A DNA stretch of 64,000 nt from a virus, in IMG/VR virus record IMGVR_UViG_3300032805_000003, positions 24,939 through 88,938 of that record; one strand, 5' to 3'. A program made the translations under genes and the position numbers. The notes under the pieces are model-generated. The model did no database searches and had not been told where the DNA came from. It saw only the letters and a program-made list of their open reading frames with translations. Below, piece by piece: positions 1 to 64,000 of this stretch (position 1 is the first letter of the stretch; each line of letters begins with the position of its first letter).

Positions 1-498
1 GTCCGGGCCGCCGGCGTCCAGCGCGGCCGCGGCGGCAGCCGCCCAGTCATGGCGCGGGCCCGGGCCGTGGATCCGGCGCGACCAGTCCATCACCGCGAGC
101 GCGCCCGCGCTGGCCGACTGCCCGGCAGCCTGATAGCCGGCTAGCTTGCTGGCGACCCAGGCCAGGTCGTGACCGGAGACATCCGGATCAGCCCAGCCTT
201 CCAGGATCTTGTCCAGCGTCCGGTAGTAGGCCGGGCCGGTGGCCCAGTTGCCGTCCTGGTAGCGGGTGTCCGGGTCGGGCGGGACGACGCCGAGGACTCG
301 CACCAGCCCGCCCTGAACTCGGCTATGAACCCGGGGGGCGGTGGCGTAGATCTCGCCGGTGGCCTGCACGTAGGAGACCCGCCAGCGGGGCCAGTCGTGG
401 CCTTTGACGGTCCAGTTGACGCCGTAGTCGGCTTCGCCGGACAGCATCCGGTCCTTGTTCGCGTTGTAGAACTCGCCGAGCGAGGGATAGGTCTGCAC
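1..498 (-). CDS. Hypothetical protein, runs off left edge of window
   Basis: Manual translation: AAGGGAG RBS then GTG at 498, MQTYPSLGEFYNANKDRMLSGEADYGVNW..., open to base 1. Confidence 0.75.
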   Translation of the reverse strand, partial: MQTYPSLGEFYNANKDRMLSGEADYGVNWTVKGHDWPRWRVSYVQATGEIYATAPRVHSRVQGGLVRVLGVVPPDPDTRYQDGNWATGPAYYRTLDKILEGWADPDVSGHDLAWVASKLAGYQAAGQSASAGALAVMDWSRRIHGPGPRHDWAAAAAAALDAGGPD

Positions 499-520
499 GG
501 AGTTGCGCTCCCTTGTCTGG

Positions 521-1210
521 TCAGTGATCTGGGTTGTAAAGGTCGAACAGTGCAGCCTGGTTGTTGACGGCTTGCTGCCAGCCGAGCACCACCGGCAGGT
601 ACCGGTCGGGCTGGCGGGTCTGGACGAGGTAAGTTCCGTCAGCGGTGTCGCATCCGATCGCCTCGGCGTACTTGAGCCGTCTGAAGGAGTTCACCCGGCC
701 CATGTGGACGGCCTTGCCGCGTGTCTTCGCCTCAGCGACCAGACGGCGGGCAGCTGGCCCGAGCTTCCACGCGTCGTCGCCGCCGACGAACAAGACATCA
801 AAGTCGTCCCACGGCACGATCAGGTCTTCGAGCCCGTTCTGGGCGACCAGCGCGGCCGGATAGCCGATATGCCGGATCCAGTCGAGCATGCGCGCAGACC
901 GCTGGAGGGTGGCTGCGGCGTCGTACAAGACGTCGGGGGCGACAGCGAAGAACGCGCCGCTGGTGTCCGGATCGCAGAAGTCCGACCCTTCGGCTGCCCA
1001 CAAGTCCTGTAGCAGCCCCAGGTACTTTTCGTCACCCGGGTATCCGGCGCCTGCGCGGCCGTCTTTCCCTGGCCCGCAGCTGTTGTCGACGCACCACAGC
1101 GCACCGTCGGGCAGCTTGTTGCCTGCTCGCGGAGTGATGATGCAAGCGAGCGATCCAGCGGCCATGGCCGCGCGGACCCCCGGGGTTGAGGGGTTAGCGA
1201 AGTACAGCAT
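521..1210 (-). CDS. DpdA-like / tRNA-guanine transglycosylase-like protein (putative DNA 7-deazaguanine insertase)
   Basis: MLYFANPS start; motifs WCVDNS, FAVAPDV, VAQNG, LFVGG, VHMGRVNS, CDTADGT typical of the actinophage TGT-like family; adjacent to QueF-like gene. Confidence 0.7.
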   Translation of the reverse strand: MLYFANPSTPGVRAAMAAGSLACIITPRAGNKLPDGALWCVDNSCGPGKDGRAGAGYPGDEKYLGLLQDLWAAEGSDFCDPDTSGAFFAVAPDVLYDAAATLQRSARMLDWIRHIGYPAALVAQNGLEDLIVPWDDFDVLFVGGDDAWKLGPAARRLVAEAKTRGKAVHMGRVNSFRRLKYAEAIGCDTADGTYLVQTRQPDRYLPVVLGWQQAVNNQAALFDLYNPDH

Positions 1211-1472
1211 CGGGTGCTCCGTCTTGAACTTCCACCGACCAGCGGCCGGTGTGCCAGCGGGTGGTGACCGTGCCGCCGGCTGGAAGAAGCGCGGCGATCC
1301 CGGCGGTGTAGTCCTCATGGCTGATGGGCTCGGCAGACAGCCCGTCGATTTGGGCGCCGAAGGCGTGCAGTTCCGGCGCCGGGCCCGCCAGCGTGATCAC
1401 GACTTCGCCGTGGTCGGTTTCGGGCTTGTACGGGCACTGCTTCACGACAGCGGTTCGCAGGATGGTTTTCAC
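1194..1472 (-). CDS. QueF-like T-fold protein (preQ0-modifying enzyme)
   Basis: CP-x5-D-x-G-x-V-x-I...ELH...ISHE mirrors QueF/QueF-L catalytic Cys, Asp and (F/S)HE motifs; 92 aa single T-fold. Confidence 0.65.
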   Translation of the reverse strand: MKTILRTAVVKQCPYKPETDHGEVVITLAGPAPELHAFGAQIDGLSAEPISHEDYTAGIAALLPAGGTVTTRWHTGRWSVEVQDGAPDAVLR

Positions 1473-1807
1473 CGGACGCCTCCGTGCCAGACGGTCCGGT
1501 CGACGTCGTCGGCCAGGTCCGGGCGGATCAGCCGCAGCCGGGTGTGCAGCCGGCGGTACTCGCCCAGCAGTTCGGCAGCGTCGGCTTCTGCCTGCTCGGT
1601 TTCAGCCTGGTAGGTGGCCCGGTTGGTGGTCGCCCAGCCGCGTTCCCGCTCGTTCTCGGGCAACGGCCTGGCCAGCATTCGGGTCAGCTGGGTCCGGCGG
1701 GCTGCGGCGCGGGTTTGCGCCATCCGGGCGTCGTAACCGGCGGCGAGCGCTTCGTTCGCCAGCGACAGTGAGGACACCACCAGCCGGTCCACATTTATCA
1801 ACGTCAT
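1469..1807 (-). CDS. Hypothetical protein
   Basis: ATG at 1807 (MTLINVDRL...), stop overlaps next start. Confidence 0.6.
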   Translation of the reverse strand: MTLINVDRLVVSSLSLANEALAAGYDARMAQTRAAARRTQLTRMLARPLPENERERGWATTNRATYQAETEQAEADAAELLGEYRRLHTRLRLIRPDLADDVDRTVWHGGVR

Positions 1808-1817
1808 GTTGGCCAGC

Positions 1818-2105
1818 CTATAGCGTCCCGGAAACCTTGGCAACACGTATTTGCAGTGCCTCGATCGCCTGGTTCTGCTCGGCCTGAATCTGCTGGCAGC
1901 GCTCGCACCGTTTCGCGTGAGCGATCATCATGAGCACCGCTGCCGGGGTCACATCCGGCGACAACCCCGGCAGCGGCACCGCCCGCCGCAACCCCGGCAA
2001 CACGGTCACCGCACGGCGCAACGACGCCGCCTCGACGCCGCACAACCCCCGGATGACCGCACCCTTCGGCTGGTCGACGATCCGCAGCGGAAGCTCGCCT
2101 TTCAC
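1818..2105 (-). CDS. Hypothetical protein (HxxxCxxC motif)
   Basis: ORF coupled by 4-bp overlap within leftward operon. Confidence 0.55.
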   Translation of the reverse strand: MKGELPLRIVDQPKGAVIRGLCGVEAASLRRAVTVLPGLRRAVPLPGLSPDVTPAAVLMMIAHAKRCERCQQIQAEQNQAIEALQIRVAKVSGTL

Positions 2106-2452
2106 GACTCACCGCCGTCCAGCACGGCAGCGACAGCACGGCCGAAGTAGATGAACGGCGGATGCTTGCGACCGAGGTCACCGAGGCCCTGGCGGATGCG
2201 CTCGCGTTCAGCTGCGGTTCCTTCGCTGACGCCTTGCAGGTAGCCCAGGTCGCGGGCGTGCCCGGGTTCGGTGACGGTGATGAGCGGCGCGGCGGCAACA
2301 GCGGCGCGGCGGCCGGCTTCCAGGAGGACTCCCAGCAGCGCAGACGGGTTTCGCATGAGCAACGCCGTCGCTTCAGGTTCGTAAGCCTGAAGCGCGACGG
2401 CGATAGCGGTGCAGGCGGCGGCGGGTATGGCCTCGGCCGGGATGCCGGTCAT
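2102..2452 (-). CDS. Hypothetical protein
   Basis: ORF with 4-bp overlaps at both ends. Confidence 0.6.
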   Translation of the reverse strand: MTGIPAEAIPAAACTAIAVALQAYEPEATALLMRNPSALLGVLLEAGRRAAVAAAPLITVTEPGHARDLGYLQGVSEGTAAERERIRQGLGDLGRKHPPFIYFGRAVAAVLDGGES

Positions 2453-2973
2453 GGCTGGTACCGGATCAGCGGCTCGTCGCCGCGGACGAACAACGGATGC
2501 CGCGGCTGGCCGTTCGCAGTCAGCCCCAGGCAGTGCAGCTGGACGCCGTCCAGCAAAGCGAGGACGTCCCGGGCGCGGCCGCGGTGAGCGCCGTGCAACC
2601 CCCAGGCTGCGACGACCACCGGCGACGACTCAGCGCGCGCCTTGATGACCAGGTTGTTGTCCGGTCCTTCGGGCGCCAGGTGCTTGATCATCACACGCGG
2701 GTGGGTGGCCCGCAGCGCGAACAGATTCACCACCGCCAGCCCGTCATACCCCCAGGCTTTGCTGTAGGCGATGCACCGGCGGATCGTCGGATCATCGGTG
2801 TTCTCGTCGGCGGTCGACGGGTTCAGCATGATCCAGGTCACGCAGTACGGCTTGGGACCCCAGTGGCGGGTCAGGTCGTACCGGTACACCCGGTCCGGGC
2901 TGAACACCGCCCGGCTGGACTGGCCGAACAAGTCCAGATCTAGTCCGGTCGTCTCGACTGGGGCGGCGGTCAT
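2449..2973 (-). CDS. DUF1643 domain protein
   Basis: YRYDLTRHW, WIMLNPSTAD, DDPTIRRC, VNLFALRAT, PRHPLF motifs; ATG at 2973 overlaps dnaN stop. Confidence 0.85.
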   Translation of the reverse strand: MTAAPVETTGLDLDLFGQSSRAVFSPDRVYRYDLTRHWGPKPYCVTWIMLNPSTADENTDDPTIRRCIAYSKAWGYDGLAVVNLFALRATHPRVMIKHLAPEGPDNNLVIKARAESSPVVVAAWGLHGAHRGRARDVLALLDGVQLHCLGLTANGQPRHPLFVRGDEPLIRYQP

Positions 2974-4112
2974 CGGGAGTTCTCCGTCCGCATCGGCATC
3001 ACCAGCGCGCGGAACTGGTCGTCTTCGGCGCGGGTGACCAGCGCCGGCTTGAACGACCCGGTCATCCGGATCCGGACCTGCCCGGGCACTGGCAGCAGGG
3101 CGTCTCGCAGCAGTTCGGGCCCGAACCCGATCTCCAGCGGCCCGCCTTCGGTCTTGGCCGGCAAAGATTCGACGGCGGTGATCGCCGCGCCGGTGCCGGC
3201 CCGCAGCGTCAGTTCCCCGTCGCCGACCTTCAGATGGATCGCGGTCTTGCGCTCGGCGGCGATCCCGACCCGCTTGATCACCTGAACGAGCCCGGCCGCG
3301 TCGGCTTCGACGACGACCGGGAACTCCCGGTTCTTGCCCATCAGCGACCGGTAATCCACGAACTCGCCGCCGGCGCACCGGATCGTCACCCGCCGGCGCC
3401 CCAGGTCGCTGGCGAACCCGGCCAGCCCGGTCCCGTCCGAACCCGGATCCGGCAGGCTGATGGTGATCTCGCCGGCGTCGGGCAGGCCTTTGACGAACGC
3501 CGCCAGCGCTTTGCCCGGGACCAGCGCCGTCCGGGGATCCATGCCCGGGTCAGCCGGGGTCCAGGGCAGGTCGACGGTCGCGAGCTCGTACCGGTCGGTG
3601 GCAGCCAGCACCAGCCCGGTCTTGCTGGCTTCCAGGCACACCGTCGTCAGCACCGGCAATTCGGTGTCGCTGCTGACGGCGGGCAGCACGCTGGCGACCG
3701 CCTGAGCGAACCCGGCCGGCGAGCACGACCCGGCCGGCGCGGAAGTCTCCGGGAACTGCGGGTACTCGTCCAGCGGCAGGGTGTTCAGCGAGAACTTGCT
3801 GGTTCCGCACGCCAGCCGGAGCATCGCGCCGTCCAGCTCGAGGTCGGCTGGCTTGGCGGGCAGGCTGGCGGCGATCGTGGTGAACAGCCGGCCGGGGATC
3901 AAGACGGCACCGGGTTTGTCGCTGCGGACACCGGTGACGCTGATCTGAGCGCCGTTGTCGCCGTCGAACGCGTCGACGATCAGCGTGCCTTCGCGGGCGG
4001 TCAGCCGCAGGCCGGCGTAGACCGGGACGTACGGGCGGGCCGGGAGCGTGCGAGCAGCCCACGCGGTAGCGCTGGCCAGATCGCTCTGGCTGATGGTGAG
4101 TTTCACGGTCAT
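2970..4112 (-). CDS. dnaN: DNA polymerase III beta sliding clamp (phage-encoded)
   Basis: 380 aa; ARTLPARP..PV, LIPGRLF, ATDRYELA, GEFVDYRSL, KPAL, ALVMPMR match actinobacterial DnaN. Confidence 0.9.
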   Translation of the reverse strand: MTVKLTISQSDLASATAWAARTLPARPYVPVYAGLRLTAREGTLIVDAFDGDNGAQISVTGVRSDKPGAVLIPGRLFTTIAASLPAKPADLELDGAMLRLACGTSKFSLNTLPLDEYPQFPETSAPAGSCSPAGFAQAVASVLPAVSSDTELPVLTTVCLEASKTGLVLAATDRYELATVDLPWTPADPGMDPRTALVPGKALAAFVKGLPDAGEITISLPDPGSDGTGLAGFASDLGRRRVTIRCAGGEFVDYRSLMGKNREFPVVVEADAAGLVQVIKRVGIAAERKTAIHLKVGDGELTLRAGTGAAITAVESLPAKTEGGPLEIGFGPELLRDALLPVPGQVRIRMTGSFKPALVTRAEDDQFRALVMPMRTENSR

Positions 4113-4642
4113 GCTGCCTTTCCGGTTGTGATCGGGCTGGGCCAGAATCTGTTGACCTGCTGTCCGGACATGCGCAGCCAGCAGCGGACGTGCCAGCGGC
4201 TGTAACCGAGGGCAGCCATCTGCCGGACTGCTTCAGCGCGTTCGGCGCTGGTCATCTGGACGTCGTCGCCGGCGATCACCCGGTCGACAACGGCCTGGTC
4301 GAAAAACAGCTGGTTCACGCGGTGACCAGACATCCGCAGACGTTTAGCGACCTGCGAGCGGGTGAAACCACGGCGCGCCATCTGCCGGACCGCTTCAGCG
4401 CGTTCCAGGCGGGTGAGCGGGACGTCTTCGCCGTCGATCGCCCGTTCAACCGCGACGTCGTCGACGAAAGCGTCAGGCGGCGGCCAGCCGCCGGCGCGGC
4501 GGGCAGCTGCGCGGGCTGCCCGGCAGATGTCATCGAGCGGTTCATGGCGGTACCGGTGCCGGGCGATCGCCGCGGCGGTGCCGCAAGGCTGGATCCACCG
4601 GGCGCCGTAGCGGGTGTCGTCCCGGCGCTGGTTCCGGATCAC
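4109..4642 (-). CDS. DNA-binding protein with two tandem HTH-like repeats
   Basis: N-terminal PCGT..A..RH...CR motif; two ~50-aa copies of ERAEAVRQMA..G...LRMSG..VN. Confidence 0.65.
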   Translation of the reverse strand: MIRNQRRDDTRYGARWIQPCGTAAAIARHRYRHEPLDDICRAARAAARRAGGWPPPDAFVDDVAVERAIDGEDVPLTRLERAEAVRQMARRGFTRSQVAKRLRMSGHRVNQLFFDQAVVDRVIAGDDVQMTSAERAEAVRQMAALGYSRWHVRCWLRMSGQQVNRFWPSPITTGKAA

Positions 4643-4938
4643 TGGTCACCACCCATCGCGGCCCGGACCGCGGCGATCCCCCGCCGGGACGCCTCCGCTT
4701 GCCTGGGATCCGGCTGGGCGGGCCGGCGCGCATGCAGCGGGTTGCGGGACGCTTCCGTCAGATCACGCGGGCCGGCCTGCTCGTCGACCATCAGCCGGAC
4801 GGTCTCCTGCAAGATCCGGGGCCATGGCCAGCCGGCGGAACGGACAGCGCCGATCGCGCCGGCGAGCCGGTCCCGGTCCCAGTCCGGCCGGACTGCGGCG
4901 GCCAGGTCGATCAGCTGGAGGGTGGCGACTTCGATCAC
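4639..4938 (-). CDS. Hypothetical protein
   Basis: Coupled ORF with RPDWD motif, downstream of replication genes. Confidence 0.6.
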   Translation of the reverse strand: MIEVATLQLIDLAAAVRPDWDRDRLAGAIGAVRSAGWPWPRILQETVRLMVDEQAGPRDLTEASRNPLHARRPAQPDPRQAEASRRGIAAVRAAMGGDQ

Positions 4939-5498
4939 GGTTCGCTCCTTCGTGGCTGGCGTCGTGATTCGGCGGCTTGCCGGCGCGCGATCGCTTGCGG
5001 GCTTTCGATCGCCCGCCGCCGGGCCGGCCCTAGGATCTGCCTGAGTTCTCCGAACGCGGCCCGCAGCGACGCGGGCGGCCCGTTCGTTCGCATCACCGGC
5101 GCGGCGAGCGCCCGGAACGCGCTGGTGACCGGCAAAGCGTGGCCGTCGCCAGCGCGCCGGATGTTCGCCTGCAACGCAGCCTGGAAAGCTGGCGGGTTGT
5201 CGGCCAGTTCTGCGGGCGGGTCGTCGACGACCGACTTCTTGATCCGTTCGGCGCGGGTTGCCCTGACCCGGCGCCGGATGTCAGCGGGCATGATCCAGTC
5301 CCGCGTTTCGCGGTAATGCGCCTGGACGGCTTGCGCGCAGTCGGCGTAAGTCAGGTCGCCGATCATCTCCAGCCAGAACCCGATCACGGCGTTGCGGCCT
5401 TCGACGTCGTCTTCGTCCGGCGGCTTGCGGTTGTCCGCGAGCGCCATCAGGCCGAGCAGTTTGCCGACTTCGCCGGGAGTCATCCGGGGCTGGTTCAC
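4935..5498 (-). CDS. Putative helicase loader/inhibitor-like protein (G39P-like)
   Basis: MTPGEV..LL...W...IGDL.Y.D...AV..HY......MPADI pattern; directly downstream of initiator. Confidence 0.55.
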   Translation of the reverse strand: MNQPRMTPGEVGKLLGLMALADNRKPPDEDDVEGRNAVIGFWLEMIGDLTYADCAQAVQAHYRETRDWIMPADIRRRVRATRAERIKKSVVDDPPAELADNPPAFQAALQANIRRAGDGHALPVTSAFRALAAPVMRTNGPPASLRAAFGELRQILGPARRRAIESPQAIARRQAAESRRQPRRSEP

Positions 5499-6448
5499 CG
5501 GCCCGCGCCCCCTTCCGCCTCGAAACCGAGCCCGGCGTCCATCCAGCCGCGCGCCCGGTCCGGCGCTGACGGTGAGGCAGGCCTGCTGCCGTTGCGCTGT
5601 CCGGCGCCCCGGATTTCGCCGAGGGCGACGGTGATCGTGCCGCCCGAGACCGGCCGGCGTTCGCGGGCGAGCTTGTCGAGTGCCCGTGCTACGTCGTTGC
5701 GCGGAAGCCCGTTGGCGATGGCGGTGCGGATGACGCCGCGGATGGCCAGGAACGGCTGGGCGGTTGCGGACTTGTGGTGTTCCCAGAACGCGGCGGCCAG
5801 CTCGTCGGCGACGTCGTGCTTGCGCTGTCCTCGCCGCTGGGGTGCAACTGGTTGCACCCCAGGGTTTTCGGCCGCCGTGGTTGTACCTGAGCTATCTGCA
5901 CCTACAGGTACATCAAGGGGGTTGAGGTTAGTAGTTAGTTTGGGTGCAATGGGTTTCACCCCAGGCGACGCTGTATTGCACCCCAGCAAATCGGACACTT
6001 GAGGTGCAGTGGGTTGCACCCCAGGGGATTCATGCAGGTCAGAGCCGGTTTGGGGTGCAATAGGTTGCACGTCAGCCTGGGGTGAATCTGGTTGCACCCC
6101 AAGGTCAGCCTGGGGTGCAACCGGTTGCACCCCTTGGGGTGAACCTGATTGCACCCCAGCGACGCGCTCCATCGCCAGGTCATAGACCATCGGACGACGG
6201 TTCTGCGGCAGGTCCCCGGTCAGCGACTGGTCCCCAGGACGGATCAGGCCGAGTCCGACAAGAAGCGCCAGGTCGTACCGCACCTGACGCTGGCTCTTGC
6301 GGGCATAGCCGCTCAAGGTGAGAGCGCTCGGGAAGGCTCCGCGGCCTTGCTTGTCGGCGTGGTGGGCGAGGCCGAACAGGGAGCCGACGCACTGCGGCGG
6401 AACGTCTGGCGCGTCGCGAAGCGCCCACACGATCGCCTCGTAGCTCAT
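5495..6448 (-). CDS. Replication initiator protein (N-terminal winged HTH, lambda-O-like layout)
   Basis: MSYEAIVWAL...LAHHADKQGRGAFPS..TL; central GVQPxxPQ repeats encoded by DNA iterons. Confidence 0.8.
   Translation of the reverse strand: MSYEAIVWALRDAPDVPPQCVGSLFGLAHHADKQGRGAFPSALTLSGYARKSQRQVRYDLALLVGLGLIRPGDQSLTGDLPQNRRPMVYDLAMERVAGVQSGSPQGVQPVAPQADLGVQPDSPQADVQPIAPQTGSDLHESPGVQPTAPQVSDLLGCNTASPGVKPIAPKLTTNLNPLDVPVGADSSGTTTAAENPGVQPVAPQRRGQRKHDVADELAAAFWEHHKSATAQPFLAIRGVIRTAIANGLPRNDVARALDKLARERRPVSGGTITVALGEIRGAGQRNGSRPASPSAPDRARGWMDAGLGFEAEGGAGR
5839..6157. repeat. Replication origin: about 8 palindromic 22-bp iterons GGGGTGCAA-N4-TTGCACCCC
   Basis: Copies near 5839, 5941, 5965 (partial), 6001, 6052, 6079, 6112 (perfect GGGGTGCAACCGGTTGCACCCC) and 6136; AT-richer stretch at about 5880-5945. 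Confidence 0.8.
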
Positions 6449-6644
6449 GCTGCATCCCGGCGGGGAAGCCCCGCCCGCCGCATGGCGCTCATTGTCACCG
6501 ATTCCCACCGTCTGCTTTTTCCGTTTCGCGTACTTGTGGTATGCCTACACTACACGTTGCATCGTGGCAACGCTACCTGTAGGCGAATGCCGTGTAAATA
6601 TGGCATACTGGTGACGTGGCCTAGAGACGTGCCACGATTAGGGA

Positions 6645-6899
6645 GTGACCGACGACATGGCTGGAGTGCTCGCCGCGCATCAGGCGTATCTGGACGCCCC
6701 CGACGAAGCGAGAGAACTACTCGCCCGCCGCCGCGCCCAGCTTGGTCTTGCGGTCGCCCGGGAACGAGGCCAGGGCACATCGCAGAGAGCCATCGCTGAA
6801 CGACTCGGCCGGACCCGCGAGCAGATCCGCCGTTATCAGCAGGCCTACGACGACTGGCAGCATGACCACCCTGACGAGCAGCTAGAAGCAGTCGGCTAG
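6645..6899 (+). CDS. Small HTH regulator (opposite strand to early arm)
   Basis: SQRAIAERLGRTREQIRRY helix-turn-helix; AGGGAG upstream; AT-richer divergent intergenic region. Confidence 0.7.
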   Translation: MTDDMAGVLAAHQAYLDAPDEARELLARRRAQLGLAVARERGQGTSQRAIAERLGRTREQIRRYQQAYDDWQHDHPDEQLEAVG

Positions 6900-6902
6900 C
6901 CA

Positions 6903-7250
6903 TCAGGCAGCCGCCTTCCAGCCCAGGTACTTGCGGCGCGTCTTCCGTCCCAGATGCCAGTGCCCGGCCGGGCACCGGTACTCGTTCAGCCCCTGACCTT
7001 TCCGGTGCTTAGGCATCCGCCGGATCGCGGCCCTGGCGAGAGCCTGAGTCTCGTACCGGGTCTTCCACGGATGCAGGCACCGGCCAGTTTTGACCAGCCC
7101 GGCCAGCTCGGCTGGCTCGTCGTCCCGCTCGAGGCGGGCCAGCCATTGCCGGTAAGCAGCTTGACGGTCTTCAGCTTCGCGGCGGCGGCGGGCCCGCAGC
7201 ACCCGCAGCGCGCCGCGGTGCTGCGGGCCGGTGAAACGCGACATCTTCAC
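6903..7250 (-). CDS. Hypothetical zinc-finger-like protein
   Basis: C..K.RY...A...YRCPAGHWHL motif common in actinophage early genes. Confidence 0.6.
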   Translation of the reverse strand: MKMSRFTGPQHRGALRVLRARRRREAEDRQAAYRQWLARLERDDEPAELAGLVKTGRCLHPWKTRYETQALARAAIRRMPKHRKGQGLNEYRCPAGHWHLGRKTRRKYLGWKAAA

Positions 7251-7618
7251 ACCTCCGGCTGATAGTCGCGGCAGGCGGGCCACCAGACCCGGACGTCTGT
7301 CGCTGCACCGTTAGTGACCCGCACCGGGCGGCCGGTGACCGGGCCCGGCAGATAGCACTTGCCGTAGACCCGGTCGTGGTGCCTGAGCAGCTGGCGGAAC
7401 TGGCAACTGCCGCACCGCAACCCGGGTGCTGTCCGGTCAGCAGCGGGTGCGGCGTCTGGGTGCAACGGCAGCGGGAACCCCAGCGGTGACGACAGCGGGT
7501 GCCGGCCGCTGGCGAGCAATTCCGCCTGCCGCCGGGTCCGGCGCTGGTCTGCTGACTCATGCTCGGCAGGTTCAGCGGGCAGCCCGGGGTCGACGTGGAA
7601 CAGTTCAATCTGGCTCAT
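7247..7618 (-). CDS. Hypothetical Cys-rich protein with N-terminal QIELF motif
   Basis: HPL, CGSC, KC, WWPAC motifs; coupled ORF. Confidence 0.65.
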   Translation of the reverse strand: MSQIELFHVDPGLPAEPAEHESADQRRTRRQAELLASGRHPLSSPLGFPLPLHPDAAPAADRTAPGLRCGSCQFRQLLRHHDRVYGKCYLPGPVTGRPVRVTNGAATDVRVWWPACRDYQPEV

Positions 7619-7856
7619 CGCTTTCTCCGTGGTTCAGGTACGGCCCGATCCGGATAGGAGGCAGGCCGTCGATACGCGTGAGCTCGGCCGCCGACATGCC
7701 ATCGGGCGGCAGCGTCGGCGGCAGAGTGACGATCAGCGCGACGGCGGGACGGCTAGCGCCACCCCGGCGGCCGCGGCGAGCGCGCAGACGATCAAGCCAA
7801 CGGCCAGCCAGGCAAGTCCTCGTATGACGACCCGGGCGGTCTTGGCGGCGGCGCAT
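7605..7856 (-). CDS. Hypothetical protein
   Basis: ORF fills gap in leftward operon. Confidence 0.4.
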   Translation of the reverse strand: MRRRQDRPGRHTRTCLAGRWLDRLRARRGRRGGASRPAVALIVTLPPTLPPDGMSAAELTRIDGLPPIRIGPYLNHGESDEPD

Positions 7857-7857
7857 C

Positions 7858-8175
7858 TCACTGCGCCTCCCGGCCGTGCGCGCCGGCCTTCAAGAACTGG
7901 CCGGTGACCGGATCCCGCGGCCGTTCAGCGGCGAGAGCCGCCAGATGCGGGTTGCGAGTGCTGCGCGCTTGCGCTGGCCGGTCAGCAGCCGGCCGGCTGA
8001 TCGGCGGCGCGGTCTTGTCGATGCTGGCCAGCAGCTGGCGCAGCGGGACCAGCTTGGGTTCCGGCGGCTTCCGGCGCGCGGGAGCGGTCCGCAGCCGGCC
8101 AGCGACCAGCCCGCCCGCCAGGACCAGGTTTTCGACGACCAGCCCGCCGGCGACGACGACACCGGCGGCGCTCAC
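7858..8175 (-). CDS. Hypothetical protein with N-terminal hydrophobic segment
   Basis: GTG at 8175 overlapping upstream stop; C-terminal RDPVTGQF motif. Confidence 0.55.
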   Translation of the reverse strand: MSAAGVVVAGGLVVENLVLAGGLVAGRLRTAPARRKPPEPKLVPLRQLLASIDKTAPPISRPAADRPAQARSTRNPHLAALAAERPRDPVTGQFLKAGAHGREAQ

Positions 8176-8441
8176 GCTGGCTCTCCCGCCTGGTCGCCAG
8201 AGCCGGCGACCTGGCCGGCTGCAGCGGTCTGGACGGCGGCGAGCTCGGCCGCCCGGCGGGCTAGCGCTCGTTCGAGGCACGCTGCAGCCTCGTCCGGGTT
8301 AGTGCTGGTGGCGGTCGGGCAGTAGTGGGTGCCGTCGCCGGGTGACACCATCTCGCCGGCGGGGCGCTCCAGCGCGCACAGCGAGCACGCAGCCGTCTCA
8401 GCTTCAGTCGTAGACAAGGTCACGGTCGTAGACATGATCAC
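8172..8441 (-). CDS. Hypothetical protein (CxxC...C...C)
   Basis: GAAAGG RBS, coupled ORF. Confidence 0.55.
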   Translation of the reverse strand: MIMSTTVTLSTTEAETAACSLCALERPAGEMVSPGDGTHYCPTATSTNPDEAAACLERALARRAAELAAVQTAAAGQVAGSGDQAGEPA

Positions 8442-8752
8442 GGTCGTTGGTTCCTTTCTGGTTCGTTCACAAGCGGGTAGCGGGTGAGCATGCAGAAGGC
8501 GATCGCCAGCTGGTCTTCCTGATCGGGAGTCAAGACGTCGCCGTCGACTGGCCGGCCCGGATGCTGCGCCGGCGTTGGCGGCAGCGATGTCATCGGCGGC
8601 TTGGACGCCGGCGGCGGCGCGGGTGGAAGGCGACGGCCGTGGACCGCGTTGACTGCCCGGGTCGCCAGGATCGCGACGCAAACCAGGCCGCCGAGGATCA
8701 GGTAAGCGATCACACAGCCGACCGAATAGTCGTACGGGGTGACGGTGTTCAT
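8438..8752 (-). CDS. Putative membrane protein
   Basis: One hydrophobic helix VGCVIAYLILGGLVCVAILA. Confidence 0.55.
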   Translation of the reverse strand: MNTVTPYDYSVGCVIAYLILGGLVCVAILATRAVNAVHGRRLPPAPPPASKPPMTSLPPTPAQHPGRPVDGDVLTPDQEDQLAIAFCMLTRYPLVNEPERNQRP

Positions 8753-9309
8753 GCGACCTCAGCCCCTTCAGGCGGGCTGAACGTGTACCGGCCGTCAGCC
8801 GTCAGCCATCGCCCGGGCCGGCCGGTGCCATAAGGCTTGACCGCGACCAGCAATGGTTTCTGGCCGGAGTCGAGCAAGAACCCCCGGTCTTTCATCCGTT
8901 TCTCTTCGCGGGTGGCCGCGCCATGGCAGCCGGTGTACGGGTCGCCGCACAACAGGGCCGCGTTCTGGATCGTGTTCCGGGTGCGAGATCCGCCCATTCC
9001 CCGGTTGCACCGGTGATGAACCTGCCCGCCGTACAGGCCGAGCCAGCGGCCGCAGCATTCACAGCGGGCCTCAAGCGGGTCACCGTCGCCGGCGCGGGTC
9101 CGGACCGCCAGCCGGATCTCCGGGGTGAACCCGGTTTCCCGGCGCCGGGGACGTCGCTGGCCGGCCGGGACGGTGACCTTAGCGGGAACCAGCGGTGACC
9201 CGAACCCGCGCCATGGCGGTGCTGTCCCGCGCGCGAGCCCGGTCTTCCTGGCCGGGCCTTCGCCGCGGGGCATCGGCTTGGTGCGCTGCGGCAGGCCGGA
9301 GCGTTTCAC
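8749..9309 (-). CDS. HNH endonuclease
   Basis: CECCG...QVHHRCNRGMGG...NAALLCG...GCH. Confidence 0.8.
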   Translation of the reverse strand: MKRSGLPQRTKPMPRGEGPARKTGLARGTAPPWRGFGSPLVPAKVTVPAGQRRPRRRETGFTPEIRLAVRTRAGDGDPLEARCECCGRWLGLYGGQVHHRCNRGMGGSRTRNTIQNAALLCGDPYTGCHGAATREEKRMKDRGFLLDSGQKPLLVAVKPYGTGRPGRWLTADGRYTFSPPEGAEVA

Positions 9310-9968
9310 CGGCCGGCCCCGTACGGCTTGATCAGATCCCAGATGTCGCGGACCTGGCGGGCGTCGGACAGGGCTTCATGGATCTGGTAGGCGCTCAAGT
9401 CCAGCCCGAGCGCGGTCGTGATCTCGCTCAGGCTGGTCGACTCGGGCAACGGCGGCCCGGTCTTGAGCAGGCCGAGGCCGTGCGGGTCGTCCCACGGGAC
9501 AGTGTCCGGCAGCTGGCCGGCCAGGTGCCGCTGGCCGGCCAGCCATCCCAGGTACAGGCTGCCGATGTCAACCAGCCGGTAATCCCACGCCGGTGCCTGA
9601 CCGTTGGCTCGCAGGAATTTGTCCAGGAACCCGGCGTCGAACGCCGGATTCTTGGCGACGAACGCCGCGTCCGCGGTCAGCGCAGCGAACGTCCGGGCTG
9701 TTTCGCGCGGGTCAGCCCACGTACAGCCTTTGGTGCGCTGGTAGTACCGGCCGATCCGCAGCGCGGTCGTCTGCGCGTGCTCCATCGACGGAGGTTCGAC
9801 CAGCCACCAGTATTCGCCGTCCAGGTAGGCACGGGCTTCTGGACAGTCCGGGCGGATAGTCGCCCACGGTTCGCGGACGATCAGGCCGATCTCCCACAGA
9901 TGCCCGGTCAACGGCGAGTCCGTAGTGGTCTCGACGTCGACGAAGCACACTCGCTCGGGCAGTTTCAT
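9306..9968 (-). CDS. DnaQ-like (DEDDh) 3'-5' exonuclease
   Basis: FVDVETT, NPAFDAGFL, HEALSDAR. Confidence 0.85.
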   Translation of the reverse strand: MKLPERVCFVDVETTTDSPLTGHLWEIGLIVREPWATIRPDCPEARAYLDGEYWWLVEPPSMEHAQTTALRIGRYYQRTKGCTWADPRETARTFAALTADAAFVAKNPAFDAGFLDKFLRANGQAPAWDYRLVDIGSLYLGWLAGQRHLAGQLPDTVPWDDPHGLGLLKTGPPLPESTSLSEITTALGLDLSAYQIHEALSDARQVRDIWDLIKPYGAGR

Positions 9969-11659
9969 GCGCTCATCACCGCCAGCTCGTTCACCAGGTC
10001 AGCCAGCTGACGGCCATGGCCGGCGGCGGCAAGGTCGAACAACGCGCCCTGCGGCCCGGCCTCAGCGACGGTCTCTGTGGCGGGCCCGGGCACCGGGGCG
10101 GTCTCGGGCTCGGGATCCGGGTCGTCGTCCGGGTCGTCGTCCGGGTCGCCGGCGAGAGCGTCCAGGAACCGGGCGACCCACGCCAGCCCGGCCGGGTCCA
10201 GGACGTACTGGGCGCGGGTGACCGCGACGTAGGCGAGCATCGCGTCAGTGCGCGGGATCTTCGGCTCGCTGCCGTCGCGGGACTTCGGCTCGCGGAAGTC
10301 GTCAGCGATGACGACGTTCCGCCATTCCCGGCCCTTGGCCTTGTGGGCGGTCGAGACGATGACGTCTGCTTTGCGCTCGTCGCTGGTGACCCGGTTCAGG
10401 ATCGCCAGCAGCCCGTCCGTGCCGTGCGAGTCGACCAGGTCAGCGAACACCTTCAGGTCCTGGCCTTCGGGGTCGTTCTCGACGTAGTCCTGGAACTGGC
10501 CCCAGGTCGTGAACCCCATCAGTTCCGGGTGTTCTACCGGCCGGCCCGCCTTCAGGTCCTCGGCGGCGCGGGTGAGGGCGATCAGTTCGCCGACACCGCC
10601 GGCCATCGCGACTTTCAGGCCCTTGTCCAGCAGGCCGATCGCCTGCTTGATCACTTCCGCGTTGGTCCGGCACAAGATCGCGTCCGGCTGGCCGAGGGCG
10701 ACTTCACCGACCCGGTCCTGGATCTTGTCCCAGCCGCGGAGCGGCTTGGTGACGCCCAGGATCGTCAGCCACTGGTTGCCGACTTCGGCGATCGCCGGCC
10801 CGAACCGGAACGACTGGGTCAGCGACAAGACGGTGACCCCGGACTGCTGGCTGAAGTCGCGCATCGCGTCGGTCGCGCCGCGCCAGCCGTAGATCGCCTG
10901 GTTCTGGTCACCGACCATGATCAGCTGGGTGCCGTACCGGGCCTGCTCGCACACCATCGCGGCGACGCAAGGGTTCGAGTCCTGCGCCTCGTCCAGCATG
11001 ATCACGTCGCCGGGCAGGTGCGGGTGGGTCAGCGCGTACGCCTTCAGGTAGTGATCATGGGTGACCGGGAACCGGCCGTGCGGGTGATGCGGGCTCCCGC
11101 TGCCCAAGATCGCTTCAGGCTGGGTGATGTCGTTGTCCCACGCCTTCTGGGCGATCGGCGGGACGATCTTCCGCAGCGCGGCGATCTCGGCCGGGTCCGA
11201 CAGGGACTTGATGTCGGACGGGACATGCCAGCCGGTGATCTTCTCGTCAGCCGAGTAGCAGAACTTGGCGATCGTCTGCCGGACCACCGAGGCCAGCTGG
11301 CCGGGGGCCAGGACCCGGTCGGCGGTCAGGCGGGCCGGGCCGAGGATCCCCAGCACTCTCGCCAGCTGGAGGCCGGTCATCCGGCCGCCGCCGATCCGCT
11401 TGGCCATGTCGATCATCGGCCGGTACGCCAGCCCGTGGCTGGTGACGCACCTGGCGTTGACCGGGAACGACCGGGCGGCGTCGTCTTTCGCGGACCGGTT
11501 GTAGGCGATGTACAGCACCTTGATGCGCGGGTTGGCGCTGGCCAGCAGCCTGAGTGTCGACGTCTTGCCGGTGCCGGCGTACGCGCCGATCACCAGGTTC
11601 TTGCGCGCCAGGTAGGCGTCGATGATCGCCTGCTGTTCCGGGGTGGGGGTGAAGGTCAC
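9965..11659 (-). CDS. UvrD/Rep-like superfamily 1 helicase
   Basis: AYAGTGKT, LDEAQD, VGDQNQAIYGWRGA, LTQSFRFG, STAHKAKGREW, YVAVTRA. Confidence 0.93.
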   Translation of the reverse strand: MTFTPTPEQQAIIDAYLARKNLVIGAYAGTGKTSTLRLLASANPRIKVLYIAYNRSAKDDAARSFPVNARCVTSHGLAYRPMIDMAKRIGGGRMTGLQLARVLGILGPARLTADRVLAPGQLASVVRQTIAKFCYSADEKITGWHVPSDIKSLSDPAEIAALRKIVPPIAQKAWDNDITQPEAILGSGSPHHPHGRFPVTHDHYLKAYALTHPHLPGDVIMLDEAQDSNPCVAAMVCEQARYGTQLIMVGDQNQAIYGWRGATDAMRDFSQQSGVTVLSLTQSFRFGPAIAEVGNQWLTILGVTKPLRGWDKIQDRVGEVALGQPDAILCRTNAEVIKQAIGLLDKGLKVAMAGGVGELIALTRAAEDLKAGRPVEHPELMGFTTWGQFQDYVENDPEGQDLKVFADLVDSHGTDGLLAILNRVTSDERKADVIVSTAHKAKGREWRNVVIADDFREPKSRDGSEPKIPRTDAMLAYVAVTRAQYVLDPAGLAWVARFLDALAGDPDDDPDDDPDPEPETAPVPGPATETVAEAGPQGALFDLAAAGHGRQLADLVNELAVMSA

Positions 11660-11671
11660 GGGTATCGTCTC

Positions 11672-11730
11672 CCTGTAGGTTTATCTAGGTTATGTAGTCA
11701 AACCTACAGTCGGTCACGAAACCTCGTCAA
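11672..11730 (-). promoter_or_regulatory. Leftward sigma70-type promoter with GTAG-N6-CTAC palindrome, upstream of helicase
   Basis: Minus strand TTGACG-N18-TAGGTT-tgactac; CTGTAGGTTT/AAACCTACAG inverted repeat. Confidence 0.7.
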
Positions 11731-12432
11731 CAGGTTTCGCTGATGTTTCCGCGTCGTCGTGCGGCGCGTCGTCGTGATCGGGGTCCGGCGATGTTCCGTC
11801 GTCGTCGGTGAACCGGTCCGGCGGAACCGATCCCAGGTCCGCGTGCGGGTCGACGAGCTCGCCGTCCTCCGTCAGTTCGCCGCGCCGGATCGCCTCATCC
11901 AGCGACAGCCACGCCTTCGGCCCGGGCCGGTACGAAAACCGGCCAGACGGCTCGTAGCGGGTCACCACAGCGACTTGCTCGCGTTCCCCGCTGCGCCGGC
12001 TGGCGACCTTCCCGTCGTTCTCCTCCAGCTCGGCCTGATACTGGGCCCGCACACCGGGCTTGATCCGGGTGCCGACCAGATGCGGGAACCGGGCCGCGAG
12101 TCCCGGTCAGCACCGGGCAGCAGATAGTCCTCCAGGTCGCCGGAATCGTTCCCGGCGGCGATCGCCAGAAGCGAGTCCTCGTCGACCGTGAACGTCGTCG
12201 TGCCCTTGTGAATCGAGATCGTCCCGATCTCAGTCCCGTCCGGCAAGATGACAGCCAGAGTCTTGTCCGCCTTCCGCCGCGCCGCGGCGAACACGATCTG
12301 CGCAGCCGCGCGAGCGCCTTCTTTCGCCCGTTCTGCCTGATCGGCCTGCCCGGTCTTGATCGCGACCCGCAGCGCGTGCCGCTGCAACACTGCCGGAGTC
12401 GGCGGCGTGACAGTCTCGTCCTGGCCGCTCAT
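11714..12432 (-). pseudogene. Frameshifted hypothetical gene downstream of ERF
   Basis: Protein-like sequence runs to ...LLPGADRD then continues in another frame as LAARFPHLVGTRIKPGVRAQY... near 12100. Confidence 0.55.
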
Positions 12433-13520
12433 GACTGCTGCGCCTTCGCCTGCTTGGCGGCGGCCGCCAGCTGTTCCCGCCGCTTGGCGATGTCACCGAA
12501 CAGCGCGTTGGCGGTCTGCGGGGTGATGTCTTTGCTGGCGATCGCCTGACCGATCTCGCGCTGTAGCTTCCGGACCGCGGCCTCGTCCGGGGCGTCCCAC
12601 AGCTTCGCGGTGAACTCCTTCAGCCATTCCGGGTTCTCGCCCGGGCCGGCCACCGGTTCCGCAGGCTGGCTGTCGCTGGCCGGCCCGGGCATCTGGGGCT
12701 CGGCGCCGGGGTCGCCGGTTTCAGCCTGCGCAGTCTGCGCTTGCGCCTTCAGGCTGTTCACCCGCGCTGTGATCGCGTTCGACAGCACGTCAGCCCGCGC
12801 CTCGTCGATCTGGCCGTCTTTCAGCTGCTGGCCGATCTCCCGCCAGACTGCGGTAGCGTCGTCACGGCCGGTGATCTCGTCGATCTTCGGCCTCCACGGG
12901 TCTTCCGGATCCAGCGGCCTGTGCTGCGGCGCGGGCCGTTCAGCTTGCGATGACTGCTGCTGGCGACGCGGCCGGTTCCCCGGCGCCGGGGCCGCTTGAT
13001 CGAACGACTCGCCGCGGCGGGACTGGCGGCGCGAAGAATGGTCCTGGCGCTCGGTCCCGGCACCGTCCAGGTCCTCTTCGGCGACGATCCCGGTGACCGC
13101 GCAGAAGCAGTACCGCTTGGCGTAGGTGATCGCCCCGCCCAGCTTCTGCAGATCACCGCCCGACAGGGGGAAGAAGCCGCGTTCGCTTTCGCCGGACGGG
13201 CCGTGCTTGAGCTTGTACCGGAGACCGAACTGGCCTTTGCGCATCGTCGGCTTGGCGATGTACGCCAGCCCGTGCCGGCCCAGCAGCGGAAGCCCGGCGC
13301 GGTGGACGGCGGCCAGGTCGGCGTAGCTGTAGCTGAAGCCTTGCTTGCCGTCTTTGCCGGGGATCGTCGCGTCTTTGTTCTTGTGGACTTCCGGCAGTTC
13401 CATCTGGAACGCCGCGAGGGCGTCGGCCAGGGTGTCGTGCTTGACGGCGGTCATCGCTGGCCGCGCCGGCGATGATTGCTCGGCGGCGGCGGTCTTGCTG
13501 CCGTTGGTGGTGGTGCTCAT
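12429..13520 (-). CDS. ERF-family single-strand annealing recombinase
   Basis: ALAAFQ, YSYADL, GRHGL, QKLGGAITYAKRY, GIVAEEDLDG. Confidence 0.88.
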   Translation of the reverse strand: MSTTTNGSKTAAAEQSSPARPAMTAVKHDTLADALAAFQMELPEVHKNKDATIPGKDGKQGFSYSYADLAAVHRAGLPLLGRHGLAYIAKPTMRKGQFGLRYKLKHGPSGESERGFFPLSGGDLQKLGGAITYAKRYCFCAVTGIVAEEDLDGAGTERQDHSSRRQSRRGESFDQAAPAPGNRPRRQQQSSQAERPAPQHRPLDPEDPWRPKIDEITGRDDATAVWREIGQQLKDGQIDEARADVLSNAITARVNSLKAQAQTAQAETGDPGAEPQMPGPASDSQPAEPVAGPGENPEWLKEFTAKLWDAPDEAAVRKLQREIGQAIASKDITPQTANALFGDIAKRREQLAAAAKQAKAQQS

Positions 13521-13578
13521 GGTGAGCGCGCTCCCTTCCTGTAATCTGTGCCGGACGAGAAGTTGCGCTCCCGTCCGG

Positions 13579-13611
13579 CGTCCCCGGCCGACCTGACCCC
13601 GGCCGGGGACG
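13579..13611. terminator. 12-bp GC stem-loop downstream of cro-like gene
   Basis: CGTCCCCGGCCG-N9-CGGCCGGGGACG. Confidence 0.55.
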
Positions 13612-13616
13612 TTGTG

Positions 13617-13865
13617 TTATCCGGTGCTGGTTTCCAGCAGGTCGTCGGTCTGGACGTCAAGCGCTTGCGCTAGCGCCAGCAAGCTGGCGGGCGCTGGCCG
13701 GATCCGGCCGCGTTCATAGCGGGAAATCTGGCCAGCTGTGACTGGCCGGCCGTCCTCGGCTTCAGCGCACAAGGCCGACAACTGCCGCAGCGTGAGACCG
13801 CGGCGAAGCCGGGCAGCCTTGATCGCCCGGCCGCTGACCTTTAGTTGATCTTGAGTTGCGGGCAC
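13617..13865 (-). CDS. Cro-like XRE HTH protein
   Basis: IKAARLRRGLTLRQLS...ISRYERG...LAQALDV; divergent from repressor. Confidence 0.85.
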   Translation of the reverse strand: MPATQDQLKVSGRAIKAARLRRGLTLRQLSALCAEAEDGRPVTAGQISRYERGRIRPAPASLLALAQALDVQTDDLLETSTG

Positions 13866-14012
13866 GACAGCAAACTACCGCTGGATAGCACAGAAAGCAA
13901 CAGATTAAAACAGCTATCAGATAGCGTTCGTTGCTTTTTGTTGCTGGCCTGCGCTGAATGCGGCTATCCTGCGTCCGGAACGGGGTTCAGCAGACGGCAA
14001 AGGGCAGGGAAC
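13866..14012. promoter_or_regulatory. Divergent lysis/lysogeny promoter-operator region
   Basis: Minus strand TTGCTT-N17-TAGTTT-N6-GTG (leaderless cro); plus strand TTGCTG-N18-TATCCT (13941-13970); AGCAAC/GTTGCT inverted repeats and GCTATCAGATAGC palindrome. Confidence 0.7.
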
Positions 14013-14450
14013 ATGCCAGAGCAGACCCGGCAACGGGCCAGGCTCAATGCGCTGATGGAAGACCGGCGCCTTGAGTTGCGCATGCGCTGGCGCGACGTCG
14101 CCACCAGCGCAGGCATCACCTACGAAACTCTCCGGGCTGTGCGCCGCGGCGGCCAGGAGATCCGGGACCTGACCAAGCGAGCCATCGAAGACGGCTTGCT
14201 GTGGGAACGCGGCTCAGTCGACACCATCCTCAAGGGCGGCGACCCGGTTCCGCTCGCCCCCAGCGCCGTGTCCCGCAGCCAGCGTTACGATGACCCGCGC
14301 CTGCAAGAAGTCTCGGATGCTGTCGCTGACATGGATCTTGACCCGGAGCTCAAAGCCGGCATGGTCGCGTTCGCGATCGGCTTTTTCCGCCAGCAAGACA
14401 CAGCCGCCAGCGCGGACGGCCGCCGGACTCGCGCTGGCCGGCCTGCCTGA
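14013..14450 (+). CDS. Immunity repressor (XRE HTH)
   Basis: RRLELRMRW.DVA..AGI.YETLRAVRRG...IE..L.W..GS typical of actinophage repressors. Confidence 0.8.
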   Translation: MPEQTRQRARLNALMEDRRLELRMRWRDVATSAGITYETLRAVRRGGQEIRDLTKRAIEDGLLWERGSVDTILKGGDPVPLAPSAVSRSQRYDDPRLQEVSDAVADMDLDPELKAGMVAFAIGFFRQQDTAASADGRRTRAGRPA

Positions 14451-14493
14451 AAATCATGTCGCAGCGCGTAACCCGCTGTAGCATCCCGGTGCT

Positions 14494-14796
14494 GTGACCG
14501 GAACACCCGACGACTTGCCAGCCCGGGTCACCCAGCTGGAAAACCGCATGGCGATGATCGAACGGTTCTTCCGCAGCATCGCCAGCGACGACGGCCCGAA
14601 CGGCTGCCAGGTGATCAGAATCATCCTCGACGGCCAGCCGGTGACGGTGTCTGTCCCGGCTGGTGAACCAGTCGACCTGGACGCGATCTGCCTGGCTGTC
14701 CAGCAGCAACGGCAGTCAAGGCAGCCCGCTGTGTCGCCCGCCGACGAAAGGTACGCCGGCCTTCACCCGGTCAGCCCGCCGCCGGATATCGCCTGA
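14494..14796 (+). CDS. Hypothetical protein
   Basis: ORF downstream of repressor. Confidence 0.5.
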   Translation: MTGTPDDLPARVTQLENRMAMIERFFRSIASDDGPNGCQVIRIILDGQPVTVSVPAGEPVDLDAICLAVQQQRQSRQPAVSPADERYAGLHPVSPPPDIA

Positions 14797-14800
14797 GAAC

Positions 14801-15538
14801 TCAGGCGTTCATGTCCATGTCGTACAGAACCAGCAGCCCCGGACCCTGGAAACGTTCGACAGCGCCGTTGTCGAATTGCACTATCCACCGGCCGTCGTCG
14901 CCCCGGCCGGTGACCCGGCCTTGCCCGTAGTTCTCGGCGAACACCCGGGCTCCTTCCTCGAGCACCGGCTTCTCCCGGGTCATCCATACCGGCACCGGCG
15001 CCGAGAACATCTCCCGCGCCTCCGGATCCGGCCCGGCCGGGAGCCGGAACAGCGCGCCGGATCGTTTCCCGGGGACTTCAGCGACCCGGACGAGCTCGGC
15101 GCCCTGGCGCTGGTACCAGGCCCGCAGCGGGGCGGCGTCATCCAGCCGGTACACATCCAGCCGCAGCCAGGGAATCCCGGCCTGGTGCGCCTGGTCTGCC
15201 GCCCACCGCAGCATCGGCCCGCCGAGTCCCCGGCCCCAGGCCAGGGATGTCGCCATCTTGGAGACGTACATCGCCGGCTCGGCCAGCTCTTCGCGGGTCC
15301 AGAAGCCCGGGTCGCCCTGCGGCGACAAGGTGATCGTCCCGGCGATCCGGTTGTCGTCTTCGCGCATCGTCAGCCAGGTCCAGCCCTGTGCGACGATCGA
15401 CGCGACCCGGGCGTGCGAAACCAGGTCACCGTCCCACTGGCTGGATCCGCGTTCCCGCAGCCAGCTGGCGCGTTCTCGCAACAGCCGCTGGACGTCGAAC
15501 CGGCGCCCGGAAGTAGCCGGGTACATGACATATCTCAT
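14801..15538 (-). CDS. GNAT family N-acetyltransferase
   Basis: WL..RG..QW, YVSKMAT...GRGLG..ML.WA, LRLD......L..WY..QG. Confidence 0.85.
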   Translation of the reverse strand: MRYVMYPATSGRRFDVQRLLRERASWLRERGSSQWDGDLVSHARVASIVAQGWTWLTMREDDNRIAGTITLSPQGDPGFWTREELAEPAMYVSKMATSLAWGRGLGGPMLRWAADQAHQAGIPWLRLDVYRLDDAAPLRAWYQRQGAELVRVAEVPGKRSGALFRLPAGPDPEAREMFSAPVPVWMTREKPVLEEGARVFAENYGQGRVTGRGDDGRWIVQFDNGAVERFQGPGLLVLYDMDMNA

Positions 15539-16302
15539 CCTGGTAGCTCCGCAATCAGCCGGGCCCGGTCAGCAGGCCAGATCGTTACCGTCAGCTTGAG
15601 CGGCCGCCCGTCGCCGGTCCGGCCGGTGGTGTACTGGACGATCACCGGAACGCCTTGCGGGATCCGCAGCTGCTCGGCTTCGCCGCGGGTCGGCATCCGT
15701 GCCTCGAATTCGTAAACGAAGACGTCTTGCTCCAGCCCGTGCTCGCGCATCAGCAAGATCACGCCCTGGGGCACGTCAGCCGGGTGCATGATCTGCGGGA
15801 TCTGGCCGGCGACGTCCATCGGGTAGAACGTATCCGACAGGTTGTGCGGGTCGCCGTCTACAGTCCGCAGATGATGCCGGACCAGCACCGCGTCGCCTTG
15901 CTTGATCCCGAGCCGGCGGGCGACTTCCGCGTCAGCGTCGTCGATCCGGACCATGATCGCCTGCTGGCCTGGTTCGCGGCCCAGGTCCCGGACGTCTGTC
16001 ATCCAGGCGTCCCGGCCTGCGCTGCGGCGCTGGTCCGCGCGGGCTCGCGTTTCGGACTGGGCGAACGGGACCGTCAGCGGTTCGTGTTTCCGGACGCGCC
16101 GTGGCCGGCCTTGCCCGGGTGTGGTGATCAGCCCGTCGTGTTCCAGGTCGCCGAGCGCTTTCCGGATAGTGTCCCGCGAGTACCCGTACCGGCTCATCAG
16201 ATCCTGCTCGGACGGGAACGAGTCATCGGGGGCCAGGTCGCCAGCGTCGATGCGGTCACGCAGGTCGTCGTAGACCTCACGGCGCTTGGACCGTTCGGTC
16301 AC
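15535..16302 (-). CDS. GntR/HutC-family regulator with UTRA domain (KorSA-like)
   Basis: DLRDRIDAG.L.P...FPSE.DL...YG.SRDTIRKAL wHTH plus UTRA (ARMPT..EA..L); divergent from tra operon. Confidence 0.9.
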   Translation of the reverse strand: MTERSKRREVYDDLRDRIDAGDLAPDDSFPSEQDLMSRYGYSRDTIRKALGDLEHDGLITTPGQGRPRRVRKHEPLTVPFAQSETRARADQRRSAGRDAWMTDVRDLGREPGQQAIMVRIDDADAEVARRLGIKQGDAVLVRHHLRTVDGDPHNLSDTFYPMDVAGQIPQIMHPADVPQGVILLMREHGLEQDVFVYEFEARMPTRGEAEQLRIPQGVPVIVQYTTGRTGDGRPLKLTVTIWPADRARLIAELPG

Positions 16303-16333
16303 GCCGGCACCTCCGCCTCCGGTCACGGGGAAA

Positions 16334-16407
16334 GTCCGTACAAGTATCTTGCCACCTCCGCCGATCGCGGTTACCGTGTACGTACAAGCATGCATGGTAC
16401 GTACAAG
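16334..16407. promoter_or_regulatory. Rightward tra-operon promoter with three GTMCGTACAAG boxes (putative GntR operators)
   Basis: TTGCCA-N17-TACCGT at 16349-16377; boxes at 16334, 16378, 16397; TGTACGTACA is palindromic. Confidence 0.7.
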
Positions 16408-16488
16408 GTGGTCAAGGATGAACGGTCTCCCGCACATCACGATCTTCCACGGCTTCTGGGGCTGGAGCCAGATGCAGGAGACGTCCCG

Positions 16489-17043
16489 GTGACCGCTGCC
16501 GCCGAATGGGCCGTGCCCGCCAGGCCAGCTCTCACCCGTGTCCCTGACTTGCCCGAGCCGGATGTCACCCGGGCGCTGGGCTTGATGCGCGAAGGCGTCC
16601 AGGTCCGCAGCATCGCCGTAGCCCTCGGCCGTACCGCCCAGGAGATCCGCGACGCCGGCATCGCTCACGGCTGGACCTGGTCGCCAGCCGAACGCCGGAT
16701 GATCCGCGAGGGGATGACCTTGCCGCCGCCGCATGAAGGTGCCCGGCCAGCGCGCCACCCCGGGCCGGCCGCCCCGGAAACGCTCGCCAGGATCTTCGGG
16801 ATCTTCTCTGACACTGCCGCCGGAGACCTGGCCTGGATGGACGACGGCTTGTGCGCCGAAACCGACCCGGAAGCGTTCTTCCCCGAGAAAGGCGGGTCGA
16901 CGCGGGAAGCCAAGATGGTCTGCCGGTCGTGCGAGGTCCGAGCCGAATGCCTCGAGTACGCGCTGGAGCGCGACGAGCGGTTCGGGATCTGGGGCGGCCT
17001 GTCCGAACGGGAACGACGCCGGCTCAAGCGCCAGCGAGCCTGA
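16489..17043 (+). CDS. whiB: WhiB-family Fe-S transcription factor (WhiB/WhiB2-like) with N-terminal extension
   Basis: CAETDPEAFFPEKGGSTREAKMVCRSCEVRAECLEYAL..DERFGIWGGLSERERRRL; GGAG RBS before GTG. Confidence 0.9.
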   Translation: MTAAAEWAVPARPALTRVPDLPEPDVTRALGLMREGVQVRSIAVALGRTAQEIRDAGIAHGWTWSPAERRMIREGMTLPPPHEGARPARHPGPAAPETLARIFGIFSDTAAGDLAWMDDGLCAETDPEAFFPEKGGSTREAKMVCRSCEVRAECLEYALERDERFGIWGGLSERERRRLKRQRA

Positions 17044-17057
17044 AAGGGAACCTGACT

Positions 17058-17516
17058 GTGCCAACCAAGATCGTTCACAACCAGCCGGCGCGGGTGACCG
17101 TCGAATACGGCAGCGGGCCCAGCGGCAGCACCGTCGCGCTGGTCGTCTTGCTGGTCGTCGCGATGGCCGCCGCCGGCGGAGCCGCCCGCGCCGGGCATCT
17201 TCTCGACGGCGTGCTGCGCTTCGCCCTGATCGTAACCGCGTGCGTTGCTGTCGCCGGGCTCCTGATCCTGGCTCACCTGCTGCGGCGAGTGTTCTGGAAC
17301 TATCACCGCCAGCGCGAGCAGGAAGCGCTGGCCGCGCAAACTCAGGCCCGCGAGATCGCCGTCCAGACCCGGACCGCGATAAGCCAGCAGGCTGCCGCTG
17401 CTGACGTCCCGGCGATCGCCCCCAGGTTCGACGCCGACACCGCCTACGTCCTGTCCGGCGACGCCGTCCAGACCGTCCGGGTCGAACGCTTCCCGAAAGA
17501 GGAGGACACCCCGTGA
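17058..17516 (+). CDS. Membrane protein, putative Spd/transfer accessory
   Basis: Two hydrophobic helices; in operon with traB. Confidence 0.6.
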   Translation: MPTKIVHNQPARVTVEYGSGPSGSTVALVVLLVVAMAAAGGAARAGHLLDGVLRFALIVTACVAVAGLLILAHLLRRVFWNYHRQREQEALAAQTQAREIAVQTRTAISQQAAAADVPAIAPRFDADTAYVLSGDAVQTVRVERFPKEEDTP

Positions 17517-17968
17517 ACATCCTCGCCGCCCTGGCCGCATCCGCCGCCGGCATCGTCGCTATCGCTGTCGCGATGGTGGTCTCGATGCACTACACCCACC
17601 TGCCGTCCGGGCTGCACCCGTGGATCGCCCGCCTGATCATCGTGATCATGTACTGCGGCGGGTCGGTGATCGTCGCCGCCGGCCTCGGCTCGGTCGTCTC
17701 CGGCCTGATCGCCGACGCCGTCGACCTGATCGGCGGCCAGTACGCCGGACTGATCAACGTCGGCATCATCATCTTCGCGCTGGTCATGCTCGTCGGCCTG
17801 GTCGCCGAACTGATCTGGGCGCCCAGCACAGACGTGGCGATCACCGCCGCGTGCATCCCGCTGCTGCTGTCGCTCGTCGCCGGCGGGTTCATCCATCAGT
17901 TCTACCTGGACACCACCGCACCAGGCCAGCAGATCGCCGCCCAGATCATGGCCTGGGTCGCAGGCTGA
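17513..17968 (+). CDS. Multi-pass membrane protein, putative Spd/transfer accessory
   Basis: About 4 hydrophobic helices; GGAGG RBS. Confidence 0.65.
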   Translation: MNILAALAASAAGIVAIAVAMVVSMHYTHLPSGLHPWIARLIIVIMYCGGSVIVAAGLGSVVSGLIADAVDLIGGQYAGLINVGIIIFALVMLVGLVAELIWAPSTDVAITAACIPLLLSLVAGGFIHQFYLDTTAPGQQIAAQIMAWVAG

Positions 17969-17982
17969 AAGGACCATCACCG

Positions 17983-18876
17983 ATGCACATCTTCCTCGCT
18001 CTCGCGATCCTGGGGCTGGCGGTGTACGGCGCTGGCGCTATGACGACCCGCATGGTCCGGCACGTCGCCAGCAGCGCCAGCAGCACCCCCGGCGCGAAGC
18101 GAGTCGCCGGCCAGGTCCAGCAACGCGGCCGCGCCGCCCGGGGTGCCGCCGGAACCAGAAGCAAGCAAGCTGCTCAAGTCGGCCAGCGGCGGATCAGCGA
18201 GATCTGGCATGAAGCGTTCGCTTTGAACTGGCTGGAGAAACACCGGGCCCGCCGGGCGGCGAACCCGGGCAGCGTGCGGCCAGTCCGGCAGCGCGTCACT
18301 GAATGGATCGGCGCTCGCCGCAAGCCGCCAGCCTCGGGCAGTCAGCCACAGCAGCCGATCGCGCCACCAGGACCATCCAGCACGCTGGGCGGGGCCATGC
18401 CACCGCCCGCGGCCAAGCCTGCCGCCCCGGCCGCGCATCCCGCGCCGGCTACCCACTCGCCTTCGCACCCGCCGTCGACTAACGGAAAGGCTCCTACTCC
18501 GATGACCCAGCCCGTCAGCGCCCCCCCTGTCTCCGGAGCATCCGGAGACCTGTTCACCGCCGCCAACCAGCTCGTCGGATCCTCCCTCGCCGGCGGGATG
18601 CAGTCCAAGCGCCGCGGTGTGCACACCCTCGCCGAAGCAGTCGACTACTTCGCGAACCTGCTCCACCAGTTCTCGTCCCGGCTGGCCGAACCCGACCAGG
18701 GATATCCGGCGGCCGTGTGGGAGCCGATCGCCCAGGCTGCCGCGCATCTCAAGGGATGCGGCTCCAAGCTCGGCGAATCCGACACCGCGCTCGCCACCCT
18801 CGCGAACACGCCGATGGGCGACGTCGCGACCTCTACCGTCAAGTCGCCTCACCACGACCAGGTGAACAGTGAGTAA
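17983..18876 (+). CDS. Membrane-anchored Pro-rich protein upstream of traB (TraA/Spd-like)
   Basis: N-terminal TM, Pro linker, helical C-domain; possible internal start at 18502 with GAAAGG RBS. Confidence 0.6.
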   Translation: MHIFLALAILGLAVYGAGAMTTRMVRHVASSASSTPGAKRVAGQVQQRGRAARGAAGTRSKQAAQVGQRRISEIWHEAFALNWLEKHRARRAANPGSVRPVRQRVTEWIGARRKPPASGSQPQQPIAPPGPSSTLGGAMPPPAAKPAAPAAHPAPATHSPSHPPSTNGKAPTPMTQPVSAPPVSGASGDLFTAANQLVGSSLAGGMQSKRRGVHTLAEAVDYFANLLHQFSSRLAEPDQGYPAAVWEPIAQAAAHLKGCGSKLGESDTALATLANTPMGDVATSTVKSPHHDQVNSE

Positions 18877-20920
18877 GACCGCCGCCCCCCCGCACCCGCC
18901 CCAGAGCTTGCCCGGCAAGCCCAGGTTCACCTGGCTCGTGCCGCTGTGGATGCGACGTCACCGGCATCTGACCGTGCCGCTCCTGCTTGTCCCGGCCGTC
19001 TTCCCGGCTGCCGGGCTAGCGCTGCACACCAGCCGCTGGCGGGCCGAAACGCTGATCGCCTCCGGTGTCGTCCTGGCCTGCGTCTGGTTCTTCGCCCCCC
19101 ACAAATGGGACCGCCCGGCGGAACGCTTCTACGCGATCGCGTCCGTCGCCGCCGCCGGCGGCTGGCTGACGTTCGCCGCCTACCGCGGCTTCAGCCGGTG
19201 GACCTGGATCGCCGCCGTCGTCCTCGCCGCCCTCTGGGGAGTGCCGTGGTGGTGGCACAAGCGGGTGCGCTTGTACTCGAGCTCGGCCCGCCTGGTCCGG
19301 TCCTGGAACAGCTGGTGGCAGGCCAACTCGCATCTGTGGAACGGCCAGGGCTCTGGTGTGATCGACCTTGACCCGCGCCGGGACGTCGAAGAGCTCCGGA
19401 TCCAGCTGGTCCCCGGCGTCCACCATGCTGAGGTGGTCAAAGACTGGCTGCCGCGGATCGAATCCGCGCTTCAGGGCTATGTCCGGCACGGGATGGTCCG
19501 CGGCCAGGTCGACCCGCGCAACCCGTCTCAGGCGCTGATCCAGCTGCGCCGCGAGAACCCGCTCCGCGACGACGTCGAATGGGATCCGAAGCAAGCCCCG
19601 TCGACGATCACCCAGCCGGCGCCGATCGGGAAACACGGCGCCGGTAACTGGGTCAAGACGTTGCTGCTGCGTAACTGGTTCGTCCTCGGGATGACCCGCT
19701 GGGGCAAGTCGAACTGGCTGTCAGCGTTCCTGGCTACCGTCAGCCAGTGCGACGACGCGCTGCCCTGGCTGATCGACATGAAAGGCGGCCGGGCGACCCG
19801 CCCCTGGCTGCCCGCCCTGGACTGGGCCGCGGTGACGATCGACGAAGCCCGCCTGCTGCTCGGCTGCGCGCTGGCCGAGATCCAGGCCCGCGCTGAAGAC
19901 GCCGAATCCGAAACCGAGCAGCTGGAGCCGACCCCGGAAGTCCCGGCCCTGTTCGTGATCATCGACGAGACGCATGAGGTGACGTCGCTGCCGGTCGGTG
20001 ACACCGAATGCGCGGTCCAGCTGTCGCGGGTGGTATCCCTCGGCAACGGCCTGGCGGTCTACGGGGTGGTGGCGACACAGTACGGGTCGCTGGACGAGTC
20101 GGTCCGGTTCGCCCAGACCCGCGCGAACCTGGACGGCCGGGTCTGCTTCCATGTCGCCTCCAGCCGCGACGGCCAGTTCGCGCTGGAAGACTGGGCGAAG
20201 CTGGACGCGTCCCGCCTGGACGTCCCCGGCTCGTTCTATTACCAGCTCGGCGCTCGGGCGTCTGTCGAAGACGCCAAAGGCCCGCACATGCCGCACGCTC
20301 TTGTCCGGATGATCGCCGCGGCGAACGGCAAGCTGCGGGCCAGCCGGCCGCCGCTGCGGCTGTATTGCGGTGACCGGCCGATCAGCGACCAGCCGGGTGC
20401 GCCGACCTGGCAGCAGGTCTACGACGACCGGTGGAGGCGGTTGCCGGCCAAGTTCTGGAAAGACGCCCCGCAGTGCGACGGGCTGGCCGTCCCGGGCCCG
20501 GCCTCTCCCCCGGTCGCAGCCCCGGCACCGTCGCCGGCTGCAGCCGGGCTGGCCGCCGACGCCGCGGCGATCGCCGCCCGGATCGAAGCTGACATCGCCG
20601 GCACCCCGGATATCAACCCGGGGCAGCTGGCGCGGATCCCGTCCGAGATCGAGCTCGAAACCGAGACGCTGCGCAAGATGGCCATGTTCGCTCGCTTGCT
20701 GACCGACGCCGACCCGCACATCACCCCGAAGGATCTTGTGAGCAAGTCGGGGATGTCGCGGGCGTGGATCATGGCGATGCTGCCTGATCTGGTCACAGAC
20801 GAGGTTGTGATCAACTCTGGCAAGGGCCAGTACCGGGCAGTGCCGGGTGCTGACGTCTGGGCTGCTATCGAGGCCATCCGGGACCGGCGGGCCAGGTCGC
20901 TGACCGGGGCGACAGCCTGA
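18869..20920 (+). CDS. TraB/TraSA-like FtsK-SpoIIIE conjugative DNA translocase
   Basis: N-terminal TM helices, Walker A GMTRWGKS, IDMKGG, Walker B FVIIDE, ATQY, C-terminal wHTH (SRAWI...L). Confidence 0.85.
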   Translation: MSKTAAPPHPPQSLPGKPRFTWLVPLWMRRHRHLTVPLLLVPAVFPAAGLALHTSRWRAETLIASGVVLACVWFFAPHKWDRPAERFYAIASVAAAGGWLTFAAYRGFSRWTWIAAVVLAALWGVPWWWHKRVRLYSSSARLVRSWNSWWQANSHLWNGQGSGVIDLDPRRDVEELRIQLVPGVHHAEVVKDWLPRIESALQGYVRHGMVRGQVDPRNPSQALIQLRRENPLRDDVEWDPKQAPSTITQPAPIGKHGAGNWVKTLLLRNWFVLGMTRWGKSNWLSAFLATVSQCDDALPWLIDMKGGRATRPWLPALDWAAVTIDEARLLLGCALAEIQARAEDAESETEQLEPTPEVPALFVIIDETHEVTSLPVGDTECAVQLSRVVSLGNGLAVYGVVATQYGSLDESVRFAQTRANLDGRVCFHVASSRDGQFALEDWAKLDASRLDVPGSFYYQLGARASVEDAKGPHMPHALVRMIAAANGKLRASRPPLRLYCGDRPISDQPGAPTWQQVYDDRWRRLPAKFWKDAPQCDGLAVPGPASPPVAAPAPSPAAAGLAADAAAIAARIEADIAGTPDINPGQLARIPSEIELETETLRKMAMFARLLTDADPHITPKDLVSKSGMSRAWIMAMLPDLVTDEVVINSGKGQYRAVPGADVWAAIEAIRDRRARSLTGATA

Positions 20921-21110
20921 GGTGTCCAGGAGGCCGGACGGTGCCTGTCGCATCCCGCAGCAGGCGCCTACGCGCGCGCGCGCGAGTGGACATCCAGCTG
21001 GACACCAGCGCTGTCCAGCTGGACACCCCGCTGGACACCAGGGGACCGGATCAAACCAGCCGATAGACACCAGCCCAGGGCAAAGCCGCCCGTAGACACC
21101 GATAGACACC
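20921..21110 (+). repeat. clt-like locus: 8-bp repeats TRGACACC
   Basis: Direct copies at 20999, 21020, 21032, 21064, 21093, 21103, variant at 20987, inverted copy at 20921; immediately after traB. Confidence 0.7.
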
Positions 21111-21133
21111 AGCAGAACAGAAGGTGAGGGATC

Positions 21134-21802
21134 ATGCTCGGTCGTGAACACGCCCTGTCCGGGCTAGCCGCCGGGCTGGCCGTCGCCGGGCTCGGGCTGC
21201 ATCTGCACACCGGCCCGCTGCTGGCGCTGGCTGCCGGAACCGGCGCGTTCGCCACCGTCCCGGACATGGACACCCTCCATTCGTGCGCCGCCCGGTCGCT
21301 CGGTTTCCTGTCCGAAGCGTTCGCCTTGCTGATCGAAAAACTGTCGGGCGGGCACCGGCACGCCACCCACAGCCTGCTCGGCGTCGCGGTGTTCACCCTG
21401 GACGCCCAGATAGCGTGCTATTACCGGCATGACCCGGGCGGCCGGATCGGCCTCGGCCTGGTCCTGGCGATCGCGCTGGCCGCAGGCCTGCGCGCGCTGC
21501 ATGTCCACCGGAACCTGGCTGACCTGCTCGCGCTGCCCGCCGCCGCGGCGATCGCGGTAACCGGCTGGAACCTCGAGCTGGTGCCGCTGGCGTGCGGCCT
21601 GGGCTGCCTGACGCACATCACCGGAGACATGCTGACCACCGAAGGCTGCCCGCTGGCCTGGCCGGTGACGCTCAAGCATTACCGGCTGCTGCCCGGCCCG
21701 CTGGATTTCACCACCGGCACCTGGCGCGAAACCTGGGTCGTGTTCCCCAGCCTGCTGGGAGCGATCGGGTTGCTCGGTTACCTGGCTGTGACAACACACT
21801 GA
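21134..21802 (+). CDS. YdjM-like membrane-bound metal-dependent hydrolase
   Basis: H, PDMD, HRHATHS, HITGDMLT..G.PL.WP motifs. Confidence 0.85.
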   Translation: MLGREHALSGLAAGLAVAGLGLHLHTGPLLALAAGTGAFATVPDMDTLHSCAARSLGFLSEAFALLIEKLSGGHRHATHSLLGVAVFTLDAQIACYYRHDPGGRIGLGLVLAIALAAGLRALHVHRNLADLLALPAAAAIAVTGWNLELVPLACGLGCLTHITGDMLTTEGCPLAWPVTLKHYRLLPGPLDFTTGTWRETWVVFPSLLGAIGLLGYLAVTTH

Positions 21803-21839
21803 CCAGATGTCCTCCGCTACCCCCGGGAAAGGCGCGACC

Positions 21840-22784
21840 ATGGCTGACATGGCAGACAACACCCCCGCGCACGCCGTCCGCCCGCGTTCGTTCGAACCGG
21901 AACAGAAAGCTGTCCTCGCGCTCCTGATCGCCGTCGTCGCAGTGATCCTGGTTGCCTACGGGGCGGCCGCGTCGTACGACAACCTGTGGCATCTGGCGCT
22001 CGCCCGCGGTGTGCCGTTGCCGCGGCTGATGCCGGTCGGGCTGGACGGCGGCCTGATCGGCACCGTCGCCCTGGACCTGGCGCTCACATGGGCCGGATAC
22101 CCGCTGTGGTGGCTGCGGTGGATCGCCCGCCTGTTCGCGTTCGCGACGATCGCCGCCAACGCTCTGGCGGGCTGGCCGAACCCGGTAGGCATGTTCCTGC
22201 GGATGGCCGCCCCGGCGCTGATCGTCGTCATCACTGAAGCTGTCCGGGCAGTGTTGCTCAAGCGGCGGCGGGAGATCGCCAGCGACCGGATCCCGGGTGC
22301 CCGCTGGCTGCTGGCACCACGGCAGACGTTCGCGATGTGGAAGCGGATGAAGCTGTGGAACATCACCGTCTACAGCAAGGCAGTCACGATGGAGCTCGCC
22401 CGGCTGCGCGCGATCGAGGCGCTAGCCGACTATTACAAGACGCGGGACTGGCGCGCGCTAGCGCCCGGGTCGCTGGTCTGGATGCTGGACGCGGGTGTCC
22501 ACATGGACGACGCGCTGGCGGCTGTGGCGGTTCTCACCGCCCCGCCAGAAGCCTCGCCAGAACAGACGCCAAAGGCCCGCCAGAAGCCTCGCCAAACCAG
22601 CCGCCAGAACGCTCGCCAGAAGCCTCGCCAGGAGACCGCCGCCGCGCGCGAAAAGGCGAAGCGTCTCATGACCGACGACTGGACGATGCCGCTGGCGGAT
22701 GTGGCCGCCCAGACCGGGTTGTCCGAGCGGACCGTCAGCCGGGTCCGGAGCCAGATGCCCCGCCCGCTCCGGTCCACAGGATGA
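21840..22784 (+). CDS. DUF2637/SpdA-like membrane protein with C-terminal HTH
   Basis: ASY..L..LA...G.....PVGLDG, 4 TMs, IP..RWLLAP, C-terminal VAAQTGLSERTVSRVR. Confidence 0.75.
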   Translation: MADMADNTPAHAVRPRSFEPEQKAVLALLIAVVAVILVAYGAAASYDNLWHLALARGVPLPRLMPVGLDGGLIGTVALDLALTWAGYPLWWLRWIARLFAFATIAANALAGWPNPVGMFLRMAAPALIVVITEAVRAVLLKRRREIASDRIPGARWLLAPRQTFAMWKRMKLWNITVYSKAVTMELARLRAIEALADYYKTRDWRALAPGSLVWMLDAGVHMDDALAAVAVLTAPPEASPEQTPKARQKPRQTSRQNARQKPRQETAAAREKAKRLMTDDWTMPLADVAAQTGLSERTVSRVRSQMPRPLRSTG

Positions 22785-23032
22785 CGGACGACTTCGGCGA
22801 GTTTCAGTTCACCAGCCTGGCCGGCGGGCTGCGCTGGCGGATCGACCGGGCTGACCCGCGCATCCGGATCAGCGGCCAGATCGTCCGGATGGGCCTCGCC
22901 CGCGAGCTGGCACCCGGCGCCGAGCTCACCAGCGACCGGCTGGTGATCTGCGGCGAGAACCAGCGAGTGATCTACCAGATCGGGCCGTACCATCAGGACG
23001 AAGACTGGTACGAAGCCTGGTGGCCGGACTGA
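22781..23032 (+). CDS. Hypothetical protein
   Basis: ATGA overlap with upstream stop; MTDDFGEF... Confidence 0.55.
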   Translation: MTDDFGEFQFTSLAGGLRWRIDRADPRIRISGQIVRMGLARELAPGAELTSDRLVICGENQRVIYQIGPYHQDEDWYEAWWPD

Positions 23033-23106
23033 ATCTGGACGCCGCGACCAGATCGTGACCGGCAGAAAGGCGCAGAAACCTGCGCTTGTCTGGTATCAAT
23101 TGCGCC

Positions 23107-23709
23107 ATGGCCGACTCTGCGTCCAACGGATCCAGCCCTGCCGCCGGCGATGTCCCTGACGGTCTGCGCCCAGCCCCCGCGCTTGTCATCGCAGACTTGT
23201 TCGCCCGCAAGCTAGCCGAATTCCTGGGCTCCTGGATCGCCCAGCAGCCCCAGATGCTTGCCAGCGTCCTCGCGCAAACCAAACTCAAGCAGCCGATGTG
23301 CGCTCAATGCCTGCTGCAACGACTCCTCTGGGAAGCCAGATACGACACCGAGCTGGACGCCGCCCTGGCGACCGCTATAACCGAGAACGGGATCGCGGAA
23401 CGCGCCGACCCCCGCGTCGGCAGCCTGGACCTGGCCGCGTACCTTCCCGAGCCTTTGCGACCGCATCCGTCTAAACCGTGGGACGGCGACCGGATGCCGC
23501 AAATCCTCGACGGGGTGACGTTCGCCTCAGGGTCCTGGTGCTGCCCGTTCCATATCCCGGGCGCACCCCCGCCTGACGGCGTAACCCCGCTCGCCGCAGT
23601 GCTGAACCAGCGACCGCCACTTATCGCGATGCCCGGCATCAGCCTGTCCGCGGCGGCAGCGATAGCGATGGGCAACGTCCCGGGACTGCCGGGAGCCCCT
23701 GGACAGTGA
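23107..23709 (+). CDS. Hypothetical protein (CxxC...CxxH)
   Basis: ORF coupled to next gene. Confidence 0.55.
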   Translation: MADSASNGSSPAAGDVPDGLRPAPALVIADLFARKLAEFLGSWIAQQPQMLASVLAQTKLKQPMCAQCLLQRLLWEARYDTELDAALATAITENGIAERADPRVGSLDLAAYLPEPLRPHPSKPWDGDRMPQILDGVTFASGSWCCPFHIPGAPPPDGVTPLAAVLNQRPPLIAMPGISLSAAAAIAMGNVPGLPGAPGQ

Positions 23710-24419
23710 ACTGCCCGGGCACCTGCAACGCCGAGTACCGCAAACTGAAAGCGATCTACGACGACGCAGTCCGCCGGTACGACGCCACTCTCGCCAGCTT
23801 GCCCGACGGTGCGCCCGTGCCGGACCCGCCCCACCCGCCGCGGCTGCGCGCGTTCGAAGGCCGGCCGGTCTGGTGCGGCCGGTGCGCGTCGGTCATCCGG
23901 ATCCAGCTGGCCGAACTCGACGAGCTAGCCGCGTTGCTGGCCGCGCTCCCGCCCGGGATCCGGCCCGCGTCTGACACGCCGCGTAACCCGGGGAAAGTAG
24001 ACGGCACACCGGCTATCCAGTCACCGTCACCCGCCGGTGACGACCTGGACGAGCTAGAACGCTGGCTCGCCGGCTGGGAACGAGACTGGCGGCATGCCCG
24101 CGGCTGGCCGTCGCCGCCGAAACGAGGTGTGCTGGCCACCCCGATCACCACGATGGTCGCCTGGCTCGGGCTGCGCCTTGACGCCATCGTCGCCGACGCG
24201 GACTACGGGGAACGGTTCGGGCTGGAAACCTTCCGCTGGCACCGGGTCATGCGCCGGAAATCGCACGCCGCGTCGTTCTCCCGCTTCGTCAGGCAACCGT
24301 GCCCCAGCTGCAAGAGATACACCCTGTGGGAGAAAGTCGGCGAACCGTATATCTCATGCGTTTACGAGCCGTGCGCCCGCCGGCTGACCCGCGAAGACCT
24401 CGAGCGGGAGTCAGCGTGA
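23706..24419 (+). CDS. Zinc-finger protein, candidate late-gene regulator
   Basis: CPGTC, CGRC, CPSC...C...C motifs; lies before a strong promoter and the packaging genes. Confidence 0.55.
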   Translation: MNCPGTCNAEYRKLKAIYDDAVRRYDATLASLPDGAPVPDPPHPPRLRAFEGRPVWCGRCASVIRIQLAELDELAALLAALPPGIRPASDTPRNPGKVDGTPAIQSPSPAGDDLDELERWLAGWERDWRHARGWPSPPKRGVLATPITTMVAWLGLRLDAIVADADYGERFGLETFRWHRVMRRKSHAASFSRFVRQPCPSCKRYTLWEKVGEPYISCVYEPCARRLTREDLERESA

Positions 24420-24427
24420 ACCCGGTG

Positions 24428-24457
24428 TTGACCGCACCGCCGGCGCCTGTGTACAGT
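24428..24457 (+). promoter_or_regulatory. Strong rightward sigma70-type promoter (candidate late promoter)
   Basis: TTGACC-N18-TACAGT. Confidence 0.6.
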
Positions 24458-24475
24458 GGCGCCAGCGAGACACGT

Positions 24476-24736
24476 ATGCCCTGGCCAGAGCCAGGGCTTT
24501 CTGTTTCTCCGGATCAGGTCGCCGCCCGGTACTTCACCATCGCCAGCGTGCCGTTGCTGACCGCTCCCGAGCTCGGCCAGATGCTCGGTATCCGGACCCG
24601 GACGATCTATGAATGGCGCCGGCGCGGGTTCCTGCGCGAACGCGGCCTGGACGACCAGGGCAGGTGGCTGTTCGACGTCGCTGAAGTCGCCGAAGTGCAC
24701 GCCACCCCCGGCTGCCGCAGGCGGGATCTCCGGTGA
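24476..24736 (+). CDS. MerR/excisionase-type HTH protein
   Basis: LLTAPELGQMLGIRTRTIYEWRRRG.L...G...FDVAEV; start could be 24416. Confidence 0.7.
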   Translation: MPWPEPGLSVSPDQVAARYFTIASVPLLTAPELGQMLGIRTRTIYEWRRRGFLRERGLDDQGRWLFDVAEVAEVHATPGCRRRDLR

Positions 24737-24894
24737 GCGTTTCCCCGGCGTGGGTCCAGCAGACCCTGTTCCAGCTGTACGGCCAGCTGGCTACCGCCCA
24801 GCAGTCGCTGGCGATGGCCCGTGACCTTGAGATGGAAGCCAAGTACGAGCATGACCGGGGCCCGATCGACCCGGGGCTTCGCGCGGAGACAGGT

Positions 24895-25323
24895 TCAGGC
24901 GGCCTGCTGGTTCGCGGCCTGACGCTTCTCGCACGCCGCCTCGGACTTGCACACCTGACGGCTCTGGGGGCGCGGGAAGACGAACCCGCACCTGACGCAC
25001 TCGCTGACTTTGCCCGGCCCGGCTGAGGCTTCGATCGCGTCGTTCGCTGCGTCGGCCGCAGCCTGCCCGGGGTCGCGCCCGTCCTCGAGCGCGGCGGCCG
25101 CAGCGGCGCACGCTGCCCGCTCGGCCGCGTTCTCGGCGGCAGACCGGAGCGAGTGACGCCGGACCCGGTCACGGATGGTGCTGACGGCGACGCCCATCTG
25201 GCGGGCGGTCTCGGCGTAGCTCCGGCCAGTGTCGACGTACATGTCGAACGCCATCTTGTCGAGCTCGGCCAGCGCGGCGGCGGCCTGGACCTCGGACAGA
25301 GGGGTCTGGGTGAGTGCAGCCAT
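24895..25323 (-). CDS. HTH protein with C-terminal Cys cluster
   Basis: AGGAGG RBS; SYAETARQMGVAVSTIRDRV; CVRC...C....C. Confidence 0.7.
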   Translation of the reverse strand: MAALTQTPLSEVQAAAALAELDKMAFDMYVDTGRSYAETARQMGVAVSTIRDRVRRHSLRSAAENAAERAACAAAAAALEDGRDPGQAAADAANDAIEASAGPGKVSECVRCGFVFPRPQSRQVCKSEAACEKRQAANQQAA

Positions 25324-25352
25324 CGGATCCTCCTGAAGTTCATGTCGTTGTG

Positions 25353-25391
25353 ATGTAGACGACTCTACGGCAAGCCTCCCAACCTACGCAA
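25353..25391 (-). promoter_or_regulatory. Leftward promoter with GTAG-N6-CTAC palindrome
   Basis: Minus strand TTGCGT-N18-TAGAGT-cgtctac. Confidence 0.6.
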
Positions 25392-25420
25392 CACGTATTG
25401 CCGAACTTTCCGGAGGTGGC

Positions 25421-25963
25421 GTGGCCGGCGAGATCACCCAGTTCCCGCACTGTGACCAGCGCATCCTCCACGCCCCCGGCGAATGCGAGTTCTGCGACCG
25501 CCACCCCGGATGGCAGCAGCTACGGCAAGCATGGGGGATCGCGTTCACCGGCCACCCGCCGCGCGCCGGCTTGCCGAAATGCGGCCGCCGGATGCGCAAC
25601 ACCTTCCCCGGCTACGGCAGCGACAAAATCCGCTGCCAGCAACCCGCCGGCCATCAAGACGAATGCCGCCCGTACCCGGCGTGGGACGTGCTGCCATGCC
25701 CAGCCGACGCAACCCGCCCGCCCGGCGCCTCGAATGATCACCGCCGCTGGGGCGGCAACAAGCCCACCACAGCCGCAAGCAACCCGGCCTGGCCCGCCGA
25801 AACAACCGCCAGCAAGATCCTGTACGGCGACAAAGGCGGCCGCCAGCTCTGGCCGCTACGCGAACAGATCACCCGCCGGGCCCGCCGCCCGATCGAGAAC
25901 TGGCGCATGCGACACCGCGGCTGGCGACGCGACGGCCCGTTCTGGATCCGGAAGCACTCCTGA
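25421..25963 (+). CDS. Hypothetical Cys/His-rich protein
   Basis: GGAGG RBS; HCD..ILHAP..C..CD and CQQPAGHQ motifs. Confidence 0.6.
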   Translation: MAGEITQFPHCDQRILHAPGECEFCDRHPGWQQLRQAWGIAFTGHPPRAGLPKCGRRMRNTFPGYGSDKIRCQQPAGHQDECRPYPAWDVLPCPADATRPPGASNDHRRWGGNKPTTAASNPAWPAETTASKILYGDKGGRQLWPLREQITRRARRPIENWRMRHRGWRRDGPFWIRKHS

Positions 25964-26015
25964 CCAGCTTTTTCGACGAACCCCATCAGCCCATCGCAAA
26001 CCACCTGGAGGTCCG

Positions 26016-26537
26016 ATGGCTCAGGGTCGCAAACGCGGGCTGGAACAGCGCGAGAAAGACCTCCGCGCGCTGGAAGCCCGCCGCCGTAACCTGACCTACC
26101 ACCAGATCGCCGCCAACCTCGGCTACTCGTCAGTGTCGGGAGCGTACGCCGCAGTCCAGCGCGCGCTCGAAGACAGCGTCCGCGAAGCAAGCGACGCGGT
26201 CCGGCAGCTGGAGCTTGACCGGCTGGACGAGCTCGCCCGCCACATGTACCGGATGCTGGCCGCCAGGCATGTGGTGGTGATCCAGAGCGGGAAAGACGCC
26301 GGCAAGCTGGTGACCGACGACGATACCGGGTTGCCGTTGCAAGACTGGGCGCCGGTCGAACGGGCTGTAGCCCGCCTCCAGTCCATCAGCGAAAGCCGCC
26401 GGAGGCTGCTGGGGCTGGACGCGCCAGTCCGCACGAAGGTGGAAGTGATCACCCGCGACCAGGTCGAAGACGCGATCATGCAGCTGGAGGCCCAGATTGC
26501 CCAGCGCGAGCGGGCTGCCGCCGAAGCTGCTGGTTGA
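26016..26537 (+). CDS. Terminase small subunit
   Basis: GGAGG RBS; HTH YHQIAANLGY, ELDRLD, RRRLLGLDAP; directly upstream of TerL. Confidence 0.8.
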   Translation: MAQGRKRGLEQREKDLRALEARRRNLTYHQIAANLGYSSVSGAYAAVQRALEDSVREASDAVRQLELDRLDELARHMYRMLAARHVVVIQSGKDAGKLVTDDDTGLPLQDWAPVERAVARLQSISESRRRLLGLDAPVRTKVEVITRDQVEDAIMQLEAQIAQRERAAAEAAG

Positions 26538-28110
26538 AGCGCCGGAAGACCGGCTTCGCCGGCTGAAAGAGCTTCAGGACCAGTGGGAGGCGCTGGAGAA
26601 GATCCGGCTCGCTGAACTGGACGTGTTCGACCTGATCGGCTACAGCCCGTCGCCGAAGCAAGCCGAGTTCCATGCAGCCCGCGAGTTCGACATCTTGTAC
26701 GGCGGCGCGGCCGGCGGCGGCAAGTCGGCGGCGCTGGTCGCCGAAGGCCTCAGAGCGTGCGCCCGCTACCCGGGCCTGCGGTGCCTGCTGGTGCGCCGCA
26801 CGTACGACGAGCTCGAGGAATCCATCTTCCCGGCGCTCCGCAAGTTCCACATGGGCGAGCCGGTCGGCGCACGATGGAACGGCACCACCCGCGAGCTCAG
26901 CTTCACCAACGGCAGCTTGTTCCGGTTCCGGTACATGGAAACCCTCGCCCACGCCTCCAGGAGACAAGGCGGCGAGTACCAGCTGCTGCTGGTCGACGAG
27001 CTCACGCTGATGGTCCCCGGCGTCGTCGACATCCTCCGTTTCGAACGCCTCCGCGCCTCCGGTGACCAGCCGATCATCGGGGTCCGGTGCACCAGCAACC
27101 CGGGCGGCCCCGGCCACGGCCAGGTCAAAGCCCGCTATATCGACGCCACCCGCCATGGCCAGCGGATCGTCACCGACGAAAACGGGCTGACGATCCGGTT
27201 CATCCACGCGAAAGCGACTGACAACCCGCACCTGGACCCGGGTTACCAGCAACGCCTCGACGCGATCCCGGACCCGGCCCGCCGGGCGGCGATGCGCGAC
27301 GGAGACTGGGACCAGTTCGCCGGCATGGTCTTCAAAGAGTTCCGGCGAGATCTGCACACCGTCGACCCGGTCCAGCTGCCGTTGTCCTGGCGCCGGTACA
27401 ACGGCATCGACTGGGGATTCGCCGCCCCGTGGGCTGTCCTGTGGGGCGCGCTGGACGAAGACGGCCGGGTCTGGATCTACCGGGAGATTTACCGGACCCA
27501 CGTCGGTGAAGCCGACCAGGCGCGCAGCATCCTGGCGGCGGAAGCTGACGGAGAGCACGTCAGCGTCCGGTACGCCGACGACGCGATGTGGGCCACCCGC
27601 GGCGACGCGAAACCGATCTCAGAGGTCTACGCGGAGGAAGCGGTCCCGCTGACGCAAGCCGGCTCGTCCGCAGGCAGCCGGATCGCGGGCTGGCAACGGA
27701 TCCACAGCTACATGCGGGAAGGGCCAGCGTGCCAGCTGCACCGGGCCGAAGGCCGGGACACCTGCCCGATGATCCATTTCTTCCGGACCTGCGAGAACCT
27801 GCTGTCCGAGCTTACGAACATCCCGTACGCCACCACCGGCAACCCGGAAGACACCGACCCGAACGCGCCAGATCACGCGTGTGACGCTCTCCGGTACCTG
27901 CTGATCAACCTGGGAACCGGACCCCAGTTCGTCATCCTGGCCGACGCCCCCAAGCCGCTGGAAGCCGACGGGGTGGAAGTGCTCCAGCCGGCCGGGTCGT
28001 TCGCTGTCCGGCCCGATCCGGCGGACATCCTGTTCGGGTCATCCAGCCAGGCTGCTGCCGACAGCGACGGGCCTCGCGCCGGCGCGACCCAGAAAGCTCC
28101 CTGGATGTGA
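26497..28110 (+). CDS. Terminase large subunit
   Basis: YGGAAGGGKS, LLVDELT, TSNPGGPGH, DNPHL, GIDWG, DHACDALRY; start uncertain. Confidence 0.95.
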   Translation: MPSASGLPPKLLVEAPEDRLRRLKELQDQWEALEKIRLAELDVFDLIGYSPSPKQAEFHAAREFDILYGGAAGGGKSAALVAEGLRACARYPGLRCLLVRRTYDELEESIFPALRKFHMGEPVGARWNGTTRELSFTNGSLFRFRYMETLAHASRRQGGEYQLLLVDELTLMVPGVVDILRFERLRASGDQPIIGVRCTSNPGGPGHGQVKARYIDATRHGQRIVTDENGLTIRFIHAKATDNPHLDPGYQQRLDAIPDPARRAAMRDGDWDQFAGMVFKEFRRDLHTVDPVQLPLSWRRYNGIDWGFAAPWAVLWGALDEDGRVWIYREIYRTHVGEADQARSILAAEADGEHVSVRYADDAMWATRGDAKPISEVYAEEAVPLTQAGSSAGSRIAGWQRIHSYMREGPACQLHRAEGRDTCPMIHFFRTCENLLSELTNIPYATTGNPEDTDPNAPDHACDALRYLLINLGTGPQFVILADAPKPLEADGVEVLQPAGSFAVRPDPADILFGSSSQAAADSDGPRAGATQKAPWM

Positions 28111-28117
28111 CCCGGAC

Positions 28118-28375
28118 ATGTCCGGACATCTTCCCTCGCCGCCGCAGGTCGCACCCGAACCAGCCAGTAACAGATCATGGGCGGGACGGACCGAGACGGA
28201 CCGGCTGACGGTGATGAACACCTGGCGCCGGCAGGCCGCCGTCTCCTACGGCGTCCCTCGCCGCAAACTGCGGCTGGTGTTCTGGTGCGAGAACGACCAC
28301 GACATGGTCACCTGGATGGCCTGCCCTGACGACAACCCGTGCTGCTGGTTCTGCGGCCAGCCCGGCCGACGATGA
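28118..28375 (+). CDS. Hypothetical small Cys-rich protein
   Basis: C..H...CWFCG; start uncertain. Confidence 0.4.
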   Translation: MSGHLPSPPQVAPEPASNRSWAGRTETDRLTVMNTWRRQAAVSYGVPRRKLRLVFWCENDHDMVTWMACPDDNPCCWFCGQPGRR

Positions 28376-28393
28376 TCACCTGGGAGGTCGGCC

Positions 28394-30385
28394 GTGCCTC
28401 TCCGTGATTACCTGCCTGCGCCGCGGCCGAAAGGACGGCACCACGCCCCGCCGGTGATCACCGAAGCCGCGCCCCAGTACACCCGCGCCCAAGGCGCCCA
28501 GAACCGGGTGACACCGTCTCCCGAGCGCGCAGGGTTCGTCTGGGGCATCCCCCCGGGCGGGCTGGATGAATACAACCAGGCCACCGGCGCCAGCACCCAG
28601 ACCGACCGTAAATCCCTCATGCAACAGCTGTACGAGGGATACGTCGCCTGCCCGTGGGCCTGGTCGTGCGTTCAGGCGATCGCCCGCACAGTCACCAGCG
28701 GCGGGCTGGTCACCCAATGGGACGGCGACACCGACAACGCGAACCCGAAAGCCCCGGACAAGCCAGACAACGTGCTGGCGCTGGAACGGCTGCTGGCGTT
28801 CGTCAACCCGCAGCAGAACATCCGCCAGCTGTGCCGGAACATCATCGCCGACTTGCAAGTCTTCGCCGACGCCTACATCGAGATCGTCTGGTGGGGGAAC
28901 CTGCCGGTCGCGTTGTACAACCAGGACAGCCCGACGACGTACCCGGTCGCTGACGAACACGGCGCGATCACCAAATACGTCCAGATCACCGACTTCGGCC
29001 AGCGCGCCAGCTTTGACCCGCGCGAGATCATCCATATCTCGCTGGACGCAGCCCGCCCCGGCGTCCAGGGCGTGTCCCCGATGCAAGCCGCCTTGCTGCC
29101 GGTGACCGCCTGGCTGTTCGCTGCTGCAGACGGGAAAGAAGGCTTCCGCAAAGGCCTGCCCCCGTCGTTCCACGCCGACTTCCCCGGCGGGGCGCAAGAG
29201 AAAGAGATGCGCCTGTGGCGCGACCAGTACTACACCCAGAACCTGGGCGCCCGGAACATCGGAACCCCGGTGATCACCAAAGGCGGTGTCCGGCTCACCG
29301 AACTCCAGCAAGGCCGGATCGCGGACGTCCTCCAGTTCAAGAACCAGTGCCGGGACGAGATCTTCGCCACCTTCGGCGTCCCGCCGTCGAAAGCGACAGT
29401 GATCGAATCCGGCAACCTGGGCGGCGGCACCGGGGAAGCGCAAGACAAGTCGTACCGGATCGACACCTGCGACCCGATCGCCGAGCTGGTTGAAGAAGCG
29501 TTCAACTATGCGCTGACCCAGCAGGCGTTCGGCATCGACGACTGGCACCTCGAGTTCGTCGACACCGACTACCGGGACTCTCAGGTGATCGAGCAGATCC
29601 GGGACATGCGGCTCCGGAACGGGTCATGGACCCGGAACCGGTACTCCGCTGAAATCGGCGAACCGCCGGTCGAAGGCGGCGACGACGCAGTCCTGGTCGA
29701 CCGGCAGAACCTGGTGCTCTGGTCAGACATGCGAGCCATGTCCGCGGCGATGGTCGCGTCGAAACAGCCGGCTGGCCAGCAGCTTGCGGCGCTCCAGCCA
29801 GGTACCCAGCCGCCAGCCAGCCCGCCCGCCCCGGACGACCAGGACGACGACCAGGATCCGGATGCCCGCGAGACAGCCCGCCGGTACGCGACGGCGTACC
29901 GGATCCGGCTGGCCGCGGCGCTGAAAGCGCTGCCGGTCCTCACCGAAGCACATCCGGCGCTCGCTGACGCCAGCCAGGCTGTTTATGACCAGCTGGCGCA
30001 AAACTTCCCTGCCCGGTCGATCGGCTGGGTGCGTGACCTGGAATGGGAAGGACCGGTGCGAGTCCCGGCTGACCATATCGACGTCCAGCATGCAGACGAG
30101 TGGGCCGCCAGCCATGACGGACGTTTGCCCAAGTTCGTCAAAAAGCTGAAGCGACGCCAGCGCAACGGCCGCGAGCTCAAGCCGGCGGTGTATGTCCGGA
30201 CCCCCGGCCAGCCGAAAGACGTGATCGTCGACGGGCATCACCGGACGCTGGCGTACCTGGACCAGGGGCAAGCACCGCTGGCGTACATCGGGCGGGCGTC
30301 CAGCGACCAGGGCCCGTGGGACGAGCTTCACGCCGCCCAGTATCCGGATCATCACCACCGGCCGGATGACAACCAGATGCAGTAA
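28394..30385 (+). CDS. Portal protein with C-terminal ParB/Srx-like domain
   Basis: HK97-like portal motifs (GVSPMQA, RDEIFATFGVPP, GEPPVEGGD) then IVDGHHR domain. Confidence 0.88.
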   Translation: MPLRDYLPAPRPKGRHHAPPVITEAAPQYTRAQGAQNRVTPSPERAGFVWGIPPGGLDEYNQATGASTQTDRKSLMQQLYEGYVACPWAWSCVQAIARTVTSGGLVTQWDGDTDNANPKAPDKPDNVLALERLLAFVNPQQNIRQLCRNIIADLQVFADAYIEIVWWGNLPVALYNQDSPTTYPVADEHGAITKYVQITDFGQRASFDPREIIHISLDAARPGVQGVSPMQAALLPVTAWLFAAADGKEGFRKGLPPSFHADFPGGAQEKEMRLWRDQYYTQNLGARNIGTPVITKGGVRLTELQQGRIADVLQFKNQCRDEIFATFGVPPSKATVIESGNLGGGTGEAQDKSYRIDTCDPIAELVEEAFNYALTQQAFGIDDWHLEFVDTDYRDSQVIEQIRDMRLRNGSWTRNRYSAEIGEPPVEGGDDAVLVDRQNLVLWSDMRAMSAAMVASKQPAGQQLAALQPGTQPPASPPAPDDQDDDQDPDARETARRYATAYRIRLAAALKALPVLTEAHPALADASQAVYDQLAQNFPARSIGWVRDLEWEGPVRVPADHIDVQHADEWAASHDGRLPKFVKKLKRRQRNGRELKPAVYVRTPGQPKDVIVDGHHRTLAYLDQGQAPLAYIGRASSDQGPWDELHAAQYPDHHHRPDDNQMQ

Positions 30386-30422
30386 CCAGCGAACGTCACC
30401 GCCAGCCGGTACTATCAGGCGC

Positions 30423-30572
30423 ATGACAGCGCAACTTGCCACAGAACTGCGTGATTCTGTGCGACGTTGCCGGCGCCGGCTGCCCATGAGCTCGGACGAC
30501 GAAACGCCGCAATGGTGCCAGCGGCCAGCCGGTCACCAGTTCGGCTGTTCACCAGTGCCGGACCAGTCCTGA
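30423..30572 (+). CDS. Small leaderless zinc-knuckle-like protein
   Basis: TACTAT-N7-ATG; C...CQRPAGHQFGC motif shared with the 25421 gene. Confidence 0.5.
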   Translation: MTAQLATELRDSVRRCRRRLPMSSDDETPQWCQRPAGHQFGCSPVPDQS

Positions 30573-30838
30573 TGGCTGGCAGCCCGATGGTCAGCATCCC
30601 GATCAGGCTCGAGGCAGACCATCTCACCGGCGCGATCGACCTTATGATCAAGCATCTGACCGCTTTGCGTGACGACCTGGTCGCCTACGCCGCCGGTGAT
30701 GATCCCCGGATGCTGGACGATCTGGAGTACCGGACTGGTGCAGCACCCCGGTTCGTGTGCACCAGGCACGGGTGGGCGTCGAACTTCACCCCGTGTCCGC
30801 GCGCCGGCCACGCACCAGCCGGAACCCAGCGGCTGTGA
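30572..30838 (+). CDS. Hypothetical protein
   Basis: TGATG coupling; C..HG......CP motif. Confidence 0.5.
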   Translation: MAGSPMVSIPIRLEADHLTGAIDLMIKHLTALRDDLVAYAAGDDPRMLDDLEYRTGAAPRFVCTRHGWASNFTPCPRAGHAPAGTQRL

Positions 30839-30996
30839 ACGGCGCCGAATTCGGGCCTGACGGCAGCAACTGGCGCTGGAAAGCCAGCGTTGCCTGGCTC
30901 TGGCTGACCCGCCCGAGGCTGATGACCAGCCTCCGCCGCCGCGGCCCGAAGCATCTGATCACGGTGCCGTCGCACACCTTCGGAGACGGCCAGTGA
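30835..30996 (+). CDS. Small hypothetical protein
   Basis: GTGA coupled at both ends. Confidence 0.4.
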   Translation: MNGAEFGPDGSNWRWKASVAWLWLTRPRLMTSLRRRGPKHLITVPSHTFGDGQ

Positions 30997-31129
30997 GCCA
31001 GCCTGACCCGCCCGCCGGTGACACACCAGCGGATGAACCCGGCCGGCGAGACTTCCCGGACTGGCCGATGACCGCGCAGGACGCGGCCGCGCTATTGCCG
31101 AAGAACATCGGCTGACAGGAGACAAAGCC

Positions 31130-31387
31130 ATGGCACTGCTCGACGAACTTCTGCCCGCGCTGCGGGACCTGGCCTCCGGCGGTGACGCCCAGCTGGTCGC
31201 TGACGTCCAGCAACTGGAAGGAATCGTCAGCCGTCGCGCTGCTTCAGCTGCGGCGGCCGTCGACCAGGCGGAGACGGAGGCGAAAAGCTGGCTGGCGGAC
31301 CGTCTCAAGGGCGTGCTGCCTGCCCCGTCCGCTGCGGTGAGCGAGCCGGCGCCGGAGTCGCCTGACCAGGTGACGGAGACCAGCTAA
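31130..31387 (+). CDS. Hypothetical protein
   Basis: AGGAG RBS; helical ORF. Confidence 0.6.
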   Translation: MALLDELLPALRDLASGGDAQLVADVQQLEGIVSRRAASAAAAVDQAETEAKSWLADRLKGVLPAPSAAVSEPAPESPDQVTETS

Positions 31388-31399
31388 GGCGGTCGCTGT

Positions 31400-31831
31400 A
31401 TGGGCCGCGGCCCGATACCGGGCCGGCGCACCGTACCCGAGCCGGCTACCCGGCGTCGTGTTTCACCGGACAGCCGGCGTCCGGTCACCGGGATGCGCGG
31501 CGGGTGGGAACGCTTGAGCGAATGCGTCCAGCGCGCCCTGGATCCCGAGTTGTTTTTCCCCGGCGTCGGTGAAGAGATCGACCCGGGCGTGTTCGCCGCC
31601 TGCTCGGCGTGCCAGGTCCGGCAGCAGTGTCTTCGCCGCAGTCTGGCGGTCGACCAGGTGAGCCTGGCGCAAACCGGTTACCGGTTCGGGATCTGGGGCG
31701 GGCTGACACCCCGGCAACGGACGAACCTGATCGCCGGCCGGACTGTCCGGACCAGCATCCCGACCGGTGAACGGAACCGGTACAAGAAACGCACCGTCGC
31801 CGGGGCTGCGCTTAAGGCGGTGAACAGCTAG
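31400..31831 (+). CDS. Second, divergent WhiB-family protein
   Basis: C....DPELFFP...CSACQVRQQCL...GIWGGLTPRQR. Confidence 0.85.
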   Translation: MGRGPIPGRRTVPEPATRRRVSPDSRRPVTGMRGGWERLSECVQRALDPELFFPGVGEEIDPGVFAACSACQVRQQCLRRSLAVDQVSLAQTGYRFGIWGGLTPRQRTNLIAGRTVRTSIPTGERNRYKKRTVAGAALKAVNS

Positions 31832-32178
31832 AAGCCGGAGGGTTCGGGGTGGCCGACCGGCCTGTGGTAAGCGGAGGACCCGGTCGCAACCCGGGCGCAG
31901 CGGGTTTGACAGCAGACGGCCGTGTGGTCCCGCCTCCCGCCATCGACCCGGACGCCTGGCTAGATGACACTCCGCTGGAGCTGGTGTTCGCCGCCGGGGC
32001 CTGGCCGCGACGTCAGGCACGCGCCAGCCGGCGCCAGCTGCTGGAGACGCTAGCCAGCCATGGTGTGACCGAGCAGGATTACCAGCTGGTCGAACACGCC
32101 CGCGAGCTGGTTCAGGAAGTGAACCAGCGGCTGGCCAGACGCGGATCCGCGCTGGTGTACGCGGTCACGTTGCAGGTG

Positions 32179-32352
32179 TCACCGGAGCCGGTTCATCCGC
32201 CGCAGCGACTGGAAGAACGACCGGGTGACGTTCCGGCGGACCAGCCGGCGACTCAATGCGCCGTGACCGCGTTCAGCAGCCGAAACGTCGCCCATCGTCC
32301 GCTGAGTGAAGTACAAGCCGCGCCGGATCTGGTCCCAGGTTGAACGAGCCAT
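32179..32352 (-). CDS. Small basic protein (57 aa) not in ORF track
   Basis: GGAGGTG RBS; MARSTWDQIRRGLYFTQRTMGDVSAAERGHGALSRRLVRRNVTRSFFQSLRRMNRLR; preceded by TAGGTT and the palindrome. Confidence 0.6.
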   Translation of the reverse strand: MARSTWDQIRRGLYFTQRTMGDVSAAERGHGALSRRLVRRNVTRSFFQSLRRMNRLR

Positions 32353-32368
32353 CGCACCTCACCTCCCT

Positions 32369-32400
32369 CATGTAGACAAACCTACACCTGGCCGGCGACA
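32369..32400 (-). promoter_or_regulatory. Leftward promoter with GTAG-N6-CTAC palindrome
   Basis: Minus strand TGTCGC-N10-TAGGTT-tgtctacATG. Confidence 0.55.
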
Positions 32401-32413
32401 CCCGGGGGCGATC

Positions 32414-33394
32414 GTGACTGATCTCGCCGAGCAAGCCCGGCTGGCGTACGCGGCCGGGTGGGCGCTGTCCGGCGGGCCGATGACTGCGCGTGTTCAGGCT
32501 GGCGGTGCCGCCGTCGTCGCCGCCAGCCTGAACACCCGCGATCCGGTGATCCTGGAAGTCGCGCTCCAGATCGGCAAGCTGGAAGGCACCTGGGCAACCT
32601 ACTTCCAGCGGCGGGAACGGCTGATCGCCGCCCAGACCGCCCTGGTGCTGAAGACCTGGCACCAGATCACCGCCAGCTTGCACCCCCGGCAGACGATCCG
32701 GCGGGTCAGCGCCGAACTCGGGCCCAAGCCGGATCCGGTGCAAGCCCGCGAGATCGCCGCAGTCGCCGCCGCCGGCTTGCTGTCCGGCGTGTACGCCCAC
32801 GACTCGCATCACCAGCTGCAGCAGATAGTGCAGGACGCGCTGAGGGCTGCGGCAGCTGAAGGCCAGGCCGGGTCGCTGGCGATCGCCGCCGACCGTCTTG
32901 GCCGGGCGTTCAGTTTCACCAGAACGTTCCGGATCTTGTACGGCCAGCTCGGGACGCTGCCCGAGTTGCCGTTGCTAGCCCAGCAATGGATCCAGCGGAT
33001 GATCGCCGGGGCTGCATCCTCCACCGGGTCGCTGATCGCCCGCATGATCACCGCCGGCAGCACCGAAACCGAAGTCGAGGCTGCGGTCACCAGCGCGCTC
33101 GGCACCGGCCTGGACGCAGCCGCCGGGCGGGCGGTGAAACTGTTCCTGGATCAGGCGATGACCCAGGCCATGTCTCAGGCGTCGATCCAGCTGTATCAGG
33201 CTGAAGGCGTCAGCCAGGTGTACTTCCTGACCGCCGGCGACGCCGCCGTCTGCGTCATGTGCCAGGAGGCGGCAGACGGGAACCCGTACACCACCCAAGA
33301 CGTCCCGACTCCCGGGCTGCATCCGGACTGCCGGTGCACCGTCACTCCAGCAGACCCGGAGCCGTATCAGGCGCTCGCCGCCTACCTGCCCTAG
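32414..33394 (+). CDS. MuF-like minor capsid/head morphogenesis protein
   Basis: C-terminal TAGD..VC.MC......PY....P.P.LHPDCRC. Confidence 0.75.
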   Translation: MTDLAEQARLAYAAGWALSGGPMTARVQAGGAAVVAASLNTRDPVILEVALQIGKLEGTWATYFQRRERLIAAQTALVLKTWHQITASLHPRQTIRRVSAELGPKPDPVQAREIAAVAAAGLLSGVYAHDSHHQLQQIVQDALRAAAAEGQAGSLAIAADRLGRAFSFTRTFRILYGQLGTLPELPLLAQQWIQRMIAGAASSTGSLIARMITAGSTETEVEAAVTSALGTGLDAAAGRAVKLFLDQAMTQAMSQASIQLYQAEGVSQVYFLTAGDAAVCVMCQEAADGNPYTTQDVPTPGLHPDCRCTVTPADPEPYQALAAYLP

Positions 33395-33407
33395 AAGGAG
33401 GCCTCGG

Positions 33408-33848
33408 ATGGCTGACGATCCGGTACGGCTTATCTGGTCGCTCGCCGGCTCAGGCGAAGGCGTGACGCTGACCGCCAGCGGCAACTCGGGCAGCTGGTCA
33501 TCCAGCAACCCGAACGCCAAAAGCCCGGTCGACTTGCGCTGGGTCGACGACGTCTGGATGTCCGTCAGCGTCGCCGGCGCGTCCGGCACCACCCCGACGC
33601 TGAAAGTCAACCTGAACGCTTTCGACGACCAGGGCAACCTGTTCGGCGGCGGCGCCAGCCCGCTGCTGGTCGCCCCCGCATCCGGGTCGATCACCGGCGC
33701 CGGGCAGACCGTCGTGTTCGGTGGCCGGCACGGCGGATCCGGCGGCTCGTACTTCGTGCTGCCGGAATGGGGTCAGGTGTCCTGGACGCTCGGCGGCACC
33801 AGCCCGTCGTTCACCGGCGTCGAAATCGCGCTCTACGGCCGCGGCTGA
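33408..33848 (+). CDS. Putative virion beta-sandwich (decoration) protein
   Basis: GGAGG RBS; Gly/Ser/Thr-rich, SGTTPTL, VSWTLGGTSPSFT. Confidence 0.6.
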   Translation: MADDPVRLIWSLAGSGEGVTLTASGNSGSWSSSNPNAKSPVDLRWVDDVWMSVSVAGASGTTPTLKVNLNAFDDQGNLFGGGASPLLVAPASGSITGAGQTVVFGGRHGGSGGSYFVLPEWGQVSWTLGGTSPSFTGVEIALYGRG

Positions 33849-33902
33849 ACCCCCGGCACACCTGCCAACCGATCAACACCTCGAGCCCAGGAGGACTCAG
33901 CC

Positions 33903-34226
33903 ATGGCGAAGAACCAGATCCTGACCGAGTACGACGACAACGGTTTCCCGGCGCAGGCGTGGGAGACCTTCCCGGTCACCCTCGGCGGCCTCCAGACCGT
34001 GAAAGCGGGCCCGGGCCGGCTGGTGAAAGTCACCGTCACCACGGCGACCGCGTCAGCGGCGGCGACGATCTACGACAACGCTTCCGCCGGCTCCGGCACC
34101 GAGTTGCTGGTGATCCCGGCCGCCGCGCCGGCGGGGACGGTGTACGACGTCCAGCTGCCGGCGGCGAACGGGATCACCGTGTCGTCGTCAGGAGCGACCG
34201 GCGGCATCACCGTCGGCTACAGCTGA
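33903..34226 (+). CDS. Small virion protein, paralogue A
   Basis: MAKN...YD.NGFP, KAGPGRL, IYDNASAGSGT, LPAANGIT, ITVGYS. Confidence 0.7.
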   Translation: MAKNQILTEYDDNGFPAQAWETFPVTLGGLQTVKAGPGRLVKVTVTTATASAAATIYDNASAGSGTELLVIPAAAPAGTVYDVQLPAANGITVSSSGATGGITVGYS

Positions 34227-34281
34227 CCGGCGCCCGCGTCTTTTCAGCCACATCGGGATCTAGGGAAGAGACGGTCAAGCC

Positions 34282-34611
34282 ATGGCCAAGAACGGGCTGT
34301 TCACCAACTACGACAACAACGGCTTCCCGGTGCAGGCGTCGTACACCGAGCCGGTTGCCGCCGGCGCCGGGACGACGACGATCAAAGCCGCAGCCGGCCG
34401 GCTGTGCCGGGTCGTCGTCACCACCGCCGGGACCTCCTCCGACAACCTGACGTTGTACGACAACGCGTCAGCCGGGTCAGGCACCGTCCTGGCGGTGATC
34501 CCGGGCGGCGGGACAGTCGGCACCGTGTACGCGCTGGATCTGCCGGCGGCGAACGGGATCACCGCGGTGAACGTCGCCTCCGGTCCGGCGGTCACAGTCG
34601 GCTACAGCTGA
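34282..34611 (+). CDS. Small virion protein, paralogue B
   Basis: Same motifs as the 33903 gene. Confidence 0.7.
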   Translation: MAKNGLFTNYDNNGFPVQASYTEPVAAGAGTTTIKAAAGRLCRVVVTTAGTSSDNLTLYDNASAGSGTVLAVIPGGGTVGTVYALDLPAANGITAVNVASGPAVTVGYS

Positions 34612-34614
34612 CCA

Positions 34615-34854
34615 GTGCCCAGTCCGGCACAGCAGGCGAAAGCCGCAGCTGAACGAACCCGGTTCACCGCCATGCTGCTGGAGGTTCTGGCTGACCCGGA
34701 GATCCGGCGTCAAGTGCAGGCGGCGCTGCGGCACACCAGCGCCGATTCTGGCCAGCGGCCGGGCCGGCGACGCGAATACGCGACGACGACGGCTAAAGCC
34801 CGCGAGTTGAAGACAGCACGGCTAGCAAGCCGGGGAGGCGTGCGGAATGGCTAA
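34615..34854 (+). CDS. Hypothetical protein
   Basis: ORF between paralogues and protease. Confidence 0.45.
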   Translation: MPSPAQQAKAAAERTRFTAMLLEVLADPEIRRQVQAALRHTSADSGQRPGRRREYATTTAKARELKTARLASRGGVRNG

Positions 34855-36721
34855 AGTGCTCGCCACGATCGGCGGGGTCGCGATCGCTCCCGGGGTGTCG
34901 AAGAACCGGCGCTGGTACAAGCCCGAGCACGTCGCCAGCGCTGTCGCCCGCGCCCGGGAACGGCTGGAAGCCGGCGACCAGCCGATGGTGATGCTGACTC
35001 ACCATGACGCCGGCGACGACTCGCAGCTGATCGCCGCCCGGATGACCGGCATGTCGCTGGACGAGCACGGGCGAGCCCGGTTCACCGCCGACCTGGCTGA
35101 CACTCCGGCTGCCCGGAACATCGCCAGCCTGGCTGACACCAGTGACGGCCAGCCCGCGCACCTGAAAGGCGTGTCGATCCGCGGCCGGTGGCTCGGGAAA
35201 GTCCGGAAAGTCCAGGGCCCGGACGGTGACCCGGTCGAAACCGGCGACGACCTCGAGATCGACGGCCTGGACTTCACCCGCAAACCCGGTGTCGACGACG
35301 CCGGGATCGACACCTTCAGCTGGGCGGCCTCCGGGGCGCGTGAAACAACCGAGCGAGTGCTGATCACCGAATCCGTGGAGGCAGAAGTGACGATCACCGA
35401 AGACGCCACGGCGCCGGATCCGGGGGTGTTGTCGACGGCGTACCCGGATCTGGCCGGCGACCAGCTGCACGTCTTCGAGAACGGGCTGTGCGTGACGTGC
35501 CCGCCGGTCACCGAGGCGAAAGACCCGAAGAAGCCGTACGGCGACGTCGCCTACGCCGACCCGGGCTACCAGAAAGACGGCAAGAAGCGTTACCCGCTGG
35601 ACAACGAGAAGCACATCCGGAGCGCCTGGGGGTACATCAACCAGGCCGGCAACGCCGCCTTGTACACCGCCGCCCAGCTGAAGCGAGTCAAGGGCCGGAT
35701 CAAGGCGGCGATGAAGCGCATCGGCGCGAAAGTCGCCAGCGAATCCGAGCAGGCCCCCGGCTGGTTGTTCTTCCCGCCCCGCCAGCTGGCTGAATCCGCC
35801 AGCGTGACCGAGTACTACGGTGACGGGTCTCGCGCCGGGTCCTGGTCGATCTCAGCCAGTAACGGTCCGGTGAACTTGTGCCTGAGCTCGTACAGCATGG
35901 ACCCGGCTGACCTGGACGTCATCCTCCGCGCCGCCGCCGACGCTGCGTGCAAAGCTCTCGCCGCGCTGGATCCGGATATGGACGGCGACGTCGACGTCCC
36001 GGGCGCCGGCCAGGACAGCGACCCGGACGACGACGCTCCCGCGATCCCGCCGCTGACGCTCACCGGCGACGAACACGAACCCGACGACCCGGCCGGCCCG
36101 GCCGAGTCGGCTCAACCGGCACCGGACCCGGCCGCCGGCACCACCGAGAATCAGGAGGACTCCGTCATGCCGGAGAACACCATGGCCGAGACCGCTACGG
36201 CCGCGCCCGCAGCAGGGTTGTCCCAGGCCGACGTCACCGCGGCGGTCCAGTCCGCGCTGGACGCCGAGCGCGCCGCCCGCAAGGCGAAGAAGAAGAGCAA
36301 GAAGGCTGCCGCGGAGGCGGCGGCCGCCGAGACCGCCCGGATCGAGAAGATCGTCGCCGAGCGGATGGCGGCCGAGCGCGCCGCCCTCGGCGAAACCGCC
36401 GCCGGCGACAGCCAGCCGGCTGCCGGGGTGGCCGAGACTGACGAGCAGCGGGTCGCCCGCCTCGTCGAAGCGCGGGTGACGGAGGAACGGCAGAAGCTGG
36501 TCGCCAGCGGTCAGGTCGACGTCGGCCGCAAGGGCGTGGTCCGGCCGGTGAACGAGACCGTCGCCGGCGCCGGCGCCGGCGGCGAGATGAACAGCCACGG
36601 CATGCCGGCGGACTGGCCGGACAAGCCGTTGCACCAGTACACCCCGGACGAGCGCGACCGGTTCTTCGGGCCGGTGCTGACCCGCCACGTCCTCGGCCAG
36701 CGCGCCGACTTGCTCTCCTGA
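34847..36721 (+). CDS. Capsid maturation protease/scaffold fusion
   Basis: GVSKNRRWY, THH, GVSIRG, LDFTRKPGV protease motifs; KKPYGDV.YADPGY...RYPLD (DUF6582-like) insert; Ala/Glu-rich coiled C-terminus. Confidence 0.75.
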   Translation: MAKVLATIGGVAIAPGVSKNRRWYKPEHVASAVARARERLEAGDQPMVMLTHHDAGDDSQLIAARMTGMSLDEHGRARFTADLADTPAARNIASLADTSDGQPAHLKGVSIRGRWLGKVRKVQGPDGDPVETGDDLEIDGLDFTRKPGVDDAGIDTFSWAASGARETTERVLITESVEAEVTITEDATAPDPGVLSTAYPDLAGDQLHVFENGLCVTCPPVTEAKDPKKPYGDVAYADPGYQKDGKKRYPLDNEKHIRSAWGYINQAGNAALYTAAQLKRVKGRIKAAMKRIGAKVASESEQAPGWLFFPPRQLAESASVTEYYGDGSRAGSWSISASNGPVNLCLSSYSMDPADLDVILRAAADAACKALAALDPDMDGDVDVPGAGQDSDPDDDAPAIPPLTLTGDEHEPDDPAGPAESAQPAPDPAAGTTENQEDSVMPENTMAETATAAPAAGLSQADVTAAVQSALDAERAARKAKKKSKKAAAEAAAAETARIEKIVAERMAAERAALGETAAGDSQPAAGVAETDEQRVARLVEARVTEERQKLVASGQVDVGRKGVVRPVNETVAGAGAGGEMNSHGMPADWPDKPLHQYTPDERDRFFGPVLTRHVLGQRADLLS

Positions 36722-36911
36722 GCAACCCCTGACGGCCGTCCGGGCAGAGAGCGGGGCTGCCCGGACGGCGCACCATCACTCCGTGTTTGATCATCCTGAC
36801 CGCCAGCCAGCCGGCTGGTGTCTAGAGCGGCAACGGTCACCCAGCCCTGCAACCCCCGGACGCACCACCGCGCCGGGGGTTTCGTCTTCCCGACCGAAGG
36901 GAGGGGCGGCC

Positions 36912-38288
36912 ATGCCGTCCGAGCTCCGTGAGGCGCTCACCGCAGCCGGTGCCAGCGCACTCATCCCGAAGATCATCGACCCGATCCTGCTGGAGTACCA
37001 GCGGCGCTACAGCCCGCTGGTGCGTTCGATCCCGATGCAGCAGTGGGCCGCGGACGTGTACTACTTCAACCAGCGCACTTCGGTGGCAGCTGGCGGGTTC
37101 GTGCCCGATGGCGGCGCCAAGCCGGTGTCCAACTCGGTGTACGTCCAGCTCAGCTACCAGATGAAGCACGTCGAGACCGTGGGTGCGGTCACCGGCTACG
37201 CGCAGGAAGTCACCCGGCAGGTCATCGGTGACCTGCGGCAGACAGAAATCCAGGGCTCGATCCGGGGCTACTACTGGGACATCGAGACCGGCATCCTGTG
37301 GGGCAACTCGGCGTCGACGCTGAACCAGGCCCAGCCCCAGTTCGACGGCCTGGACTCGCTGGTCAACGTCTACAGCGGGTCGTACCAGAACGCGCTGGAC
37401 AAGGCCGGCAACACTCTCACGCTGGCGATGCTGGACGAGCTCATCGACATGGTCGAGTCGAACGCGGCGATGCCGGTGTTCGACGACACCTGGATGCTGC
37501 TCATGTCCAACACCGCGTCGTCGAAGATCGCCCAGCTGCTGGTGAACCAGCAGCGGTTCAACGACACCGTGGAAGTCGCCGCCGGCCTGATCGTTCCGAC
37601 GTACCGGAACATCCCGCTGATCAAGTCCAGCTTCCTGTCGACCCGGTCTTACTCGATGGGGACGGTGACGCCCAGTACCACCACCTACGCTGGCGCGACG
37701 CTGAACGCCACCTACAAGTACGTGATCTCGCCGGTGATCGCCCGTCAGGGCGAGATCCTGCCGTGCGCGGAGGTGTCGCAGGCGGTGACCACCGGCAACG
37801 CGGTCACGCTGACGTTCACTCCGCCGACCGGGCTGGATGGCTTGTCGCCGCAGCTGTACAAGGTGTACCGGACGGCAGCCGGCGGCGCGAGCGGGTCCGA
37901 GACGTTCCTCGGCTATGTCGACGCGACGGTCGGGCTCGCCAGCGACGGGGTCACCCCGGTGGTCACGAACCAGATCCAGGACACCGGCTCGTTCCTGGTG
38001 CCGGTCCAGACCACCGGCTCGGTCGTGCCGGCGACGTTGCCGACTACCTACTACGGCACGAACACCGGCATGTTCCCGCCGGCGGCGGGCAACGAGAACC
38101 TGTACCTGATCAGCCGGGACAGGAACAACGTGGTCCGGCCGTACATCAGGGAAGCGCAGCCGCTGGACGTCTACCCGACGACCGCCAGCCCGGACACGCT
38201 TCCGTACGCCGTGATCGGTGACACCGCGCTGGCGGTGCGCGCCACCCGGTACACCGGCCGGCTCAGCAGGGTCAACGTCAGCGTCTGA
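36912..38288 (+). CDS. Major capsid protein (SU10-like) with inserted Ig/FN3-like domain
   Basis: GGGAGG RBS; follows scaffold; QFDGLD..V, L..LDELID; insert YKYVIS...GE...YKVYR...ET. Confidence 0.8.
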   Translation: MPSELREALTAAGASALIPKIIDPILLEYQRRYSPLVRSIPMQQWAADVYYFNQRTSVAAGGFVPDGGAKPVSNSVYVQLSYQMKHVETVGAVTGYAQEVTRQVIGDLRQTEIQGSIRGYYWDIETGILWGNSASTLNQAQPQFDGLDSLVNVYSGSYQNALDKAGNTLTLAMLDELIDMVESNAAMPVFDDTWMLLMSNTASSKIAQLLVNQQRFNDTVEVAAGLIVPTYRNIPLIKSSFLSTRSYSMGTVTPSTTTYAGATLNATYKYVISPVIARQGEILPCAEVSQAVTTGNAVTLTFTPPTGLDGLSPQLYKVYRTAAGGASGSETFLGYVDATVGLASDGVTPVVTNQIQDTGSFLVPVQTTGSVVPATLPTTYYGTNTGMFPPAAGNENLYLISRDRNNVVRPYIREAQPLDVYPTTASPDTLPYAVIGDTALAVRATRYTGRLSRVNVSV

Positions 38289-38407
38289 CCCGTGTGATGT
38301 GCGCCGGCGCCCAGGCTGAATCCAGGTCGGCCGGGCGCCGGCGCACTCCCCAGGCCTTCCCCCCGGGGGGCCTCGAGACAACCCGCAACATACCGGAAGG
38401 CGCCAGC

Positions 38408-38734
38408 ATGCTGCTCAGGAAAGAGCACGGCGGGTCGGTGATCGGCTCGTATTCGTGGGCGAAAGACGGTGACGTGACCGACGTGCCGGATGATCTGGCA
38501 GCTGAATTGCTGGCGATCCCCGGCAATGACTTCAGCGTCGCTGAAGCGCCCAGGCCGCGTCCCCGGGTAACCCCGGCGCCGGCGCCGGCTACACCGCCAG
38601 CGGACGCTCCAGCCCCGTCCCCGCCAGCGGCCGCGGCCGCAACACCAGCGGAAAGCCCGGCTCCGGCCGCGGCTGACGCCGCACCGCAGCCCGCCGCCGG
38701 CGCCCAGGAGGCGGAAGCCGCCGCCAGCGCGTGA
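38408..38734 (+). CDS. Hypothetical virion-associated protein with Pro/Ala tail
   Basis: GGAAGG RBS; W..DGDV..VP...A.ELLAI. Confidence 0.6.
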   Translation: MLLRKEHGGSVIGSYSWAKDGDVTDVPDDLAAELLAIPGNDFSVAEAPRPRPRVTPAPAPATPPADAPAPSPPAAAAATPAESPAPAAADAAPQPAAGAQEAEAAASA

Positions 38735-38773
38735 AGCTGTTAACCGCACGCTTATCGACCGGGAGACGGTGAC

Positions 38774-39436
38774 ATGGCTGACACTCCAGTGCCGTTGTGC
38801 ACCGCCGCCCAGTTCACCGAAGGCCCGTACGGAGATCTGGTCGCCAAGTATTCGCCGCAGGCGCTGTCTGACGTGCTGGTTGAAGCGACCCGGATGTGCG
38901 AGTCGGAAACCGGCCGCCGGTTCGCTCCGTTCACTACCACTGAAACGCACCGGGCCAGCGGGATCGACCCGGACGAATACTCGGACAGCGCGAACTTGCC
39001 GATGGACATCCGGTCAGTCCTCGGCGCGTCGTACGCGGCAGCGCTCGGCGCGTCGTCGCTGGTCCGGCACTGCTGGCTGGATGAATGCGCAGTCCGGTAC
39101 CCGGATCTGTGGACCTACAGCAACACGACAGTGACGTTCATCCGGTCCTACGGCGGCACCGAGACGATCGCCAGCAGCCAGATCTTGAACGGCCCGGAAA
39201 ACGACACCGGGCATCTGTGGTTCCAGCTCGGGTTGTTCCTGCCGGTCGGCAGCAGGGTGCAAGTCACTTACTCGGGCGGTTACACGATCGCGATGCCGGC
39301 TGACCTGGTGAGAGCGAACAAGTACATGGCCGCCAGCATCGTTGTCCGCGAGCTCAACCCCGGGTCGACAGACCACGACCCGGACGCGTTGCACACTGAC
39401 GCGCTTATGGTGCTGGCGAACTACGCCAGGTCTTGA
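38774..39436 (+). CDS. Head-to-tail adaptor
   Basis: ATR.CE..TGRR.APFT...VTYSGGY...PADL; position after capsid. Confidence 0.7.
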   Translation: MADTPVPLCTAAQFTEGPYGDLVAKYSPQALSDVLVEATRMCESETGRRFAPFTTTETHRASGIDPDEYSDSANLPMDIRSVLGASYAAALGASSLVRHCWLDECAVRYPDLWTYSNTTVTFIRSYGGTETIASSQILNGPENDTGHLWFQLGLFLPVGSRVQVTYSGGYTIAMPADLVRANKYMAASIVVRELNPGSTDHDPDALHTDALMVLANYARS

Positions 39437-39801
39437 CGATGGCCGGCCTGACCCGCGCGGTGCTGCGACCGTTGAAGCCGTCGCGCCGGTCACCGCGGCA
39501 GACCCGGTTTCATTCGCACCGGGGGCGCCGGTCCAGCGAACAGTTCCTGGCGCACCGGAGCGGGTATCCGCCGTATCCGGCGTTCCGGGCGCACGCCACC
39601 CGCGCGATCCGGGCCTGGAAACAGAAGCCGGTCACTCCGGCGAAAGCTGCTAAGGCGGTCAAGTACAAGTCCGAGATCAAAAAGGTTCCGGCGGTGTACA
39701 AAGGCCGGAAGACGCCAGCCAGGTACCCGTCGCTGATCAAGACGGTGCCGTCTGCCTACAAGATCCGGAAGACGTCCGGCAAGTACAAGCCAGCGCGCTA
39801 G
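39433..39801 (+). CDS. Highly basic hypothetical protein
   Basis: Arg/Lys-rich with K.P..YK repeats. Confidence 0.45.
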   Translation: MTMAGLTRAVLRPLKPSRRSPRQTRFHSHRGRRSSEQFLAHRSGYPPYPAFRAHATRAIRAWKQKPVTPAKAAKAVKYKSEIKKVPAVYKGRKTPARYPSLIKTVPSAYKIRKTSGKYKPAR

Positions 39802-40121
39802 CTGGCGCGTCTGCGGCCGGACTGGCCGGGTTGCCAGCGTCCGCTGCCGCCTCGCCCGGGTGATGCTGCCCGCGCGAGCACAAGAGTCCGGAACCGCCAG
39901 GCTGGTGACCGGCCGAAGATCCGGTCCGGGTTCGGGAACTCGGGTGTCTTGTCAGCCCGTATCCGGAGCCGGGCGCGGGAGATCGACCGGGCCTGGATGC
40001 CGAGGAATCTGGCTGCGCCGTCGATGTCGGTCAGTTCGTCGATCCACGGCATCCAGCGGTCGAGCGCGCCAGGGCCGTCAGCTTTCACCGCGGCGATCAG
40101 GTCTGCTGCGTTCGGCTGCAT
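39798..40121 (-). CDS. AlpA/MerR-like HTH DNA-binding protein
   Basis: DIDGAARFLGI...SI......FP.PD..FGRSPAW. Confidence 0.7.
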   Translation of the reverse strand: MQPNAADLIAAVKADGPGALDRWMPWIDELTDIDGAARFLGIQARSISRARLRIRADKTPEFPNPDRIFGRSPAWRFRTLVLARAASPGRGGSGRWQPGQSGRRRAS

Positions 40122-40176
40122 CGCTCGCTCGCTTCCTGCCGGTTTGCCTGCCTTACAGCGACAATCGTACAGGATT

Positions 40177-40554
40177 CTAGCGGCATCCGGCCTGACGGGC
40201 GTACTGCATGATCGTGACGCGCGGCCGGTGCTGCCAGAACGCCCGCAGTTCTTCTGACGCCATCCGGTGCGCCCACGCCTCGGGGCCGGACCACAGGCGG
40301 GTCGGGGAGATGCCGGCGGCGATGCCAGCGCGAGACAGCAGGTTGCCGCGGGTTTCGGCGTCGGCGGCCAGGTAGTCGGCGTACATGCCGTCGTACCATT
40401 CGGCGTTCACGGCGCGACGGCGGGCGCGGGCGATGGCGAGCCGGTCCCGGCGGGCCAGCTCGGTCAAGACGGCGTTCCGGTCGGTCTGGTCGCCGCGCTG
40501 GTAGAGGGCGGCCAGGTGCTCGTCGCCCATCACCGGAAGGTTTGCCATCAGCAT
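40177..40554 (-). CDS. Hypothetical protein (leaderless moron gene)
   Basis: AETRGNLLS..G...GI....LWSG......ASEEL..FW..RPR. Confidence 0.65.
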   Translation of the reverse strand: MLMANLPVMGDEHLAALYQRGDQTDRNAVLTELARRDRLAIARARRRAVNAEWYDGMYADYLAADAETRGNLLSRAGIAAGISPTRLWSGPEAWAHRMASEELRAFWQHRPRVTIMQYARQAGCR

Positions 40555-40591
40555 GTAGACAAACCTACGGCTGGCCAGCCCACCTTGTCAA
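40552..40591 (-). promoter_or_regulatory. Consensus leaderless promoter with GTAG-N6-CTAC palindrome
   Basis: Minus strand TTGACA-N18-TAGGTT-tgtctac-ATG. Confidence 0.8.
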
Positions 40592-40625
40592 CACCTCCAT
40601 CCAACGTTTTCCCGGGAGGCTGGCC

Positions 40626-41126
40626 GTGTCGACCGCCGACGCCGTCTCACGCGAAGCCGCCTGGCTGGCGACCTCCATCACAGACGGCCTGCCGCTGCTG
40701 CCATCAGCCGCAGGAGGCCCGTGGCAGGTCATCCAGGCGTACTGGCCCGGAATCCGCCTCGCCACCCAGCAAACCGGCATCTATGTCCAGCGCACCGACC
40801 TGGACGACGTCCGGGCCGCCACCCAGCGAATCCGGCCCCAGTACGCGTTCGAGCTCAAGCTGGTCTGGCCGGTCCGGGTCACCGGCGCGCCGATCGCCGA
40901 AACCGAAGCCCAGAACCTGGACAACGCCGTCGACTTGCTGATCCAGCGGCTCCGCGGCCCGCTCGGCGACAAAACCCACGGCGGCCGTTTCCTGTCCGTC
41001 TGTGAAGTGCCCAGAGAGAACCCGGTCAACGTCCGGTTCGACGACCCGGAAACCACCATCCCGGTCCAGAAAGCGCTGCGCGCCACCGTCACCTACCACG
41101 CCGACGACCTCGAGATCACCGACTAG
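40626..41126 (+). CDS. Putative tail terminator/neck protein
   Basis: GGAGG RBS; GDKTHGGRFLSV; position before tail tube gene. Confidence 0.6.
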   Translation: MSTADAVSREAAWLATSITDGLPLLPSAAGGPWQVIQAYWPGIRLATQQTGIYVQRTDLDDVRAATQRIRPQYAFELKLVWPVRVTGAPIAETEAQNLDNAVDLLIQRLRGPLGDKTHGGRFLSVCEVPRENPVNVRFDDPETTIPVQKALRATVTYHADDLEITD

Positions 41127-41136
41127 GAGGCTGGGG

Positions 41137-41460
41137 ATGCTCCAGCGCAACCAGACCGACTCGATCTTGTGGGTCGCTGACGCCGGCGTGAAAATCGGCC
41201 CCGGCGAGACCGTCGACACCCCGTTGCCGGTCCCCGGCTGCATCCCCGTCGACGACGACACCGCCAGCGCGGCTGAAAACGATCCTCCGGCCCCCGGCGA
41301 GCCGGCCACAGCAACACCCGGACCCGAGCCCGCCAGCCCGCCAGCGCCCGCGCCTGCTATGCCTGCGGCACCCGAGCCAGCACCCCCCGCTGACGACCCA
41401 CCTGCCAACGCCCAGCCCGATGACGAGGCTGGCCAGCCTGCGGAGGAGACCGCGCCATGA
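41137..41460 (+). CDS. Hypothetical Pro-rich protein
   Basis: AGGAGG RBS; coupled to tail tube gene. Confidence 0.55.
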   Translation: MLQRNQTDSILWVADAGVKIGPGETVDTPLPVPGCIPVDDDTASAAENDPPAPGEPATATPGPEPASPPAPAPAMPAAPEPAPPADDPPANAQPDDEAGQPAEETAP

Positions 41461-42623
41461 CGTACCTGAGCAGGCTCACCAAACTCGGCCTGGCCAAAGA
41501 GACAACCCAGTACACGTACCTGGCACCGACCGTCAGCGTGCCGTTCAACACCGCCAAATTCACCGACAACATCACCCCGTTGCGAGACGAGTCGGTGCGC
41601 GCGAACGACGCTGTCCTCCAGGGGCTGAACCAGGGTCCCTGGTCGACGACCTGGGACATCGAATGCAACGCCTACGGCGACCTGATCGGCCAGTTCTTCC
41701 GGGCGATCATCGGCCCGGACACGATCACCACCGCCGGAGTCAGCACCACCCTGGCGTCGAACTGCTCAGCTGGCGCAGTCAGCTTGTCGCTGACCGCGTC
41801 AGTGCCGTCGAACAGCATCATCCAGATCTCGGACTCGGGCGGCGCTCACCTCGAATGGGTGCAAGTCGGCACGGTCACCGGCTCGGGCCCGTACACCGCC
41901 CCCGTCAGCTTCCCGGCCTCCGGCACCCGGTACGCGCACACCGCCGCCGGCGGGTCCGTCATCTCGCAGACAACCCACTCGTTCAAGCAGAACCGGACCT
42001 TCAGCACCGTCTGGCCGACATACAGCTTCACCACCGACGACGGCACCGACCAGCTCGGCTGGCCCGGGTGCGTCATGTCCGACCTGGCTATCAAGATCGA
42101 CCCGAAGGGGTACATCACCTTCAACCCGAAGTACACCGGCATGCCGTCGATCGCCGAATCAACGTTCAGCTATGCCGCCAGCGCGGTCCAGCCGAACGTC
42201 GGCTGGGGCTGGACAGTGACCCAGAACAGCGTCGCGTCGACCCGCGGCCTGACGTTCGACCTGACGCTCAAGCGCGCCGTCGAAGCGATCCAGTCGTCAG
42301 ACGGCACCCAGGCGCCGCGCGAGATCTTCCCCGGCGCGCTCGAGTCCGATGGCACCTACAAGGCGATCCTCGAGAACGACCTGGACTTCAACCTGTTCAA
42401 GCAGTACCTCCAGTACCCGACGGTGCACACCCTGAACCAGCCGGTCGTCGCCGGCGGCGCGGTCATCGTCTTGACCATGTCGTCATCCGGCTACACCACC
42501 GGTGAGGCAGACATCAGCACGCCGTACGTCCAGCTGAACCAGAACCTGTCCGGCATCGCGAACTCGACAGACGCCGGCGTGCTGCAAGTCCAGCTCAGCA
42601 ACTTCGTCACCACCACCTACTAG
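41457..42623 (+). CDS. Major tail (tube) protein
   Basis: LGLAKETT start, THSFKQ, PTYSFT; precedes chaperone and tape measure. Confidence 0.75.
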   Translation: MTYLSRLTKLGLAKETTQYTYLAPTVSVPFNTAKFTDNITPLRDESVRANDAVLQGLNQGPWSTTWDIECNAYGDLIGQFFRAIIGPDTITTAGVSTTLASNCSAGAVSLSLTASVPSNSIIQISDSGGAHLEWVQVGTVTGSGPYTAPVSFPASGTRYAHTAAGGSVISQTTHSFKQNRTFSTVWPTYSFTTDDGTDQLGWPGCVMSDLAIKIDPKGYITFNPKYTGMPSIAESTFSYAASAVQPNVGWGWTVTQNSVASTRGLTFDLTLKRAVEAIQSSDGTQAPREIFPGALESDGTYKAILENDLDFNLFKQYLQYPTVHTLNQPVVAGGAVIVLTMSSSGYTTGEADISTPYVQLNQNLSGIANSTDAGVLQVQLSNFVTTTY

Positions 42624-42692
42624 ACCGGCGCGCAGGCCGCCGCTCCTGACTGTCCCAGCCATCCCAACCTCACCTGGAAGAGGAACCCTGCC

Positions 42693-43124
42693 ATGCCCGG
42701 TTACGCCACCCCTGTGATCACCAGGCATTTCCCCGAGCTCGTCGAAGACGGCGACGACGTGTGGGTCACCATCCGGAACCCGCGGCTGATGGCCCCCGGC
42801 GAGATGCTGTCGACCGCTGACGGCGTCCAGACCGGCCCGGACGGGGAAGTGCAAGACCTGGGGGTGGCCAGCCGGGCGTCGTTCAAGCTGGCCGCCAAGC
42901 TGATCATCGGCTGGCGGATGTACGACGCGACGTTCATCCCGCAGCTGGATCCCCAGGGCGAGCCGGTGCCGGGTGCGGCCGCGGCGCTGCTGCCGCCGGT
43001 TCCCGGGCCGGCGGATGTCGCGAAAGCGCCGATGGCGGTGTTCAACTGGCTGGGGGAACAGATGGCCACGGTAAACCCTCAGCAGACCCCGGCGAACCCG
43101 GAGGGTACTTCTGGGACGTCCTAG
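42693..43124 (+). CDS. Tail assembly chaperone (G)
   Basis: Between tail tube and tape measure; contains slippery site. Confidence 0.75.
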   Translation: MPGYATPVITRHFPELVEDGDDVWVTIRNPRLMAPGEMLSTADGVQTGPDGEVQDLGVASRASFKLAAKLIIGWRMYDATFIPQLDPQGEPVPGAAAALLPPVPGPADVAKAPMAVFNWLGEQMATVNPQQTPANPEGTSGTS

Positions 43125-43348
43125 CCCCCGCCGAATCCATCTATGACGGCACCTGGGGCGGGCCGGCTGTCCCGGACGAAGTCCGCGACTTCGAGCTCAT
43201 GCAGATGATGGGCTGGTCCTGGCCGGATCTGGTCCGCACCCCGGTGTACGTGCGCCGGATGTGCTGGGACATCGGGATGATCAAACGGCGGGTAGAGGCG
43301 GACCGGACCGCCCGGAACAGGGGGTCCGGTGAACAACGCGGGGGCTGA
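42693..43348 (+). CDS. Tail assembly chaperone, -1 frameshift product (GT)
   Basis: A AAC CCT at 43073-43079; -1 frame open to TGA 43348 (...ELMQMMGWSWPDLVRTPVYVRR...). Confidence 0.7.
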
Positions 43349-43817
43349 CGTCGCAGCCAGGCTGAAAGTGATCCGGTCCCGCGCTGCCGGGGTCGCGCCG
43401 AAAGCCGCCGTCGAAGCCGTCAGCCAGGCTGGCGAGACGCTGACCAAGCTGGCGCTGTCGAAACGCTCCCATCCGAAAGGGACGCCGACGCCGTCACCGA
43501 AAGGCGCGCCGCCGGCGCTGGTGTCCGGTGACCTGCGCCGGTCGGTGCGCCGGACCCCGGCGACGATGGTCGGCAGCGCCCGGTTCGTGCAAGTCCTCGG
43601 CTCCCGGCTGATCTACGCCCCGGTGCACGAATTCGGGCCGGTGACGATCACTGCTAAACGGTTCCCGCAGCTGGGGAACCCGCAAGCCGGGTTCTTCGGC
43701 CCGCAAGTCACGATCCCGTCCCGCCCGTGGATGCGGCCGTCTGTCGAACTGCTGATCACCAGCGGGACGGCGACGAAGACGGGTGCGCTGGCGTTCCTGG
43801 CCGCCCTCGACACCTGA
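43329..43817 (+). CDS. HK97 gp10-like tail completion protein
   Basis: PPALVSGDLRRS, IYAPVHEFG, IPSRPWMRP. Confidence 0.75.
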   Translation: MNNAGADVAARLKVIRSRAAGVAPKAAVEAVSQAGETLTKLALSKRSHPKGTPTPSPKGAPPALVSGDLRRSVRRTPATMVGSARFVQVLGSRLIYAPVHEFGPVTITAKRFPQLGNPQAGFFGPQVTIPSRPWMRPSVELLITSGTATKTGALAFLAALDT

Positions 43818-43838
43818 TCTGAAGCCTAGGGAGGCGCT

Positions 43839-46800
43839 GTGGCGGTCCTCCCTCCGGTTGAGCAGGTTTTCGAGGCGAACGCGGAAGCGTTCCTGGCGAC
43901 GATCGACTCGATGGTCGCCGCGTGTGACCGGCTGGCCGAGTCGATCGACGAAGTCGCCGCCAGCGCTGACCGGCTCGGCGGCGGTGCTGACGCGGCCGCC
44001 GCCGGAGATGACCGGGTCGCTGAAGCCGCCGACATGGCGACTGAGGCCGTCGACCGGCAGGTCGCCGCCATGGACGAGCTGGCGGCGGCGCTGGACCGGA
44101 CCAGCACCGCGGTCGACGCGAACGCGGCCGCCGTCGACGACAACACTGCCGCGCTGGACGCTAACGCCGGGTCAGCTGACCGGGCCGGCGAGTCCGCGGT
44201 CGGATTCGGCGCCAAAGGCAAGATCGCGTTCCTGGCAGTCGCCGCCGCTGTCGCCTACTCGGTGGTGAAGGCGGCTGAGTACCAGTCCCAGATGACCACT
44301 CTGCTGACGCAAGCCGGAGTCGCCAGATCCCAGTTCGGGTTGCTGGAGTCCGGGGTGCTGAAACTCGCCGGGGTAGTCGGCTTCGCGCCGACGTCGCTCG
44401 CGCAAGCGCTGTACCACATCGAATCCGCGTTCCAGTCCAGCGGGATCACCGGCGCGAAAGCGCTCCAGCTGCTGAAGATCGGCGCGGAAGGCGCGGCGGT
44501 CGGCCATTCCGACCTGGTCGACACCGTCAACGCCCTCGACGCGATCATGGTCGCCGCGTTGCCTGGCATCCATTCGTACAGCCAGGCGATGGGTCAGGTT
44601 AACGCGATCATCGGCGCTGGCGACATGACGATGGAGGATTTCGCCAAAGCCGCCAGCACCGGGTTGTTCGCTGTCGCCAAGTCCTACGGCCAGAGCCTTA
44701 CCCAAGTCGGCGCGGCGATCGCGGTCTTCGGCGACTCGAACATCCGGGGAGCTAAAGCTGCCACCGATCTGAGGATGGCCTGGCAAGCGGTCGGCGCTCC
44801 GCTGACCACCAGCAAGGCGATCCTGGCGTCGCTCGGGCTCCAGTACGACACGCTTGCCGACACGATGCGAAAGCACGGGCTGTCGGTTGCGATCGGCCAG
44901 TTCATCGACCATCTGAAGGCCGCGAAAGTTCCCATGAGCGAGTGGGGACAGCTGGAGACCGAAATATTCGGGAAGAGGGCCGGCGTCGGCATCGGGGTGC
45001 TGATCGGCCAGTTCAGCCGGCTGGAAGGCAAACTGCCGGACATCGAACGCGGGGCGCACAACTTCGGGTCAGCGTGGAACACCACCAACAAGACCTTGTC
45101 CCAGCAGTGGAAAGACCTGCGCGGCTCGATCGACGCGCTGACCGTCAGCTTCGGTGATGTGCTGTTGCCGGCGGTCACCAAGGTTGTGGGCTGGCTGGTC
45201 AAGCTGTTCAACACGATCGAACAGCACCCGCTGATCGCCAAACTCGCCGGCGCGCTGATCGCTCTCGCCGCGGTCACCGTCCTGGCGTCCGGGGCGATGG
45301 CCGGGCTGGCCGCCATCTCGGGAGCGATCATCCCGGCGCTGGTGATCGCCGCTGTCGTCGCCCTCGCGATCGGGTTGTACGAGCTTTATCACCACAGCAA
45401 GATGGTGCGAGACGCGCTGGCGGACGTCGCCCGGTTCTTCAAAGCAGCCTGGAACGACGCCGTCAAGACCGCCGGAGATGTGCTGCACTGGTTCGTCAGC
45501 GGGCCGCTGGCCTGGCTGAAAGCCCAGCTGGCGGTGTTCACCCAGTTCTGGCAGCAGCACGGCGCCCAGATCGAGCAGGTAGCCAAGCAAACCTGGGCGC
45601 TGATCTCGACGATCATCACCACCGCCTGGGATGCGATCAGCGGGTTCCTGAAAGCCGGCCTGAGTTACCTGCTGGCCATATGGAAAGCCAGCTGGGATTT
45701 CATCGTCGGCGTTATCAGGTTGGCCTGGAACCTGACCGGCCAGATCATCCATACCGCGATTCAGCTGATCCTCGGGATCATCGGAGTCGGCCTCGATCTG
45801 ATGACCGGGCACTGGTCGAAAGCCGGTGACGATCTCCAGCACCTGACTTCAACGATCTTTGATGATGTCCGGCACATCATCGCGACGATCGTCGGCGGGT
45901 TCGCCCAGTTGCTGTTCAGCCTTGGCCAGCGGGCGATCGAAGGGCTGATCAACGGGATCAAGTCCATGTTCGGGGCGGCTGTCGGCGCGGTCGAAGACCT
46001 CGGCAAAGGCATCGTCTCCGGCATATCCAGCATCCTGCATATCCATTCACCGTCGAAGGTGATGGAAGAAATCGGGCAGGAAATCGGCGCCGGGCTGATC
46101 CAGGGGCTAGAAGGAACCGCCGCAGATGTCAAATCCGCAGCATCCAAACTGGCCAGCCTGATCACGCAAGCGCTGTCCGCTGGTGATATCGGCTACCAGC
46201 GGGCGACGTCGCTGACGGCCTACCTCGAGCGGGACAACACCCGGCTCCAGACGCTGGCCACCCAGCGGGCAGCGATCCTCAAGACGATCACCACCGCCGA
46301 AAACTACGCCACGTCGACCACCTCGAATGTGGAGTCGTGGGCCGGGCTGGCGAACAACACCGCGATCACCAGCGCCAGCAGCGCCGGCGGCGGACTGTAC
46401 TCCGGAGACATCCTGGCGTCGATGCAAGCCAGCCTGACCACCATCCGCCAGTTCACCAGCGCGCTCAAGCAGCTGAAGAAACTCGGGCTGAACAACAACC
46501 TGCTGAACCAGATCATCCAGATGGGCCCCCAGCAAGGATTGCAGGTCGCGCAAGCGCTGATCGACGGCCCGGTGTCAGTGATCAAGTCGATGAACCAGAC
46601 CCAGACGGCGATCAACTCGGCAGCCACCAGCCTTGGCCAGTCCGCCGCCGACGCCATGTACGACAGCGGGAAAGACGCCGGCAAAGGGTTCCTGAGCGGG
46701 CTCGAAGGCCAGCAGGCGGCGATCGAGAAGCTGATGGAGAAGATCGCCAAGGGCATGGTGTCGACGATCAAACGCGAACTCGGGATCCGGTCCCCGTCGA

Positions 46801-47117
46801 CAGTCGGGCACTATCACGGGCTGATGTGGGCCGCCGGGATCGCCGCCGGGATGAAAGACGGCGAGCCGATGATCGACGCGGCCGGCAAGCAGCTGGCGCT
46901 GGCGATGGGACACCAGCCCGGTCCGATGCTGACCGCTGCCGCCAACAGCGGCGCTGGCGGGGACACCTGGCATGTGCAGCTGACGGTCAACGGGTTCGTC
47001 GGCAACAACCAGGAGCTTCTGCGCGAGCTCACGCTGCTGATCCAGAAAGGGATCCTCCAGCAAGCGAAACGAAACGGCGGCAACAACCTGTCGCTGGCCG
47101 CCGGCCGGTACACCTGA
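43839..47117 (+). CDS. Tape measure protein
   Basis: 1092 aa, Ala-rich helical, 11-aa Trp periodicity, IHSPS and IRSPS motifs. Confidence 0.92.
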   Translation: MAVLPPVEQVFEANAEAFLATIDSMVAACDRLAESIDEVAASADRLGGGADAAAAGDDRVAEAADMATEAVDRQVAAMDELAAALDRTSTAVDANAAAVDDNTAALDANAGSADRAGESAVGFGAKGKIAFLAVAAAVAYSVVKAAEYQSQMTTLLTQAGVARSQFGLLESGVLKLAGVVGFAPTSLAQALYHIESAFQSSGITGAKALQLLKIGAEGAAVGHSDLVDTVNALDAIMVAALPGIHSYSQAMGQVNAIIGAGDMTMEDFAKAASTGLFAVAKSYGQSLTQVGAAIAVFGDSNIRGAKAATDLRMAWQAVGAPLTTSKAILASLGLQYDTLADTMRKHGLSVAIGQFIDHLKAAKVPMSEWGQLETEIFGKRAGVGIGVLIGQFSRLEGKLPDIERGAHNFGSAWNTTNKTLSQQWKDLRGSIDALTVSFGDVLLPAVTKVVGWLVKLFNTIEQHPLIAKLAGALIALAAVTVLASGAMAGLAAISGAIIPALVIAAVVALAIGLYELYHHSKMVRDALADVARFFKAAWNDAVKTAGDVLHWFVSGPLAWLKAQLAVFTQFWQQHGAQIEQVAKQTWALISTIITTAWDAISGFLKAGLSYLLAIWKASWDFIVGVIRLAWNLTGQIIHTAIQLILGIIGVGLDLMTGHWSKAGDDLQHLTSTIFDDVRHIIATIVGGFAQLLFSLGQRAIEGLINGIKSMFGAAVGAVEDLGKGIVSGISSILHIHSPSKVMEEIGQEIGAGLIQGLEGTAADVKSAASKLASLITQALSAGDIGYQRATSLTAYLERDNTRLQTLATQRAAILKTITTAENYATSTTSNVESWAGLANNTAITSASSAGGGLYSGDILASMQASLTTIRQFTSALKQLKKLGLNNNLLNQIIQMGPQQGLQVAQALIDGPVSVIKSMNQTQTAINSAATSLGQSAADAMYDSGKDAGKGFLSGLEGQQAAIEKLMEKIAKGMVSTIKRELGIRSPSTVGHYHGLMWAAGIAAGMKDGEPMIDAAGKQLALAMGHQPGPMLTAAANSGAGGDTWHVQLTVNGFVGNNQELLRELTLLIQKGILQQAKRNGGNNLSLAAGRYT

Positions 47118-47144
47118 TCGCACCAGGACAGGGGGTGACGCACG

Positions 47145-50100
47145 TTGGTCGCCCTGGTTGACAGCTGGTCCGGCGGGATGGTCCGGCCTGCCGCCGGACA
47201 GTTCGGGCTCCCGGGCCCGGCGTGCCAGTCAGCGACCAGCGCGATAGCGAACACCGGCGACCCGGGTAACTGGATGGTCGTGCTGTGTGTCTGGCGGATC
47301 ACGTCTGCGCTGGATACGACGATAGCCGTCGGCGACGACGCCGAGAACTTGTGGGAACCGCTCGGCGCCCCGAACGGCACCAGCACAGCCACCGGGTTGA
47401 CGCGCTGTTCGATCTGGGCGGCCGCCAGCCCGCGCCCGGCCGCCAACATCTATGTCGCGCCGAACGGGTACACCGGCGGGATCTCGTTCCTGGCCGTTGA
47501 ACTGTCCGGCTTGTCGCCATGGCAGACGCTGGCTGGCATCATCACCGGCTACGCCGGCGCAGCCACCGCGTTGTCGCTCGCGTTGCCGGCGCCGTCCGCG
47601 CAAGCGCTGTTCTTGACCTGCGCCGGCGGGGACTTGAACACCGGCACCGTCAGCGGCCCTGGAGCGGGCTGGACCGCGCTGCCTTCGGTTTCGTTCACGA
47701 ACGGGTCTGACTACACGTCAGACACGTTCCTGGAATCTGCCTGGCAGGTGTCCAGCGCGGCGGTGACCGCAGCCTGGTCAGACACCGTCGCGAACGATCT
47801 GTCCGGTGTCCTCGCCGGGGTGCTGGTCACCGGCACCGCCCCCGCCGCCCCAGCCCAGAACTGGCCGCTGATCCGCTTCCAGGCCGGGTTCGGCGCCGGG
47901 GCTGCCACCCCGTGGGACACGGTCACCTGGACGGATCTGACCAGCCGGTACCAGGGGATGTCCGGCCAGTCCGGCAAACAATACGAGCTGGACACCATCC
48001 AGGCCGGGACCACCACCTGGACGCTGTCGAACAACGACGCCACGCTCACGCCCGGCAACCAGAACAGCGCCTACTGGCTGGGGGTCGCCGGCTGGAGCGT
48101 CACCGCCGGAACCGGCACGCTGGCGCCGTCCCAGCAGTATTCCTGGCTCGGGATGGCTACCGCCGTCTACACACCGGACGGGGTCACCAGCGGCGGGCAT
48201 CCGGAAAGCTCGCGCACCGCGGTCATCACCGGCGACACTTACTCGGGCAGCGTGTGGGCGTATTCGCCGCAAGGCTGGTCGACATGCGCGGCGTTCATCA
48301 GCTGGTACAACTCCGGCGGCAGCCTGCTGTCCACCAGCACCGGCGCCAGCGCCAGCCTGAGCGCCGACCAGTGGACCCAGTTCACCGTCTCCGGCACCGC
48401 CCCCGCCAGCGCGGTGTACGGGACGATCGGGTTCATCACCAACGGCACCCCGCCGGTCAGCACCCGGTTCTGGCTGGCGGCCGCCATGCTGCTGTCACCA
48501 GCCGGCGCGATCTTGAACAGCAACTGGAACTTCAGCCAGGGCGCGCAAGCGTACACACCGGTCCGGCTGCTGGTCACCTGGCCGCCGCCGCCCGCTTTGA
48601 ACGCCCGCACCTATGTGATCAAACGCGAGTTCATGGAACGCTGGCCGCAGGCTCTCACCCCGGCCCGCTACCAGATCGCGAACGCGGTCAGCACCGACGC
48701 CTGGGCGCTGCTGACGCCGTTGCTGCTGACGTTGCCGCGGGCAGAAATCCTGCAAGACGGCCCGAGCGCGTACTGGCCGCTAGATGACCTGACCGGGTCA
48801 GTCACCGGCCGGCAGATCGCGCCGACCAGCGTCGGCCCGATCCAGGTCGTCGCCTCCCGCAACGGCACCAGCACCGCCGCCGTCACCTTCGGCGTGTCAG
48901 CAGACGCCCTCGCCGGCGACCCGTCCGCAACCGGCTGGCAGCAATCCGCTCTCCCGGCCAGCGACACCGAAGGCTACAGCCTGTACACCGCCGACCAGCT
49001 GCTGCCGCCGCTGGCTGACGGCATCACGATCACCGGCTGGTTCAACATGCTCGCCAGCCAGCCGACCGGCGCGAACCTGGGGCTGATCACCGTCCGGAAC
49101 GGCAAAGGCACCGTCGCGGAAGTGTTCGTCACCCAGTCCACCGGCGACATCAAGATGATCGTCTTCGACAAGATCACCGGGACCGGGACGACGACGACGA
49201 TCACCACCTTGCCGGCGCTGACCGGCAACTGGTTCCATGTCGCGCTCGAGCTCACGCCCGCCAGCTGGCAGGTTTACATCAACGCCGGCCAGACCGCCTC
49301 CGGATCCGGCACTGCGAACCTGGCCAGCACCAGCTACTGGCTGTGTTTCGACGGCATCGCCGACCGGTCTTACGGCGGGTCGTTCTTCAACGGGATCCTG
49401 GCCAGCCTGGTAGTCTTCCCGGTGCTGTTGCCGGTGTCCCGGTTGCAGTCGCACTGGTTCGCGTTCATCGACGGCGCATCCAGCGACCCGGCCGGATACC
49501 GGATCGAACGGCTGCTCGGCGCCGGGTTGTGCGCGTTCCCGCGGCTGATCGCCCAGAACGGTGACGAGATGACCGGCGCGCTGGACATCTCCGGCCAGGC
49601 CGTGTCCCAGAACGTGGCGAACATCGCCGAATCAGACTCCGGGATCTTGCTGGTCAACAGCGCCGGCTATCTGGTGTACCAGTACCGTCAGAACGCCTGG
49701 AACCTGCCGGTGCAGCAGGTCCTGGGCGAGCAAGTCGCCAGCCAGCTGAACGTCAACAGCAACTTCAACACCGGTGTCTCTCCCTGGACCGGCGGGAACA
49801 GCGCCACCGTCGCGGTCTCGTCCGCGTGGGCGTACTCCGGGTTGTTCTCGCTGGTGATGAACGGCAACGGGAGCACCGCGAACCCGGGAGCGTTGTCCGA
49901 GCAGACAATCCCGGTCACCGCAGGCACCGCGTACACCGCCAGCGCGTGGGTTTACTCGCCGCAAGGCTGGTCCGCAGTCCAGGTGTGCATCGACTGGTAC
50001 AACTCCAGCCACACCTACCTGGGCGGCGTGTTCCCGTCGCCGTCCAGCTTGCCCGCCGGCGGGATGACCCAGCTGACCGCCAGCGGGCAAGCGCCCGCCA

Positions 50101-50966
50101 GCGCCGCGTACGCCGAGATCATCATTCAGATGGCCGGCACCCCGGCCAGCACCGTCCAGCTGTTCATCGACATGGCCGAACTCACCACCAGCTACACCGA
50201 ACAGCCGTATCTGGCGGATGCGACGTTCGACTATGACCCGAGCCAGGTGTTCAACGACCTGACGCTGGACCAGCTCGCCGCCCCCGCGTACCTGCAATGG
50301 TCGTTCACGGCGTCGACGACCAGCAGCGAGTTCTTCGCGGTCGGGTTCAGCTTCAGCGACGGCCAGCAAGTGCTGCTGTCCGGCACGTCGCTGCCAGGCG
50401 GTTTCACCGCCGGCGTCATCTACTACGTGATCAACGTGTCAGCGAACAGTTTCCAGCTGTCGGCCACCAGCGGCGGGACGGCGATCACCGTCACTTCAGA
50501 CGGCTCCGGCACGGTCGCCGGGTTCAGCCCGGCGACCGGGGTGACGATCACGCTGGCCAGCCCGGCGTCGATCGCCGCCTACGGCGACCAGACGCTCCAG
50601 CAGACGGTGTACCAGCTGAATCCGGTGACGATCACCGACCTGGCGAACTGGATCGTCAACACCCTCGGCACCCCCGGTATCCGGATCGACCAGCTGACGC
50701 TGGACCCGTCCGCGAACCCGCTGCTGTGGCCGGTGGTCCTGGCGCTCCAGACCAGCCAGGTGGTGCTGGCGAAACGCCGGCTCGGATCCGGCACCGAATC
50801 CCCGCCCGAGATCGACTTGCAACAGCAGATCATGTCGGTCGCCCATTCGAACCAGCCCGGTGTCTGGCGGACGACGATCGGGGGAGTGCCGTACTACGGC
50901 CAGATCCTGACTCTGGACGACCCGGTCCTCGGTGTCCTGGACGGAAACAACCGGCTCGGCTGGTGA
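47145..50966 (+). CDS. Large multidomain minor tail protein (beta-sandwich, two CBM-like domains, LamG-like domain)
   Basis: WTDLT, YELD..QAG...LSN.D..LTP; AYWPLDD and WFHVAL LamG motifs; duplicated YSPQGW module; LDDPVLGVLD.NRLGW end. Confidence 0.8.
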   Translation: MVALVDSWSGGMVRPAAGQFGLPGPACQSATSAIANTGDPGNWMVVLCVWRITSALDTTIAVGDDAENLWEPLGAPNGTSTATGLTRCSIWAAASPRPAANIYVAPNGYTGGISFLAVELSGLSPWQTLAGIITGYAGAATALSLALPAPSAQALFLTCAGGDLNTGTVSGPGAGWTALPSVSFTNGSDYTSDTFLESAWQVSSAAVTAAWSDTVANDLSGVLAGVLVTGTAPAAPAQNWPLIRFQAGFGAGAATPWDTVTWTDLTSRYQGMSGQSGKQYELDTIQAGTTTWTLSNNDATLTPGNQNSAYWLGVAGWSVTAGTGTLAPSQQYSWLGMATAVYTPDGVTSGGHPESSRTAVITGDTYSGSVWAYSPQGWSTCAAFISWYNSGGSLLSTSTGASASLSADQWTQFTVSGTAPASAVYGTIGFITNGTPPVSTRFWLAAAMLLSPAGAILNSNWNFSQGAQAYTPVRLLVTWPPPPALNARTYVIKREFMERWPQALTPARYQIANAVSTDAWALLTPLLLTLPRAEILQDGPSAYWPLDDLTGSVTGRQIAPTSVGPIQVVASRNGTSTAAVTFGVSADALAGDPSATGWQQSALPASDTEGYSLYTADQLLPPLADGITITGWFNMLASQPTGANLGLITVRNGKGTVAEVFVTQSTGDIKMIVFDKITGTGTTTTITTLPALTGNWFHVALELTPASWQVYINAGQTASGSGTANLASTSYWLCFDGIADRSYGGSFFNGILASLVVFPVLLPVSRLQSHWFAFIDGASSDPAGYRIERLLGAGLCAFPRLIAQNGDEMTGALDISGQAVSQNVANIAESDSGILLVNSAGYLVYQYRQNAWNLPVQQVLGEQVASQLNVNSNFNTGVSPWTGGNSATVAVSSAWAYSGLFSLVMNGNGSTANPGALSEQTIPVTAGTAYTASAWVYSPQGWSAVQVCIDWYNSSHTYLGGVFPSPSSLPAGGMTQLTASGQAPASAAYAEIIIQMAGTPASTVQLFIDMAELTTSYTEQPYLADATFDYDPSQVFNDLTLDQLAAPAYLQWSFTASTTSSEFFAVGFSFSDGQQVLLSGTSLPGGFTAGVIYYVINVSANSFQLSATSGGTAITVTSDGSGTVAGFSPATGVTITLASPASIAAYGDQTLQQTVYQLNPVTITDLANWIVNTLGTPGIRIDQLTLDPSANPLLWPVVLALQTSQVVLAKRRLGSGTESPPEIDLQQQIMSVAHSNQPGVWRTTIGGVPYYGQILTLDDPVLGVLDGNNRLGW

Positions 50967-50987
50967 TCACAGGAAGGCGGTCACGTC

Positions 50988-52295
50988 GTGCCGTTGCCGC
51001 CTTACCCGAACCAGCCCGCTCTCGGGACCTGGAGCCCGGGAGAACAGCTGTGGACCGCGAACCTGAACGCTGACCCGGGGAACACGCTGCTGCTGCTGGC
51101 GAACCGGCCGGTACTGGCCGCCAGCCAGCTGACCACCGGCCAGTCGATGGGCACCAGCGACACCGGCATCCAGCTGGACACCGAATTCCTGGACGCCTGG
51201 AGCGGGCACACCCCGGGCAGCAGCCAGTACCAGGTGCCGTTCTGGGGCTGGTACCTGTCTGAACTGACCGCTGAGTATTCGACGCTCGCGGCGACGACCG
51301 CCGCGGTCGCCGGCATCCAGACCGTCTCAAGCGGTCTGGCGGCCAACCGGGACGGCGGGAAAGCCTGCGGCAACGGCTCCGGCGCGATCGGGGTCACCGC
51401 TGCTGAATTGTCGCTGTGCAACCCGGCGTTCAACGACTATCTGGAGCCGTACGGGTCAGCTACCGTCGCGACAGACCTGACCACCGGCGCCGCCTCCGGA
51501 GCCCGGTTCAAAACTGAATGGGTCGGCGTTCAGGACGGGACGGTTGTCACCAGCCCGCAGCCGGCGGCGCTGTGGCCGCCCGGGGCCGGGACGACGATCA
51601 CCAACTCGGGCGGCATCCCGGCCGGTGCTACGTCGATGACGGTAGCCAGCGCAACCGGGATGATCACCGGCGGAAGCCTGGGCCTGGATTACCTGAACGG
51701 AGCCCAGACGTCCGCTGGCGCCGAGACCGTGACGATCACCAGCGTCACCGGCCTGACCATCGGCATCTCGGCCACCAGCTATCCGCATAACCAGAACGCT
51801 CCTGTCGCCGTCCCGGTATCCGGCGCCTGGATGAACCAGCAAGTCAGAGACATATCGAACTTCCTGCTGTATCCGCCGATGGCGAACCTGAACACTTCCG
51901 GAACGTCCGCGACTTTGGGCAGCGGGACCGCCGCGCCGGTCACGTTCACCACCGCCGTCGTCGACTCGTTCTCAGGCTGGAACAGCGCCACCGAATACGT
52001 CTTCCCGGTCAGCGGCGTGTATTACTGCTTCGGCCAGGTGTATCTGACGACGCACGCCAGCTACCAGCTCGGAGCCGCCCTCTCGGTCAGCGGCGGAACC
52101 CCGATGTACGGCACTGTCCAGCGGAACCAGTCGTCGACGTCGAACTACATGTGCGCCACCGTCCGGCGGCACCTGCGAGTCACCGCCGGCCAGAACGTCC
52201 AGCTGTACGGCTACCAGAACTCGGGCAGCGCCCTGGCGCTGATGGGCTCAGGCAACGCTTACTGCAAGCTGATCGTCGTCTGGAGAGGTTTCTAG
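50988..52295 (+). CDS. Minor tail protein with two C1q-like modules
   Basis: W..GE...A.LN motif, then D...G.....Y..P..G.Y modules twice. Confidence 0.65.
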   Translation: MPLPPYPNQPALGTWSPGEQLWTANLNADPGNTLLLLANRPVLAASQLTTGQSMGTSDTGIQLDTEFLDAWSGHTPGSSQYQVPFWGWYLSELTAEYSTLAATTAAVAGIQTVSSGLAANRDGGKACGNGSGAIGVTAAELSLCNPAFNDYLEPYGSATVATDLTTGAASGARFKTEWVGVQDGTVVTSPQPAALWPPGAGTTITNSGGIPAGATSMTVASATGMITGGSLGLDYLNGAQTSAGAETVTITSVTGLTIGISATSYPHNQNAPVAVPVSGAWMNQQVRDISNFLLYPPMANLNTSGTSATLGSGTAAPVTFTTAVVDSFSGWNSATEYVFPVSGVYYCFGQVYLTTHASYQLGAALSVSGGTPMYGTVQRNQSSTSNYMCATVRRHLRVTAGQNVQLYGYQNSGSALALMGSGNAYCKLIVVWRGF

Positions 52296-52835
52296 ATGGC
52301 TACCTGGCCGGCGCCGGATGTGCCGTTCTTCCCGGCCGGGTACGCGCCGTCAGCCGCCGACTTCGCCAGCTGGTGGATGAACAACGCCGGCTTCCACCAG
52401 AACAAGGTCGTGTTCCGCGGATCTCAGACGGTGACCGCGACGACGCTGCCGGACACTGAAGCGATCACGCTGATCAAGCTGGACACCATCAGCGAAGATC
52501 CGTACTCGGGCTGGAACGCCAGCACCTGGGCCTGGACTCCGCCCGCCGGGTACTCAGGCTGGTACGAGATCACCGGCACGCTCGCCACTGTCGCGCTCGC
52601 GTCAGGGGATGCGATCCGGCCGTTGCTGACCGGCACCTACACCCTGGATCTGGCGACCACCGTAGGAGCCACCAGCGTCCCGGCCGGGTCGGAAGGGTAC
52701 GCGTGCGTGTACCTGGTCGGCGGGCAGGACACCGTCTCGCTGTCCGGCGCCTTGTACGCCGCCACCGCGAACGTGAACACCTCGATCGCCGCCGGTAACC
52801 AGTCCAGCCTTGAAATCGTCTGGCTCGCGCTCTGA
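52296..52835 (+). CDS. Minor tail protein (C1q-like)
   Basis: DPYSGWN..T..W.PP...GWY. Confidence 0.6.
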   Translation: MATWPAPDVPFFPAGYAPSAADFASWWMNNAGFHQNKVVFRGSQTVTATTLPDTEAITLIKLDTISEDPYSGWNASTWAWTPPAGYSGWYEITGTLATVALASGDAIRPLLTGTYTLDLATTVGATSVPAGSEGYACVYLVGGQDTVSLSGALYAATANVNTSIAAGNQSSLEIVWLAL

Positions 52836-52865
52836 TCACCAAACCAACGGCCCGGGGGTGAGCAA

Positions 52866-53216
52866 GTGAGCGCCAGCTACAACATCGTCGTCGACCAGGG
52901 CGCGACGATCGACCGGGTTTTCACCTGGTATCAGGCTGACGGGGTCACCCCGGTCAACCTGACTGGCTTCTCAGCGCACATGCAAGTCCGGTCATCCGCC
53001 GGCGGGACGCTGCTGGCTGACTTGTCCACCGCCGAAGGCCAGATCAGCCTTGGCGAAGCCGCCGGGACGATCACGCTGAACGTGGCCGCCGCGGTCACCG
53101 CCGGATGGACCTTCGGCGGCGGTGTGTACGACCTCCAGCTGACGGACCCGCTCGGGAACGTCACCACCTTGCTGGCCGGATTGTTCACCGTCAACCCGGC
53201 TGTCACCACCTCCTGA
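52866..53216 (+). CDS. Fibre-collar/BppU-like small protein
   Basis: YNIVVDQGAT...PVNLTG..A.MQVR...YDLQL....G.V..LL.G. Confidence 0.65.
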   Translation: MSASYNIVVDQGATIDRVFTWYQADGVTPVNLTGFSAHMQVRSSAGGTLLADLSTAEGQISLGEAAGTITLNVAAAVTAGWTFGGGVYDLQLTDPLGNVTTLLAGLFTVNPAVTTS

Positions 53217-53274
53217 CCCGTCTCCTGCCGGAAACGCCGCGCAGGCACCCCTTCAACCAATCAAGGAGATAGCC

Positions 53275-53805
53275 ATGTCTCAGGCACGCGCTTACCGCGT
53301 CGGCGTTTTCGACACTTCTACCTGGAACGCGACCGGCGCCACCGTCACCACCACGTCGACGACCGCGCCGACGCCGATCCTGACCGCCGCCACCCCGGCA
53401 ACCGGGACCGCCGACATCTCCCGGATCGGGATTTCGTGCCTCGGCGCGTCGTCGTTCCCGTCCAACGCCTCGTTCACCGCCATCCTGGCGATCTTCACCG
53501 GCACCGTCTCGGGCGGCAACGCGGCCACCCCCGAGCCGACCGGCGCGGTCACCCTCGCGGCCAACACCACGTTCCTGACCGCGGGCGGCGCGTCGGCGGC
53601 GGCCATCTCGGTCGCGTCGCTGGCGCTGACCCAGGTGCTGTGGACCCAGTCGTTCCCGTTCACCGCCGGCGCCAACTGGGCGGAATGGGTCACGCCGGGG
53701 CTGGAGTTGCATGTCCCGATCTCCGCCAAGTTCGGGTTGTTCCTCACCGAGTCGTCGGCCGGGTCCGGGACGACGTTCGGCGGCGAGCTCAACTTCACCG
53801 AATGA
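53275..53805 (+). CDS. Putative structural (fibre subunit) protein
   Basis: Strong AAGGAG RBS; Thr/Ala/Gly-rich beta protein. Confidence 0.55.
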   Translation: MSQARAYRVGVFDTSTWNATGATVTTTSTTAPTPILTAATPATGTADISRIGISCLGASSFPSNASFTAILAIFTGTVSGGNAATPEPTGAVTLAANTTFLTAGGASAAAISVASLALTQVLWTQSFPFTAGANWAEWVTPGLELHVPISAKFGLFLTESSAGSGTTFGGELNFTE

Positions 53806-53869
53806 CCCCGGTCCTCCCGGGTGCCAGGCCCGCGCCTGGCACCCGGGAAGACAGTGATGCGGAGGCAGC

Positions 53870-55117
53870 GTGACCACCTACCGGCTGATGGACGGCGTCG
53901 CCGGACGGCCCGGAGTCGGTTCCTCCGGCACGCAGCCGCCGTCGTCGCCGACTGCTTACGCGGGCCCGTTCCAGGCCGGGACGGTGTTCTTCGTCACCCA
54001 GGGCGGCATGTGGCTGGAAGGGTACTGGTGGTGGTGCCCGGCCGGCGGGGACACCGGGGCGCAGAAGTTCTGCCTGTGGCAGCTGACGGCGGTCGGGTCG
54101 GTCGCCGGGACGCTCGTCCCGGACTCGGAGGTCACTTCCGGGACGCTCACCGCCGGCGCCTGGAACTATGTGCCGCTCGCCAGCCCGATCCAGCTGTCGA
54201 TCGGCTACGCCGGCAGCATGTACGTCGCGGCGACCGGCTGGACGTCGGTCAACGGCTTCCCGGACACCCACAGCCAGTTCGCTTCCGGAGATCCTTACTC
54301 GGCCGGGATCACCAACGGCCCGCTTCAGTGCTGGGGTGATGACAGCGCCGGCGGCACGTATCACGGGATCGCCGACAGCTATCAGGGGTTGTTCGGCACC
54401 GGGAACACCGGCGGGGCGGCCGACCCGGCTTTGAACATGCCAGACGCCGGATCGAGCTCCAGCAATTTCTGGATCGACGTGTCGGTGGCCGACACCGCCC
54501 CGGCCGGCTACGCGGGCAGTTACCGGATCTGGCCTGACAAATACGACGTCGCCACCACTTCAACCGGCATCGACCTGAATGACCCGTACATCCTCGGCAC
54601 CGAATTCACTCTCTCGCAGGCCTGCACGCTGGACAACCTGTGGTTCTATTCCCCGCCTACAGCCACCCAGCTGCCGACCCAGTGCGCGATCTGGGACGTG
54701 AACACCCAGACGATGGTCGCCGGGACGTTGCAAACCTCGCCGTCATGGTCAGGTGCCGCAGGATCGGGCTGGGTCTCGGCGCCTTACTCTGGTGTCACGT
54801 TGCCCGCCGGGGATTACAAAGCTTCCGTGTGGAATGCCGCAGCCCCGGGCAGCGGCACCGGCTGGAACAATTACGCCATCGGCTATTTCACCAGCCTGGA
54901 CGGCCAGAACGGCATCACCACCGGACCGGTCACCGTCCCGGACGCGGCGGCCGCGACCAGCCCCGGCCAGTCCACCTACCAGACCAGCAGCGCCAGCTTC
55001 CTGTACCCGGATCAGTACGTGGCCACCGAAGGCCAGTCGTACTGGGTCGACCCTGAAGTCACTCCGGTGACTGCGGCCGCCCCGGCGGTGGTCTATTCGA
55101 TGCGAATGATGCCCTGA
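53870..55117 (+). CDS. Tandem DUF4082-like domain protein
   Basis: Two GT.F...W...GW...NFWID/YWVD modules; C-terminal VYSMR tail. Confidence 0.65.
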   Translation: MTTYRLMDGVAGRPGVGSSGTQPPSSPTAYAGPFQAGTVFFVTQGGMWLEGYWWWCPAGGDTGAQKFCLWQLTAVGSVAGTLVPDSEVTSGTLTAGAWNYVPLASPIQLSIGYAGSMYVAATGWTSVNGFPDTHSQFASGDPYSAGITNGPLQCWGDDSAGGTYHGIADSYQGLFGTGNTGGAADPALNMPDAGSSSSNFWIDVSVADTAPAGYAGSYRIWPDKYDVATTSTGIDLNDPYILGTEFTLSQACTLDNLWFYSPPTATQLPTQCAIWDVNTQTMVAGTLQTSPSWSGAAGSGWVSAPYSGVTLPAGDYKASVWNAAAPGSGTGWNNYAIGYFTSLDGQNGITTGPVTVPDAAAATSPGQSTYQTSSASFLYPDQYVATEGQSYWVDPEVTPVTAAAPAVVYSMRMMP

Positions 55118-55120
55118 CCT

Positions 55121-56554
55121 GTGACTTCTTACATAACCGGCCTCGCCGGCACACCGGGTCCCGGATGGTTCACCGACAACAACGGGCAGCCGAAATTGTG
55201 GGTGGCTACCGAAACGTGGGGGCTGCCAGTCAACGCAGGCGAATGGAACGGCTCCGGCGGCGGCACGTTCGAGCAGGACTACGACAACTTTTTCTCCGAG
55301 CGCGCCGCCCAGGGGTTCACTGTCTGCATGACCGACCCGGTCTGGGCGGCGACGGGCTCGGGGGCTGCCAGCGTCAACGGGAACACCTGGGACGGCGTCA
55401 CCCCGCTGGCCGGCGGCAGCCATGACCCGTCGTCAGCCGGGCTGAACGCCACGTTCTGGGACCGTATCGACTACATGCTTTCCAGCGCCGCGGCTAACGG
55501 CATCACTGTCGGCCTGACCGTCGCTAACATCGGCGACGACGTGGAATCCGGCCAGTGGCAGGACTCCTGGACCGGTACCCAGTGGGAAGACTGGGGGGCG
55601 CTTGTCGGGGCCCGGTACGCCAGCACCCCGAATCTGGTCTGGCTGGCCGGCAACGACATGTTCTCCCCGTATTCCGACTCGATCCTGGACGCTGTTTACG
55701 GCGGTGTCGTCGGGGCGGGCGCGGGGCAGATGTGGTCGGCGTGGTACAACGCCGAATGCACCAGCCGCTTCGTCACCGACACCGCCGAAGCTGAAGGCTG
55801 GGGCACTGACTACGCGGCGTTCAACTTCTGCTACAGCTACAACGCCGGGTACTGGATCATCGAATACGCCTACCTCGAGGTGGCTGACGAGGACGCGGCG
55901 AGCTTGCTGCCGGTCACCTGGGGCGACGGGTACTTCTACCAGGGCGGCTCTGGTGATGGCTACGACTCGACCTATGACCGGGCGCTGCGGCAGGAATGGT
56001 GGTGGACGCTCGCCAGCGGCTCGCGCGGTGTCTTGGGCGAGGCAGAGAACGTGTACCCGTGGTCGGCGTCGTCATGCCCTGGCGCGGTGACCGGAAACTG
56101 GTTCTTCGCGAACAACGCCGCGAATATCGTCTCGGCGTTCACCAGCCTGAGCGGGTGGCACAAGCTGATCCCGGACACCTCCAGCGCGCTGGTGACCGCG
56201 GGGCGCGGCACCCGGGTCAGCGGCCTGACGTCGGGCGGCAGCGGCGGTTCTTACGAGCCGGCGTTCACCAACAGCTACGTCGCCGCGTCCCGATCCCCGG
56301 ACGGCACCCTCGCGGTGCTGTACCTGCCCGCTCACACCACGGTGACGATCAACCAGTCGCTGCTGGTGCCCGGGTACTCGGCTACCTGGATCGACCCGGT
56401 CTCGGGAGCGAGAACCGCCGCCACCCCGGGCAGCACGTACAACTCCACCGCGAAGGGAACTAACTCGCAGGGCGACCCGGACTGGGTGCTGACGTTCCAG
56501 GGCGCTGTTCCTGCGGCAACGGTGCCTCCGGTGTACTCCATGCGACGGTGCTAA
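55121..56554 (+). CDS. Glycoside hydrolase-like protein (DUF4038/apiosidase-like plus collagen-binding-type C-domain)
   Basis: R..QGF, FWDRIDY, GARY...PNLVWL.GND, WIDPVSG...DWVL; C-terminal VYSMR tail. Confidence 0.7.
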   Translation: MTSYITGLAGTPGPGWFTDNNGQPKLWVATETWGLPVNAGEWNGSGGGTFEQDYDNFFSERAAQGFTVCMTDPVWAATGSGAASVNGNTWDGVTPLAGGSHDPSSAGLNATFWDRIDYMLSSAAANGITVGLTVANIGDDVESGQWQDSWTGTQWEDWGALVGARYASTPNLVWLAGNDMFSPYSDSILDAVYGGVVGAGAGQMWSAWYNAECTSRFVTDTAEAEGWGTDYAAFNFCYSYNAGYWIIEYAYLEVADEDAASLLPVTWGDGYFYQGGSGDGYDSTYDRALRQEWWWTLASGSRGVLGEAENVYPWSASSCPGAVTGNWFFANNAANIVSAFTSLSGWHKLIPDTSSALVTAGRGTRVSGLTSGGSGGSYEPAFTNSYVAASRSPDGTLAVLYLPAHTTVTINQSLLVPGYSATWIDPVSGARTAATPGSTYNSTAKGTNSQGDPDWVLTFQGAVPAATVPPVYSMRRC

Positions 56555-56570
56555 CCAGGACGGGAGTTTC

Positions 56571-58520
56571 ATGAGCGACCGGCCGCCAGCCCGTCTCGAG
56601 GACCGGCAGGTGCCGTTGTGGCAGGCTGCGCTTGGTGCCGGCCGCCAGCGGCTAGCGCGCAGGCACGCCACCCGCGTGACACAGCAACCGCATTCCCGGG
56701 TGATGCCCGCGGCGGTGCGGCGCTACTGGAAAGACGCAGCCCGGGACCTGGCGGCCGCCGGCGCTGTCGTGCTGCTGCTGGTGCAGGTCCTCGGCGTGGC
56801 GGCGCAGATCCCGCCGTCGTCGCAATGGCCGTCGCCGGCGTCGCCGCCGGTGCAGATCTGCGGCAACTCGTCTGTCCTCGACGGGCCGTCTTCGCCGCCG
56901 GCCGGGGCGGTCACCGTCCCGGCCGGAGACAACTCCAGCTTGTTCGACAGCCCGCTCGCCGCGAACACAACATACTGGTTCGCTCCCGGCACCCACACTT
57001 TCACCGCCGGCACCTACGGCGCGTTCTCGTCGATCCCCGTCGAAAACAACGACGTTCTCACCGGCGGCCCCGGGGCGATCATAGACGGAGAGAACTTCAA
57101 CTATGAAGCTGTCGACAACCCCAGCGCCTCAGATGTGACGATCGAATACCTGACTTTCCAGAACTTCCACACTCCCGGCGGGCAGGGCGCGGTCTACGGG
57201 TACACGGGTTACACCGTGGAATACGACACTATCCAGGACACGATCCCGGGCAGCGGGCTTTACCTCGGCAGCGACGACGTCGCTGAATACAACTGCCTGA
57301 CCGAGAACGGGCAGCAAGGCTTCGGCGCGTACGGCACTCAGGACACCAGCTCGCTGACCGGCGGGGTGCAGAACGTCACCGTCGACTACAACGAGATCTC
57401 TTACAACAACCAGTGCAACTGGGAAGACTTCGCCGGTTTTCCTATCACGCCGCCCGCCGGCTGCGCCGGGGCCGGGCAGTTCTCGGGCTGTGGCTGCGCT
57501 GGCGCCGGCAAATTCTGGGAAACCTACGTGTCCTATTTCGAGGGCAACTACGTCCATAACGATTATGACAACGGGCCGTGGTGGGACACCGACAACACCG
57601 GCATGACCGTGACCGGGAACTATATCGCTGGTGAGTACGGCGCCGGCGTGACGATGGAAATCGGTTACAACGGTTACATAGCTGACAACACGTTCATAGA
57701 CGACACATGGGGTGTCGGGCCGATCAACCCTGGTTTCCCTACCTCCGCGATCTACATTAACGCGTCCGGGTCTGACAGCCGTGTCTCCGGCCCTTACGGC
57801 AGCGGGTTCGACATCACCGGCAACTCTTTTATCAACGACTGGTCCGGCGTGGTCTTGTACGAGACCGCGGACCGGTTCTGCGGGTCAATCGCCAACACCA
57901 GCACCGGGGACTGCACGCTGGTCAACCCGTCCGCGAACATACGAACTTGCGGGCAGCCGACTCCGGTGTCACCAAGCGCCCCGGCCGGCCCGGCAGGGCC
58001 AGCCCCCGGACGAGGCCGCACAGGCACTTCCCGCGGCGCTCCTGCGAGAGCCGGCCGCGGCGGGCGGGCGGCGGGACAGAACTTCACCCCGCTGATCGAC
58101 TACCAGCCGTATTACTCTGACTGCCGGTGGAAAACCCAGAACGTGTCAGTCACGGGTAACTTGTTCGCTTACGACCCGTCTGACATCCCGGACTGCACCG
58201 TCGCGCTGTATTGCGGGTTCAACGGCTTGTTCTCGAACTATGGCATCACCCCGCCTTATCTCGGCTACGCGGTGGCGAACACCATCACCTACAGCCAGAA
58301 CAACTTGTTCTCGGGCAACACCTACTGCGGGCCATGGCAGTTCGATCCTTACATCCAGGGCAGCGACGAGACTTTCGCGACCTGGCAGGCGTCTCCGTAT
58401 AACCAGGACCCGGGCAGCACCCTGAACAGCGCGGCGTGCTCGGCGATCATGCAGCAGACGGCCGGGCGGTCTGCGGGCCCGGCGCCGGTGACGATCCCTG
58501 TCCGCATCGGCCGCAAGTAA
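56571..58520 (+). CDS. Right-handed beta-helix (pectin-lyase-like) protein with N-terminal TM segment
   Basis: GAIIDG, VTIEYLT, NEISYNN, GKFW, NYVHN, W.DTDN repeats. Confidence 0.75.
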   Translation: MSDRPPARLEDRQVPLWQAALGAGRQRLARRHATRVTQQPHSRVMPAAVRRYWKDAARDLAAAGAVVLLLVQVLGVAAQIPPSSQWPSPASPPVQICGNSSVLDGPSSPPAGAVTVPAGDNSSLFDSPLAANTTYWFAPGTHTFTAGTYGAFSSIPVENNDVLTGGPGAIIDGENFNYEAVDNPSASDVTIEYLTFQNFHTPGGQGAVYGYTGYTVEYDTIQDTIPGSGLYLGSDDVAEYNCLTENGQQGFGAYGTQDTSSLTGGVQNVTVDYNEISYNNQCNWEDFAGFPITPPAGCAGAGQFSGCGCAGAGKFWETYVSYFEGNYVHNDYDNGPWWDTDNTGMTVTGNYIAGEYGAGVTMEIGYNGYIADNTFIDDTWGVGPINPGFPTSAIYINASGSDSRVSGPYGSGFDITGNSFINDWSGVVLYETADRFCGSIANTSTGDCTLVNPSANIRTCGQPTPVSPSAPAGPAGPAPGRGRTGTSRGAPARAGRGGRAAGQNFTPLIDYQPYYSDCRWKTQNVSVTGNLFAYDPSDIPDCTVALYCGFNGLFSNYGITPPYLGYAVANTITYSQNNLFSGNTYCGPWQFDPYIQGSDETFATWQASPYNQDPGSTLNSAACSAIMQQTAGRSAGPAPVTIPVRIGRK

Positions 58521-58529
58521 GGCACACCT

Positions 58530-59315
58530 GTGACCTCCTACAACACCGGGGCTACCGCCAGCGCTAGCACCGCGGCCAGCGTCGCGATCACCATCCCGTC
58601 CGGGGTGCTGGCCGGCGACGTGATGTTCATGTGCCTCAACGTGTTCACCGAGACCGGCACCGCCCCGTCGATCTCGTTCTCCGGAGCTGGCGGCTCATGG
58701 ACGCTTGTCCCGGTCACAGCCGGCGCTAACCCGGAAGTCGCGAACAGCGGCTCGATCTGGAACTACGGCTACACCTACTACCGGGTAGCTACCTCCGGGG
58801 ACCCGGGCGCGACTTTGACGATCACCGAATCCGGGTCGTCCGCGTCGACGACCTGGTTCGCGGTCGCGATCGCGTCTTACACCAGCGCGAGCACCACCGC
58901 GCCGGTCGACGTCGCCGGCGGGACTGAGACTGCGGCTGTGGTCACCACCATCGCCTGCCCGTCGCTGAACACCGTCGTCAACAACGACTGGGGCATCTAC
59001 CTCGGCGGCGGCGGCGTCGGCACCGGTTCGACCTGGACAGGGCCCGCCACGCAACGGCAAAGCGTCGTCTCCGTCAGCGCTGGCATCGGCGCGGCGATCA
59101 GCGACAGCAACGGCCCGGTCGCAGCCGGGTCGTCCATCGGCGGCGGCAACTTCACCACCAGCAACGGCAGCACCACGAACTATCTGACCGCGTTCACTGT
59201 CGGGCTGGCGCCCCCGTCAGTGACCGGCCCGCCGCTAGGCCAGCAGTACATGGGAAACGCGCCGGCGGTGATCGTAACCGGGGCCGGCTGGAGAGGCGCG
59301 TCGCACAGCCGCTGA
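58530..59315 (+). CDS. Beta-sandwich virion protein
   Basis: IPSGV.AGD..., YYRVATSGD; paralogous to N-domains of the 47145 and 59341 proteins. Confidence 0.6.
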   Translation: MTSYNTGATASASTAASVAITIPSGVLAGDVMFMCLNVFTETGTAPSISFSGAGGSWTLVPVTAGANPEVANSGSIWNYGYTYYRVATSGDPGATLTITESGSSASTTWFAVAIASYTSASTTAPVDVAGGTETAAVVTTIACPSLNTVVNNDWGIYLGGGGVGTGSTWTGPATQRQSVVSVSAGIGAAISDSNGPVAAGSSIGGGNFTTSNGSTTNYLTAFTVGLAPPSVTGPPLGQQYMGNAPAVIVTGAGWRGASHSR

Positions 59316-59340
59316 CTAGCCCGGAGGGGAGCGCTCGCCC

Positions 59341-62124
59341 ATGGCGGTCTCCGAAGTCGGCACCCCGGCCGCGACGGTTTACACGACCACCAACGGCACC
59401 AACACGCCGACGCTGGCCTGGTCCGGTTCACAGCCGCGCACCGCCGGAGACCTGCTTGTCCTGACCGTCACCGCCGCGGCGACAACCTCCGTCACCGCCC
59501 CGTCGACGCCGTCAGGCTGGACCGCCGGCCCGGCGGGCGGGAACACCGGCACCACCCCGCACGCCTACACCGCGATCTTCTGGAAGATCGCCACCGGATC
59601 TGATTCGGTGCCGTCGATTTCGGTGACCACCAGCGGGACGACCCGCTGCGGGTTCACCCTGCTCGAGTTCACCGGAGTCAACCAGGCCAGCCCGGTCGAC
59701 ACATCCGGCACCTTCGGCTCCGGGTCGAGCTCGGCGACGATCGCGTCTATCACCGTCACGACCAGCGGGAACGTCACCCTCCCTGACGAGTACGCGATAG
59801 CGTGTTTCGCCCGCGAGCAAGCCACCGCGGCGACGATGCCGGCCTGGACCCCCGGCAGCGGCTGGTCGAACCTCTCTAACGACGGCTCGACATCTAGCCG
59901 TGACCACAACGCGGTCGACACCTACAGCAACCCGCCGTCCGGCTCTGCCTTGTCTGACGCGGCGACGATGACCAGCGCCGCCACCGCGTACTCCGCCGCC
60001 TCGATCATGGTGATCGCGACAGCGGTCGGCAACGTCGGCCCGGCGCTGACCGGGCTGAACCAGGCTGTAGGCACCCGGGTTGTGCTGGTCCGCACCGGCT
60101 TGCCGATGACGTCGCTGATTCCGCCAGCGCCGGCGGCACCGCCAGCGCCAGCGCCGTTGTACCCGCAAACCAGGCCCGCTGGACGGCTGCGCGGGCTGCC
60201 GCCGCGCGGCATCGTCCGCGGCGTCGCCGGAGCCGCCCTGGTCGTCGGTGTCCTCGGCCCGCCGGCCCGCCCGCTGCATTCTCCGGTCACGGCCGGGATC
60301 CCGAACCCGGCCGCCGGGCAGCAAACCAGACTGCCGTCAGCGGGCCGGGTGTACAGCCACGCCGGCACACGTCAAAACACCGGGCCGCCTGCCCCCGCGC
60401 TGCACCGCCCGGTCAGCGCGCCTGCCCGGCCGTTGCCGCCGCGCGGCATGTCCCGCAGCCAGCCCGGGTCGCGAGAAAACACCGGCCCGGCAGTCCTGCC
60501 GTCGCGCAGGCCTGCGCGCGCCCAGCTAGCGTTCCCTGTCCGGCGCGGACGGTCTCAGGCAACTCCGGTACAGCCGCCAGCGCCGCCGGTCACCCCGCCG
60601 CCGCTGACCCCGTTGCGCGCCCCGGTGCGAGCCCGGCTGCCGCAGCCGTTGCGCGGCTGCACACTGACCATGGTCGGGCTGCCCGGGCAGGCGCTGCCCG
60701 TCCCGGCGCCGCTGACGCCGTTGCGCAGCCCGGTCCGGGCTGCCGGGCTGCCGCCGGCGTTGCACGGCCGGGCCGCGACCATGGCGGCGCTGCCAGTCCC
60801 GGCCGCGCCCGCTGCCGGAGCTCCGCTGCCGCCGAAGACGACGCCGTGGCGGGCGGTCATCCCGGCCGCGGCCAGAGGCGGCACCGCCCGCGGCAGCGCC
60901 GGCGCCTACCAGGGCACCGGACTGCCGCAGGCCCCGCTCAGCCAGCCAGCCGGCGTCCAGGTCGTCATCGTCCGCGAAGGCAGCGTCCAGACCTCCGGGC
61001 CGTACGCGCCGTCTGCCGCGCCGCCGGTCACCCCGGCGCCGTTGTACCCGCTGACCCAGCCGGCGCGGGCCCGGCTGCTGAAGCCGCCGCCCGGGCGGGC
61101 CGCGACGATGGCCCCGCTGGTCGTCACCCCGGTCACCCCGGCGTCCGGGCCGCCGCTGACGCCGTTGCGCGCCCCGGTGCGGGCTGCCTGGCCGGCCAGA
61201 GTCCGCGGCGGCCGGGGTTACGGCTCGCGCGGCATCCGGGCACAAACCGGGCCGTCGCCGCGGCCGCTCACCAGCCCGGTCACCGTCTCTCATGCGCTGC
61301 CGCCGGCTGGCCACATCCAGCGGGCCAGCCCGCCGCAGCAAGCGCCAGCCCCGCCGCAGCTAGCGCCGGCGTATCCGCTGCGATCCCCTGCGCGGGCGGT
61401 CATCCCGCCGCGGCCTCGAGCTGGTTACGCCCGCAGCCTGCGCGGCGTGCCCGAAAGCACCGGCCCGGTCCTGCGGCCGGCTGCCGGCCCGGTCACCAGC
61501 CGCCAGCCGTTGCCGCCGCGCGGCCAGATCTGGCACAGCATCCCGCCGCCGCCGGTTTTCATACCGCCCGCGTCCGGGCCGCCGCTGACCCCGTTGCGCA
61601 CCCCGGTCCGGGCGCCGGTGCCGGCCCGTCCCCGCGGCGGGACCGTTCACGGTCTGCGCGGCGTCTACGAAAGCACCGGCTCGCCGGCCAGGCCGCTCAC
61701 CAGCCCGGTACGGCCGCCGGTTCTGCCGACGTTCAGCAAAGGCCGGGCACAGCACCTCGCCGGCGTCTACGACAGCACCGGCGGCCCGGTGCCGCCGTTG
61801 CGGCAGCCGGTCCGCGCTCGCCAGCCGTTGCCGCCCGCAGGCCGTCAGCTGGTCACCCCGGCGTACGTGCCGCCGGTCGTGCCACCCGGCCGGATCCCGG
61901 ACACCTGCACGCTGGTAGTCGCCGCCGAAACCAGCTATCAGGCTGTCCCCGGCGCCGGTGACCAGATCGCCGTGACCACCGTCACTTACCAGATCGGGGA
62001 AGACTGCCCGCAGCCAGCGGTAATCACCGTCGACGGGCAGGTCACCGCCGGCGACGTCCCCGGCCAGGTCCAGGTTTTCACCTATCAGGCTCAGCGGCAG
62101 ATCACCGTACCGGGCAACAGCTGA
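59341..62124 (+). CDS. 927-aa protein: beta-sandwich N-domain plus about 17 Pro/Arg-rich repeats
   Basis: Repeats of GPPLxPLxxPVRA...PxxGR, about 35-40 aa each. Confidence 0.7.
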   Translation: MAVSEVGTPAATVYTTTNGTNTPTLAWSGSQPRTAGDLLVLTVTAAATTSVTAPSTPSGWTAGPAGGNTGTTPHAYTAIFWKIATGSDSVPSISVTTSGTTRCGFTLLEFTGVNQASPVDTSGTFGSGSSSATIASITVTTSGNVTLPDEYAIACFAREQATAATMPAWTPGSGWSNLSNDGSTSSRDHNAVDTYSNPPSGSALSDAATMTSAATAYSAASIMVIATAVGNVGPALTGLNQAVGTRVVLVRTGLPMTSLIPPAPAAPPAPAPLYPQTRPAGRLRGLPPRGIVRGVAGAALVVGVLGPPARPLHSPVTAGIPNPAAGQQTRLPSAGRVYSHAGTRQNTGPPAPALHRPVSAPARPLPPRGMSRSQPGSRENTGPAVLPSRRPARAQLAFPVRRGRSQATPVQPPAPPVTPPPLTPLRAPVRARLPQPLRGCTLTMVGLPGQALPVPAPLTPLRSPVRAAGLPPALHGRAATMAALPVPAAPAAGAPLPPKTTPWRAVIPAAARGGTARGSAGAYQGTGLPQAPLSQPAGVQVVIVREGSVQTSGPYAPSAAPPVTPAPLYPLTQPARARLLKPPPGRAATMAPLVVTPVTPASGPPLTPLRAPVRAAWPARVRGGRGYGSRGIRAQTGPSPRPLTSPVTVSHALPPAGHIQRASPPQQAPAPPQLAPAYPLRSPARAVIPPRPRAGYARSLRGVPESTGPVLRPAAGPVTSRQPLPPRGQIWHSIPPPPVFIPPASGPPLTPLRTPVRAPVPARPRGGTVHGLRGVYESTGSPARPLTSPVRPPVLPTFSKGRAQHLAGVYDSTGGPVPPLRQPVRARQPLPPAGRQLVTPAYVPPVVPPGRIPDTCTLVVAAETSYQAVPGAGDQIAVTTVTYQIGEDCPQPAVITVDGQVTAGDVPGQVQVFTYQAQRQITVPGNS

Positions 62125-62159
62125 CCAGACATCAGACGAGGGAAGGGGGCCTGGTCCCG

Positions 62160-62489
62160 TTGATACACCAGCTGGCCGGCGTCATCACCACAAGCCAGAT
62201 CCCGTGGCTGGAGATCGTCGCCTGGGGCAGCCCTCTGGTGATCGCGTGCACCGGTGCTGTCGTCGTCGGGTTGAAAGCCTTGTACCGGCTGGCGTCGACG
62301 AACCAGCGGTCAGCCACCGCGCAGGAAGGCACTGCGAAAGCGTTGCAAGAACTGTCGGAACGGTTCGCGAACTTCGCTGACGAAGTGCAGAAGAAGCAAT
62401 CCGAAACGGATAGTCGTCTGGCTGTGATCGAGTACGCCCGCGATCACGGATGGAGATCCCAGACCGGGAGAACGCGGGAGGGCCAGTGA
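62160..62489 (+). CDS. Membrane protein with coiled coil (lysis-cassette-like)
   Basis: One TM then coiled coil ending RLAVIE. Confidence 0.5.
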   Translation: MIHQLAGVITTSQIPWLEIVAWGSPLVIACTGAVVVGLKALYRLASTNQRSATAQEGTAKALQELSERFANFADEVQKKQSETDSRLAVIEYARDHGWRSQTGRTREGQ

Positions 62490-62887
62490 GCCGGGTTCTG
62501 AAGCTTCGGATTCCGACGCTGCCCGCCGATCCGGCTGTCCGGGCGGTGGTGCTGGTCGCCGCGGCGTGCGTGCTGGTGCTGGCGATCGCCGGCGGGTCGA
62601 TCGCCGGCAGCTATGTGCTGACGTTGCACCAGATCGCCGTCAACAACACGAACATGGCGGCCGCGCATCACCAGCAGCAGGTGACAACGGCGGCGAACCA
62701 GCGCCGGCAAGAGATCGGGGCGTGCCGCCAGTTCGGCGGCCTGGTCGAATCAATCGTCCAGGCCAACGACGACACCCGGCATGCGGTGAAAGCGAGCCAC
62801 AGCTTCGGCCAGCTGTTCTCGCTCGCTGTCCAGCGCTATTACGCCCAAACCGGGTGCGCCCGGTTCTTCACCGTCGCAGGTGGCTGA
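62486..62887 (+). CDS. Membrane-anchored protein with two Cys
   Basis: TM helix; GTGA coupling. Confidence 0.5.
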   Translation: MSRVLKLRIPTLPADPAVRAVVLVAAACVLVLAIAGGSIAGSYVLTLHQIAVNNTNMAAAHHQQQVTTAANQRRQEIGACRQFGGLVESIVQANDDTRHAVKASHSFGQLFSLAVQRYYAQTGCARFFTVAGG

Positions 62888-62918
62888 TGACCTCTGCCAG
62901 CCAGAAGACGGCTCCCGC

Positions 62919-63611
62919 ATGACCAGCTACAACCCGGCCGCTGACCCGGTCCACGGCCACGGGTTCAACACCGCTGCCCGCTGGGGCGGCTGGTCCTGGA
63001 ATGCGCCGTCCCGCGGCGAGCATTTCCGGCGGTGCTCTTTCTGCGGGTCGATCCATCCGGATGACCTGGCCGCCGAACCCGCCGGCACAGGATGCGGGCA
63101 CCCGGGTTGCCCGGACCCGCACAGCCAGCTTGCGCGGGTCCATTTCCCGGTCGCCGGCCTGGCCGGCGACCGGCGGCATGTGTTCGTGGACACTGGCTGG
63201 CGGGCCAGCTGGGCGGACATGAAATACGGCTGGCCGCACAAGTTCTATGTCGAAGGGCTGGTCAACCGGGATCCGAGCAGCTTGTCGGTGATCGGGTCAG
63301 CCAGCGGCCCGCAAGCCCCGTCCTGGGCTGCCGGTGCCGGTGAACAGTGGGTTCCGGTCAGCCGGCTGACGCGCCAGCAACGGAAAACCGCCCGCGGTGA
63401 AGGGTATCTGCGGTCCGGTGACCAGGGCGGCTGGCTGTTGTTCGGGCACCGGAACACCCATTTCGCCAAGTTCTACACGATCCATCTGGCGGACCCGGCG
63501 ATCGGCGAGCAGACCCGGGAGATCATCGCGCGGGTGAGCCGGCGCAGGCTGACGTTCGACGACGGGCTGGTCAGCTGGCAAGCGTACGCACCGCCGGAGA
63601 CCAGCCCGTGA
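62919..63611 (+). CDS. Hypothetical protein
   Basis: CSFCGSIHP, DMKYGWPHKFYV, KFYTIHL motifs. Confidence 0.6.
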   Translation: MTSYNPAADPVHGHGFNTAARWGGWSWNAPSRGEHFRRCSFCGSIHPDDLAAEPAGTGCGHPGCPDPHSQLARVHFPVAGLAGDRRHVFVDTGWRASWADMKYGWPHKFYVEGLVNRDPSSLSVIGSASGPQAPSWAAGAGEQWVPVSRLTRQQRKTARGEGYLRSGDQGGWLLFGHRNTHFAKFYTIHLADPAIGEQTREIIARVSRRRLTFDDGLVSWQAYAPPETSP

Positions 63612-63799
63612 CCGAGTTCACCGGGACGGCGAGCACCAGCGATCCGGCAGCCATCTGGATTATCTGGGGTTCCGGGCCGGATGATCCGCCGCCAGCGCCG
63701 GTGCCGGCTCGCCGGCCGCAGCACCCGGGCGGCCCGCCGGTGCTGGCCGCCCGCCGCGCACCGGATGGCGAACGGGTCCTGGCTGCGGTCAGCGCGTGA
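63608..63799 (+). CDS. Small hypothetical protein
   Basis: GTGA coupled at both ends. Confidence 0.4.
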   Translation: MTEFTGTASTSDPAAIWIIWGSGPDDPPPAPVPARRPQHPGGPPVLAARRAPDGERVLAAVSA

Positions 63800-64000
63800 A
63801 CCGGACCCGGATCCCGGTCCGGCCGGTGATCTTCGGTTTGTGCGACGGGGCCATGTCGATCCTGGGAGTCGTGTTCTATGCCGCCGGTCACGCCGGTGAG
63901 GTGTTCCCGGTCGCGTTGTCCGGCGGGCTGACGGCGGCGGTGTCGATGGCCGGCGGCCAGTGGCTGTCAGATTCAGACACCGGGCCGCTGGCAGCAGTCG
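63796..64000 (+). CDS. VIT1/CCC1-family membrane protein, truncated by window end
   Basis: Manual translation RPVIFGLCDGAMSILGVV...AAVSMAGGQWLS matches the VIT1 FG..DG and SMA.GE motifs. Confidence 0.6.
   Translation, partial: MNRTRIPVRPVIFGLCDGAMSILGVVFYAAGHAGEVFPVALSGGLTAAVSMAGGQWLSDSDTGPLAAV

Follow-up and report, generated by a model that had tools for sequence, protein, structure and literature searches.

Terminal LF peptides on proteins of a temperate phage as candidate docking motifs for the beta sliding clamp

Short peptides of the form (Q)-x-x-L-F/W-(D) occur at or near the ends of several unrelated proteins of a temperate, high-GC phage whose genome includes a gene for a DNA sliding clamp. 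The peptides are strongly conserved in the families of two of these proteins and, in our judgement, they probably represent clamp-docking motifs, through which their carriers would act on nascent DNA by means of a generic hook. What the analysis establishes is that the peptides exist, where they sit, how well they are conserved, that they match proven clamp motifs and that phage dnaN is linked genomically to LFD-tailed DNA methylases; from this we infer clamp binding and, with it, every downstream consequence. The arrangement suggests that phage DNA may be marked while it is being copied.

The phage clamp and its gene neighbourhood

The window analysed here is a 64,000-nt stretch of a source record that is complete at 88.9 kb. 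When the minus-strand ORFs were re-read, dnaN and four clamp-type peptides all lay exactly where a first-pass annotation of the DNA had placed them (Table 1). Its family names were confirmed for DnaN, DUF1643 and the UvrD-like SF1 helicase, while the name DpdA-like proved to be an annotation of homologues only, phrog_15826 being labelled 'unknown function'.

Table 1. Positions in the window of the clamp gene, the peptide-bearing proteins and their peptides
Feature	Position	Strand	Basis
dnaN, beta sliding clamp, 380 aa	2970..4112	minus	TIGR00663 and three Pfam clamp domains
DUF1643 protein, 174 aa	2449..2973	minus	PF07799
LDLDLF peptide, DUF1643 N-terminal, residues 11-16	2926..2943	minus	ORF translation
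DpdA-like TIM-barrel protein, 229 aa	521..1210	minus	phrog_15826
QAALF peptide, DpdA-like C-terminal, residues 218-222	545..559	minus	ORF translation
123-aa protein, unnamed viral family	7247..7618	minus	ORF and homologues
QIELF peptide, N-terminal in 123-aa protein, residues 3-7	7598..7612	minus	ORF translation
UvrD-like SF1 helicase, 564 aa, acidic Pro-rich C-terminal tail	9965..11659	minus	Pfam, phrog_1967
QGALF within QGALFDL, helicase tail, 23 aa before end	10037..10051	minus	ORF translation
DnaQ-like exonuclease, 220 aa	9306..9968	minus	phrog_192 at 9.2e-15

The clamp matches TIGR00663 at 7.9e-52 (176.4 bits, cut-off 137.65) and the three Pfam domains PF00712, PF02767 and PF02768. Its best solved relatives are actinobacterial clamps, namely 8dj6 (7.5e-58) and M. 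tuberculosis 3rb9 (8e-55), and homologues of dnaN were found in 153 phage records. The protein retains the ATDRY, KPAL and VMPMR segments, and has FGPELL and EFVDY in place of the FNPxYL and [DE][YF]P[KD] that are typical of most phage clamps. The nearest clamp relatives (loci L015-L021) have diverged in the same two segments, which presumably line the peptide cleft, going by the E. coli clamp. Profile searches detected neither PolA (PF00476) nor Pol III alpha (PF07733) in the phage. The start of the DnaQ-like exonuclease gene overlaps the stop of the helicase gene, and inspection of both termini of the exonuclease revealed no LF peptide.

The ATG of the DUF1643 gene overlaps the dnaN stop as ATGA, and the gene is translationally coupled to dnaN. 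Its product matches PF07799 at 1.5e-42 (145.2 bits, gathering score 22.5) and was modelled by AF2 at pLDDT 93.7. Uracil-DNA glycosylases (UDGs) head the fold matches and make up four of the top ten (2d3y, Z 5.8; 5gn2, 5.6; 6ail, 5.5; 1l9g, 5.3; 135-144 residues aligned), but these matches are weak, all with Z below 8 and tied with unrelated folds (rmsd 3.9 over 135 aligned residues for 2d3y). Foldseek returned nothing for this model at E<=0.001.

Terminal peptides and their conservation

The four flagged motifs differ in their conservation among homologues: those of the DpdA-like and 123-aa proteins hold up well, that of DUF1643 does so in a subset, and that of the helicase is confined to this phage.

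The DpdA-like protein ends ...NNQAALFDLYNPDH. In its AF2 model (pLDDT 92.1; 59 for the last nine residues), QAALF directly follows the last helix (residues 201-217). Of the 120 best homologues, 95 carry Q..[LM][FWL] within their C-terminal 35 aa, in most cases 2-10 aa before the end, against a background of 0.023 per 35 aa. Q and L are fixed, and the final position is split between F and W (46/48). The family uses both QGALF and Q.PLW forms, and its consensus is QGALFDL. In more distant viral contigs, the tail was found in 33/80 cases by the strict pattern and in 46/80 when any LF was counted.

This protein matches phrog_15826 at 7.2e-66, and its phage homologues are annotated as DpdA-like tRNA-guanine transglycosylase. 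It showed no Pfam family at E<=0.01 and no PF01702 or DUF6610 match, the canonical TGT family (PF01702) gave no match in a six-frame translation of the genome, and a profile built from 68 homologues retrieved no TGT from the PDB by sequence. Alignment of the family by hhalign with the canonical DpdA of Arthrobacter phage Sonali likewise gave no match (probability 0.1). By structure, VIA-align related the model to the archaeosine TGT 1iq8 (Z 14.3, rmsd 3.0, 203 aligned), the TGT 3unt (Z 14.0), the DpdA 7ui4 (Z 13.2) and QTRT2 (Z 13.1); these TGT-type barrels gave the longest alignments, at Z scores tied with those of PdxJ (14.0), aldolases and epimerases. Foldseek ranked generic TIM barrels first. 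The 229-aa protein may modify bases, its name resting on a TGT-like TIM barrel that is tied with other barrels. In Sonali, the DpdA-like homologue is encoded beside the canonical DpdA, which lacks the LF tail, and folE, queD, queE and queC; in GreaseLightnin and Aoka, no 7-deazaguanine synthesis genes were present in the neighbourhood of the homologue.

The 123-aa protein, whose ORF has coding-like GC contents by codon position (0.74/0.56/0.81), starts MSQIELFHVD and consists of an N-terminal LF[DE] peptide, a basic RRTxRQ helix, a G.HPL element and four invariant cysteines. It has no Pfam, PHROG or NCBIfam match and is listed in Atlas as a viral hypothetical family. We collected 453 representatives at E<=1e-3, in whose alignment H40, C69, C72, C88 and C116 are invariant. 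In 128 of the 135 usable representatives, LF precedes the G.HP anchor by 28-40 aa, mostly at residues 4-8, within the consensus x[QETD]x[AGT]LF[DE][VML] (control expectation 0.09 per 40 aa); Q occupies position -3 in only 24 of these 128.

The DUF1643 protein starts MTAAPVETTGLDLDLFGQ, and its peptide contains DLDLF without Q. Among the best 120 homologues, 38 carry [LMI][FW] within the N-terminal extension, with [PT]DLFG as consensus, which is as often as the LF density inside the domain would predict (0.29 per extension), and a further 43 have LL.G-like forms there. The DUF1643 protein of dnaN locus L017 likewise begins ...SDTLFGLD. In the model, the LDLDLF stretch has pLDDT 79-84, with a strand at residues 6-9, and it may be structural.

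Related peptides also end DNA methylases. The phage's own N6 DNA methylase (PF02384), encoded just outside the window, ends QIPTLF. Related viral loci yielded 19 DNA methylases of the PF01555 family (11 confirmed by Pfam scan, 3 + 8); 15 of them have [LM][FW] within 20 aa of the C-terminal end, with the consensus P[TS]LFD[LF], and the tail includes Q in 4/19. An LFD-tailed methylase lies within 10 kb in 14/36 phage dnaN loci as compared with 5/80 control loci (odds ratio 9.5, Fisher P 3.5e-5), and at L015, L018 and L020 it is the immediate neighbour of dnaN. The occurrence of LFD-tailed methylases near phage dnaN is new here.

Counted over the proteome, Q..LF occurs 5 times in 114 crude gene calls, a set that excludes the ORF at 7247, versus 2.1 in shuffles (P 0.055). 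The looser [LM][FW] is found within 20 aa of an end in 13/117 proteins, below the 21.3 expected. Q.{2,3}LF, a pattern widened post hoc, lies within 30 aa of an end in 6/117 against 1.0 expected (P ~0.001), and five of these six proteins belong to a 45-gene early replication/modification block. Bare motif counting is weak evidence against chance, and the real evidence is conservation.

Proposed clamp docking and known clamp clients

The beta-clamp-binding consensus is QL[SD]LF or QxxLxF. In mycobacteria, the C-terminal Q[Y/L]ALF of DnaQ is required for DnaN pull-down (PMC11348249), and ImuB carries the clamp motif 352-QLPLWG-357 (PMC10421592). As in these bacterial clients, the phage peptides are short Q-x-x-L-F/W stretches located at one end of the protein or within a disordered tail, and the ALF and PLW forms both occur in the DpdA-like family. 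Unlike in the bacterial clients, the carriers are a TGT-like TIM barrel, N6/N4 methylases, DUF1643 and a four-Cys protein, and not polymerases, repair factors or Hda; moreover, the candidate phage peptides often lack Q and usually have an acidic residue after F (LFD).

In the reading that we favour, the terminal peptides would be short linear motifs that insert into the peptide cleft of beta sliding clamps of the bacterial type. The predicted carriers are the DpdA-like protein (C-terminal end), the 123-aa protein (N-terminal end), probably DUF1643 (N-terminal end), the disordered helicase tail, by what is most likely a lineage-specific gain, and the end of the N6 methylase. Clamps left on freshly replicated DNA would recruit these modifying and processing proteins, leading to their action on nascent DNA. 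Conservation at the extreme ends of unrelated folds, with L and F/W fixed and the flanks variable, is consistent with docking, as are the lower pLDDT of the DpdA-like tail beyond its last helix, the clustering of terminal Q.{2,3}LF proteins in the early block and the overlap of dnaN with DUF1643. The hook would be generic, fitting the host clamp and the phage clamp alike: given that phages lacking a clamp gene retain the DpdA-like tail, it most likely serves any beta clamp, that of the host included. A preference for phage DNA would stem from which DNA is replicating rather than from a private clamp, and the phage clamp, having no phage polymerase to serve, most likely provides additional clamps or a landing pad where the host polymerase drives the forks of the phage.

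If true, a clamp hook on unrelated phage DNA-modifying enzymes would explain fast access to new DNA ahead of host restriction, with the enzymes trailing the fork on the sliding clamp, much like DNMT1 on PCNA. The many orphan actinophage dnaN genes (153 phage records with a homologue) would also acquire a function, and the hook would add DUF1643 and the unnamed four-Cys viral family, with its 453 representatives, to the clamp clients. In eukaryotes, the maintenance methylase DNMT1 and the uracil glycosylase UNG2 are tethered to PCNA behind the fork by PIP boxes. The phage methylase and the UDG-like DUF1643 would parallel them in function only, as the clamp and the motif differ.

The only precedent that we found, and a disputed one, is T4 alpha-glucosyltransferase with gp45. 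It shares the idea of a phage DNA-modifying enzyme that rides the phage clamp during replication, but gp45 is a PCNA-like trimer, whereas the clamp here is of the DnaN type. A 2025 preprint reports no co-purification of the two, in vitro or in vivo, with C-terminally His-tagged enzymes (10.64898/2025.12.06.692756). Newly found beta-clamp clients include phage Mu MuC, Tn3 transposase and RecBCD (PMC12867686, PMC11417375, 10.1101/2025.08.20.671105), which similarly use a clamp-binding motif and the host clamp for a job besides DNA synthesis; the jobs are, however, late transcription, target choice and recombination, and no DNA-modification enzyme is among them. Phage 7-deazaguanine DNA transglycosylases comprise DpdA1-4, and the same source holds phage 7-deazaguanine and methylation modifications to be post-replicative (PMC10516641). 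The 229-aa protein resembles this group in the annotation of its homologues and differs from it in that the phage has no PF01702 or DUF6610 match; in addition, QueC (PF06508) is absent across the complete 88.9-kb record. In the literature that we searched, no paper connects the beta clamp with DpdA, DUF1643 or 7-deazaguanine enzymes.

Competing explanations for the peptides

The first-pass annotation had proposed a phage-run clamp hub that couples base modification to replicating phage DNA and spares the host chromosome. Its peptides are real and match proven motifs, and the methylase-dnaN link speaks for it, but the dependence on the phage clamp and the helicase motif did not hold up. We regard it as very unlikely that the phage clamp serves as a hub of the phage's own, preferred by its clients over the host clamp, with modification confined to phage DNA. 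The presence of the clamp without a PF07733 or PF00476 polymerase, which implies that it needs another job, its translational coupling to DUF1643 and the enrichment of LFD-tailed methylases at phage dnaN loci are all compatible with such a hub, and the divergence of this clamp and L015-L021 in two segments could, from their presumed role, alter peptide specificity. However, the DpdA-like tail is conserved where a clamp gene is missing: none of the five isolates with the DpdA-like protein has its own clamp (PF00712), and 5 of the 80 contigs with a homologue have dnaN within 10 kb. Moreover, no DpdA-like, 123-aa-family or helicase homologue was found within 10 kb in the 36 dnaN loci, and DUF1643 in only one, while the peptides themselves resemble host-type motifs. 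The host clamp loader loads clamps on any primed DNA, so that a phage clamp alone would not mark phage DNA. The sparing of the host chromosome is unsupported, as no result points to selectivity for phage over host DNA. We also consider it quite unlikely that, in dnaN phages without a polymerase, the clamp is a landing pad and not a processivity factor, with LFD-tailed methylases, the TGT-like enzyme and the UDG-like DUF1643 as its clients; the diverged cleft would then be a private docking site, and self-marking would follow phage forks and escape competition from host clients.

The terminal LF peptides might instead be functional without binding a clamp, by docking on another hub (helicase, SSB-associated factor or RNA polymerase), serving as a degradation tag or closing the protein's own fold or oligomer, which we hold to be unlikely. 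Many of the peptides, as in the 123-aa family and the methylases, lack the Q with which the clamp motif characteristically starts, the DpdA-like motif comes immediately after the last helix, and the DUF1643 N-terminus is rather confidently modelled (pLDDT 79-84). Many tails end in Ala-Ala or similar residues, which may point to a proteolysis tag instead. On the other hand, at least five unrelated folds bear the same peptide, at one terminus or the other, which argues against a fold-specific structural role; the peptides also match proven clamp motifs and are associated genomically with phage dnaN, in favour of clamp docking. It is highly improbable that the motifs are functionless in this phage, present as inherited decoration or by chance, a reading that concerns above all the helicase QGALFDL. 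The proteome-wide excess of Q..LF is indeed marginal, but the other families are strongly conserved. The helicase (PF00580 at 5.9e-15, plus PF13245, PF13604 and PF13361; phrog_1967 at 1.6e-86) carries ...GPQGALFDLAAAG, and among its best 120 homologues Q..[LM][FW] follows the helicase core only in the query (1/120). Its 7-mer, situated in a tail that is disordered and acidic, is nevertheless identical to the consensus of the DpdA-like family. A recent DNA duplication of the DpdA-like tail is excluded by differences at synonymous sites (19/33 bases identical).

Conservation of the terminal LF peptides

The dnaN gene and the LF peptides of four further proteins lie exactly where the first-pass annotation had placed them, as checked against the ORFs, in a part of the window (1 to 13520) whose genes are carried by the minus strand. 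In this proteome, Q..LF was seen five times against 2.1 expected (P 0.055, 114 crude gene calls), and LF at a protein end, whatever its context, shows no enrichment (13 against 21.3 expected). With a pattern widened post hoc, Q.{2,3}LF no more than 30 aa from an end was found in 6/117 proteins against 1.0 expected (P ~0.001), and the early block of 45 genes holds five of these six. Such motif counting in a single proteome is weak evidence against chance.

Among homologues, the peptides of the DpdA-like and 123-aa proteins are conserved, that of DUF1643 is conserved in part, and that of the helicase is not. The DpdA-like protein belongs to phrog_15826, of unknown function, and its phage homologues are annotated as DpdA-like. 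Q..[LM][FWL] occurs within the last 35 residues of 95 of the best 120 of its 2,585 homologues (motif background, 0.023 per 35 aa), nearly always 2-10 residues from the C-end; Q and L are invariant, F/W stand at 46/48, and residues vary at +1, at +2 and behind the motif. Of the 25 homologues lacking the strict motif, about ten still have xxLF, minus the Q. Among more distant relatives in 80 viral contigs, 33 retain the strict motif and 46 any LF or LW. Just past the motif, very many homologues of the DpdA-like protein (P0008-P0118) and of the helicase (P0245-P0265) finish with Ala-Ala, Val-Ala or Ala-Ser, as in QxPLWRAA and LFGAAA; these ends could reflect a second signal, for instance a protease tag, or mere composition.

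The DpdA-like protein is modelled as a TIM barrel (pLDDT 92.1). Residue 217 closes its last helix, and the motif falls in the tail, which is modelled with less confidence. The longest fold alignments of this model are with the TGT family (1iq8, Z 14.3; 3unt, 14.0; DpdA 7ui4, 13.2), at predicted-fold scores level with those of other barrels. All sequence routes from the 229-aa protein to TGT/DpdA were empty (Pfam, NCBIfam, PDB profile, hhalign and six-frame PF01702). Base exchange by this protein is only hypothetical, because it has no sequence relation to TGT/DpdA and the whole record, G000, has neither QueC nor a canonical TGT. A homologue of the 92-aa ORF that overlaps its gene lies within 10 kb of a DpdA-like gene in 4/80 viral contigs.

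The 123-aa ORF has codon-position GC of the coding type and a family of 453 representatives, and we found no named relatives. LF stands 28-40 residues upstream of a G.HP anchor in 128 of the 135 usable 50%-identity representatives, mostly at residues 4-8, with the consensus x-x-[AGT]-L-F-[DE]-[VML] and Q in only 24; the protein further carries a basic helix and four invariant Cys. Relatives of it adjoin DpdA-like genes in other contigs (see the table).

DUF1643 (PF07799), whose ATG overlaps the dnaN stop, has [PT]DLFG-like N-ends in 38 of its best 120 homologues and LL.G forms in 43 more, and the LF rate at the N-end is no higher than within the domain. The peptide stretch is modelled at an AF2 pLDDT of 79-84. 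The top fold matches of the model are uracil-DNA glycosylases, at a weak Z of 5.3-5.8, and Foldseek returned no match at E<=0.001.

The helicase is UvrD-like by family matches. Among its best 120 homologues the motif is absent from all but the query, and the tails of its relatives differ. Its QGALFDL is identical to the DpdA-like family consensus; a recent DNA copy as its source was ruled out, since 19/33 bases are identical and the differences are synonymous. Other C-terminal peptides recur on helicase relatives, namely ...SPATARAMALAQI (or PAVARAMSLGQL) and ...GREVGHER (P0243, P0249, P0255, P0267, P0274-P0276, P0278, P0280 and P0283-P0311), and may be different docking motifs.

Features bearing on the terminal LF peptides (window positions, unless prefixed by G000, the whole record, or by L and a number, a viral contig locus)
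Feature	Position	Strand	Remarks
DpdA-like protein, 229 aa	521-1210	-	QAALF, 545-559
92-aa ORF	1194-1472	-	overlaps DpdA-like gene start; no Pfam, PHROG or NCBIfam match
DUF1643 protein	2449-2973	-	LDLDLF, 2926-2943
dnaN	2970-4112
123-aa protein	7247-7618	-	QIELF, 7598-7612
Helicase	9965-11659	-	QGALF, 10037-10051
Three early proteins ending Q-x3-LF	G000:C1:17499-20184	-	4.8-7.4 kb before window start
PF02384 N6 DNA methylase, 367 aa	5-6 kb before window	-	ends DDQIPTLF
83-aa Cys-rich protein adjoining PF02384 methylase		-	ends TTQAALTLF
107-aa protein, third of the early trio		-	end ...QDPRLFEYGGYDA / TQDPRLFEYGGYDA
123-aa relative	L076:6608-6895		start ...GQLDLFPDPG (textbook QLDLF)
123-aa relative	L065:4309-4617		start ...DDQPLFSGYEPP
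dnaN loci with methylase	L015:9685-12309; L017, L018, L020, L021, L023-L026, L029-L031, L035, L044

Methylase tails and phage dnaN genes

A scan of viral contigs with the single DnaN sequence gave no relative; the 36 dnaN loci came from a repeat scan with an alignment of four phage clamps. In crude GC3-filtered ORFs of these and the 80 DpdA-like loci (116 in all), we scanned for C-terminal Q.{2,3}[LM][FW]. With DpdA-like genes excluded and the 4/116 loci of GC <0.55 left out, the motif rate was 7/797 in dnaN loci and 5/1669 in DpdA-like loci (P 0.066). Pfam identified three PF01555 DNA methylases and one weak Mom-like protein among eight of the non-DpdA-like hits, and one of these methylases directly follows dnaN in contig L015. 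A tblastn search with the methylases yielded 19 homologues with complete ends, 15 of which have LF or LW in the last 20 residues (…MPTLFDLEGL…, …PSLFDLIAD…, …QPALFDDEAIA), while three of the other four carry LLD-type variants; PF01555 was confirmed for eight more of the homologues.

A methylase of this set lies within 10 kb in 14/36 dnaN loci as against 5/80 DpdA-like loci (OR 9.5, P 3.5e-5), and its C-end near phage dnaN is P[TS]LFD[LF]-like. This methylase-dnaN association is a new link. In contig L017, the gene order is dnaN, methylase, DUF1643. Given the methylase tails and the association with dnaN loci, at least five unrelated DNA-acting folds carry what appears by sequence to be the same peptide at an end, and this peptide accompanies phage clamp genes. 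For the PF02384 methylase of our record, with its QIPTLF end, tblastn found no match among isolated phages.

The phage clamp and its host

G000 is a complete IMG/VR record of 88,938 bp (window, bases 24939-88938) with direct terminal repeats of 127 bp and ~68% GC. It has genes for an integrase, two ParB-like proteins and an N6 DNA methylase, as well as for one ArdC-N-like and one NADAR protein, and the virus is therefore temperate and actinophage-like; none of the isolated phages searched matches it as near-identical DNA. Apart from the clamp and the helicase, the phage encodes a DnaQ-like exonuclease, a protein of RecT size and an HTH protein resembling a replication initiator. Since the whole record contains no PF07733 or PF00476 polymerase (no Pol III alpha, no PolA), the phage clamp must work with host machinery.

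The dnaN product is a full three-domain beta clamp, and among solved structures it is closest to the clamps of actinobacteria (E 1e-55 to 1e-58). It keeps the ATDRY, KPAL and VMPMR segments. In this clamp and its nearest relatives (contigs L015-L021) the FNPxYL and [DE][YF]P[KD] segments are changed, which we take, from the E. coli clamp, to form part of the peptide cleft. Within this subfamily, QFIDYR or EFVDYR replaces [DE][YF]P[KD].R, and FQSQYL or FGPELL replaces FNPxYL.

Possible partners of the tails

We consider the peptides probable docking tails for any beta clamp, which would bring DNA-modifying or -processing proteins to newly replicated DNA. The first-pass annotation went further, proposing a private phage clamp hub that spares the host chromosome. 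We regard this as quite improbable: it found no direct support, and the DpdA-like tail is retained by phages without a clamp. PF00712 is absent from each of five isolated phages that carry a homologue of the DpdA-like protein, and the tail persists in three of the five (Sonali, QDALFPV; Aoka, QPQLF; GreaseLightnin, RPALFDF). Moreover, dnaN lies within 10 kb in 5/80 viral contigs with a DpdA-like homologue, and within 10 kb of the 36 viral dnaN loci we found no DpdA-like, 123-aa-family or helicase homologue, and DUF1643 in one. Because clamp-less phages keep the DpdA-like tail and dnaN loci rarely hold the carriers, these tails were not built for a phage-encoded clamp.

That the LF peptides instead dock on something other than a clamp, act as degrons or are structural seems unlikely. 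The predicted complex of phage DnaN (31 aligned rows) with DpdA-like residues 195-229, the single pair covered and run without controls, had scores of 0.30 and 0.11 (mark, 0.32) and speaks neither for nor against binding. In line with clamp docking, the DpdA-like family shows both proven hook forms, QGALF, which is DnaQ-like, and Q.PLW, which is ImuB-like. Mycobacterial DnaQ needs its C-terminal Q[Y/L]ALF to pull down with DnaN (PMC11348249), and the binding peptide of ImuB is QLPLWG (PMC10421592).

In our literature search, no paper connected the beta clamp with DpdA, DUF1643 or 7-deazaguanine enzymes. The nearest precedent for a clamp-riding phage enzyme is T4 alpha-glucosyltransferase with gp45, an interaction that was not reproduced in a 2025 preprint (10.64898/2025.12.06.692756). 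Recently reported non-polymerase clamp clients include phage Mu MuC, Tn3 TnpA and RecBCD (PMC12867686, PMC11417375, 10.1101/2025.08.20.671105).
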